From Anaeramoeba ignava BMAN (taxonomy: Eukaryota; Protista; Anaeramoebae), in NCBI GenBank assembly GCA_028826165.1, contig JAPDFW010000133.1, forward strand, positions 62,001 through 126,000: a DNA stretch of 64,000 nucleotides. The letters run 5' to 3'. Positions 1 through 64,000 of this stretch are shown piece after piece (within the stretch, counting starts at the first letter, position 1; each line of letters opens with the position of its first letter). Below the pieces are notes generated by a model. That model did no database searches. It was not told the origin of the DNA and saw only the letters and a program-made list of their open reading frames with translations. The position numbers and the translations under genes are program-made.

Positions 1-181
1 AAATTAAAATTAAATCAAAATAAAATTAAATCAAAATAAAATAAAATTAAATCAAAATAAAATTAAATCAAAATAAAATTAAATCAAAATAAAATTAAAT
101 CAAAATTAATCAAAATAAAATTAAAATAAAATTTAATCCAAAATTAAATTAAATCAAAATAAAAATTTAATCAAATAAAAG

Positions 182-1060
182 CAAATGATTTTAATCCAAT
201 GCCATTTCCTTTCCCCTTCCCTTTTATGTTACCTCCCAACTTGCATCCTCCTTCCTTGAAGACTACCTCTCAAAAACCAAGCAACGAAAAAGAAACAATA
301 ACAAAAAATCAAGAAAATAAACAAAATAAAGATGATAATAAAGAAAATACAAATCAAGAAATCTCACAAAAACCAAAAACAGAAAATGATCCAAAAAATT
401 CAGTTAATGATCCAAAAAATCAATTAAAAATTGAAACACATCCATTACAACCTCCATTCCTTCCTAATCAATTAAACCATATGTTCCCTCATCAAAATCG
501 TAAATGCTTTATTCAGAATATTTTATCCTTTAAAATAAAATAACAACCTTTTGATTCATTTAAATTAATTTTTTCAAATCAATTTTTTATTTTAAAAAAA
601 CTTAGCAATCCCTTTTAATTTTGGACCATTTCCACCATTTCCACAAATGAGACCTCCGAATTTCCCACAAAAACCAACAGAACAAGATCCAAGAAAGCGA
701 AAATATGAGCCTCCACAAGCAAAATATAATCCACAAAACGAAAGTCAGTATCATAGTGATGGATCAAGAGGAAGATATGCTCATGAAAAACCAATAAATT
801 TTGAACGAGAAGAAAATGAAAAGAAAGAAATAAACAGCAATCCTCATCATACATCTCGATATGATAATACTGAACGTTTTCAATCCTCAAATTATGATAA
901 TAAAGACCGCAATCCAAGATCTCATTTTAGAGACAGAAAATATATTAATGAAAGAGAAAAATTTGATGAATTTAAAAGAAGAGATGATAGAGACCATTCG
1001 GGTCATCGCTCTTCTAATACTTCTTATCACAAAAATTATGAACCAAATAAAAATTTCTGA
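182..1060 (+). CDS. 3' exons of a Pro-rich, Arg/Asp-rich protein of unknown function (5' part outside the window); exons 182-499 and 606-1060
   Basis: GTAAAT donor at 500 and CTTAG acceptor at 605 join the two ORFs in frame (...HQNPIPFNFGPFPPFPQMRPP...). An AAG acceptor lies at 181 after repetitive intron sequence. TGA stop at 1058-1060. Confidence 0.7.
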
Positions 1061-1129
1061 TTTAAATCAATTTAAAAAAAAATATGATTTTCTTTTCTTT
1101 TTTTTTTTTAAATTTTTTATAAGCAAAAA

Positions 1130-3910
1130 ATAAATTAATTTTAAATTAAATAAAAAATAGAATTAATTCAAAATTAATTTTTAAAAAGAAATATTTATAA
1201 ATAATAAATTAAAATTAATTTAAAAATTAAAATAAAATTAATAAAAAATTTAAATTAAATTTTAATCAAAAAATAAATTAAATTTAAATTAAATAAAAAA
1301 TAGAATTAATTTAAAATTAATTTTTAAAAAGAAATATTTATAAATAATAAATTAAAATTAATTTAAAAATTGAAATAAAATTAATAAAAAATTTAAATTA
1401 AATTTTAATCAAAAAATAAATTAAATTTAAATTAAATAAAAAATAGAATTAATTTAAAATTAATTTTTAAAAAGAAATATTTATAAATAATAAATTAAAA
1501 TTAATTTAAAAATTGAAATAAAATTAATAAAAAATTTAAATTAAATTTTAATAAAAAATAAATTAAATTTTAAATTAAATAAAAAATAGAATTATTTCAA
1601 AATTAATTTTTAGAAAGAAATACTTATAAATAATAATTTAAAATTAATTTAAAAATTAAAATAAAATTAATAAAAAATTTAAATTAAATTTTAATCAAAA
1701 ATAAATTAATTTTAAATTTAAATAAAAAATAGAATTATTTCAAAATTAATTTTTAAAAAGAAATATTTATAAATAATAAATTAAAATTAATTTAAAAATT
1801 GAAATAAAATTAATAAAAATTTAATTTAAATTTTAATCAAAAATAAATTAATTTTAAATTAAATAAAAATAGAATTATTTCAAAATTAATTTTTAAAAAG
1901 AAATATTTATAAATAATAAATTAAAATTAATTTAAAAATTGAAATAAAATTAATAAAAATTTAAATTAAATTTTAATCAAAAATAAATTAAATTTAATTT
2001 AAATAAAAATAGAATTATTTCAAAATTAAATTTTAGAAAGAAATATTTATAAATAATAAATTAAAATTAATTTAAAAATTAAAATAAAATTAATAAAAAT
2101 TTAAATTAAATTTTAATCAAAAATAAATTAAATTTAAATTAAATAAAAATAGAATTAATTTATAATTAATTTTTAGAAAGAAATATTTATAAATAATAAA
2201 TTAAAATTAATTTAAAAATTAAAATAAAATTAATAAAAATTTAAATTAAATTTTAATCAAAAATAAATTAAATTTAATTTAAATAAAAATAGAATTATTT
2301 CAAAATTAATTTTTAAAAAAAATATTTATAAATAATAAATTAAAATTAATTTAAAAATTAAAAATAAAATTAATAAAAATTTAATTTAAATTTTAATCAA
2401 AAATAAATTAATTTTAATTTAAATAAAAATAGAATCATTTTAAAATTAAATTTTAGAAAGAAATATTTATAAATAATAAATTAAAATTAATTTAAAAATT
2501 AAAAATAATATTAATAAAAATTTAAATTAAATTTTAATCAAAAATAAATTAAATTTAAATTAAATAAAAATAGAATTAATTTATAATTAATTTTTAAAAA
2601 GAAATATTTATAAATAATAAATTAAAATTAATTTAAAAATTGGAAATAAAATTAATAAAAATTTAAATTAAATTTTAATCAAAAAATAAATTAAATTTTA
2701 AATTAAATAAAAATAGAATTAATTTAAAATTAATTTTTAAAAAGAAATATTTATAAATAATAAATTAAAATTAATTTAAAAATTGAAATAAAATTAATAA
2801 AAATTTAAATTAAATTTTAATAAAAATAAATTAAATTTAAATTAAATAAAAATAGAATTATTTCAAAATTAATTTTTAAAAAGAAATATTTATAAATAAT
2901 AAATTAAAATTAATTTAAAAATTGAAATAAAATTAATAAAAATTTAAATTAAATTTTAATCAAAAAAATAAATTAAATTTAAATTAAATAAAAATAGAAT
3001 CATTTTAAAATTAAATTTTAGAAAGAAATATTTATAAATAATAAATTAAAATTAATTTAAAAATTAAAATAAAATTAATAAAAATTTAAATTAAATTTTA
3101 ATCAAAAATAAATTAAATTTAAATTAAATAAAAATAAATTAATTTATAATTAATTTTTGAAAGAAATATTTATAAATAATAATTTAAAATTAATTTAAAA
3201 ATTAAAAATAAAATTAATAAAAATTTAAATTAAATTTTAATCAAAAATAAATTAATTTTAATTTAAATAAAAAATAGAATTATTTCAAAATTAATTTTTA
3301 AAAAGAAATATTTATAAATAATAAATTAAAATTAATTTAAAAATTGAAATAAAATTAATAAAAATTTAATTTAAATTTTAATCAAAAATAAATTAATTTT
3401 AAATTTAAATAAAAATAGAATTATTTCAAAATTAATTTTTAAAAAGAAATATTTATAAATAATAATTTAAAATTAATTTAAAAATTGAAATAAAATTAAT
3501 AAAAATTTAAATTAAATTTTAATCAAAAATAAATTAATTTTAAATTAAATAAAAATAGAATTATTTCAAAATTAAATTTTAGGAAAGAAATATTTATAAA
3601 TAATAAATTAAAATTAATTTAAAAATTAAAATAAAATTAATAAAAATTTAAATTAAATTTTAATCAAAAATAAATTAAATTTAATTTAAATAAAAATAGA
3701 ATTAATTCATAATTAAATTTTTAAAAGAAATATTTATAAATAATAAATTAAAATTAATTTAAAAATTGAAATAAAAATAATAAAAAATTTAAATTAAATT
3801 TTAATCAAAAAATAAATTAAATTTAATTTAAATAAAAAATAGAATTTATTTATAATTAAATTTTAGAAAGAAATATTTATAAATAATAAATTAAAATTAA
3901 TTTAAAAATT
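1130..3910. repeat. Tandem array of a ~140-143 bp AT-rich unit, ~20 copies
   Basis: AAAATAGAATT...AAAGAAATATTTATAAATAATAAA recurs at ~1158, 1301, 1444, 1586, 1730, 1870, 2010 ... 3840. Confidence 0.95.
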
Positions 3911-4058
3911 AAAATAATAAAGATTATGAAAAAAATAATAACAATTACTAATTATTAAAAATTTATTACTAATTTTAAATAAAAAAAAAAAACAAAAAAA
4001 AATTTTTTTTTCTTTTTTTTAATTTTTTCATTTTTTCTTTTTTATTCACTAAAAAAAA

Positions 4059-5293
4059 ATGGAAAATAACGACAATCAACCACAAGAAACTAAAACAGAA
4101 GAAATTAAAACAGAAGAAATTAAAACAGAAGAAATTAAAACAGAAGAAATTCAAGAAGAAATTACCAAAATGGAAACACAAACAGAAACAACAACACCAG
4201 AACTTTTTGAAAAAAACATGGCTGTCATTGTCTTAAGAGGAAGATTTGCAGGAAGAAAAGCAATTGTTTGTCAACAAGCAAACAGAGGTAATGACAAGTA
4301 CAGCTTTGACAGATGTCTTGTTTATGGCATTGAAAGATATCCAAAAAGAATTATTAGAAGACATACTTTAAAACAAAAAGAGCGTAAAAGTCGAATCAAA
4401 CCATTTGTCAAAGTCGTCAATCAAAAACATTTACTTCCAACTCGTTATAAGATTGACTTAGAATTACCAAATGATTTAGTTACTGGTGAGAAATATGATG
4501 ATCCAGCAAAAAGAAAACAATTAAAAACTCAATTAAGAACAGTTCTTAAGAAACAGTATTTTAATTATAATTTTAATTTTAATTATAATTTTAATTTTAA
4601 TTATAATTTTAATTTTAATTTTAATTTTAATTATTAATTTTAATTTTAATTTTAATTTTAATTTTAATTTAAATTTAAATTTTAATTTTAATTTTAATTT
4701 TAATTTTAATTTTAATTTTAATTTTAATTTTAATTTTAATTTTAATTTTAATTTTAATTTTAATTTTAATTTTAAATTTAATTTTTAATTTTAATTTTAA
4801 TTTTAATTTTAATTTTAATTTTAATTTTAATTTTAATTTTAATTTTAATTTTAATTTTAATTTTAATTTTAATTTTAATTTTAATTTTAATTTTAATTTT
4901 AATTTTTAATTTTTTATTTTTAATTTTATTTTTGGTTTTTTTTTAATTTTTAATTTTAATTTTCCTCCAAATTTTAATTTTTTTTTTAATTTTTATTTAA
5001 TTTCAATTTAAAAATTTTTTAATTTTTTTTCCAAATAAAATTTAAATTTAATTTTAATTTTAATTTTAATTTTATTTTTCTTTTTAATTTTAAGAAAAAG
5101 AAAAATTTTAATTTTTTATTTTATATTTAAATTTAATTTTTAATTTTAATTTTTAATTTAATTTTTTTTTTTTGATTTTTAATTTTAATAAAAAGGATTA
5201 ATTTTAATTTTAATTTTAATTTTAATTTTAATTTTTTCAATTAGATTTCTTACAGGAAAAAATAGATGGTTCTTCTCAAAACTTAGATTCTAA
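4059..5293 (+). CDS. RPL27: 60S ribosomal protein eL27 with acidic N-terminal extension; exons 4059-4555 and 5245-5293
   Basis: KOW motif VIVLRGRFAGRKAIV, GIERYP, SRIKPFVKVVNQKHLLPTRY. The spliced last exon gives the canonical tail TGKNRWFFSKLRF*. Confidence 0.95.
4556..5244 (+). repeat. RPL27 intron filled by (TTTTAA)n
   Basis: GT...AG boundaries with a hexamer microsatellite between them. Confidence 0.9.
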
Positions 5294-5498
5294 ATTGTCC
5301 TCCAAAAAAAAAAACAATATTTTTTTTTCTTTCCTTTTATCAATTCAACCTAAAAGAAATCCGGTTTTTTTTTCTTTTTAATTCTCCAAATAAAGTTTAA
5401 ACAAATTCTTCTTTAAAATTTCTTTTATTTTTTTTTCTTATTCAATTAAAAAAAGAAAAAAAGAAAAAAAGAAAAAAAAACAAAAACTTAATAATTAA

Positions 5499-8312
5499 TT
5501 ATTTTCTTTCAATTGAAAAAAATAATGAATTTTTTGGAATTGATTTCACTCTTTTTCTGAAATCTCGAAATGAACGACGAGTTTGACAAAGAAATCCAAC
5601 AGATAAACAAGGATCAAGTTGTGAAAATTTAATTCTTGGAAGAAATGGTGGTTTATATGAATTTGTTGGAAATTGAAAATCGGAATTTAACATTCCATTC
5701 ACTTTTGTTTGAACTTGATGTGGATCCAAAAAGAATAAGTTTTCTTCTATTTATATTTAAATTTATAATTATATTTATATTTTAATTTGATTTTGAATTT
5801 GATTTTGAATTTATATTTATATTTATATTTATATTTATATTATATTTATATTTGAATTTATATTTATATTTATATTTATATTTATATTTATATTTATATT
5901 TATATTTGAATTTAAATTTATATTTATATTTATATTTATGATTTGAATTTATATTTGAATTTATATTTATATTTATATTTATATTTATATTTATATTTGA
6001 ATTTGTATTTGAATTTCAATTCACCTTGATAACCAAAAAAATAAAGTCCTGAATTTTTATAACCTCCAATAAATCCAACTGATTGAGGAAAATGAAACAT
6101 TTGTTTAATAGCATCAAAATAAATTGGATTAATTTCATCTAACCCTAATCTTACTGGAATAAATAATAATAATGAAGTCCATTTTTTTCTTTTTTTCTTT
6201 TTTGGTTTTTGTTTATCTTTTTCATTTTCATTTTCATTTTCATTTTCATTTTCATTTTCATTTTCATTTTCATTTTCATTTTCATTTTCATTTTGATTTC
6301 ATATTTATATTTATATTTTGATTCATATTTATATTTATATTTTCATTTTCATTTTCATTTTCATTTTCATTTATATTTATATTTTCATTTTGGTTTTTAT
6401 TTTCATTTTTATTTTCATTTTGAATTTCATTTTGATTTTGATTTTGATTTTCATTTAGATTCATATTTTCATTTATATTTTGATTCATATTTATATTTTG
6501 ATTTTCATTTTCATTTATATTTTGATTTTGATTTTCATTATTGATATTTTCTTTATTGGTATTTTTGGTTGTTTTTTCTGAATTTTGATTCATTTCAATT
6601 AAAAAAAAATTTTCGTTTTGGATAGAGAAAGAGTATTCTAACTTATTAGAAGATGAATTATCTTGAGGAACATTCTTTTTAGAAGGATCAAAAAGACATT
6701 CAGAATAAATATCTTTTATTTTAACTGAAGTATCCATTGCAACAACAACTTTAAGATATTTTGAGTGTTTCAAACTAACTAATTTTCTATTTCATTTTTT
6801 TTTTTGTCTTGTTATTTTTCCTGATTTTCTTTTCTTTCTTTTTTTATTTACTTAATAATTTGTACAATCATCGTTGGTGAATACCATTCACTAATTTGCA
6901 TCCCCATTTCAACCCCTAATTCAGATATCTTATGTATTGAATATGGTGCTTCTTTTTCATCAGCAAAAAATGATATTATCTTAAATTTTAATTTTATAAA
7001 TTAATTTGAATTTGAATTTTAATTATTTTAATTTTTATTTTAATTTTTATTTTAATTTGAATTTTTTATCCGATTTTAATTTTAATTTTAATTTTAATTT
7101 TGATTTTAATTTTAATTTTTATTTTAATTCTAATTTTAATTTTAATTTTAATTTTAATTTTAATTTTAATTTTAATTTTTAATTTTAAATTTTAATTTTT
7201 ATTTTTAATTTTAATTTTAATTTTAATTTTTAATTTTAATCAAAAATTTTAAATTTAAAATTTTTAATTTTTATCCGATTTTAATTTTTATTTTAATTTT
7301 AATTTTTAATTTTAATTTTATAAATTAATTTGAATTTTTATCCGATTTTAATTTTAATTTTAAATTTTTATTTTAATTTTAATTTTGATTTTCTTTTTTG
7401 ATTTTTAATTTTTAATTTTAATTTTAATTTTTATTTTAATTTCAATTTTAATTTTTAATTTTAATTTAAATTTTAATTTTAATTTTAATTTTAATTTTAA
7501 TTTTAATTTTAAATTAAACAATTTTTATCCGATTTTAATTTTAAATTTTAATTATATAATTTTAATTTTAATTTTAATTTTAATTTGAATTTTAATTTTA
7601 ATTTTTTAAATTAATTTGAATTTGAATTTTAATTTTAATTTTAATTTTAATTTTAATTTTAATTTTAAATTTTAATTTTGATTTTAAATTTTATTTCAAT
7701 TTTAATTTTTTCAAGTTGTTGAAGCTTTAAAATAATTAGTGTAAATCTAATTATAATATAAATGAGCTGATTTAAAAATAAATTGAAAATTTACTCTATG
7801 AAAAATTTTGTTTTGTTCATCTGTTGCTTCTTGAAGTCTAAAATCTAAAAAAAATGATGAAAAAAAAATAAAAATAAAAAATAAAAAAATAAAACTAAAA
7901 GTTGATCAAAGAAAAAAATTACTTCTCCCTAAAAATAAAACAGACAAAGTGTTTGCAAGAATCATCTGACCAGTTCTGTACATGCAACCCCAGCCAGAAT
8001 CGGATGTATGACCAGATAACGATTCAAAATTTTTTCTATAAGAAATCCAAATTTTTGAATTAAAATCAGAATAAAAATCTTTCCAAATTAAAAGATGAAG
8101 TTGCTTTTTGGATTTATTTTGTTGTTTTGTTTGCTCTTTTGTGTCTGGTTTGTATTCTTTCCCTCCCATAACATGAATTGTTGATGATGTTGGTATTCCT
8201 TTGTTTCTTTCTTTTGAAAAATTTTTTGATTTTTTTTTTAATTTTTTTTTTTTAATTTTTTTGATTGTTTTTTTTTACTAAATTTTTGAAATGCATTATA
8301 AATTGATGACAT
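5499..8312 (-). CDS. ATG4: Cysteine protease ATG4; exons 8312-8279, 8210-7923, 7844-7795, 6979-6852, 6786-6025, 5746-5499
   Basis: WISYRKNF, catalytic SDSGWGCMYRTGQM, APYSIH, EWYSPT, IPVRLG, PQSVGFIGG, LDPH, LDPC. One apparent 1-nt frameshift at ~6290 inside an N/E/Q low-complexity insert. Confidence 0.93.
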
Positions 8313-8574
8313 TTTGTTTTTTATTTTTGTTTTTATTATTGCTTTTTATTTTTTTTTAAATAAATAAATAATAATAAAAATAATTTTTCAAAAGCAAAAA
8401 AATGGAAAAAAATGGAAAAAAGAAATCCTAAAAAAAATTTTTTCATTTTAAGTTGTTTTTGTTTTTTGAACTTAATTTGAATTCCCTTTTTGTTTTTATT
8501 TTTTTCTTAATCAAATCTTTTCTAATTTTTTTATTAATAAAATCTAAATCAAAAATGTTAATTTCAAAGAAAAA

Positions 8575-9040
8575 AAATTAATTAAAAATATTTAATAAAA
8601 TTATATTAAAAATATTAATAATTTTAAATTATTATTTATTAATAAAATTATTTAAAATTATATTTAAAAATAAATTATAAATAAATTATAATAAATTATT
8701 ATTAAAAATATAAATATAAAATTAATTAAAAATATTTAATAAAAATATATTAAAATATTAATAATTTTAAATTAATATTTATTAATAAAATTATCTAAAA
8801 TTATATTTAAAAATAAATTATAAATAAATTATAATAAATTATTATTAAAAATATAAATAAAAAATTAATTAAAAATATTTAATAAAAATATATTAAAAAT
8901 ATTAATAATTTTAAATTAATATTTATTAATAAAATTATATAAAATTAGATTTAAAAATAAATTATAAATAAATTATAATAAATTATTATTTAAAATATAA
9001 ATAAAAAATTAATTAAAAATATTTAATAAAAATAAATTAA
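8575..9040. repeat. Short tandem array of a ~145 bp unit, ~3 copies
   Basis: AAAATAAATTATAAATAAATTATAATAAATTATTATT recurs at ~8667, 8810, 8954. Confidence 0.8.
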
Positions 9041-9269
9041 AAAAATTAATATATAAAAGGAATAAAATTTTAAAAATAAGAAAAATAAATTAAATTAAAT
9101 TTTATTTTAAAAATAAAAATTAATTAAAAATATTTAAAAAGCGCGTTAAAAATATATAAAAGGTCGGACGGATTAATATTTCTTAATATTTAATTTTTAT
9201 TCTTTTTATTTTTATTTTTATTTAAATAAAAATGGAATAAATTTATATTGAAATAAAAATATGGAATCA

Positions 9270-10465
9270 ATTTATTTAAAATTTAATTTTGATTAAATTT
9301 TAATTTGATTTTAATTTAATTTTAATTTAATTTTTATTTAATAAAATTTAATTTTAATTTATTTAAAAATTTAAATTATAAATTTTAATTTTAATTTAAA
9401 TTTTAATTTAAAAATTTTGATTTAAATTTAATTTAATTTTAATTTAATTTTAATAATTTTTGATTTAATTTTTATTTAATTTTGATTTAATAATTTTGAT
9501 TTAATTTTGATTTAAAATTAAATTTAATTTAATTAAAATTTTGATTAAAATTTTTAAAAATCTAATTTTAATTTAATTTTTGATTTATAAAATTTTTTTA
9601 ATTTAGGATTTAAAAATAAATTTTAATTAAATTTTGATTTAATTTTTATTAAAATTTTAATTAAAATTTTAATTTTGATTTTGATTTAATTTTGATTTAA
9701 TTTTGATTATAAAATTTTAATTTGATTTTGATTTTAATTTTGATTAAATTTTAATTTAATATTGATTTAATATTGATTAAAAATTTTAATTTAATATTGA
9801 TTTAATTTTGATTTAATTTTGATTTATTTTTGATTTATTTTTGATTTAATTTTAATTTAATTTTGATTTAATTTTAATTTAATTTTGATTTATTTTTGAT
9901 TTAATTTTGATTTATTTTTAATTATCCAAAATTTTAATTTTTTTTGATTTAATTTAAAAATTTAAAAATTTAATTTTGATTTAATTTTGATTTAATTTTG
10001 GATTTAATTTTAATTTAATTTTTATTAAAAATTTTGATTTAAAAATTTAATTTTGATTTAATTAATTTTAAAGATTTAATTTTGATTTTAAAATTTTTTT
10101 AATTTAATTTTGATTTATTTTTGATTTAATTTTAATTTAATTTTAATTTTAATTTTTGATTTAATTTTAATTTATTTTTGATTTAATTTTAATTTAATTT
10201 TGATTTAATTTAATTAAATTTTGATTTAATTTTGATTTAATTTTGATTTAATTTTAATTTAATTTTGATTTAATTTTAATTTAATTTTTATTAAATTTTG
10301 ATTTAATTTTAATTTAATTTTGATTTAATTTTAATTTAATTTTGATTTAATTTTAATTTAATTTTGATTTAATTTTAATTTAATTTTGATTTAATTTTAA
10401 TTTAATTTTGATTTAATTTTAATTTAATTTTAATTAAATTTTGATTTAATTTTGATTTAATTTAT
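9270..10465. repeat. Degenerate 11-bp satellite (AATTTTGATTT / AATTTTAATTT)
   Basis: Visible periodicity, most regular at 10190-10460. Confidence 0.8.
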
Positions 10466-10574
10466 TTGAATTGATTTCATTTAGTTAAAAAAAAAAAAAT
10501 TTCAATCATTTTCTTTTTCTGTACTTGTGTTTGATTTTTTTTTTTAAATTTTTTTGTTTTTTTCCTTAAATTGT

Positions 10575-13500
10575 TTAAATTTGAAATTCATCACCAAATT
10601 TTTGATGAACTAATTCCAAAATTTCCTGTTTTTCAATCGCAATTTTTTCAATCTTTTTTTGAAGCTCATTAATTTGTTTTGTTAAAGCATCATTTCTTTG
10701 TTCCAATTCTTTTCTCAATTCAATATCATATTTCAAAGTTCTTTTCAAGAGATAAAATTTCAGCTTTGATTCCCTTATGTTTTTGAGAACTGGATCCTTT
10801 TCTTGGAGGAACATAGTCTCTTGTCATTTCAACATAAGAAGAAGGAATCAAACCCTCTTTTCCTGAAACAACCGATTTTGCAAACCACCAACCACCTTCT
10901 TTTTCATCTTCTTCACCTATTTTTTTGGAAATTATTTCGAGAATATCTCCTTCATCGAATTCGAGTTCATCTTCCCTTTCTGCTTTGAATGCAAAATTTG
11001 CTTTTGCATAAATATCTGGAATATAATTTTTAGGTTTTTTCTGTTTTTCATTTCATTTCATTTCATGTTAATGTTTTATTTTTGGAAAATTTTTTCATTT
11101 ATTTTTTTTTTTACAAGAAATAGAAATTCGAATTCTTGAAATAATATCAAGCAAATCGAATATTGTTGTTGTGTTTCTTCGACTTTTTTACGGAGAATTA
11201 AAGGCCCAATAAACATTGCGAGATTTGATAGAGTCATTTTATTATGGCTTGATGCACCTGAAACCTTGTTCATATGCTGACAAAGTAATTTCAGTGATTC
11301 AAAGTTGGGTTTTGGAAGTGAATCGACTAATGAATTCAAAAACTCCATTTTTTCCCATAAAATAGAAAATCCTTTTCAAAGTTTTTCATTTTGAATTAAT
11401 TTGTGTTATTTTTATTTTGAATAAGAAATTAAAACAAACCATCTGCTTTGATAAAATCGTCATATAAACTGTTTGGAATCAAAGGTTCGCCAAGTTCTCT
11501 CAGATAAAGTTTAACAATTTCTGCTGTATCATGAGGTGATTTAGTCACACTTTCAATTTCAAGATCATCAGCTGAATTTTTTGATTTTTTTATTTTTGGA
11601 AATTTCATGTTAGGAGTTTATTTTTGAATATTTTATTCATTTTTAAAATACTTTGGTCAAAAAATTCTTTCAATTTAGCAACATTTTCTGAGGTTCCCAT
11701 TTTTCTGTAAATTCCTTCAACATTAATCCCATTTTTTTCAATAAAGTCAAAGCATTTGACTAATATTCTTGGTACTTCATGTTGTCTTCCACCTCGATTT
11801 AAAGCATAACTTAATGGATAAGTGAATATTGGAGTAGAATCTTCTTCTTTCTAAATGATATTTTTGTTTTGATAAATTGAATTATATTTAGATTTTTTTT
11901 TTAATTTACTTTAATTTGATTTTGATCTTGTCTAAATTTGACTTTTCTAACAAGAGTAAAACTTGCGTTTTGAATATCATCAATATTTTGGTTTGTAATT
12001 GATTTATTTCTATCAAGTGGATCTAAATTTCAAGTTTTGAAAATTTTCAATATAATTTTTTATTTTTTAATTTCCAATTTTCAATTTTCAATTACGATTT
12101 CCATGAAATAAACTAAAATCATAAAAATTTTCTTCTCCAAATTCTCTTGTAATTTTAGGAAGTTGTTGAGCAAGAGAAACACCTTCAAGAATTTCAATAT
12201 TTTTATCTTGTTTTTGATATTTAACATTAATAAACAAAGCGATTCTTTGTCTAAATTCGATTGATTCCTTTTTTTATATAAATAAATATATAAATAAATA
12301 TATAATTAAATATATATATAAATATATAAATAATTAAATATATAAATAAATATATAAATAAATAAATTTATAAATAAATTTATAAATAAATTTATAATTA
12401 AATAAATATATAAATAAATTTATAAATAAATATATAAATAAATATAAATAAATATATAAAATATAAATAAAATAAATAAATAAATATAAAAAAAATAAAT
12501 AAATAAATATATAAATAAATTTGTGTAAATAAATATATAAAATAAATTTAAAATATATAAATAAATAAATTAAATATATAATAAATTTATAAATTTGTAA
12601 TTAAATATATAATTAAATTTATAAATAAATTTGTAATTAAATTTATAAATAAATTTGTAATTAAAAAATAAATATATAAATAAATATATAATTAAATTTG
12701 TAATTAAAATAAATTTATAAATTAAATTTATAATTAAAATATATAATATAAATAAATTTATAAAATAAATATATAATTAAATAAATTAATATATAAATTA
12801 ATACATAAATATAAATAAATTTATAAATAAAATTTATAAATAAATATATAAATAAATTTATAAATAAAATAAATATATATAAATAAAATATATAATTTGT
12901 AAATAAATATATAAATAAATTTGTAATTAAATATATAAATAAATTTATAAATAAATATATAATTAAATATATAAATAAATATATAATTAAAAATAAATTT
13001 AAATAAATTTATAAATAAATTTATAAATAAATATATAAAAATAAATTAAATAAACAAAAAATAAATAAATATAAATAAAAATATAAATAAAATATATAAA
13101 TAAATAAATAAATAAATATATAAATAAATTTATAAATAAATATATAAATAAATATATAAATAAAATATAAATAAATTTAACAAAATAAATAAATTTATAA
13201 ATAAATATATAAATAAATATATATAAATAAATATATAAATTTAAAATTATAAATAAATATATAAATAAATATATAAATTTATATAAAATAAATATATAAA
13301 TAAATATATAAATAAATAATATAAATAAAAACAAATAAAATATATAAAATAAATATATAAATAAAATAAATAAATAAAAATATATAATAAAATAAAAATA
13401 TAAAATATATATATAAATAAACAAATATATAAATAAATATAATAAATAAATAAATAAATATAAAATAAATTTATAAATAAAATATAAAAAAACAAATAAA

Positions 13501-15220
13501 TAAATATAAATAAATATATATAAAAAAAACATAAAATAAAAATAATAAAATATATAAAATAAAAATATATAAATATATAAAATAAATAAATAAATATATA
13601 TAAAAAAATAAAAAAATAAATATATAAACAAAATATATAAAATAAAATAAATAAATAAATAAAATAAATATATAAATAAAATAAATAAATAAATAAATAA
13701 ATAAATATATAAAATATACAACAAATATATAAATAAATAACAAATAAATATAAATAAAATATAAATAAAATAAATAAATACATAAATAAAATATTAAAAA
13801 ACAAATATAAATAATATAAAAAATAACAAAACATATATAAAAATATAAATAAATATTATAAATAAATAATAAAATATATAAATAAATAAAAAATAAACAA
13901 AAATATAAATAAATATATAAACAATAAATATAAAATAAACAAAAATAAATAAATAAATAAATAAATAAAAATATAAAAAAATATAAATAAACATATAAAC
14001 AAATAATAAAAAATATAAAATAAAATAAAATAAATAAATAAAAATAATAAAATAAAAATATAAATAAAATATATAAAATAAATATATAAAATAAATTTAT
14101 AAATATATAAATAAATATATAAATAAATATATAAATAAATATATAAATAAATATATAAATAAATATATAAATAAATTTATAAATAAATAATATAAAAATA
14201 TAAATAAATTTATAAATAAATTTATAAATATATAAATAAATATATAAATAAAAATAAATTTATAAAAATAAATATAAATAAATATATAAATAAATATATA
14301 AATAAATTTATAAATAAATATATAAATAAATTTATAATTAAATAAATTTATAAATAAATTTATATATATAAATAAATATATTAAATAAATATAAATAAAA
14401 TAAATAAATAAAATAATTAATATAAATAAATATAAATAAAAATAAATATATAAAAAATAAAATAAATAAATATAAATAAATATAAATAAATAAATAAATA
14501 TATAAATAAAAATAAATATATAAATAAATATATAAATAAATAAATATAAATAAATTTATATAAAAATAAATATATAAATAAATTTATAAATAAATAAAAA
14601 TATATATAAATAAATAATAAATAAATATATAAATAAATATATAAATAAATTTTAAATATATAAATAAATATATAAATAAATTTATAATTAAATTTGTAAT
14701 TAAATTTATAAATAAATATATATAAATAATTAAATTTGTAATTAAATTTATAAATAAATATATAAATAAATTTGTAAATAAATATATAAATAAATATATA
14801 ATTAAATTTATAATTAAATTTATAATTAAATATATAATTAAATATATAATTAAATATATAAATAAATTTGTAATTAAATTTGTAAATAAATTTGTAATTA
14901 AATTTGGAAAAAAATTTCTAAAGCGTTTTTTTTTTGCAATTTCATTATTTGTAAATAAAAAATTTTGCAAATACTTGTTTCCAAAGTTCATAACTCATTA
15001 AAGTTCTATCTTCTTCTAACCAAAAACCATTATCAGAAGTACAATAAAGTCCATAATCTTCAAATCGATTCATATCTAATCCATTTATTTTAAAAATTCT
15101 TTCTTTAATTTCTCGAACAAGAGCAACTGGTGAAGAATCCATAGTTTGTGTTGATTGATGAAATGGATAAACAATATGAAGTAATAAAGTTGCTGCCATT
15201 TTTTTTTCTTGAGAATCCAT
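10575..15220 (-). CDS. Multi-exon RhoGAP: talin-like F0/F1 ubiquitin-fold N-terminus, RhoGAP, SH3, coiled coil
   Basis: Exons 15220-14975, 12267-12096, 12022-11910, then RhoGAP exons (VPRILVKC, EGIYRK, VKLYLRELGEPLIP, NKMTLSNLAMFIGP). The last exon from 11040 encodes an SH3 (AKANFAFKAEREDELEFDEGD...GWW...GLIPSSYV). Apparent +1 frameshift at ~10742 before the coiled coil. Confidence 0.88.
12275..14900. repeat. Low-complexity TAAA/TATA satellite (~12-bp units) in the 2.7-kb first intron of the RhoGAP
   Basis: ATAAATATATAA / ATAAATTTATAA variants between the donor at 14974 and the acceptor at 12268. Confidence 0.9.
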
Positions 15221-15401
15221 TTGATATAAAAATTAACAAAAAAAAAAAATTTGAGGAAAAAATAAATGAGGAAAAAAATGAAAAAAAAAAATAAAAATTT
15301 AATTAAAAAATTTTTTATTTATTTTTATTAAAAATTATTAAATAAATATATAACTTTTTGAAAAAAAAAAAATAAGAAAAAATTTAAATTTAAAATAATT
15401 T

Positions 15402-15474
15402 GCTTTCTTAGCTCAGCCGGTAGAGCGCTTGTCTTGTAAACAAGAGGTCACTGGTTCGATTCCAGTAGAAAGCA
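15402..15474 (+). tRNA. tRNA-Thr (anticodon TGT)
   Basis: 73 nt; acceptor stem GCTTTCT/AGAAAGC, D-arm GCTC/GAGC, anticodon arm CTTGT-CTTGTAA-ACAAG, GGTTCGATTCC T-arm, followed by a T-run terminator. Confidence 0.97.
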
Positions 15475-15513
15475 TTATTTTTTTTTATTTTATTTTTTTA
15501 TTTATTTTTTTAT

Positions 15514-16177
15514 TTATTTAAAATCTGGAAAAATTAATTTTGAATTTTTAATAAAAAAAGAAATTATTTGAGCAGTTTCATTTGATTGTAAATCTTGTTC
15601 ATGACAAAAAGAAGGAAGAAAAACCATTCTAAATTCAAATTAAAAAAAATTTGATTAAAAATTTAAAGTAAAAAATTGGATAAATTTACGCTAAAGCAGA
15701 AGCATTCATTAAATTCTCATCAGAATGTCGAGATATTTTTCTTAATAATAACATAATCTTTTGTAGAATTTTACAATTATAAATGGGAATATTTTCTAAT
15801 AAACTTTTTGTTTGAAAAATTTTTTCTCTTTGATTTAAATTTTCAAATTTGAAAAATTCTTGAATTAAAGAATTTGATAATAAAGATTGAGGAAGATCTC
15901 TAGCAAATTGTTTCAAAAGAGAAGCAACAGTGAATTCCAAAGTTTTTTCTTTTTCATAATCAATAACTTCTCCTTTATTCCATCTTTTTATAATTGATTC
16001 CATTTCTGTTTTATTTCCTGGAATACGAAAAATTCCTGTTGTTTCTATGCTTTTTTTTTTCAAATAATTCACAGAATTTGTAACAATTCTTGGGATTGGT
16101 GTTTCTTCTTCTCTTTTTTCTAATTCCGTTAATGAAATACCAAATATTTGTTTAGATTTTATTTCTTTTTTTTCCAT
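15514..16177 (-). CDS. Small stand-alone RhoGAP (~200 aa), one intron at ~15689-15629
   Basis: IFGISL, IPRIV, GIFRIPG arginine finger, VASLLKQFARDLP, NLMNASALA|MVFLP; exon 2 ends IFPDFK*. Confidence 0.9.
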
Positions 16178-16249
16178 TTAATATTTTTATTTCTATCTAT
16201 TTATTTTTTATTAACAATTTAATTTTAAAATGATTTGAATTTTGATTTT

Positions 16250-19200
16250 GAAATAATTTTGGAATAATTTTGAAATAATTTTGATATAATTTTGAAATAA
16301 TTTTGATATAATTTAAACTTGATATAATTTAATTTTGATATAATTTAAACTTGATATAATTTAATCTTGATATAATTTAAATATTAATTTAAACTTGATA
16401 TAATTTAAACTTGATATAATTTAATCTTGATATAATTTAAACTTGATATAATTTAAACTTGATATAATTTAAATTTAATATAATTTAAACTTGATATAAT
16501 TTAAATTTAATATCAATTTAAATTTAAAATATAATTTAATCTCGATATAATTTAAAACTTGATATAATTTTCAATTTAATATATATTTTAAAATTTAATA
16601 TAATTTAAAAAATTTATTTAATTTAATTTAAATTTAATATAATTTAAACTTAAATATGTTAATTTAAAACTTAATATAATCAATTTAAACTTGATATAAT
16701 TTAAACTTAATATCAATTTAAACTTGATATAATTTAAACTTGATATAATTTTAAATTTAAACTTGATATAATTTAAACTTGATATAATTTAAATTTTAAT
16801 TTAAATTTAATATAATTTAAACTTAAATATAATTTTAAACTTAATATCAATTTAAACTTGATATAATTTAAAATTTAATATAATTTTAAATTTTAATTTA
16901 AACTTAATATAATTTAAATTTAATATCAATTTAAACTTGATATAATTTAAACTTAAATATAATTTAAATTTAATATAATTTAAATTTAATATAATTTAAA
17001 TTTAATATAATTTAAAACTTTGATATATAAATTTAATTTAAACTTGATATAATTTAAATTTAATATAATTTAATAATTTAAATCAATTTAAACTTGATAT
17101 AATTTAAACTTAATATAATTTAATATAATTAAATTTAAACTTGATATAATTTAATCTTGATATAATTTAAATTTAATATAATTTAAACTTGATATAATTT
17201 AAACTTAATAATTTTTGATATAATTTAAACTTGATATAATTTAAACTTGATATAATTTAAACTTGATATAATTTAAACTTATATTTAAACTTGATATAAT
17301 TTATAATTTAAACTTAAATATAATTTAATTTAAACTTAATATAAATATAATTTAAACTTGATATAATTTAAATTTTTAATTTAATATCAATTTAAACTTG
17401 ATATAATTATTTAAATTTGATATAATTTAAATTTGATATAATTTAAATTTAAATATAATTTAAATTTAATATAATTTAAACTTGATATAATTTAAACTTA
17501 ATATAATTTAAATTTAATATCATCAATTTAAACTTGATATAATTTAAATTTGATATAATTTTTAAACTTGATATAAATTTAAATTTAAAATATAATTTAA
17601 ATTTAATATAATTTAAATTTGATATAATTTGGAATTTAATATCATAATTTAAACTTGATATAATTTAAACTTGATATTTAAATTTGATTAATTTAAACTT
17701 GATATAATTTAAACTTGATATAATTTAAATTTAAACTTGATATAATTTAAATTTAATATAATTTAAACTTAATATAATTTAAATTTTATAATAAACTTGA
17801 TATAATTTAAATATTGACATAATTTAATTTGATATCAATTTAAACTTGATTAAAATTTAATATAATTTTATATAATTTAAACTTGATATAATTTAAACTT
17901 GATATAATTTAAACTTGATATAATTTAAACTTAATATAATTTAAATTTGATATAATTTAAACTTGATATAATTTAAACTTGATATAATTTTTAAACTTGA
18001 TATAATTGAATTTAAACTTGATATAATTTAAAACTTGATATAATTTATATAATTTAAACTTGATATAAACTTTATAATTTAAACTTGATATAATTTAAAA
18101 ACTTGATATAATTTAAACTTGATATAATTTAAACTTGATATAATTTAATATCAATTTAAATTTAATATAATTTAAATTTGATATAATTTAAACTTAATAT
18201 AATTTAAACTTGATATAATTTAAATTTAATATAATTTAAACTTGATATAATTTAAATTTGATATAATTTAAACTTGATATAATTTAAACTTGATATAATT
18301 TAAATTTGATATAATTTAAATTTGATATAATTTAAACTTGATATAATTTAAACTTGATATAATTTAAACTTGATATAATTTAAATTTAAACTTAATATAA
18401 TAATTTAAATTTAATATAATTTAAATTTTAATCTTGATATAATTTAAACTTAATATAATTTAAATATAAATTTTAAACTTGATATAATTTAAACTTTGAT
18501 TTAAATTTAATATTAATATAATTTAAACTTGATATAATTTAAATTTGATATAATTTAAATATTTAAATTTAATTTAACTTATATAATTTATATAATTTAA
18601 ACTTGATATAATTTAAATAATTTAAACTTGATATAAATTTTAAATATAATTTGATATATAATTTAAACTTGATATAATTTAAACTTAATTTTTTGATATA
18701 AATTTGATTAATTTAAACTTGATATAATTTAAATTTGATAATTTAAATTTAAATTAAATATATAATTTAAACTTATATAATTTAAACTTGATATAATTTA
18801 AACTTGATATAAATTTGATATAAATTTGAATTATAATTTAAATTTAAACTATAATTTCAAACTTGATATAAATTTAAACTTGATATAATTTAAACTTGAT
18901 ATAATTTAAACTTTATAATTTATATGATATAATTTAAATTTGATATAATTTAAATTTAATATAATTTAAATTTTTAATTATAAATATATATAATTTAAAT
19001 TTGATATAATTTTAAACTTGATATAATTTAAATTTGATTTTGATATAATTTAAATTTGATATAATTTAAACTTGATATAATTTAAACTTGATATAATTTA
19101 AATTTGATATAATTTTGATATAATTTTTTGATATAATTTAAACTTGATATAATTTTAAATTTTAAATTAAATGATAATTTAAACTTGATATAATTTTAAA

Positions 19201-19735
19201 ATTTGATATAATTTAAAATTTAAATTTTAATATCAATTTAAACTTGATATGAATTTAAATTTGATATAATTTAAATTTAATATAATTTAAATTTAATATA
19301 ATTTAAACTTGATATAATTTAAACTTGATATAATTTAAACTTGATATAATTTAAACTTAATATAATTTAAATTTAATATAATTTAATCTCGATATAATTT
19401 AAACTTGATATAATTTAAATTTAATATAATCTTGATATAATTTAAATTTAATATAATTTAAATTTAATATCAATTTAAACTTGATATAATTTAAACTTGA
19501 TATAATTTAATCTTGATATAATTTAAACTTGATATAATTTAAACTTAATATAATTTAAATTTAATATAATTTAAACTTGATATAATTTAATCTCGATATA
19601 ATTTAATATTGATATAATTTAAACTTGATATAATTTAAACTTGTTATAATTTAATCTTGATATAATTTAATCTTAATATCAATTTAAATTTGATATCAAT
19701 TTAAACTTGATATAATTTAAATTTAATATAATTTT
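16250..19735. repeat. 16-bp satellite (TTGATATAATTTAAAC)n
   Basis: Clear 16-bp period over ~3.4 kb between divergent genes. Confidence 0.95.
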
Positions 19736-20084
19736 AATAAGAAATGATGTAAAAAATTTAATTTTAAATAAATTTATAATTACGAAATTGAAAGAATAAT
19801 TGAAAAATTAAAGTAAAAAAAAAATGAAAAAAAATAAAAAAATTAAATTAAAAAAATTAGTCAAAATTATTTAAAATTATTTGTAAATTAAAAAAATTTT
19901 TTTGAATTATGCCCACTTAAATAAAAATAAAAAAAAAAAGAAAAAAATAAAAAGAAAAAAAGAAAAATAATTAAAATTTAAATTTTTTTTTTTCATTTTT
20001 TTTTCATTCAAAATTTTTTACAAACAAAAAAACCAAAAAAAAAGAAAAAGTAAATCAATAATTTTATTTGATTTAAAATTAAGA

Positions 20085-23000
20085 ATGGATGTTGATTGGT
20101 GTATTGAGAAACTAACAAAAAACCCACCTGAAGTACTTCCTGAACAAATTGTGAAAGAAATTTGTGATAAAATTAAAGAGTTGTTGATTTATGAATCAAA
20201 TGTAGCTGTTGTCAAAACTCCTGTTTCAGTTGTTGGCGATATTCATGGGTATTTTTACTTGATTTCCTTTATGAAATTATTTACTTATAATTTCTTAATT
20301 AAAAAAAAAAGCAAATCTATTTAAAAAATCTATTTAAAAAATCTATTTAAAAAATGAATTTATAAAATTATTTATAAAATCTATTTATTAAATTAATTAT
20401 AAAATTATTTATAAAAATTTATTTATTAAAATTATTTATAAAATTATTTATAAAAATTTAATTATTTATAAAATATTTATAAAATTATTTATAAAAAATT
20501 AAAATTATAAAAATTTATAAAATTATTTATAAAATTATTTATAAAATTAATTATAAAATTAAATATAAAATTATTTATAAAATTATTTATAAAATTATTT
20601 ATAAAATTAAATATAAAATTATTTATAAAATTATTTATAAAATTATTTATAAAATTATTTATAAAATTATTTATTTATAAAATTATTTTATAAAAAAAAT
20701 TATAAAATTAATTATAAAATTATTTATAAAATTATTTATAAAATTATTTATAAAATTATTTATAAAATTATTTATAAATTTATTTATAAAATTATTTATA
20801 AAAATTATTTATAAAATTATTTATAAAATTATTTATAAAATTATTTATAAAATTATTTATAAAATTAATTTATAAAATTATTTATAAAATTATTTATAAA
20901 TTATTTATAAAATTATTTATAAAATTATTTTAAAATTATTTATAAAAATTATATTTATAAAAATTTATAAAATTATTTTAAAATTAATTATTAAATTATT
21001 TATAAAATTATTTATAAAATTAAATTAAATATAAAATTATTTATAAAATTATTTATAAAATTATTTATAAAATTATTTATAAAATTAAATATAAAATTAT
21101 TTATAAAATTATTTATAAAATTATTTATAAAATTATTTATAAAATTATTTATAAAATTATTAAAATTTATAAAAATTTATAAAATTATTTATAAAATTAT
21201 TTATTAAATTACTTATAAAATTATTTATAAAATTATTTATAAAATTATTTATAAAATTATTTATTTATAAAATTAATTATAAAATTAAATATATTTATAA
21301 AATTATTTATAAAATTATTTATAAAATTATTTATAAAATTATTTATAAAATTATTTATAAAATTATTTATAAAATTATTTATAAAATTATTTATAAAATT
21401 ATTTATAAAAATTATATTTATAAAATTAATTATAAAATTATTTATAAAATGAATTATAAAATTATTTATAAAATTATTTATAAAATTATTTATAAAATTA
21501 TTTATAAAATTATTTATAAATATAAAATTATTTATAAAATTAATTATAAAATTAATTATAAAATGAATTATAAAAAATTATAAAATGAATTATAAAATTA
21601 TTTATAAAATTATATATAAAATTATTTATAAATTAAATTATATAAAATTATTTATAAATTTATTTATAAAATTATATATAAAATTATTCATAAAATTATT
21701 TATAAAATTATTTATAAAATTATTTATAAAATTATTTATAAAATTATTTATAAAATTATTTATAAAATTATTTATAAAATTATTTATAAAATTATTTATA
21801 AAATTTATTTATAAAATTAAATATAAAATTATTTATAAAATTATTTATTAAATTAAATATTTATAAAATTAATTATAAAATTATTTATAAAATTAATTAT
21901 AAAATTATTTATAAAATTATTTATAAAATTATTTATAAAATTAAATTATTTATAAAATTATTTATAAAAATTAAATATAAAATTATTTATAAAATTATTT
22001 ATAAAATTATTTATAAAATTATTTATAAAATTATTTATAAAATTATTTATAAAATTATTTATAAAATTAATTAATAAAATTAATTATAAAATTATTTATA
22101 AAATTATTTATAAAATTATTTATAAAATTATTTATAAAATTATTTATAAAATTATAAAATTATAAAATTATTTATAAAATTATTTATAAAATTATTTATA
22201 AAATTATTTATAAAATTATTTATAAAATTATATATAAAATTATTTATAAAATTATTTATAAAATTATTTATATAAAATTAAATATAAAATTATTTATAAA
22301 ATTATTTATAAAATTATTTATAAAATTATTTATTAAAATTATTTATAAAATTATTTATTAAAATTATTTATAAAATTATTTATAAAATTATTTATAAAAT
22401 TATTTATAAAATTATTTATAAAAATTATTTATAAAATTAAATTATAAAATTATTTATAAAATTATTTTATAAAATTATTTATATAAAAAATTTTAAAATT
22501 ATTTATAAAATTATTTATAAAATTATTTATAAAATTATATTTATAAAATTATTTATAAAATTATTTATTAAAATTAATTATTATTTATAAAATTAATTAT
22601 AAAATTATTTATAAAATTAATTATAAAATTATTTATAAAATTATTTATAAAATTATTTATAAAATTATTTATAAAATTATTTATAAAATTATTTATAAAA
22701 TTATTTATAAAATTATTTATAAAATTATTTATAAAATTATTTATAAAATTATTTATAAAATGAATTATAAAATGAATTATAAAATTATTTAGACAATATT
22801 ATGATTTAATGGAAATGTTCAAAGTTGGTGGTGAGTGTCCTGATACAAATTATCTTTTTTTAGGAAATTATGTTGATCGAGGATATTATAGGTTTATATT
22901 ATTAAATTAATTAAAATTAAAATTAAAATTAAAATTAAAATTACGATAAATATTTTAGTGTTGAAACTCTATCTCTTCTTGCTTGTTTAAAGATTCGTTA

Positions 23001-24195
23001 TCCATCAAGAATAACTTTATTAAGAGGAAATCATGAATCAAGAGCCGTTACACAAGTAAATTTCATGTTAAAAAAAATTTTAAAATGTCTTGTTGAAACA
23101 AAAAATTTTTATATTTTAAAAAATTTTGAAAATTAGGTTTATGGATTTTATGGTGAATGTTTAAGAAAATATGGAAACACGAATGTTTGGAAGTATTTTA
23201 CTGAAATGTTTGATTATCTTCAAATTGCTGCATTAATTGATTCAAAAATATTTTGTGTTCATGCTGGACTTTCTCCTTCAATTTCAACAATAGATCAAGT
23301 AATTATTTTCAATAATTAAAATTAAAATTAAAATTAAAATTAAAATTAAAATTAAATTTAAAATAATTAAAATTAAAATTCATTTATAAAATCAAAATTA
23401 AAATTAAAATTATAATTAAAATTAAAATTAATTTTTAAAATTAAAATTAAAATTAAAGATTCAGTTCTTGATAAATTTCAAAATCAAAAATTAAAATTAT
23501 AATTAAAATGAAAAATATAAAATTAAAAATAAAATTAAAATTAAAGATTCGGTTAATTAAAATTAAAATTTTTATAAAATTAAAATTAAAATTAAAATTA
23601 AAATTAAAATTAAACTGAAAATCAAAATTAAAATATTAAAATTAAAATTAAATTTAAAATTAAAATTAAAATTAAAATTAAATTTAAAATTAAAATTAAA
23701 ATTTAAATTAAAATTAAAATTATAATTAAAATTAAAATTAAAATTAAAATTAAAATTAAAATTAAAATTAAAATTAAAATTAATATAAAAATTAAAATTA
23801 AAATTAAAATTAAAATTAAAATTAAAATTTAAATTAAAATTAAAATTAAAATTAAATTTAAAATTAAAAGAGGGCCAGGATATCTTTTTGGACAAGATAC
23901 AGTTAACAAATTTATTCAAGGTAACAATCTAAGTCTAATAGTAAGATCGCACCAACTATGTTTAGACGGACATCAAATCATATTTTCTCGAAAATTATCA
24001 ACAATATGGTCTGCACCAAATTTCTGTTATCGATGTGGAAATGTCGCAACAATTTTGGAAGTTTATAACGAATCTGATAAAGAATCTGATCCAATTTTTA
24101 ACTTTAATTACAACACTTATACTGCTGCTCCTGATAGTGAAAGAATCTTCCCAACTCTTGAAACTGCTAAGGATATTCCAGACTATTTTCAATAA
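20085..24195 (+). CDS. PP2A-family (PPG1/PP4-like) Ser/Thr phosphatase catalytic subunit, divergent; exons 20085-20248, 22793-22891, 22959-23055, 23137-23298, [garbled ~23459], ~23871-24195
   Basis: [56 protein letters not shown], tail PDYFQ*. Confidence 0.9.
20330..22790. repeat. 12-bp satellite (AAAATTATTTAT)n in phosphatase intron 1
   Basis: Regular 12-bp period. Confidence 0.95.
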
Positions 24196-24509
24196 CTTTT
24201 CCCTTCTTTTATCTTCTTCTCTTCTTCTCTTCTTGTTGGTTCTTCTTTCTTTTTTTTTTTGACCATTCCAAATTTTTTCTTCTCCTTTTTTTTTCCATTT
24301 TTTTTACTTTTTTTTTTTGCTTTTTTTTTTCTTTTTTTTTTTTGCTTTTTTTTTTTGTGATTTGATTTTTGTGTCTTTTTTTTTTTCTTTTTTCTACTTT
24401 TTTTTTTTACTCAAATTCAGAAAAAAAAAATAATAATATTTTTCCACCAAAAACTGAGCTGTAATAAACAAAAGACACAAGATTTCTAATCACAAAACTT
24501 ACCTTATTT

Positions 24510-26200
24510 TTGATTTGAATTTTGATTTAAATTATTTTTGATTTAAATTATTTTTGATTTAAATTATTTTTGATTTAAATTATTTTTAATTTAGATTATT
24601 TTTAATTTGGATTATTTTTGATTTAAATTATTTTTGATTTAAATTATTTTTGATTTAAATTATTTTTGATTTAAATTATTTTTGATTTAAATTATTTTTA
24701 ATTTAAATTATTTTTGATTTAAATTATTTTTGATTTAAATTAATTTTGATTTAAATTATTTTTGATTTGAATTATTTTTGATTTAAATTATTTTTGATTT
24801 GAATTATTTTTAATTTAAATTATTTTTGATTTAAATTATTTTTGATTTAAATTATTATTAATTTAAATTATTTTTGATTTAAATTATTTTTGATTTAAAT
24901 TATTTTTGATTTAAATTATTTTTGATTTAAATTATTTTTAATTTAAATTATTTTTGATTTAAATTATTTTTGATTTAAATTATTTTTGATTTAAATTATT
25001 TTTAATTTAAATTATTTTTGATTTAAATTATTTTTGATTTAAATTATTTTTGATTTAAATTATTTTTGATTTAAATTATTTTTGATTTAAATTATTTTTG
25101 ATTTAAATTATTTTTGATTTAAATTATTTTTGATTTAAATTATTTTTGATTTAAATTATTTTTAATTTAAATTATTTTTGATTTAAATTATTTTTGATTT
25201 AAATTATTTTTGATTTAAATTATTTTTGATTTAAATTATTTTTGATTTAAATTATTTTTGATTTAAATTATTTTTGATTTAAATTATTTTTGGATTTAAA
25301 TTATTTTTGATTTAAATTATTTTTGATTTAAATTATTTTTAATTTAGATTATTTTTGATTTAAATTATTTTTAATTTAAATTATTTTTGATTTAAATTAT
25401 TTTTAATTTAAATTATTTTTAATTTAGATTAAATTTTTGATTTAAATTATTTTTAATTTGATTTAAATTTTTGATTTAAATTATTTTTGATTTAGATTAT
25501 TTTTGATTTAGATTATTTTTGATTTAAATTATTTTTGATTTAAATTATTTTTGATTTAAATTATTTTTAATTTAAATTATTTTTGATTTAAATTATTTTT
25601 GATTTAGTTTAAATTTTTGATTTAAATTATTTTTGATTTAAATTATTTTTGATTTAAATTATTTTTAATTTAAATTATTTTTAATTTAAATTATTTTTGA
25701 TTTAAATTATTTTTGATTTAAATTATTTTTAATTTAAATTATTTTTAATTTAAATTTTTAATTTAAATTATTTTTAATTTAAATTATTTTTGATTTAAAT
25801 TTATTTTTGATTTAAATTATTTTTGATTTAAATTATTTTTGATTTTAAATTATTTTTGATTTAAATTATTTTGATTTAAATTATTTTTGATTTAAATTAT
25901 TTTTAATTTAAATTATTTTTGATTTAAATTATTTTTAATTTAGATTATTTTTGATTTAAATTATTTTTGATTTAAATTATTTTGATTTAAATTATTTTTA
26001 ATTTAAATTATTTTTGATTTAAATTATTTTTGATTTAGATTATTTTTGATTTAAATTATTTTTAATTTAAATTATTTTTGATTTAAATTATTTTTGATTA
26101 TTTGAATTATTTTTGATTTAAATTATTTTTAATTTAAATTATTTTTAATTTAAATTATTTTTAATTTAAATTTTTGATTTGATTTAAATTTTTGATTTGA
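24510..26200. repeat. 16-bp satellite (ATTTAAATTATTTTTG)n
   Basis: Regular 16-bp period between convergent genes. Confidence 0.95.
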
Positions 26201-26259
26201 ATTTTTATTTGATTAACATTTTTATTAACAAAATAATTTTTTCCTTTTTTTCTTTCTTC

Positions 26260-29200
26260 TTAAAATTTAAATTCACTGTTTGATTTTGAATCATGAACCA
26301 ATTCTAAATGTCTTTGAAACTCTTTTGAATCAAAAGTAGAAAACAAACAATCAGATTTCAAACAACAAAATTTATGAATATTTTTAACTGAAGGAAGAAA
26401 TTGGTCAGATTGAGCAAAATTCTGATCATGAATTTCCTCAAGAAAAGAGCGGAATCTCTGAGGGAAATTAAAAGAAGGAGAAGGAGAGAAAAAACGGGAA
26501 TTATTATTAGCAAAAGAACGGAAAAGATAAAGAGAACGCAACGGATGAACTGAACAATGAGGACAATTAGGATTTTTACACTTTGTGAAACTAGTAAAAT
26601 ACTGTCTCATGTCAATATGCTTAAAGAAGAAGATAAACTCCTGGCGCAGCTGGAAAAGCTTTGGATCTCCAGAGACCTCTTGCGGATCCGACGCAAGAAA
26701 CAGTCTCAAGAGATGGTAATCGTGGTAATAATCAGGGATCGATGAGTCAGGCGCATATTTAGCTTTGATTTCCAAGTCCGAAAACTGAAGCTCCTCAATA
26801 AACGAAATCAACTCTTTTGATGCATGACGGAATATGCTGTGTTCTTGCTTATTCAACTCTTTTTCCTGCAGATTTGCTTGGAAACAAGGTGGAGTTCTTT
26901 CGTTTTTATAACATGCACTTATTCCGTTATTTTTCATCTTCTTTCGGAAAATTTCCCAAAACTTCAACAACACATTTGTCTCGATAGAATGCGTGTTCCG
27001 ATCGCGTGATTGTGCGCTGCGTTTCTGGAAAGAATTATTTGGATCAGGTCCATAAGTTGAAATGGCCAAAAAATCAAGATCAAGATCTCTCCACAATCTT
27101 CCGAAATAAAATATCGCAATCAGAGACTGTGGATCGAGATCTGGATCGCCATAATCAACAACAAGACTCAGTGCTGGTTTGATTTCTGCTTGTTTTAGTA
27201 TTTTTATTATGTCATTCGCGTGAGTCTCTGCAGTCGTAACCACAAACTTCGAAGGTCTTAAAACAACGTCAATTGTTCCATGACTAGGAAAACCTAAATG
27301 CGGTCTTGATAAATCATCGATATATGTGTTTTTATCACTTTCAAAATGTGCAGTGAGAAACCCTGAAGGCACCAGATCATATCCAGGAAAAGGTCCCAAT
27401 AAATTTGCAAATTTTTGATCCGAAAACCGAAAAAATTGAGAAAGTTGGAACGACGTTTGGGTTGGTGAGCTGATCCCCAAATAAACAGATGGCAGACGGC
27501 TGCATATCATTAGTGTCATCTCTTCCGTGTTTTGCGATGCAAACTCCACTAAGTGTCTGATCTGTGTCTGGCAGAAACTTGAGTCAATATGCATGTCAAT
27601 GCGTGCAGTTGATTTTCCTCGATTGTTCTTCTCTATAAGTTTTTCTTCATCTCTTGCTAACGGACTGAATCTCTGCGAATCGTCGACAAAAAATTTGACA
27701 AGGTCTCCCGAGATGTCGATTGCGTTTTTGATCTTGCGTGAAGACTCCTGAAGAATCAATTCGCACATTTTTCTTGCTTCTTTCGGCAATTTTTCAATTA
27801 AATTTAAAGGAGAAAAAAAGTTTTTTTCTGAAGGAATCAAGTCAAATATTCTTTTACTTGAATCGGCAAAAAAAGAGGGGATTTTCTGCTTTTTTTGGGG
27901 GGATATTTTTTTGTTTTTCTTTTCTTTAGTTTTGTCCGTTTCTGATCCGCTCAAGATCTCTTCATCAATCTTCATAAACTCCTCAAATTGTTTCTTGTTC
28001 TCAAGTGTGTGCATGTTGAGAAAGATGGATCGTTGGTTTCTTTTGATGCGAAAAAGTGGGCATCTTTTTGTCAATTGGATCTCCAGTGAATTTGAAAGGG
28101 TTGGCGGTATTGTATATTTGTCCAGAATATACTTGAGATCAACCGCGTTAATGTTTTTCATTTCGTGGATAAAGCTGGACATTTTTGTGTGCGGCATTGG
28201 ATACAATTCCTCACCCAAATTGATAAGATGAATCAATTTTTTTTGGGATTCATACCATTCTGCAGAATTTATTCCTGAAATTTCAGTTGTTAAGTCGCCA
28301 TTTTGGTTTTCTGAAAAACCCAATGAATTGTAATTGAACCGATCGTCAAAACGCATGTCGTGAAACTGGTAAGGAAGGGGATCAATCGAGTAAATATCGT
28401 GTTCTGTTTGCATGTCATCAAATTCAAAAAAAAACGGATTTGATTGGGATTGCAATGGGTCTTCAAATCGTGTATTAAGCCCCAACCCCCTTGATTGTGA
28501 ATTCTCAAAAATCTCTTTTGTGATGAACAAATCATTTCCCAAAAACGATGGGTTCTTGTTGTTAATTCTAAATTCTCTCGCCCAATTTTCGGGTGAAAAT
28601 CTGATATCAAATGCGTTTTGTGGATCTAAATTCATATCAAATTGCTGTTTTGGATTCATGTTTATTTGGTTTGTTTTCATCAGTTCCTTTTCTTCTATTA
28701 TTTCTTGTTTGTTTTGTAATTTATTTGTGGAGTCTATTTCGTTTGTATTGATAAGATGCTTGTTTTCGAATATAAATGCATTTTGATTTTGAATTTGATT
28801 TTGAATTTGATTTTGAATTTGATTTTCTGAATTAAATGTTTCGTTTAAAAGTTTGTCCAAATTTTCAATTGGATCATCAATTTGGTTCTTGCGCTTTTTC
28901 TCTTTTCTTGTTTGCGGATTTGTTTTGATGAATGAATTGATTGTATTATCACTTCTAGAGCGTATTATAGAATCATCAAAAAAATCATTTTGAATTTGAT
29001 TTTGATTTTGATTTTGAATTTGAATTTGATTTTGAATTTGAATTTGAATTTGATTTTGAATTTGAATTTGATTTTGATTTTGATTTTGATTTTGAATTTG
29101 ATTTTGATTTTGATTTTGATTTTGAATTTCATTTAGATTTTGATTTTGATTTTGATTTTCATTTTCATTTTGATTTTCATTTAGTCGATCTTTGCTTCTT

Positions 29201-30123
29201 GTTCGCATTTTTTCCTTTGTAAATTCTTGTTCACCAGGCGAAAATGAATTTGCCTTTTTAATTTTCGTTTTTGAATAAGTTTTTTCTTTTTTCTTGCTCT
29301 TCTTTTTTTTACTTTTTTTCTTTTCATCCTTGTTTTTCTTCTCCCTTTTCTTTTTCTCCTTGTTTTTCTTTTTAACTTCCTCATTCCTCAGCGCTGTTAC
29401 ACTTGTTCTTTGTCTATATATGCGTTTTCTTAGTCTTTTTTTAGCCGACAAAATCAATCCAATAAAATCTTGTAAATTTGAAAGAAAACCCAAAATTTGA
29501 TCCGAATCACCAATCATTTCCTCAGTTGGTAAATGAGTCAAACCATGAAGAGCCGCACATATATCCAGGAAACTATTTTCCACAGATTCAATACTCTGGG
29601 CAAGAACTGTTTTCTGCTGTGGCGGACGCTTTAAATTATTCTCATATTCCTCTTTCAATTTCGCATAATTAATCCAATGCTTTGCTGTTGTTTTGAGGTT
29701 CTGGATCAGATTATGATTTTTTTTGAGCTGAGACGGGAGAATCAATTCAGGAGAACATTTGCTAATAAGTTGTGCTAAAGCATCAGATGGACTGATCGAC
29801 TTTACTTTTTTCTTTTTTACTTTTTGTTTTTTTGGCATTTTTTTCTTTTTTGTTTGTCTAACTTCAGGTTGCCATCCTTTTGTATAATTTCTAACATATT
29901 CTGTATCTGATTTCACTTGATTCCATTCTTTTTGTGCTTTTTGAAAGATTTTTTCTTTTGATTCGTCACCTGAATAATTAGAAAAAAAACAGTTGACAAA
30001 ATATTCATAAAGATTTCGCGGTTTTTTATAAATTGCTTGTATTTTTTGTTTTGATTTCGATTTTTTTTGCTTTTGATTTTCTTTTTCTTTTTCTTTTTCT
30101 TTTTCTTTTTCTTTTGGCAACAT
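26260..30123 (-). CDS. Intronless 1287-aa protein: HMG-box-like N-terminus plus a Zator-type transposase-derived C-terminal domain
   Basis: Long uninterrupted ORF. N-terminal KKPRNLYEYF...AQKEWNQVK. C-terminal HIDSSFC..IRHLVEFA, LVPSGF, RPSKF..TAETHAND, KPALSLVVDYGDPD, GRLWRDLDLD, HSIE, KCKNPNCPHC and a terminal C2H2-like motif. Confidence 0.75.
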   Translation of the reverse strand: MLPKEKEKEKEKEKENQKQKKSKSKQKIQAIYKKPRNLYEYFVNCFFSNYSGDESKEKIFQKAQKEWNQVKSDTEYVRNYTKGWQPEVRQTKKKKMPKKQKVKKKKVKSISPSDALAQLISKCSPELILPSQLKKNHNLIQNLKTTAKHWINYAKLKEEYENNLKRPPQQKTVLAQSIESVENSFLDICAALHGLTHLPTEEMIGDSDQILGFLSNLQDFIGLILSAKKRLRKRIYRQRTSVTALRNEEVKKKNKEKKKREKKNKDEKKKSKKKKSKKKEKTYSKTKIKKANSFSPGEQEFTKEKMRTRSKDRLNENQNENENQNQNQNLNEIQNQNQNQNQIQNQNQNQNQIQIQNQIQIQIQNQIQIQNQNQNQIQNDFFDDSIIRSRSDNTINSFIKTNPQTRKEKKRKNQIDDPIENLDKLLNETFNSENQIQNQIQNQIQNQNAFIFENKHLINTNEIDSTNKLQNKQEIIEEKELMKTNQINMNPKQQFDMNLDPQNAFDIRFSPENWAREFRINNKNPSFLGNDLFITKEIFENSQSRGLGLNTRFEDPLQSQSNPFFFEFDDMQTEHDIYSIDPLPYQFHDMRFDDRFNYNSLGFSENQNGDLTTEISGINSAEWYESQKKLIHLINLGEELYPMPHTKMSSFIHEMKNINAVDLKYILDKYTIPPTLSNSLEIQLTKRCPLFRIKRNQRSIFLNMHTLENKKQFEEFMKIDEEILSGSETDKTKEKKNKKISPQKKQKIPSFFADSSKRIFDLIPSEKNFFSPLNLIEKLPKEARKMCELILQESSRKIKNAIDISGDLVKFFVDDSQRFSPLARDEEKLIEKNNRGKSTARIDMHIDSSFCQTQIRHLVEFASQNTEEMTLMICSRLPSVYLGISSPTQTSFQLSQFFRFSDQKFANLLGPFPGYDLVPSGFLTAHFESDKNTYIDDLSRPHLGFPSHGTIDVVLRPSKFVVTTAETHANDIIKILKQAEIKPALSLVVDYGDPDLDPQSLIAIFYFGRLWRDLDLDFLAISTYGPDPNNSFQKRSAQSRDRNTHSIETNVLLKFWEIFRKKMKNNGISACYKNERTPPCFQANLQEKELNKQEHSIFRHASKELISFIEELQFSDLEIKAKYAPDSSIPDYYHDYHLLRLFLASDPQEVSGDPKLFQLRQEFIFFFKHIDMRQYFTSFTKCKNPNCPHCSVHPLRSLYLFRSFANNNSRFFSPSPSFNFPQRFRSFLEEIHDQNFAQSDQFLPSVKNIHKFCCLKSDCLFSTFDSKEFQRHLELVHDSKSNSEFKF

Positions 30124-30364
30124 GTTTAGTTTATTTTCTAAATATTAAAAATTATAAATTAAAAACAAAAATGAATTTTTTTTTTTTTTGTAAATTTTTA
30201 TTTTTTGTAAATTATTTTTTTTTGAATGTTTCAAAAAAAATGTTTAAAGAAAAACAATTAGTTTCATTTTTATTAATAAAACCCAATTCAAAAGCTGTTT
30301 AAATTTACCATTTTTTTTTCCAACAAATCTTTAAAATAATCTTTTTTAATTTCTTAAATTTAAT

Positions 30365-31990
30365 TAATTTTCTTAATAAAATAAAATAAATCAAAAAAAG
30401 GATTATTAATTATTTTTACTATTTATTTATTAAAAGATTTAATTTTATAATTAAATATTATTAGCCCCTTATTATTTAATTTTCTTTTTTTGATCAAATC
30501 CAAAATAAAAAAATAAATAAATTTAATCAATTTTCTTAATAAAATAAAATAAATCAAAAAAGGGATTATTAAATATTTTCATTATTTATTTATTAAAAGA
30601 TTTAATTTTCTAATTAAAATATTATTAAACCCTTATTATTTAATTTTCTTTTTTTGATCAAATCCAAAATGAAAAAATAAATAAATTTAATCAATTTTCT
30701 TAATAAAATAAAATAAATCAAAAAAAGGATTATTAAATATTTTTATTATTTATTTATTAAAAGATTTAATTTTCTAATTTAAATATTATTAACCCTTATT
30801 ATTTAATTTTCTTTTTTTGATCAAATCCAAAATGAAAAATAAATAAATTTAATCAATTTTCTTAATAAAATAAAATAAATCAAAAAAAGGATTATTAAAT
30901 ATTTTTATTATTTATTTATTAAAAGATTTAATTTTCTAATTAAAATATTATTAACCCCTTATTATTTAATTTTCTTTTTTTGATCAAATCTAAAATAAAA
31001 AAATAAATAAATTTAATCAATTTTCTTAATAAAATAAATTAAATCAAAAAAAGGATTATTAAGTATTTTTATTATTTATTTATTAAAAGATTTAATTTTA
31101 TAATTAAAATATTATAAAACCCTTATTATTTAATTTTCTTTTTTTGATCAAATCTAAAATGAAAAAATAAATAAATTTAATCAATTTTCTTAATAAAATA
31201 AAATAAATCATAAAAAGGATTATTAAGTATTTTTATTATTTATTTATTAAAAGATTTAATTTTATAATTTAAATATTATTAACCCCTTATTATTTAATTT
31301 TCTTTTTTTGATCAAATCCAAAAAGAAAAAATAAATAAATTTAATCAATTTTCTTAATAAAATAAAATAAATCATAAAAAGGATTATTAATTATTTTCAT
31401 TATTTATTTATTAAAAGATTTAATTTTCTAATTAAAATATTATTAACCCCTTATTATTTAATTTTCTTTTTGATCAAATCCAAAAATAAAAATAAATAAA
31501 TTTAATCAATTTTCTTAATAAAATAAAATAAATCAAAAAGGATTATTAAATATTTTTATTATTTATTTATTAAAAGATTTAATTTTCTAATTAAAACTAT
31601 TATTAAACCCTTATTATTTAATTTTCTTTTTGATCAAATCCAAAAATGAAAAATAAATAAATTTAATCAATTTTCTTAATAAAATAAAATAAATCATAAA
31701 AAGGATTATTAAATATTTTTATTATTTATTTATTAAAAGATTTAATTTTATAATTAAAATATTATTAAACCCTTATTATTTAATTTTCTTTTTTTGATCA
31801 AATCTAAAATGAAAAAATAAATAAATTTAATCAATTTTCTTAATAAAATAAAATAAATCAAAAAAAGGATTATTAATTATTTTTATTATTTATTTATTAA
31901 AAGATTTAATTTTATAATTAAAATATTATTAACCCCTTATTATTTAATTTTCTTTTTTTGATCAAATCTAAAATGAAAAAATAAATAAAA
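30365..31990. repeat. Tandem array of a ~163 bp unit, ~10 copies
   Basis: GGATTATTAA recurs at ~30400, 30563, 30727, 30889, 31053, 31217, 31381, 31540, 31703, 31867. Confidence 0.95.
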
Positions 31991-32046
31991 ATTGCTTTTT
32001 TATTTCAATTGCAATTTAAATGAAAAAAAAAAATATTTTTTTTATT

Positions 32047-35205
<3,159 letters not shown>

Positions 35206-35420
35206 TCAATAAAATAAAATAAATTTGTTTTTGTTTTTGTTTTTGTTTTTGTTTTGAATAAAAGAAAAGAAAAAGGAAAAAAAATGAAAAAGTTTTTCAG
35301 AATTTTTTCTTCTTTTAAATTCTTTTATTCTTTTTTTGGATACCTCAATCTTAATTCTTTTTTTTTTTTATTAAAATTTTTTTTTTAAATAGTGTTTTAA
35401 TTCTTCTTTTGTTTTTCATC

Positions 35421-36893
35421 TTAATTGAAAAATACTTCAATTGCTTTATTTTTCCATTCACTAAATTTTCCAGCCAGATATTTCTTTCTCAATCTGGAAT
35501 TTTTATTAATTCCTTTAGGTAAATCATAAACTAATCCAAATTCCGAATACCAATTATCAAAATCTCCATCAGGATCTCTACTATCATTAAAAAAACAAAA
35601 ATCACCATCTCCAAAAATTGGGCCTGAATCATAATCATAAAAAATAGCCTTATCTTCTTTTCCTTTACTGACTAAAAATTTTTCTGGTTTTCTTTTTTCA
35701 TTTCCACCTTTTAGTGAAAATATAAATGCTTTTTCATCTCGAATTGCTTTAGATTCTTCTTTTTCATTAGTTTGCTTTATAAATCCTACTTCTGTAAATC
35801 CCCCAAAAATATAATCTTCCTTTGTTTGAACCAAAACTAGTGTTTTTCCCTTTCCATCACATTTTTGATGGAAAGATCTTGCATTCATTCCATCTTTTTT
35901 TGCTGAATATCCCAATTTTAATTTTCTAAAAAAAATTGGATCGTTGATCCAAAAATATAATTTCTTTATCAATTCTCTTTCATTGTATAAAACGGAATCT
36001 TTTGGGAAATGGATTCTTGGTTGAAACATCAATAAAGAATCACTTTTTTCGCTTTTTTCGCTTTTTTCACTTTTTTTGCTTTTTTCTTGATTTTCTTCAA
36101 AATTTAAAATTTCTGAATAAATTTCTTTTGAAATTAATTTAAATTCCCAAATTTTCTCAACTTCTTCTTTTTCAATTTCACAAAATCGGATTTTCTTGAT
36201 CAAATTCTTCATTTTAACTGCTAATTTATCATTTTCACAATTCGATAAATTTTCAATTCCAATTGGATTGTTAATATTGAATTGAGCCCATTTGATTAAA
36301 GTATGCAATAAATTAAGTTCATTTTCAACAATTAAATCATCATTTTCCAAAATCAACCCAAATTCTTCTTCATCCATTTTAAAGTATAATTGATTTTCAA
36401 TAATTTTATCAAAATTAAGAGCAATAACTTCCATGCATTTTTTATAAATTTGATCCAAATTAAACTGTTTTGCAATTTCCAAAATTTCAACTGAATTTTC
36501 AAAAGAAATATTTTCCGAAGCACATTTTCCAAGAAAAACAAAAAGTTCTGGATCATTAACAAGAAATTTCTGGAATTGGATCATTAACTCAATCACATTT
36601 TGTGGATCAACTTGAATATTTCCTGTATAAATATATTGCAATATTTTCTTCATAATTTCAAAAGAAACATCCAATTCAACTTTTCCTTCTTGATCTTCTT
36701 TCATTTTACTTCTAAATAATCCCTTGAAATATTCACTTCTGCTCGCAAGAATTATTCGATGACAATAAAAAATCTTCTTTTCTTTTTGCTCTTTTGAAAT
36801 TGTTGTTTCTAAATTCGGAACGTGAATTTGAAAGTCACTAAAATTATTTTCTTTTTCTAAAAAAATATTTTCTTCAATATTTTTTGAAAGCAA
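35421..36893 (-). CDS. BTB-BACK-TLDc domain protein (true start uncertain, probably near 36991)
   Basis: FSDF..HRIILASRSEYFKGLF (BTB); ENELNLLHTLIKW (BACK); FHQKCDGKGKTLVLV, IFGGFT, AFIFSL, GPIFG, IEVF (TLDc). The ATG at 36991 is one base out of frame across A-runs. Confidence 0.88.
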   Translation of the reverse strand: MLSKNIEENIFLEKENNFSDFQIHVPNLETTISKEQKEKKIFYCHRIILASRSEYFKGLFRSKMKEDQEGKVELDVSFEIMKKILQYIYTGNIQVDPQNVIELMIQFQKFLVNDPELFVFLGKCASENISFENSVEILEIAKQFNLDQIYKKCMEVIALNFDKIIENQLYFKMDEEEFGLILENDDLIVENELNLLHTLIKWAQFNINNPIGIENLSNCENDKLAVKMKNLIKKIRFCEIEKEEVEKIWEFKLISKEIYSEILNFEENQEKSKKSEKSEKSEKSDSLLMFQPRIHFPKDSVLYNERELIKKLYFWINDPIFFRKLKLGYSAKKDGMNARSFHQKCDGKGKTLVLVQTKEDYIFGGFTEVGFIKQTNEKEESKAIRDEKAFIFSLKGGNEKRKPEKFLVSKGKEDKAIFYDYDSGPIFGDGDFCFFNDSRDPDGDFDNWYSEFGLVYDLPKGINKNSRLRKKYLAGKFSEWKNKAIEVFFN

Positions 36894-37187
36894 ATTAAAA
36901 TTTTGAAATGAATAAGTTTTTGTTTCGTTTTCTTTTGCTTCTTTTTAGTTTGCTTTTTTTTTGGTTTTTTTTTGATTCTTGATTTTTTCATTTTGTTTTT
37001 TAAAATAAAAAATAAAAAATGAAAAATGAAAAATGAATTTTATTCAAAAAAAATTTATTTACATTAAAATAAATTCTCTTTTGAAATAATTCTTATTGTT
37101 TTTTTTTTATAAATAAATTGAGAATAATCAAATTAAGATTTTATTTTTCTTTTTCTCTTTTCCTTAATTTTCAAGAAAAGAAACAAA

Positions 37188-40100
37188 TTATTTTTTGCAA
37201 ATATCTTCAAAAATAGAAGAATCTAATAAAAATGAAATATCTTCATTATTTTCAATAGTTTCATTATTTTCATTATTTCCAATATTTCCAATATTTAAAT
37301 TTTGTTGATTTTTTTGAGGTGATTTTGGTAATTTTTTAATTTGGATTTTCGGATCAATTTTTGGAATTGATAAAATGAAAGGATTTTGGGAAGAGTGTGT
37401 GACTTTTTCAATTTGATTTTGATTTTGATTTTGATTTTGATTTTGATTTTGATTTTCAATTTGATTTTCAATTTGATTTTCAATTTGATTTTGATTTTGA
37501 TTTTCAATTTGATTTTGATTTTGATTTTGATTTTGATTTTCAATTTGATATTGATTTTGATTTTCAATTTGATTTTGATTTTGATTTTCAATTTGATTTT
37601 CAATTTGATTTTCAATTTGATTTTGATTTTGATTTTGATTTTGATTTTGATTTTGATTTTCAATTTGATTTTGATTTTGATTTTGATTTTGATTTTCAAT
37701 TTGATTTTGATTTTGATTTTGATTTTGATTTTCAATTTGATTTTGATTTTGATTTTGATTTTGATTTTCAATTTGATTTTGATTTTGATTTTGATTTTGA
37801 TTTTCAATTTGATTTTGATTTTGATTTTCAATTTGATTTTCAATTTGATTTTGATTTTGATTTTGATTTTGATTTTCAATTTGATTTTGATTTTGATTTT
37901 CAATTTGATTTTCAATTTGATTTTCAATTTGATTTTCAATTTGATTTTCAATTTGATTACTTTGATCTAAATTTAAAATATGTTTTAATGGTTGAAATTT
38001 TTCAAATTCTCCAAAATTAATTGGCAAATTTTGATTGGTTTGTGTTTTTGTATCTTTTCCAAAAATTTTCTTCAAATCTGAGAAATAGTTATTAATTTGA
38101 GGAAATTTAGTTGAAGGTGAAAAATTAAATTTTAAATTTGTATTTAAATTTGTATTTAGATTTGTATTTAGATTTGTATTTAGATTTGGATTTAAATTTG
38201 GATTTAGATTTGTATTTAGATTTGGATTTAGATTTGGATTTAATTTTCTTCAAATTTGAGATTAAGATTTGGATTTAGATTTGTATTTAGATTTGTATTT
38301 AGATTTGGATTTAAATTTGGATTTAGATTTGTATTTAGATTTGGATTTAGATTTGGATTTAAATTTGGATTTAGATTTGTATTTAGATTTGGATTTAGAT
38401 TTGTATTTAAATTAAAGGTTTTTAATTTTTGGGGAGAAAAAGATGAGATATCGTTTCCATTTTGATTATTAATAAAACTATCATTTGATTTAAAATTCAA
38501 ATTTGGAAATAATTTTTCTGATAATTGATGCTCATATATTTTTTTTTGAAGTTCTGAAAATCCATTTTGAGTATTAAATAAAGAGTTATTATTAAAGATG
38601 GAATTAAAATTTTGATTAAAGAAATTTGGAAATGATTGAGATTGTTGTGGAAAATTTGAATGAATTTCATTTTCATTTTGAATTTGAATTTGATTTTGAT
38701 TTTGAATTGGATTTTGAATAGGATTTTGAATTGGATTTTGAATTGGATTTTGAATTGGATTTTGAATTGGATTTTGAATTGGATTTTGAATTGTATTTTG
38801 AATTGTATTTTGAATTGGATTTTGAATTGGATTTTGAATAGGATTTTGAATTTCGTTTTGAATTTGATTTTGAATTGGATTTTGAATTTGATTTTGAATT
38901 TCATTTTGAATTTGATTTTGAATTGGATTTTGAATTGGATTTTGAATAGGATTTTGAATTTCGTTTTGAATTGGATTTTGAATAGGATTTTGAATTTGAT
39001 TTTGAATAGGATTTTGAATTGCATTTTGAATAGGATTTTGAATAGGATTTTGAATTTGATTTTGAATTTGATTTTGAATAGGATTTTGAATTTGATTTTG
39101 AATTTGATTTTGAATTGGATCTTGAATTGGATCTCGAATTGGATTTTGAATTTGATTTTGGTTTTCTTGATAAAAATTATTTGAAAAATAAAAATTTTGA
39201 TTTTGTGAAGGAACTGGCAAAGAATACTCATATTTTTGTGGTTGGTGAAGATTATTTAGCATATAATTTTGTGGAGAAGTTTCTAAAAGAGAATAGTCAT
39301 AATTATTTGAGAAATTATTTTGTAAATTATGATAATTTGAATATATATTTTGTTGAGAAGGAATTAGCATCATTTCAATATAATTCCAATCAATATATCT
39401 TTTTTTTTGGTTGTCAAGTACAGTATGTGCTTTTGCTGGTTCTTTAAATGATACAAAAGCATCTTGTGTAAATCTTGATTTGTTTTGGAATGTTAAGTAA
39501 ATTCCTTTAGGGTTGATTTTAAATTGGTTGAATAAATGAACGATATCTGATACTTTTGAATAATAAGGAATATTTTTTAACATTAAAATTGAATTTTGTT
39601 GGAATCTAGAAAGAAATTGTTGAACATCTGTTCTTTGTAATAATTCATTTGAAAATCCAAATTCTAAATGTGGTTTATAAATAGTAATTGCTTTAAATGA
39701 AATTTCTTCAATTTCTTTCCCTCTCAAAAATGCATAAGCAAATGCAAGTTCTCGATGATTATCGAAATAAACGTATGCAGACTTTTTCCTTTTGATAATT
39801 TGTATATTCGTAACTTTTCCAAAACGTTCGCATATTTTTCGTATTCTTTCTTTTGTTGATTTTTGTGAGATTTTCTTAATCCAAAGTGTTTTACTATATT
39901 GAAAATCTCCATAATTTGTAAAAAATCCTGTAATTTCTCTGATATCTGCCTCAGAAATTTGGGATATCTTGATTGGAGTTGGGTTGCTTTTTGTAAATTT
40001 TTGATTTTTCATTTGATATTTTTTTTGATTTTGATTTATGATTTTCATTTTGATTTTGATTTTGATTTTGATTTTGATTTTGATTTTGATTTTGATTTTG

Positions 40101-43100
40101 AATTTGATATTGATTTTGATTTTGAATTTGATATTGATTTTGATATTGATTTCTATTTTGGTATTGATTTCTATTTTGATATTGATATTGATATTGATAT
40201 TGATTTTTATATTGATTTTCTTGTTGAATATTTTTATTTGGTGATTTTGTTTTTTGATTTTGAATTTCATTTTGATTTTGATTTTGATTTTGATTTTGAT
40301 TTTGATTTTGATTTTGATTTTGATTTTGATTTTGATTTTGATTTTCTTGTTGAATATTTTTATTTGGTGATTTTGTTTTTTGATTTTCATTTTGAATTTG
40401 ATTTTCTTTTTTAATATTTTTATTTGTGATTTTGCTTTTTGATTTTGATTTTGATTTTGATTTTTATTTTGATTTTGATTTTCTTTTTTAATATTTTTAT
40501 TTGGTGATTTTGTTTTTTGATTTTGAATTTGATTTTCTTGTTGAATATTTTTATTTGGTGATTTTGTTTTTTGATTTTCAATTTGAATTTTATTTTCTTT
40601 TTTAATATTTTTATTTTTATTTTTATTTTGATTTTGATTTTGATTTTGATTTTTATTTTGATTTTGAATTTTTTGATTTTCTTTTTTAATATTTTTATTT
40701 GGTGATTTTGTTTTTTGATTTTGATTTTGATTTTCTTGTTGAATATTTTTATTTGGTGATTTTGTTTTTTGATTTTTATTTTGATTTTGATTTTGATTTT
40801 GGTTTTCATTTTGATTTTGATTTTTATTTTGATTTTGATTTTGATTTTGATTTTGATTTTTATTTTTGATTTTGATTTTTATTTTGATTTTCAGTTTCAT
40901 TTTGATTTTGATTTTTATTTTGATTTTTATTTTTATTTTGATTTTCATTTTGATTTTTATTTTGATTTTGATTTTTATTTTTATTTTGATTTTGATTTTG
41001 ATTTTTATTTTTATTTTTGTTTTGATTTTGATTTTCTTTTTTAATATTTTTATTTGGTGATTTTGTTTTTTGATTTTTATTTTGATTTTGATTTTGATTT
41101 TGATTTTGATTTTGATTTTGATTTTGATTTTGATTTTGATTTTGATTTTGATTTTGATTTTGATTTTGATTTTGATTTTGATTTTGATTTTGGTTTTCAT
41201 TTTCTTTTTTAATATTTTTATTTTCTGGTTTTTCTTGTTGATTTTGATTTTGATTTTGATTTTGATTTTGATTTTGATTTTGATTTTGATTTTGATTTTG
41301 ATTTTGATTTTCATTTTGAATTTGATTTTCTTGTTGAATATTTTTATTTGGTGATTTTGTTTTTTGATTTTGATTTTGATTTTGATTTTGATTTTGATTT
41401 TGATTTTGATTTTGATTTTGGTTTTCATTTTCTTTTTTAATATTTTTATTTTCTGGTTTTTCTTGTTGATTTTGATTTTGATTTTGATTTTGATTTTGAT
41501 TTTGATTTTGATTTTGATTTTGATTTTTGATTTTGAATTTGATTTTCTTGTTGAATATTTTTATTTGGTGATTTTGTTTTTTGATTTTCAGTTTCATTTT
41601 GATTTTGATTTTGATTTTGATTTTGATTTGATTTTGTTTGTTGTCTATTTGGTGGTTTTGCTTTTTGATTTTTTCTTTGAATATATTTATTTTTGCGAAT
41701 TTTTTTTCTGATCTTCTTTTTTCTTAAATTTTCCCTCTTTCTTTGGAGTTGCCGAAATTTTCTTGCTTCTGCTTCTTTTCTTTTTGCTTCTTCTTCTTCT
41801 TCTTGCCTCTTCTTATTTTGTCTTGACCGTTCTTCCCTTTCAATTTTTCTGATTTCATTATTCAAAGAATTAATTTGTTGATTAATTTGGGATTTTTCTT
41901 CTTTTAAAAATTGTTTTATTTGCTTTGTTAAATTTTGAATTTCTAAAAATTTTTGTTTTTCCACAAAAGGAATAAATTCAAAATCATCTCTAAATTCTTC
42001 CTCAACTAAAGTTATACGATATAAATTTGAAATTTGAAGAATAAATAACTTGGAAATCGTGATTATGAATGCTGTATATATTTCATATTCCTCGGAACTA
42101 ATTTTTTCAAGCTTCAATTTCCTTGAAATAACCTCTTCGTGTTTTTGGTATAAAATATTTTGAATATCTTGGGGAAAATTTTTTGGAATTTTAATATTTT
42201 TCTGATCTTCCATTTTGGGTTTCTTAAAATTTTGAATAGGTTTTATAGAAGGATTTGATATTTCATAAAGTTGTGAAAGAAGATGAAGAAAATCTTCTAG
42301 CTTAACATTTTCCAAATTTGAAATTGTAAAATAATAATCTATTTCTGATTCTGAGGAATCTTTGGATTCGTTGAATTTTTTGGATAAATTTTCATTTTCA
42401 TTTTCATTTTCATTTTCACTTTCACTTTCATTTTCATTTTTAATTTCATTTTCATTTTCATTTTCAATTTCAATTATTTTTGGATTTTGAGATAATAGAA
42501 CAATGTCAAATTGTTTGTAAAAGGGAAGCGAAAATACTGGATTGTTATGTAAATCTAAATTGTCAATATTTTCCAAGATATTTTTTGTTGTTTCTTTTTT
42601 GAATTTATGACTAAGAATATTAAAAATCTTAGTTTTTTTTGTATGAAAAATATTTGATAAAGATTGGAAAATTTCTTTTGGTAAAATTTGAAGTAATTTC
42701 TCAAGAGCGAATTGATTGAAGTTATTTTTGATAAATTCAAAAATAATATCTTTTGGAGTTGTAATTGAATCCCAGAATTTTGTTTGCAATTCAAAAATTT
42801 TTTTCTTTTGTTCATTTTGAACCTGTTCTTCTTCCTTTATTTTATTTTGAACTTCAATCAATAATTTTTGAGCATCTTTATTATTTTGATCTTTTTGTAA
42901 AATAAATACAAGATCTAAAAAGAAAAAAAAAAATTTTTTTTTTTGGGAATTTACAAAAAAATATCAAAAATAATTATTTATTACCTTGTTCAGCAAAACT
43001 AGGTTTATTTGTTAAATAATAAGCTTTAGCTCTTCTGAATCTCGCTTTAAGATATTCAGGATTTAAATGAAGAGAAAGATTGCATAATTGAATTACTCTT

Positions 43101-45931
43101 TGATAATCTTGAAGTTGTAAAAAACATGCTGCTTGATTTGCTAAAATTACAGACCTTTCTTTGTGAAATTCAAGAGGAGCAATTCTTAAAGATTTTGTAT
43201 AATAAAAAATTGCATTTTCCCAATCCTTTTGTTTGAAAAACTCATTTCCAGTTTGTTTAAATTCAAGAGCTTGATCAAGCTTAATTAAATTAAAATTAAA
43301 ATTAAAATTAAAATTAAAATTAAAATTAATAAGATGATTTGCGCTTGATTGTGATTTCAATTACCAAAGATAAATTTATCAGATTTGATTCATCTTCACT
43401 TTCAAAATGATCATCTAAATCAGAATCATTTTGTTTTTCTTCATTTGGATTTTCTTGAATGGGTTCATTAAAATTATTCTCCAAAATTTTATTCAAAATT
43501 TCTGTTTCGTTTCTAATATCAAGAAAGTTTTCATTTTCAATTTCTTGATCAAAATCATCTTCACTATTAGAATATTGATATTCCTTTATATCATTAATAT
43601 CAATATCAATATCAATATTATCAATATTATCATCATTATCATCATCATCATCACCATCACTAATTCCATAAAACATTGTAAATCGTGTTTGATTTACATC
43701 ATAATCATTTCCATTATAATCATCATAATCATAATCATCATCATATTCATATTCATAATCATAATCATCACCATCAACTTGAAGTTTAGCTTTTTGATTT
43801 AAATGAAAAAAACGGTCTGTTTCTTCTGCAAAAGAAACATGATCCAAATCCAAATCTTGACTTTCAAAATCACTACTCAATTCTTTTTCATCATCACCAG
43901 AATTAGTATATTCATACTCATATTTGGATATATTTGGATTTGCTTTTTTCCTTCTTTTTGATATACTTTCATCACTTTCCTGCATGATTTGTTTGAAAAT
44001 TTTTTCGATTTCTGGCTCTTGATTTTTATTTTGTTCCATATTACTGATATTGTTGAGAAAAGCGAAAATATTCTCCAGGAATTTTTGTGGATCATCCTTG
44101 ACTTTGTCCAATTCTTCAATTTCCTCTCGCATTATTTGCTTAGTATTTTTTTCATCCATTCTATTTTGTTTTTGTTTTTGTTTTTGTTTTTGGTTTTGGT
44201 TTTTGCATTTAAAATTTCCCACTCAATATTTTCTTCGTTGACAATTTTCTGTTTAGGTGGTGTGATTACCAATCCTTCTTCTATTGTTGATATGAAATCC
44301 ATAAATTTAGTCTGAAAATATTTTGATCTTATTGCCGATAACTCTGTTAAAAATTGAATAGGCTTTTGTAGTTCTTCTGGCGGTTGATCATGAAATTGGA
44401 AAAATGGATCATTGTAAAAATTTTTGTCAATTTGGGAAAAATTGATTTCCTTTGGGTTCACTAAAGGAGGAAGAGAAGGGAAGTTTTGGCTTGCGATTTG
44501 AACATGATTTATGTTATAATGTTTTTGTGAGGTGTATAAATTAAATGCAATATCAAGCCAGGTGATAAAATAGGGATTTTTGTACCAATGAGCAAAATGA
44601 TGCCAAACATATTCAATTGCTTCATTTTCTTTTGAATAATTTTTAATTTTTGGGAGATTGACAGGCAAATTGGATTTTCCCAATAAAAAAAGAGGAACAT
44701 GTATATTAAATTGGAATGCTTCCTTCAAATTATTATTTGCAGTAAATATCATTGTTTCCAAGTTTTTATCAGATAGATCACTCAGTTGATCTAATGCTGC
44801 GAGTTCAACAAGAGAAAGAAGTTTTTCTTTTGGAGATATTTTGTTGATATTTAAGGTATTTGCGAAATTTTCATCAGTTTGTTTTTGTCTTGATTCCAAA
44901 AAATCGCAAACTTTTTTCATGTTTAGAAGAGCGGTTGTATATTTCCAAGTTGTAGATAAATCATTTGCATATTGTTTGATAATTAGCTCTACATCTTGGA
45001 ATCGGTTGAATTCAAGAAGTATTGTTACTATATAATGTCTAATTCCCATTAAGTCAATATAAGATAAGCTGAGTAATTCATAATATTCTTTTAGAGCCTC
45101 TTCTTTTCTATTGCAACCTTTCCAAAGACCTTATTAAAATAAATATTAAAATATTAAAATAAATTAAATATTAAATTAAATAATAAATTAAATATTAAAT
45201 TAAATATTAAAATAAATATTAAATTAAATGTTAAATTAAATATTAAATTAAATATTTAAATATTAAAATAAATATTAAATTAAATATTAAATTAAATATT
45301 AAATCAAATATTAAAATAAATATTAAATTAAATATTAAATTAAATATTAAAATAAATAATAAATTAAATATTAAATTAAATATTAAATTAAATATTAAAA
45401 TAAATAATAAATATTAAAATAAATATTAAATTAAATGTTAAAGTGAAATAAATTTCTTTGTAAATTTTTCAAATTGAAAAGAAGATTTGTTGAAAACATC
45501 CTTCTTAATAACATACACCAAGCAAACGCATATTTTGATTTCATATAAACACGAGTTTTTGGATCAAACCAAAATAACTCAATTTTTTTGTGTAAAATTT
45601 CTTCTTCAATTTTTTGTTGAGAAATATTAACTGCTTTTTGAAAATATTTTAATGCTTGTTTTGGTTGTTTTGCTTCATTTCCTAAAACAATTATTGCTTC
45701 AACAAATTGAGGATCAATTTCCAAAATTGTATTTGCTAATTTGATTCTTTTATGACTTGATTTTTCTTGATAAATTTGCTTTTGAATTTTATTACATTCA
45801 AATTCAATTTTTTTTTGATGCTTTAATAAAGTTTTTTGAATGCTTTCTTGATTTTCGGAATTTGAAGTTGTTTGAATTGTATTTTGTTGTTTATCGTTTT
45901 TTTCTAGATTTTTTGTAATATTTTCTAACAT
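37188..45931 (-). CDS. Giant multidomain protein: ST7-like TPR, acidic linker, TPR (TTC1-like), coiled coil, two RRMs, long Q/N/I low-complexity tracts; several apparent frameshifts
   Basis: Introns at ~45516-45130, ~43364-43281, ~42984-42915. TPR FKQTGNEFFKQKDWENAIFYYTKSL...NQAACFL; RRMs LWIKKI...SAYVYF and LMLKNIPY...AFVSF. Overlapping ORFs switch frame inside microsatellites. It could be more than one gene. Confidence 0.65.
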
Positions 45932-46087
45932 AATAATGTATTCAAAAAAATAAATGAGAAAAAAGGAAAAGGAAAAGAAAAAAAAGAAAAAAAATGAAAA
46001 AAAAAATTTTTTAAAAGAAAAAAAAAGGAAAAAAAAATTTTAATTTTAATTTTGATTTTGATTTTGATTTTAATTTTGATTTTGATT

Positions 46088-47872
46088 TTAATTATTAAAT
46101 TTGTTAATTAATAAATCAAATAAATTTGGATATGTTTGATTTAATTGAAAATAATCAATTCCAATTTTAATTTCATTAATTATTTCTTGTGTAATTTGAA
46201 TATCATCTTTAATTTGATTTGAATAAATCCAATATTCAAATATTTGAAATGATTTATTACTTAATTCACTATAATCTGTAACTTTATTAGATTTATCATT
46301 TGTTACAGATAAAAACATTCCTCGATATAATTCACTTCTCATTATTAATATTAATTTAGGAAATTTATATTGTTTTTCTTTTCTTTCAATTATAAAATCT
46401 TTTTCATTTTCATTTTCATTTTCATTTAAATAAATTCTTTTAATTGTTTCTTCAATTTTTTCATTTAAATTTATAATTTCTTTAATTTCAGAATATAATT
46501 TTGGATTTATTTTTTTGTTTGAATAAATCATTTCAAATATTTGATTTGATTCTTTAATTGATTTTTTTGAAATAATTTCTTGAAGTTTTTCAATTTCATT
46601 TTGATTTTGTTTTAATCTATATTTCAATATTAATTTATGAGCTTCAATTATTTCTCCATTTTTGGTTTTAAATGAAATATTACAAAATTCTTTTCTTTCA
46701 AATAGTTTTATCAAATCTTCTTCAATATTGGAAAAAGAAGAAGGAGAATAATAAAGAAATGATTTGTAATATCCACAAGAAATATGATAATTAGAAATAT
46801 TTTCATTAAATCTTAATTTAGGAAGTTCAATTTGAATTGGAATTAATTGATCTTTTGTATTTCCAGTTCCTAATTGACCATCAGAATTACTTCCAAATAC
46901 AATTAATTTTGAATTAGAAGTTAAAATCAAAGTATGAGCATTTCCAACAGAAAAATCAATAATAATATCATTTTCAAATAAAGATGATTTGATTTCAGTA
47001 AATTCATAAGTATTGTAATATTCTTTTTTGCCAAGTCCATTCCGGCGATGATTTCCACATGAATAAAGTTTTCTTTTTGTATTTTCATTTTCATTTTCAT
47101 TTTCAATCAACATTATTGAAAAAATATATCCAGATTGAATATCAATTATTTTGCCTTTTGGAATATTTTGGATTTTGGTTAATTTTTGGATTTCTGTTTC
47201 TTCTTTTCTTGATTCTCCTAATCCAATTTGACCAAAATAATTAAATCCGCATCCAAATAATTCTTGATTTGAATTTAAAAGAAAAACATGAGCTGAAGTA
47301 TTTCCTGAAAATATTTTAGAAACATTTTTCATCATTAAAATTGGTTTTTTTGTTTCTTTAAGTGTTTTAGAATCAAAACCAAGTTGACCAAATTTATTTA
47401 AACCAATTCCATAAACATTTTGATTTGAAGTTAACAAGTAAATTGAATCGTATCCAGAAACAATATCTTGAATTATTCTATCATTTTTATCTTCAATTAA
47501 TGATGAAATATTGATAAATTCATTTTGAATTATTTGGATTAATATCTTTCTTCCTTTGGCAAATACATTTCCTTCTTTTGTTAAAATAGCTTCATTATCA
47601 TAACCAACAGTTACTTTTTGAATATTTTCATCAATTTGGATTTTTTCAGGATTTTGTTTTGAATCATTTTCATTTAAATATTCTATTGCTTTTCCATTTT
47701 CAAAAAGGAAAATTGTTGAATATCTTCCTGATGAAATTTGTTTAATTTGTTTTTCATTTTCATTTTCATTTTCATTTTCAAATTTAAATTGAATTGGTTT
47801 TTTTATTAAATATGATTTATTTTTGATAAGTTTTGGTTTTTCATTTTCACCAAAAAATAAACAATCATTCAT
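46088..47872 (-). CDS. RCC1-repeat plus BTB-like protein, intronless
   Basis: VYGIGLNKFGQLG, GCGFNYFGQIG, SVGNAHTLIL..FGSNSDGQLG; BTB-like AHKLILKYR and RSELYRGMF. Likely ATG at 47872 (MNDCLFFG). Confidence 0.9.
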   Translation of the reverse strand: MNDCLFFGENEKPKLIKNKSYLIKKPIQFKFENENENENEKQIKQISSGRYSTIFLFENGKAIEYLNENDSKQNPEKIQIDENIQKVTVGYDNEAILTKEGNVFAKGRKILIQIIQNEFINISSLIEDKNDRIIQDIVSGYDSIYLLTSNQNVYGIGLNKFGQLGFDSKTLKETKKPILMMKNVSKIFSGNTSAHVFLLNSNQELFGCGFNYFGQIGLGESRKEETEIQKLTKIQNIPKGKIIDIQSGYIFSIMLIENENENENTKRKLYSCGNHRRNGLGKKEYYNTYEFTEIKSSLFENDIIIDFSVGNAHTLILTSNSKLIVFGSNSDGQLGTGNTKDQLIPIQIELPKLRFNENISNYHISCGYYKSFLYYSPSSFSNIEEDLIKLFERKEFCNISFKTKNGEIIEAHKLILKYRLKQNQNEIEKLQEIISKKSIKESNQIFEMIYSNKKINPKLYSEIKEIINLNEKIEETIKRIYLNENENENEKDFIIERKEKQYKFPKLILIMRSELYRGMFLSVTNDKSNKVTDYSELSNKSFQIFEYWIYSNQIKDDIQITQEIINEIKIGIDYFQLNQTYPNLFDLLINKFNN

Positions 47873-48126
47873 TTTTGAAAAAAAAAATGAAAAATGAAAA
47901 ATGAATTTTTTGATTTTAATTTTAATTTTAATTTTAAATTTGATTTTTATTTTAATTTTAATTTTGATTTTCATTTTGATTTTAATTTTAATTTTAATTT
48001 TAATTTTAATTTTAATTTTAATTTTAATTTTAATTATAATTTTAATTCTAATTTTAATTTTGATTTTGATTTTAATTTTAATTATTAATTTTAATTTTAA
48101 TTTTGATTTTAATTTTCATTTTAATT

Positions 48127-51100
48127 TTAATTTTCATCATTTTCATCATTTTCATCATTTTTATCATTTTTATCATTTTCATCATTTTTATCATTTTCAT
48201 CATTTTTATCATTTTCATCACTTTTATCATTTTCATCATTTTCATCATTTTCATCATTTTCATCATTTTCATCATTTTTATCACTTTTATCATTTTCATC
48301 ATTTTTATCATTTTCATCATTTTCATCATTTTCACTTTCACTTTCATAATTAAATAAAGTTAAACTTTTTGGATTTTGAACCAAATTATCTTTTTTTGGA
48401 ATAGACTTTCTTTGTTTAATTTGAAAATTAACAGGAAGTTTTTGAGCAGATCTTTTTAATTCACTTTTTCTAATTAATTGACGAAAAATAGAAGTTTTAT
48501 TTTCTTGATTATCTTGAATTTTTCTAACTTTTCCAAAATGAATATTTGCAAGAATTTTTTCCATTTCATCTTCAAAAGCTTTTCCTAAATCTTTTTCTTT
48601 TTGTTCGAATAATTCAACAATTTGTTTGTGTTCTAATTGATTATATTCTTGGTTTATTGCTCGAATTTCATCAAGAAGATCTAAAGTATCCATTTCTTTT
48701 TTTGATTCTTTTGTTCTATTTTCAAGCATTGTCATTACATCTCCTTCTGCTTCTTTTTCTTCTTCTTCTCTTCTTTCTTCAATTACTTGATGTTCCTATT
48801 TTAATTTTTTATCCGATTTTAATTTTAATTTTTAATTTTAATTTTAATTTTAATTTTAATTTTTAATTTTAATTTTAATTTTAATTTTAATTTTAATTTT
48901 AATTTTAATTTTAATTTTAATTTTAATTTTATAAATAATTTTTAATTTTAATTTTAATTTTATAAATAATTTTAATTTTAATTTTAATTTTATTTTTAAT
49001 TATAAATTTAATTTTAATTTTAATTTTTAATTTTAATTTGATTTAATTACTTTCCAAGGTTCAAAACCTCTTGTTGCACCAAATTCACAAACATAATCTG
49101 AATTTTTTGGATCTGTTTTAATTGTGATTTCACTTGCACATCGGCAACATCGGATATAAAAACGGAAAATTTTAATTCCTAAATAAGATTCACCAGTAAC
49201 AGTTTCTTTTCTGGCATTAAATTTCTTTCCAATTCCAAGATATTCACCACAAGTTTTGCAACAGATACTCATTGGAAGCATCATTCGCACTTTTATTTGC
49301 TTGTGTGGATCTTTTAGTTTTGCATGCGAAAGTATTCGAGGATTAAAATCTGGCTGTTTTATTTTAAATTAAATTTATTTAATAAATTGTTTTTTGGTTA
49401 GTTTTGAATATTAAATTTAGTTGATATTTTTTTTTGGTTTTAAGTTTAAAGGAAATTCCTAAATGTATAATTTTTATTGATTTAATTATAAATATAATTA
49501 TAAATTTCATTATAAATATAATTACAAATATAATTATTAATTTAATTATAAATTTTATTATAAATATAATTATAAATTTAATTATAAATATTATTATAAA
49601 TATAATTATAAAGAAAATTATAAATTTAATTATAAATTTAATTATAAATTCAATTATAAATTTAATTATAAATATAATTATAAATATAATTATAAATATA
49701 ATTATAAATTTAATTATAAATTTAATTTTAAATTTAATTATATATTTCATTATAAATATAATTATAAATTTAATTATAAATATAATTATAAATATAATTA
49801 TAAATATAAATATAAATTTCATTATAAATATAATTATAAATATAATTATAAATTTAATTATAAATTTAATTTTAAATTTAATTACAAATTTAATTATAAA
49901 TTTAATTATAAATTTAATTATAAATATAATTATATATTTCATTATATTTTTAATTATAAATTTAATTATATATTTCATTATAAATATAATTATAAATTTA
50001 ATTATAAATTTAATTATAAATATAATTATATATTTAATTATAAATTTAATTATAAATATAATTATATATTTAATTATAAATTTAATTATAAATTTAATTA
50101 TAAATTTAATTATAAATATAATTATATATTTCATTATAAATATAATTATAAATTTAATTATAAATTTAATTATAAATATAATTATATATTTAATTATAAA
50201 TTTAATTATAAATATAATTATATATTTAATTATAAATATAATTATATATTTAATTATAAATTTAATTATAAATATAATTATAAATTTAATTATAAATTTA
50301 ATTATAAATTTAATTATAAATATAATTATAAATATAATTATAAATATAATTATAAATTTAATTATAAATTTAATTATAAATATAATTATAAATTTAATTA
50401 TAAATTTAATTATAAATATAATTATAAATTTAATTATAAATTTAATTATAAATAAAATTATAAATTTAATTATAAATTTAATTATAAATTTAATTATAAA
50501 TTTAATTATAAATTTAATTATAAATATAATTATAAATATAATTATAAATATAATTATAAATTTAATTATAAATTTAATTATAAATATAATTATAAATTTA
50601 ATTATAAATATAATTATATATTTCATTATAAATATAATTATAAATTTTAATTATAAATATAATAAATTATAAATATAATTATAAATTTAATTATAAATTT
50701 AATTATAAATATAATTATAAATTTAATTATAAATTTAATTATAAATTTAATTATAAATTTAATTACAAATTTAATTATAAATTTAATTATAAATTTAATT
50801 ACAAATTTAATTATAAATTTAATTATAAATATAATTATAAATTTAATTATAAATATAATTATAAATTTAATTATAAATTTAATTATAAATATAATTATAA
50901 ATATAATTATAAATTTAATTACAAATTTAATTATAAATTTAATTACAAATATAATTATAAATTTAATTATAAATATAATTATAAATATAATTGTAAATTT
51001 AATTATAAATTTAATTATAAATAAAATTATAAATTTAATTATAAATAAAATTATAAATTTAATTATAAATTTAATTATAAATATAATTATAAAAATTAAT

Positions 51101-52117
51101 TATAAATATAATTATAAATATAATTATAAAAATTAATTATAAATATAATTATAAATATAATTATAAATATAATTATAAATATAATTATAAATTTAATTAT
51201 AAATTTAATTATAAATTTAATTATAAATTTAATTATAAATATAATTACAAATATAATTATTAATTTAATTATAAATATAATTATAAAGAAAAATAATTAA
51301 TTTAATTATAAATTTAATTACAAATTTAATTATAAATTTAATTATAAATTTAATTTTAAATATAATTATAAATTTAATTATAAATTGAATTATAAATATA
51401 ATTATAAATTTAATTATAAATTTAATTATAAATATAATTATAAATATAATTATAAATATAATTATAAATTTAATTATAAATATAATTATAAATTTAATTA
51501 TAAATATAATTATAAATTTAATTATAAATATAATTATAAATTTAATTATTAATTTAATTATAAATTTAATTATTAATTTAATTATAAAATTTAATTATAA
51601 AATTATTATAAATATAATTATAAATATAATTATAAATTTAATTATAAATATAATTATAAATTTAATTATAAATATAAAATTATAAATTTAATTATAAATA
51701 TAATTATTAATTTAATTATAAATTTAATTATAAATTTAATTATAAATATTATTATAAATTTAATTATAAAATTAATTATAAATATAATTATAAATATAAT
51801 TATAAATTTAATTATAAATTTAATTATAAATTTAATTACAAATATAATTATAAATTTAATTATAAATTTAATTATAAATTTAATTATAAATTTCATTTGT
51901 AAAAATAAATGAACGATAAGTGATGCAAAAAAAAAGCATTACCATTTCATTTCTAAAAGAAGTTTTAATACCATTTATACATTCAGGAATTTAATTTAAA
52001 CAAATTTCTTTAAGAATTTGTGCAATTATATATTTATAAAAAAAAAAAAGAGATTTTTAATATTTTTAAGAAATGACGTACAGGATAATATTTTTGAATA
52101 ACTTTTCTTTCAGCCAT
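48127..52117 (-). CDS. YJU2: Splicing factor YJU2 (CCDC94/Cwc16); exons 52117-52082, 49353-49051, 48795-48127
   Basis: Spliced N-terminus MAERKVIQKYYP|PDFNP, VRMMLPMSICCKTCGEY, GKKFNARKE, CCRC..EITIKTDPKNSDY, LENRTKESKKEM. Confidence 0.95.
49480..51890. repeat. 12-bp satellite (TTATAAATTTAA / TTATAAATATAA)n in YJU2 intron 1
   Basis: Regular 12-bp period. Confidence 0.95.
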
Positions 52118-52242
52118 TTAAAAAAAAATAATAAAAAAAGAAAAAAATGAAAAAAATTTAATTTAAAAAATTTCATTTTTTTTTCCTTTTTATTATTTTT
52201 AAATTATAAATTCCAATAAATATTTAAATTTTTAATAAAAAT
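52118..52242. promoter_or_regulatory. Compact divergent promoter region shared by YJU2 and TAF9
   Basis: Only 125 bp between oppositely oriented ATGs. Confidence 0.65.
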
Positions 52243-52629
52243 ATGGATAATCTTCCACAAGACGCAAGAGTTATTGAACAAATTTTACATTCAATGGGAA
52301 TTGAAGAATATGATCCACAAGTTTTACCACAATTACTTGAATTTATACAAAAATACACATCAGAAGTACTTGAAAAAGCACAAAAATATGCACAACATGC
52401 AAAAAGAAATCAAATTGAAGAAAGTGATGTGACACTTGCTATTACTAATCAAGTTGCTTATTCATTTCAAAAACCTCCTTCAAGAAAATTACTTGCAGAT
52501 TTTGCAAAAGCAAGAAATGCTGTACCTTTTCCTCAAATTAGATTTAAATATGGTGTTCATTTACCAACTGAAGAATATTCATTAACGAATGCTAATTATC
52601 AAATTGATGAAAAATATCAAGAAAAATAA
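52243..52629 (+). CDS. TAF9: TFIID/SAGA subunit TAF9
   Basis: PQDARVIEQILHSMGIEEYDPQV..QLLEF histone fold, SFQKPPSR, RNAVP, GVHLP..LTNANY. Confidence 0.95.
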   Translation: MDNLPQDARVIEQILHSMGIEEYDPQVLPQLLEFIQKYTSEVLEKAQKYAQHAKRNQIEESDVTLAITNQVAYSFQKPPSRKLLADFAKARNAVPFPQIRFKYGVHLPTEEYSLTNANYQIDEKYQEK

Positions 52630-52639
52630 TTGAAATATT

Positions 52640-54200
52640 TAAATAATAATCTAAATAATAAAAAGAAAATAAATAAAATAAATAATAATCTAAATAATAA
52701 TCTAAATAAATCTAAATAATAATCTAAATAATAATCTAAATAAAAATCTAAATAAAAATCTAAATAATAATCTAAATAATAATTTAAATAATAATCTAAA
52801 TAATAATCTAAATAATAATCTAAATAATAATCTAAATAATAATTAAAATAATAATCTAAATAATAATCTAAATAATAATCTAAATAATAATCTAAATAAT
52901 AATCTAAATAATAATTAAAATAATAAATCTAAATAAAAATTAAATTAAAAATTGAAATAATAATCTAAATAATAATCTAAATAATAATCTAAATAATAAT
53001 CTAAATAATAATCTAAATAATAATCTAAATAATAATTAAAATAATAATCTAAATAATAATCTAAATAATAATCTAAATAATAATCTAAATAATAATTGAA
53101 ATAATAATCTAAATAATAATCTAAATATTAAAATAAATAATAATTTAAATAATAATCTAAATAATAATCTAAATAATAATCTAAATAATAATCTAAATAA
53201 AAATTTGAATAAAATAAAAATCTAAATAATAAATCTAAATAAAAATCTAAATAATAATCTAAATAATAAATCTAAATAATAAATCTAAATAAAAATTTAA
53301 ATAATAATCTAAATAATAAATCTAAATAATAAATCTAAATAATAAATCTAAATAAAAATTTAAATAATAATTGAAATAATAATCTAAATAATAATTGAAA
53401 TAATAATCTAAATAAATCTAAATAAATCTAAATAATAATCTAAATAAAAATCTAAATAATAATTGAAATAATAATCTAAATAATAATCTAAATAATAATC
53501 TAAATAATAATCTAAATAATAATCTAAATAATAATCTAAATAATAATCTAAATAATAATTAAAATAATAATTAAAAATAATAATCTAAATAATAATCTAA
53601 ATAATAATCTAAATAATAATCTAAATAATAATCTAAATAATAATTGAAATATTAAAATAAAAATTGAAATAATAATTTAAATATTAAAATAAATAATAAT
53701 CTAAATAATAATTAAAATAATATTTAAATAAAAATTAAATTAAATAATTGAAATATTTAAATAAAAATTAAATTAAAAATTGAAATAATAATCTAAATAA
53801 TAATCTAAATAATAATCTAAATAATCTAAATAATAATCTAAATAATAATCTAAATAATAATCTAAGAAATAATAATTGAAAAATATCAATAATAATCTAA
53901 ATAATAAATCTAAAATAATAATCTAAATAATAAATCTAAATAATAAATCTAAATAAAAATTTGAATAATAATCTAAATAATAATCTAAATAATAATCTAA
54001 ATAATAATTTAAATAAATCTAAATAATAATTTAAATAAATCTAAATAAATCTAAATAATAATCTAAATAAATCTAAATAATAATCTAAATAATAATTGAA
54101 ATAATAATCTAAATAATAATCTAAATAATAATCTAAATAATAATTTGAATAATAATCTAAATAATAATTTAAATAATAATTGAAAAAAATAAAAATTTAA
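52640..54200. repeat. 12-bp satellite (CTAAATAATAAT)n
   Basis: Regular period between convergent genes. Confidence 0.93.
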
Positions 54201-54534
54201 ATAATAAAAAGAAAATAAAAATTAATTTTGAAAAGATTCATTTATTTTCCTTTTGAAAAAAAAAAGGAAATTACAAAAACAATTTAAAAAAAAAGAAAAA
54301 GAAAAAGAAAAGAAAAGAAAAGAAAAATTTTGTTTTTTTCTGATTTAAAAAAAAAAAAGAAAAGAAAGAAAAAAAGAAAGAAAAAAAAAAAAGAATTTGC
54401 TTCTTTTGAACTTTTCTTTTTAAAATTTTGAATTAAACTTTTCAATTAAAAATTTTGAAATGCTTTTGAATTAAACCAAGTAAGAAGAAAATAACGGAAA
54501 AAAGGAAGAAAAAGAAGAAAAAGTAAAAAGAAAA

Positions 54535-55125
54535 TCACATTAAAGAGCATTTACCAAACAATTTTCTCTTTTTCTTAGTTTTCGTAGTTTTTCCAGTAGT
54601 TTTCTCATCAGTTTTACCGAATTTAACTTTTCTAATTTCTCTAACCAAACCAAAGAAAGCCTCTTCAACATTAATTCTAGTTTTAGCAGAAGTTTCAATA
54701 TAAGGACAACCAAAAGTTTTAGCGAGATCTTGACCTTCACCAGAAGAAACTTGTCTTTCATTTTCAAGATCAGATTTATTACCAACAATAATCATAGGGA
54801 CATGATCTGAATCTTTAACTCTGCAAATTTGCTCTTTAAAAACGGAAACTTCATCAAATGAATTTCTTGAATTGATTGCAAATACGATTAGAAATCCTTC
54901 TCCTGATCTCATATATGAATCTCGCATTGCTGAATATTCTTCTTGTCCTGCTGTGTCTAATATGTCTAATAAACAGATTTCTTCATCGATTTCTACTTGT
55001 CTTCGATAGGAATCTTCTATTGTTGGATCATATTCATCTACAAAGTGTGATTGTACTAATTGAATTGTTAACGCGGATTTTCCTACTCCTCCTCCTCCTA
55101 CAACTACTAATTTATATTCTGTCAT
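54535..55125 (-). CDS. RAS: Ras GTPase, intronless
   Basis: [46 protein letters not shown], polybasic tail and CAAX (CSLM). Confidence 0.97.
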
Positions 55126-55289
55126 TTGTTTTTGTTTTTGTTTTTGTTTTTTTAATTAAAAATTTTTTTTTTGCTTTTTTTTTTAAATTTAAAAATTGAT
55201 AAAAAAAAAATGAAAAATAAAAAATTTTTTTAATTTATGTTTTTTTATATATTTTTTTTTTAATATATTTAATTTATTTTAAAATAGAG

Positions 55290-56885
55290 TTTTATATAAA
55301 ATTAATTAAAAAATTGAATTAAAAAATATAAATAAAATTAATTAAAATTAATAATAATTTATTTATAATTTATTTTTAAATCTATTTTTAAATAAATTTT
55401 AAATTAAATATTAATTAATTATTTATTCTAAAATTTATATAAAATTAATTAAAAAATTAAATTAAAAAATATAAATAATTTTAATTAAAATTAATAATAA
55501 TTTATTTATAATTTATTTTTAAATCTATTTTTATAAATTTTAAATTAAATATTAATTAATTATTTATTCCAAAATTTATATAAAATTAATTAAAAATTAA
55601 ATTAAAAATATAAATAATTTTAATTAAAATTAACAATAATTTATTTATAATTTATTTTTAAATCTATTTTTAAATTATTTTTAAATTAAATATTAATTAA
55701 TTATTTATTCCAAAATTTATTTAAAATTAATTAAAAATTAAATTAAAAATATAAATAAATTTTAATTAAAATTAATAATAATTTATTTATAATTTATTTT
55801 TAAATCTATTTTTAAATTAATTTTAAATTTAAATATTAATTATTTATTTATTCCAAAATTAATATAAAATTAATTAAAAATTGAATTAAAAATATAAATA
55901 ATTTTAATTAAAATTAATAATAATTTATTTATAATTTATTTTTGAATCTATTTTTAAATTAATTTCAAATTAAATATTAATTATTTATTTATTCCAAAAT
56001 TAATATAAAATTAATTAAAAATTAAATTAAAAATATAAATAATTTTAATTATAATTAATAATAATTTATTTATAATTTATTTTTAAATCTATATTTTTAA
56101 ATAAATTTTAAATTTAAATATTAATTATTTATTTATTCTAAAATTTATATAAAATTAATTAAAAATTAAATTAAAAATATAAATAATTTTAATTAAAAAT
56201 TAATAATAATTTATTTATAATTTATTTTTAAATCTATTTTTAAATTAATTTCAAATTAAATATTAATTATTTATTTATTCTAAAATTTATATAAAATTAA
56301 TTAAAAATTAAAAGAAAATATAAATAAATTTAATTAAAATTAATAATAATTTATTTATAATTTATTTTTAAATCTATTTTTAAATTAATTTTAAATTAAA
56401 TATTAATTAATTATTTATTCCAAAATTAATATAAAATTAATTAAAAATTAAATTAAAAATATAAATAAAATTAATTAAAAAATTAATAATAATTTATTTA
56501 TAATTTATTTTTAATTCTATTTTTAAATAAATTTTAAATTAAATATTAATTAATTATTTATTTCAAAATTAATATAAAATTAATTAAAAAATTAAATTAA
56601 AAAATATAAATAAATTTAATTATAATTAATAATAATTTATTTATAATTTATTTTTAAATCTATTTTTAAATAAATTTTAAATTTAATATTAATTATTTAT
56701 TTATTTCAAAATTTATATAAAATTAATTAAAAAATTAAATTAAAAAATATAAATAATTTTAATTAAAATTAATAATAATTTATTTATAATTTATTTTTAA
56801 ATCTATTTTTAAATAAATTTTAAATTAAATATTAATTAATTACTTATTCTAAAATTTATATAAAATTAATTAAAAATTAAAAAGA
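55290..56885. repeat. Tandem array of a ~141 bp unit, ~11 copies
   Basis: AAATCTATTTT recurs at ~55378, 55521, 55660, 55802, 55945, 56086, 56230, 56370, 56513, 56656, 56799. Confidence 0.93.
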
Positions 56886-56935
56886 AAATATTTTTTTTTA
56901 AGATTTTTTTGGTTTTCATTTTTTTTTTCTTTTAA

Positions 56936-58053
56936 ATGAATTATTGGGATTATTTAGGAAAAAATTTTGATTCAGAAACGCCAATTGAAATTCTTGAAGA
57001 ATTATTGAAAGAATCAAAAGAAGAACTTAAAGAAATAGAAGAAATTTTAGAAGAAGATGATCCCAAATTAAATGAAAGTAAAAAAAATATAAATAAAAAA
57101 ATATAAATAAAATCTAAAAAGAAAAAATTAATTCAAAAAAAAAACAGAAGCAACAAAAGAAGAACTTGAAGGATTTGGGGTTTTTGAAGCACCAGAATTT
57201 TGTGTACCAATAAAATGTGATGTTAGAGAATTTGATTGGGAAAAATTAGCAAAAGAAGGACCATTTGATGCAATAATTGCTGATCCACCTTGGCGATTAG
57301 CAGTAAATATTTATTTTCAAAACTTTTCCAAATTTTTAAATAAAAAATTTTTTCCGTTATTTTTGACATTTTTTTTTGAATTATTTTTTGAATTATTTTT
57401 TGAATTAATTTTTGAATTATTTTTTGAATTAATTTTTGAATTATTTTTTGAATTAATTTTTGAATTATTTTTTGAATTATTTTTTGAATTATTTTAGGGT
57501 CCAAATCCAACTCGTGGTGTTCATATTGGTTATGATACTTTAACTGATAATGAAATTGCTTCTATTGGTGTTCCTCTTTTACAGAAAGATGGATATCTTG
57601 TTTTTTTGGACTGTAAATTCAAGATTTCAATGGACAGTTCAATTGTTAAATAATTGGGGTTATCGGTAAATAAAAATTTTTGTTCCACTTTTTGATTATT
57701 TTGATTATTTTTTTAATTTTTTAATTTTTTTATTTTTTTTAATTTTTTAATTTTTTAGTTTGGAAACAACAATTGAATGGATTAAAATGGGAAATAGTGG
57801 AAGAATTGCTAAAGGAAATGGTTATTATTTACAACATAGTAAAGAAACCTGCCTTGTAGGAATCAAAGGAAATCCAAAACCAAAAGAATATCCAATAGAT
57901 GTAATTGTTTATCCAAGAAGAGGACAAAGTCAAAAACCAAATACTCTTTATGAAATGGTTGAAAAAATGTATCCAAATGGAAAATATTTAGAAATTTTTG
58001 CAAGAAGAAATAATTTAAGAAATTTTTGGATTTCAATCGGAATTGAATTCTAA
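56936..58053 (+). CDS. AMT1: MT-A70 family methyltransferase of the AMT1/MTA1 (DNA N6-adenine) type; exons ~56936-57077, 57148-57302, 57498-57665, 57759-58053
   Basis: CVPIKCDV, IIADPPWRL, PTRGVHIGY, LQKDGY, WGY, IAKGNGYYLQHSKETCLVGIKG, RRGQSQKP, YLEIFARRNNL..WISIG. One extra T in the T7 run at 57601-57607. Confidence 0.88.
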
Positions 58054-58172
58054 ATTTTTTTTTTTTTGCTTTTTTATTTTTGTTCCACTTTTTTTTTTCA
58101 AATAGACTTTTTCTTTTTCAATTTTTTTTTTTTCATTTTTTTTCTTTTCTTAAAAGAAAATTTTAATTAAAA

Positions 58173-61100
58173 ATGAATCAACTTCCAATTAAAACAAAAT
58201 ATCAATGGGTTTTTGTTGATGTTGTTTCTAGACCAAAAAAAACAAATGTAAATAAATCTATTTAAAAAGATAAAAATTTAAAAAGATAAAAAATTTAAAT
58301 GAAAAATTTTAAAATGAAAAAAATTTTAAAATGAAAAATTTTCTTTTGCTTTATAAATAAAGTATCATAGTATGGATCAATACAAGAATAGTATTTGGGT
58401 TTTTGGAGGATTTAATAAAGGAGAAGGAACAGATACTCTTTGGTGTTTTGATGGTATTTTATTATTTCAAAAAAAATGATCTCAAAAAAAATTAATTTTC
58501 AAAAAAAAAAATCATTTAAAAATTCAACTTTAAAAAAAAAAAATTTTTTTTAATCATAAAGGAAAATGGAGATTGATACAACCAAAAGGAGAAATTCCTT
58601 CACCAAGATATTACCATAAAATTGTAGTACTTAATGATAATCTTTATTTATTTGGAGGATGCACAAAAACTCAAGAAATTATTGGAGATTTTTATTCATT
58701 TTCATTTAGTAATTTATCATTTACTTTATTTATCATCAAAAAAATCAATAACAAACAAACTAAGCAAGAAAACAAAAACACTCTTTTTTATGTGATTTAA
58801 TTTTTTATATGGTTTTAAAATTGGTAAATGAATGAATAGAAACTGAAAAATGGCAAAAAAAAAACTCAAAAAACATGCCAATTCCAAGAAAATCACACAC
58901 TTTAATAAGATATTTAAACTCATTAATTCTGCATGGAGGTTGTTCCCAAGAATCAACCATTTTGAATGATGTTCATATTTATGATCCTTTAACTGACAGT
59001 TGGAGAGAAATCAAAGCAGAAGGTCAAACAACTCCACTTCCTCGACATCTCCATACAAGTATAATCATAAATAACGATATGTAAATCAAAAACATTATTT
59101 GAGAAACAAAAATCAACTTAATTGATCTTTTATTCAAATTTTTATTTCCATTTGATTGAATTATTGCTTCTTATAATTTCAAAATTAATTCCCATTTTAA
59201 TCATTATTTTTTTTTTCTCCATTTTTTTCCTTGAATTTATTTCAAAATTAAGGTGGGTTTTTGGAGGAACTTCTGGTGTTGTTAGACTTGGTAATTTATA
59301 TAGATTTGAAATTCCTACTTCAACTTGGCATGAAATTCAAATTGATGGAATTATTCCATCTCCAAGAAGAGATCACACAATGGTTCATCATAATGGAAAA
59401 ATTTGGTTTTTTGGAGGTATTTAATTAAAATTAAAATTAAAATCCAAATTAAATTTAAAATCTAAATTAAAATTAAAATCTAAATTAAAATTAAAATCAA
59501 AATTCAAAATTAAAATTAAATTTAAATTAAAATTAAAATTAAAATTAAAATTAAATTAAAATTAAAATTAAAATTAAAATTAAAATTAAAATCAAAATTA
59601 AAATTAAATTTAAAATTAAAATTAAAATTAAAAATTAAAATTAAAATCAAAATTTAAATTAAAATTAAAATTAAAATTAAAATTAAAATCAAAATTAAAA
59701 TCAAAATTAAAATTAAAATTAAAATTAAAATTAAATTTAAAATTAAAATTAAAATTCAAAATTAAAATTAAAATTAAAATCAAAATTAAAATCAAAATTA
59801 AAATTCAATTTGAAATTTTTCTAGGATTTCGATCCAAACCAATGAATGAATTATGGAGTTATGATACAGTTTCAAATAGTTGGACAGAATATATTCAACA
59901 TGGAGCTATTCCTTGTGCTAGACATCACCATTCAGGATGTTTAGTTCAAAACAATCAAATGGTTATTTTTGGAGGTTGGGATGGACATGTTTTAGATGAT
60001 CTTCATGCTCTCAAAATTCCTAAAAAACCAATTACACATTTTCAAATTTCTAGAATTTCTCAAGCAATGAAAGAATTATTATATTCACAAAAATATTGTG
60101 ATTTAAAAATTAAAGGAATTGATGGTGTTTATGGAGCTCATAAATGTTTAATTGAATGTAGATGCAAATCATTTTGGAATTTGGAAAATCAAAATGAAAA
60201 TCAAAATGAAAATAATGAAAATCAAAATAATGAAAATCAAAATGAAAATCAAAATAATGAAAATCAAAATAATGAAAATCAAAATAATGAAAATCAAAAT
60301 AATCAAATTCAAAATAATGAAAATCAAAATGAAAATCAAATTCAAAATGAAAATAATGAAAATTTAAATTTAAAAGAAAATAATGAAAATCAAAATATTG
60401 AAAAGGAAAATCAAAATATTGAAAAGGAAAATCAAAATATTGAAAAGGAAAATCAAAATATTGAAAAGGAAAAACAAAAAATTTACCAAAAATTTCTTGC
60501 TCTTTGTTCAAATCAACCAAAGAAAATTATTATGATTATTCTTCATTTTATTTATACTGATGAAATTTTAATTGCTCATGATATTGAAGACACAAAAACT
60601 GATCCTGATCCTGAAGATAAAAACAATAAACCTCCTCAAATTTTAAAACCATTAAATATGCAAGAATTACAAACAATTTTACAAATTTCTGAGGTTCTTG
60701 GATTGAAAAGATTAGTTCGAAGATGCTCAATAAAAATATTATCACTTGTTAATAACAACAATTTAATTCAAACATTAAACCAATTATATCAAAAAGAAAT
60801 CAAATCCAAAAATTTACGAGCTTTATTACTTAATAAAGCAAAACAAGCACAAGAAGAAATTTCTAAACAGGAAGAAAATCTTCGTTTAATTGAAAAAAAA
60901 GATTTGTTAGTTGATCTAATTAAAATAATTTGTTCTCAACAAAAACTTCCAGTTAAAAAATACACAAAAGATACTTCATCTTTAGTTCAAGATTTTTCTC
61001 GTTTGTTTAAAAATATTCGTGTTTTTAGATCACAAGAAATTCAGAAAAAAGAAGAAATTGTTTTCCCTCATCAAAACCATTCTCAAGTGAATCGTAAAAA

Positions 61101-62052
61101 AACAAAGAAGAAAAAACTTTCATCTCAAGAGAAAAAAAAGATTCAACAGAAAATGATTGAACAAGATGAATATTTATATGCAGATTTAAACTATTTTAAA
61201 CCAAATCCAGAAAATGATTCAAATCAAGAAGAAAATGATCCAAATATTTTCATTCATTTTGATAATGATATCAATTCACAAAAGTTTGAAAAAGTTCTTG
61301 GAAAATCTTTATCAGAAAAAAACAAGTCAGATTCAAGTTTGGATTTTATTTTGAAAGTTTCTGATGGAGAAATTCATGTTCATCGAGCTATTATAATTGT
61401 TTTAAGTGAATTATTTTCAAGATTTGTGAATACTTTAGTTGGAAAAGATTTGAAGAAATTGGGATCTAATTTATCAAATGAAAATTTAAATGAAAATTTA
61501 AATGAAAATTTGAATGAAAATTTGAATGAAAATTTGAATGAAAATCAAATTTTAAATCAAAATCAAATTGAAAATTCAAATGATAATGATATTAATACCT
61601 TAATTAAAGAAAATCAAACTCAATTAATTAACAAAACAAACTTAAAACTAAATGAAGATGAAGAAATATCCATTTTTAATGATCGAGGAGATTGGGAAAT
61701 TGAAACTATTTATGCTTTAATGAGATTTATTTATACTGGATCATATTATCATTTAAATTATGATCTTGCTTTTAAATTAATTGGAGCTTGTAGTTATTTT
61801 GGATTAAAAGATGATTCACTTAATCATGTTTGTTTTATGATTTTGAAACAAATTGTGAATGAGGAAAATGTTCTTAAATTACTTGATAAAGCTGAAATAT
61901 ATCGTATTGAAGAATTGAAACAATTTTCTATGAGATTTTTAAGAAAATTTGCTCCTCAAGTTTTAACAAAAGAAAATATTTCAAGAATTTCTGATGTTGA
62001 TTTACTTCGTGATATAATTGAAATTGTTGCTACTCAAAAATCAACAAATTAA
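58173..62052 (+). CDS. Kelch-repeat plus tandem BTB protein (LZTR1-like), ~6 exons
   Basis: Kelch repeats (PSPRYYH..LYLFGG, PIPRKSH..LHGG, PSPRRDH..WFFGG, PCARHHH..IFGG) and two BTBs (YCDL..AHKCLIECRC; LDFIL..HVHRAII). GT-AG introns are in phase. Confidence 0.88.
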
Positions 62053-62539
62053 TTCATTTAAAAAAACAAAAAACAGAACAAAAAATCTTTTTATTTTTTA
62101 TTTTTTTAAAAGAATTTTAAATTTGAATTTGATTTTTGATTTTTATTTTGATTTTGATTTTGAATTTGATTTTAATTTTGATTTTGAATTTGATTTTAAT
62201 TTTAATTTTAATTTTGATTTTGATCTTGTTTTTGAATTTGATTTTGATTTTGATTTTGATTTTGAATTTAATTTTGATTTTCATTTTGATTTTGAATTTG
62301 ATTTTAATTTTAATTTTAAATTTGATTTTGATTTTAATTTTAATTTTAATTTTCGATTTTGAATTTAATCTTGTTTTTCATTTTGATTTTCATTTTGATT
62401 TTCATTTTGTTTTTCATCTTGAATTTCATCTTTATTTTCATCTTGATTTTCATTTTGATTTTCATTTTGATTTTCATTTTGATTTTAATTTTCATTTTGA
62501 ATTTGATTTTGAATTTGATTTTTGATTTTCATTTTGAAT

Positions 62540-64000
62540 TTAATTTTGATTTTCTTCTTGAATTTCATTTTGATTTTCATTTTGATTTTCATTTTGATTT
62601 TCATTTTGATTTTCATTTTGATTTTCATTTTGATTTTCATTTTGTTTTTCATTTTGATTTTCTTCTTGTTTTTCATTTTGATTTTCATCTTGTTTTTCAT
62701 TTTGTTTTTCATTTTGATTTTCATTTTGATTTTCTTCTTGATTTTGGTTTGCATTTTCTTTTGGTTTACATGTTCTACACATTGGTAAATTCCATTCTTT
62801 TTTTGTAACTTTAATATCAGGAGAAAATTCACTAACAATACTACGAACTTCTTTAATTACTTCTTCATAACCTTCAGGTTTAAAAGGAATATCACTTGTA
62901 AAATAAACATTTTTCAAATTATCTATTTTTCTTGAATTTGGAATTCTTGAAATACAAGTAAAATATCCTCCCCAAATTACTTGTGGTTTATCTTCACTTT
63001 TTTCATCTAAACTAAATAATTCATTTATAATAGGTTTTAAATGTTCTTCTGCTGAAATGTTTTCTTCACAAATTGTAGATATATGAACAACAACTATTTT
63101 ATCAAATCAAAACAATTTTTAATTTTGATTTTTGATTTTAATTTTAATTTTAATTTAATTTTAATTTTAATTTTAATTTTGATTTTAATTTTAATTTTGA
63201 TTTTGATTTTAATTTTAATTTTAATTTTAATTTTAATTTTAATTTTAATTTTAATTTTAATTTTAATTTTAATTTTAATTTTAATTTTAATTTTAATTTT
63301 AATTTTAATTTTAATTTTAATTTTAATTTTAATTTTAATTTTAATTTTAATTTTAATTTTAATTTTGAATTTTTAATTTTAATTTTGAATTTTAATTTTA
63401 ATTTTAATTTTAATTTTAATTTTAATTTTAATTTTAATTTTAATTTTAATTTTAATTTTAATTTTGAAATAAATTTTAATTTTAATTTTGAAATAAATTT
63501 TAATTTTAAATAAAAATAAAAGCTACATAAATCTCTTGGAGAAGCTTCAAAAGAAAAACCTGTTTGAAGAACATGAATAGAACTCTTAAAGGAATTTGAA
63601 GGGGGAATAACAAGAATGGAAGAATTTTCTTCTTGAGAAAAAAGAGATCTATCTGTAATTAAAATAGATCTTGAAATAAATTGGTGAGAAAAACGATGAA
63701 TAGGATTTTTAGAGTTATCAAGAATAAGATAAGAAGGGGATAAAAAGAGGGAATTTGAACGAATAATTCTTCCAGAAGAATCAACAATGCCTAAAAATTG
63801 ATGATTATTTTTATCAACAATAATTTTTTGGATTCCATTGCTTAAAATAAAAGTAGCTCCATAAACAGCTGAAAGTCGTGAAAATGCTTGAGTATATTCA
63901 CTACATCCATAAAGACACCAAAGTAATGGTGTTTCTCTATTAAATCTTGCTTGTGAATCTAAATATCTTGATATCAATCTTAATCCTTCTTTTGTTTTTA
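62540..64000 (-). CDS. Rab escort protein / GDI-family protein, 3' part (truncated at the window end)
   Basis: YLDSQARFNRETPLLWCLYGCSEYTQAFSRLSAVYGATFIL, ISRSILITDRSL. Intron ~63526-63094 is filled with (AAAATT)n. The end of the acidic low-complexity tail is uncertain. Confidence 0.8.

Follow-up and report, generated by a model that had tools for sequence, protein, structure and literature searches.

How does a gene remain spliced when a 2.4-kb satellite fills its first intron, in an organism whose modal intron measures 76 nt and whose mean intron G+C is 8% (PMC11550330 supplement)? The question arises at the YJU2 gene of the anaerobic amoeba Anaeramoeba ignava (strain BMAN, 32,108 introns in the published annotation), read here within a window of 64,000 nt (positions 62,001 to 126,000 of contig JAPDFW010000133.1, to which all coordinates refer). 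The gene lies on the minus strand and a TAF9-like gene diverges from it:

52243..52629, plus strand: TAF9-like gene (TFIID 31 kDa), divergent neighbour (Pfam PF02291, E = 8.9e-44)
52082..52117, minus strand: YJU2 exon 1, ATG plus 11 codons with a phase-0 end (direct reading)
49354..52081, minus strand: YJU2 intron 1, 2,728 nt, GT-AG (GTACGT...ACTAAC...CAG)
52076..52081, minus strand: 5' splice site GTACGT of intron 1 (direct reading)
49397..49402, minus strand: ACTAAC consensus branch site of intron 1 (intron nt 2680-2685)
49354..49356, minus strand: 3' splice site CAG of intron 1 (direct reading)
49051..49353, minus strand: YJU2 exon 2, 101 codons (Pfam PF04502 Saf4_Yju2, E = 1.4e-47)
48796..49050, minus strand: YJU2 intron 2, 255 nt, nearly all 6-mer satellite, with neither stem nor ACTAAC
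48127..48795, minus strand: YJU2 exon 3 with stop (PF04502 positions 107-307, E = 6.7e-6)

The exons were searched against profiles one at a time, never as a joined protein. Exon 2 scored 163.5 bits against a curated PF04502 cut-off of 27.8, which places it in the Saf4/Yju2 family, and its identity to YJU2 of other eukaryotes is 60-71%. The 12 residues of exon 1 agree with the conserved N-terminus of YJU2 homologues, and exon 3 ends in a 9-mer satellite that is translated as the C-terminus (DEN repeats). Exon 2 spans positions 5-104 of the Pfam profile, and exon 1 can be joined to it only if intron 1 is removed. The branch A of the ACTAAC motif lies about 44 nt from the acceptor, and the start of the TAF9-like gene is 125 nt from that of YJU2. 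With an amino-acid identity of only about 37% (PMC11550330), the nearest sequenced relative is too far away for an intron alignment. A word search with exon 2 returned generic eukaryotic YJU2 only, at no more than 71% identity, and found no closer relative; one with exon 3 gave matches dominated by the DEN repeat, with no closer sequence, and an exact-protein look-up with the TAF9-like neighbour gave no match.

An inverted repeat near the ends of intron 1 offers a possible answer to the question. The elements concerned are the following:

51975..52001, minus strand: 5' arm of the predicted stem (intron nt 81-107), pair probability with the 3' arm 0.6-1.0
51907..51952, minus strand: predicted local hairpin, 16 bp with a U9 loop, -8.7 kcal/mol
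49480..51897, no strand assigned: 12-mer satellite, the looped-out part, about 200 copies with 90% match and 0.9% G+C
49444..49470, minus strand: 3' arm of the predicted stem (intron nt 2612-2638), arm-arm duplex -25.1 kcal/mol

The original prediction had described the arms as reverse complements at 24 of 27 positions, with one of the three differences forming a G-U pair on the transcribed minus strand, and direct reading bore this out; the other two differences are adjacent U-C mismatches, so that as RNA 25 of the 27 positions pair (24 Watson-Crick pairs and the G-U). The geometry given there was likewise correct: 80 nt separate the GTACGT donor from the 5' arm and 90 nt the 3' arm from the acceptor, the arms bracket the whole satellite (2,418 nt), and the ACTAAC motif is left outside the stem. 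Counted downstream from the 3' arm, this motif follows after 41 nt. With six G/C pairs and single-base runs of three at most, the arms are not low-complexity, and beyond the 27 nt of this sharply bounded repeat no similarity remains. They are embedded in unique flanks of 184 and 126 nt (G+C 19% and 14%), both unique in the genome; a weak match of the 3' flank on contig C93 was spurious, being a 5-mer satellite. The predicted local hairpin sits in the unique 77 nt that separate the 5' arm from the satellite. We dropped a snoRNA or other known RNA as an explanation of these flanks, since the covariance models of Rfam 15 gave nothing below E = 6 in either of them, and the sole Rfam match at gathering score in the whole window was a tRNA elsewhere. 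The divergence between the arms (3 of 27 positions, 11%) is close to that among the satellite copies (about 10%), a value that fits neutral decay as well.

Inverted repeats inside a lineage-specific intron call to mind the intron-creating MITE or Introner-type transposons of other protists, whose terminal repeats the arms might represent (PMC9860276, PMC12130899). Recent intron gain has been reported in A. ignava (PMC10710043), and a metagenome scan identified 11 YJU2 loci of other eukaryotes (all at no more than 71% identity), ten of which extend to the N-terminus; all ten are free of an intron at the intron 1 junction. However, only the two arms matched in the 42.8-Mb genome at up to three mismatches, as their claimed uniqueness implied, and the 18-nt core had no further match at zero or one mismatch, which disposes of a multicopy MITE, the source that the original prediction had itself named as fatal to its reading. 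Direct repeats outside the arms reach 2 nt at most, so that no target-site duplication is seen, and the arms do not sit at the intron ends but 80-90 nt inward of the splice sites. Single copy and missing target-site duplication largely refute this origin, which we consider most unlikely. YJU2 intron 1 holds a true inverted repeat of 27 bp that is present in single copy.

In sequence of 85% A+T, such a match might also be pure coincidence, as complementarity is inflated in AT-rich, low-complexity DNA. When the two flanks were dinucleotide-shuffled 3000 times, a match of at least 24 of 27 turned up once, and the weighted gapped score was reached in one of 2000 shuffles; the comparison with AT-matched shuffles, named beforehand as a test, thus found comparable matches to be rare and not frequent. 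The null from real sequence is fatter than that from shuffles (0.25-0.34% versus 0.03-0.05%), with the gapped score being reached by 3 of 1200 and 16 of 4704 non-cognate pairs of real satellite flanks, and with 758 windows of the genome scanned, some one-in-a-thousand events will surface. Against coincidence stand the composition of the arms and, above all, the pairing energy. The best 30x30 RNA duplex of the intron 1 flanks has -27.0 kcal/mol, compared with -10.1 +/- 2.1 kcal/mol for shuffles (0 of 150 as strong) and -12.7 +/- 2.9 kcal/mol for real non-cognate flanks (0 of 128), placing it 5-8 sigma beyond both nulls. Windowed duplexes were used here, as plain RNAduplex on whole 180-nt flanks gives good scores to long, loopy AU duplexes in any sequence and is thus uninformative. 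YJU2 intron 1 is, moreover, the sole outlier among the 49 satellite arrays on its contig (score 31.0, runner-up 24.9). The repeat is real and non-random, and coincidence is an improbable account of it.

Folding calculations suggest that the stem would form even with the 2.4-kb satellite present. The minimum free energy (MFE) fold of the full 2,728-nt intron retains it, and in the ensemble of the full-length intron the inner 18-bp helix has pair probabilities of 0.91-1.0. Neither arm pairs with the satellite at better than about -7 kcal/mol, against -25.1 kcal/mol for arm with arm; the satellite, at 0.9% G+C, cannot compete for arms that contribute six G/C pairs. Donor and branch site are 2,679 nt apart along the unpaired intron, a path that pairing would shorten to about 121 nt and a single helix. 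The MFE fold also shows two outer AU helices of 9 bp each, which would extend the palindrome and if counted would cut the path to about 70 nt; they were rejected as they are at chance level (1663 of 2000 shuffles). In place of the effective intron of about 200 nt predicted originally, the single-stranded path from splice site to splice site would come to about 170 nt (80 + 90), which is still twice the 76-nt mode.

Stems of this kind are known from other organisms. Long Saccharomyces introns, among them those of RPS17B and RPL7A/B, carry zipper stems (Rangan et al. 2025, PMC12350175), in which a helix joins the segment after the 5' splice site to the segment before the branch site, as intron nt 81-107 and 2612-2638 would do here. 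In both cases the distance from donor to branch site is shortened, and in both the sequence is species-specific and without conservation. The yeast definition asks for a helix of at least 6 bp with confident formation, which the YJU2 stem exceeds in silico (25 pairs, -25.1 kcal/mol, probability 0.6-1.0), and for a total linker of 42-85 nt, which it overshoots (80 + 41 = 121 nt) and would come near only with the two chance-level AU helices included. Yeast loops measure a few hundred nucleotides, whereas the loop in YJU2 intron 1 is a 2.5-kb satellite, and in yeast at least about a third of the long introns have a zipper stem, while in A. ignava the stem is not recurrent (136 kb). The metamonad precedent of paired introns invoked by the original prediction, Giardia, proved correct: stem-loops are found in its long introns and in those of Spironucleus and Trichomonas (Hudson et al. 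2019, PMC6679479), organisms that belong with Anaeramoeba to Metamonada in the broad sense, and their internal pairing has been proposed to bring the splice junctions together. The base-paired halves of Giardia trans-spliced introns fall under the same comparison. In those introns, however, the single-stranded length left after folding is the same as in short introns of the organism concerned (25-45 nt), in contrast to 170 nt against a 76-nt mode here, and stem-loops occur in nearly all long introns, compared with one of the eight introns examined in A. ignava. The bridge in YJU2 intron 1 is real, probably forms as RNA and is of a known kind.

The history that we favour begins with an ancestral intron of about 310 nt, in which the 27-bp stem would have closed a loop of about 90 nt, and within that loop the 12-mer satellite would later have grown to 2.4 kb. 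The arms are predicted to pair in the pre-mRNA and to keep the satellite out as a giant loop, drawing the donor and the ACTAAC branch site close; the resulting path of about 121 nt may aid the spliceosome, and pairing of the ends would help an intron 35 times the modal length. That the arms bridge YJU2 intron 1 as an RNA stem, looping out the satellite and assisting splicing, is in our view a good possibility that falls somewhat short of probable. Formation in vivo, improved splicing and retention by selection are all steps that we infer, and the stem is best described as one well-documented candidate and not as a demonstrated mechanism. If it works, the zipper-stem principle would extend from yeast, Giardia and Trichomonas to Anaeramoebae, with a loop ten times the size of any yet described, and would show one way of keeping genes spliced where tandem repeats make up about half of the genome. 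A bolder version, in which the stem is a selected 'clamp' that kept the intron spliceable after invasion by the 2.4-kb satellite and would be the largest zipper-type loop-out by far, we regard as conceivable yet rather unlikely. Were it true, it would be direct evidence that introns departing from the 76-nt norm rely on folding in Anaeramoeba, as they do in the related diplomonads and parabasalids.

YJU2 acts within the activated spliceosome, and the original prediction had raised the possibility of an autoregulatory element, by which the level of YJU2 would govern the stem and hence the splicing of its own intron. YJU2 is not known to bind pre-mRNA in a sequence-specific manner, and no binding motif was seen. 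No mutually exclusive alternative structure stood out in the predicted ensemble either, where the local pairings of the 5' arm are weak. The precedent is that yeast ribosomal-protein genes autoregulate via alternatives to zipper stems (10.1101/2025.03.14.643126), and at this locus the idea draws on the coincidence of a splicing-factor host gene. Nothing speaks for such a switch, and we hold it to be scarcely credible.

The repeat might instead act as DNA, either as paired sites that regulate the divergent YJU2/TAF9 promoter region or as a cruciform-prone palindrome that seeded the satellite. The 5' flank indeed lies 240-270 bp upstream of the TAF9 start and has a G+C content above that of typical introns, but the other arm is 2.5 kb off, next to the acceptor, and 48 other satellites arose without a flanking repeat. 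Nor did a recurring motif emerge: the 18-mer core at two mismatches had 44 matches compared with 19 for the control, an excess that is partly due to unrelated repeat families. We give a DNA-level element little credence.

The search for further bridges of this kind covered 136 kb of the YJU2 contig, with 49 satellite arrays and seven other satellite-filled introns; PP2A-like, Rab and CK1 genes are among those with stem-less satellite introns. None of these seven introns has a flanking repeat or stem, and in several of them the satellite extends right to the splice signals. Across the 49 arrays, cognate and non-cognate flank scores did not differ (Mann-Whitney p = 0.55). The stem is therefore a one-off in these 136 kb of one contig and not a general device, and since stem-less satellite introns exist, a bridge is not needed to splice such introns here. 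The remark in the original prediction that other acceptors are without an ACTAAC motif extends to all seven of the other introns read, and among the introns examined only YJU2 intron 1 keeps long unique flanks together with a perfect ACTAAC. The control introns, with kilobases of satellite from donor to acceptor, no bridge and no recognisable branch consensus, pose a wider puzzle and perhaps the more rewarding question; introns with and without a stem in one genome form a natural comparison of how spliceosomes face kilobase-scale repeats.

That other satellite introns cope without a stem also lends weight to a neutral origin, in which a DNA-level hairpin, such as template switching or a quasi-palindrome event in replication can produce, arose in an intron of about 310 nt and the satellite then grew in its loop, without selection and whether or not the arms pair as RNA. 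Template switching has been documented to generate RNA hairpins and perfect inverted repeats of short length (PMC8794818, PMC5453318), and the sharp boundary at 27 nt and the resemblance of arm divergence to satellite divergence (11% and 10%) both fit this origin. Comparable short-range repeats occur at about 1-3 per 72 kb of unique sequence on the contig, and one of them, a perfect and equally strong 23/23 inverted repeat in nearby coding sequence, shows that such repeats can arise without a role in an intron. On the other side, the chance per intron is still only about 0.1-1%, the neutral origin leaves unexplained why G+C-richer, long unique flanks and a perfect branch consensus are found in this intron alone, and one of the three arm differences is a G-U pair on the transcribed strand, which is weak evidence. 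We rate an unselected relic as an appreciable possibility, if a less than probable one. The hairpins described by Monttinen and Loytynoja (2022, PMC8794818) are the closest likeness on the DNA side, being near-perfect, sharply bounded, short repeats in non-coding DNA; template switching is a mechanism of origin that makes no claim about function, and it fits the favoured RNA bridge and the neutral relic alike.

The window is 85% A+T, consistent with the published description of the A. ignava genome, which is 80.65% A+T overall and has 32,108 introns of 91.9% A+T, with a modal length of 76 nt and a maximum of 4,168 nt (PMC11550330). YJU2 lies on the minus strand as three exons. These were compared with databases singly, and the identity of the protein rests on the separate exons, not on a spliced product. 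The features of the gene are as follows:

52082-52117 (-), exon 1: 12 residues matching the conserved YJU2 N-terminus
49354-52081 (-), intron 1: 2,728 nt, GTACGT start, CAG end
51975-52001, 5' arm of the inverted repeat
49480 to 51897, 12-mer satellite, ~200 copies
49444-49470, 3' arm of the inverted repeat
49397-49402 (-), ACTAAC branch site of intron 1
49051-49353 (-), exon 2: Pfam Saf4_Yju2, E = 1.4e-47, profile positions 5-104
48127-48795 (-), exon 3: Saf4_Yju2 profile continued, positions 107-307

The neighbouring gene, across a spacer that takes in 52171-52211, is TAF9. The YJU2 C-terminus (48130-48334, -) is a coding 9-mer satellite spelling Asp-Glu-Asn repeats, which swamped a word-based protein search with this region.

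When one arm is reverse-complemented, it agrees with the other at 24 of 27 positions; on the transcribed strand the differences are one G-U pair and two adjacent U-C mismatches, and the similarity of the arms ends abruptly at 27 nt. The 5' arm begins at nt 81 of the intron, and the 3' arm ends 41 nt upstream of the branch site and 90 nt upstream of the acceptor. All factual statements of the original prediction were confirmed. Its interpretation, an RNA bridge across the intron that might also be autoregulatory, was supported in part: the repeat is non-random, predicted to pair and unique, whereas YJU2 autoregulation is hardly credible. Within the 3' flank, a diverged 42-nt tandem duplication (49368-49408 and 49410-49450, 71% identity) carries the ACTAAC branch site in one copy and, in the other, a degenerate version that overlaps the 3' arm at its outer edge. 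The 5' unique flank (51937-51962, -) contains a pyrimidine-rich AG followed, after 10 nt, by GUAAUG, which resembles a putative frame-shifting micro-exon or decoy splice sites.

Pure chance is an improbable source of the repeat. The original prediction had named AT-matched shuffles as a yardstick, and comparable matches were rare in them: dinucleotide shuffling of both unique flanks gave 24 of 27 in 1 of 3,000 trials and the composition-weighted gapped score in 1 of 2,000. The best 30x30 duplex between donor-side and branch-side flanks reached -27.0 kcal/mol, a value attained by none of 150 shuffles (-10.1 +/- 2.1 kcal/mol) and none of 128 real non-cognate flanks (-12.7 +/- 2.9 kcal/mol). Real non-cognate flanks are a harder null than shuffles, and the gapped score was reached by 3 of 1,200 non-cognate satellite-flank pairs in the window and 16 of 4,704 on the whole contig. 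Part of this tail is due to genuinely duplicated genes, and it is inflated by two inverted copies of one transposase-like ORF set, which share long identical peptide stretches and lie ~50 kb apart on C134, the 136-kb contig containing the window:

L006 (piece of C134 outside the window), about 6000-7600: ORF-set copy, C134 about 6-7.6 kb
L011 (likewise), about 7000-9000: ORF-set copy, C134 about 57-59 kb

Among inverted repeats within 5 kb across all 136 kb, only four score at least as high as the arms. Two are A/T homopolymer matches and one is a perfect 23/23 repeat (46236-46258 and 46522-46544) inside RCC1-BTB coding sequence (ORF 46088-47974, minus strand); such repeats can therefore arise without an intron role. 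The main rival reading is that the YJU2 hairpin arose neutrally by template switching in the DNA, a described source of hairpins (PMC8794818), and has no selected role, which we consider plausible if on balance doubtful.

No copy of the 27-mer at up to 3 mismatches was found beyond the two arms in the 42.8-Mb genome, nor any further match to the 18-nt arm core at 0-1 mismatch, and both intron flanks are unique in the genome; a weak flank match on contig C93 was spurious, being a 5-mer satellite. The original prediction had raised the possibility that the arms are terminal repeats of a multicopy MITE. This candidate was rejected on their single copy, the lack of a target-site duplication at the arms and their position 80-90 nt inside the splice sites, and an origin as a MITE or Introner is extremely unlikely. 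An Rfam search of the intron flanks gave no match; the sole gathering-score match in the window is a tRNA gene (15402-15474, +).

The minimum free energy structure of the full intron retains the stem, with pair probabilities in the partition function of 0.91-1.0 for the 18-bp inner helix and 0.6-0.9 for the 7-bp outer helix. The arm-arm duplex is predicted at -25.1 kcal/mol, compared with only about -7 for either arm against the whole satellite, since the satellite has 0.9% G+C and the arms hold six G/C pairs. With the arms paired, donor and branch site would be separated by about 121 nt plus the helix instead of 2,679 nt. The repeat could instead act in the DNA, as a regulatory or cruciform element, which is very unlikely. 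An extended palindrome was also considered and rejected, since the two outer 9-bp AU helices that appear in the minimum free energy structure are at chance level. Between the 5' arm and the satellite, the unique sequence is predicted to fold into a local hairpin (51907-51952, -; 16 bp, U9 loop, -8.7 kcal/mol) that has no Rfam match.

Tandem repeats account for 47% of C134. Satellites of 0.3-3.4 kb, each with its own unit (6, 12, 13, 16, 23 or 140-164 nt), occur in nearly all of its spacers and in many introns. At least seven other introns are satellite-filled: two in a single PP2A-like gene, four in the Rab, CK1, SMC and talin/RhoGAP genes (one per gene), and YJU2 intron 2:

20255-22790 (+), satellite-filled intron
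23300-23870 (+), satellite-filled intron
32484-33645 (-), satellite-filled intron
12275-14903 (-), satellite-filled intron
48796-49050 (-), YJU2 intron 2
L006 9066-9977 (-), satellite-filled intron outside the window
L010 2789-4188 (-), satellite-filled intron outside the window

In these seven the satellite begins 0-85 nt past the donor and stops 0-40 nt short of the acceptor, and they show neither a flank repeat (scores 13-21, null median 15.9) nor a recognisable ACTAAC, in agreement with the earlier remark that this motif was not seen near the other acceptors examined. Satellite introns here thus require no bridge for their splicing. What sets YJU2 intron 1 apart from these seven is its perfect branch consensus and its unique flanks, which are long (184 and 126 nt) and also G+C-richer (19% and 14%, against an intron mean of 8%). 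Across 49 arrays, cognate and non-cognate flank scores were indistinguishable (Mann-Whitney p = 0.55), with YJU2 intron 1 the sole outlier (31.0; next best 24.9). Judged from the 136 kb of C134, the stem is not a general rule in this genome.

The exon 1/exon 2 junction is read straight through in all ten YJU2 loci of other eukaryotes that reach the N-terminus, and intron 1 is therefore lineage-specific. Protein and metagenome searches found no homologue closer than 71% amino-acid identity. The nearest sequenced species has ~37% average identity to A. ignava (PMC11550330).

Our preferred reading, tentative and just short of probable, is that an intron of roughly 310 nt already carried the stem, that the satellite later expanded inside its loop, and that the stem would pair in the pre-mRNA, bringing donor and branch site together. 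The weighing of readings hinges mostly on the prior share of long A. ignava introns with functional stems, which C134 suggests is small. The candidate stem is alike in working principle to yeast zipper stems (PMC12350175) and to the stem-loops found in long introns of Giardia, Spironucleus and Trichomonas (PMC6679479). However, on spacing it falls outside both types in the strict sense: its 121-nt linker exceeds the 42-85 nt of zipper stems (PMC12350175), and its unpaired path is 170 nt against a 76-nt modal intron. It also stands alone on C134, unlike the recurrent metamonad pattern (PMC6679479). It may represent an extreme new case of a known type of intron stem, as yet unproven. The stem-less, satellite-saturated introns of A. 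ignava are arguably more intriguing than the YJU2 stem; in a PP2A-like intron, the repeat itself provides the 3' splice region.
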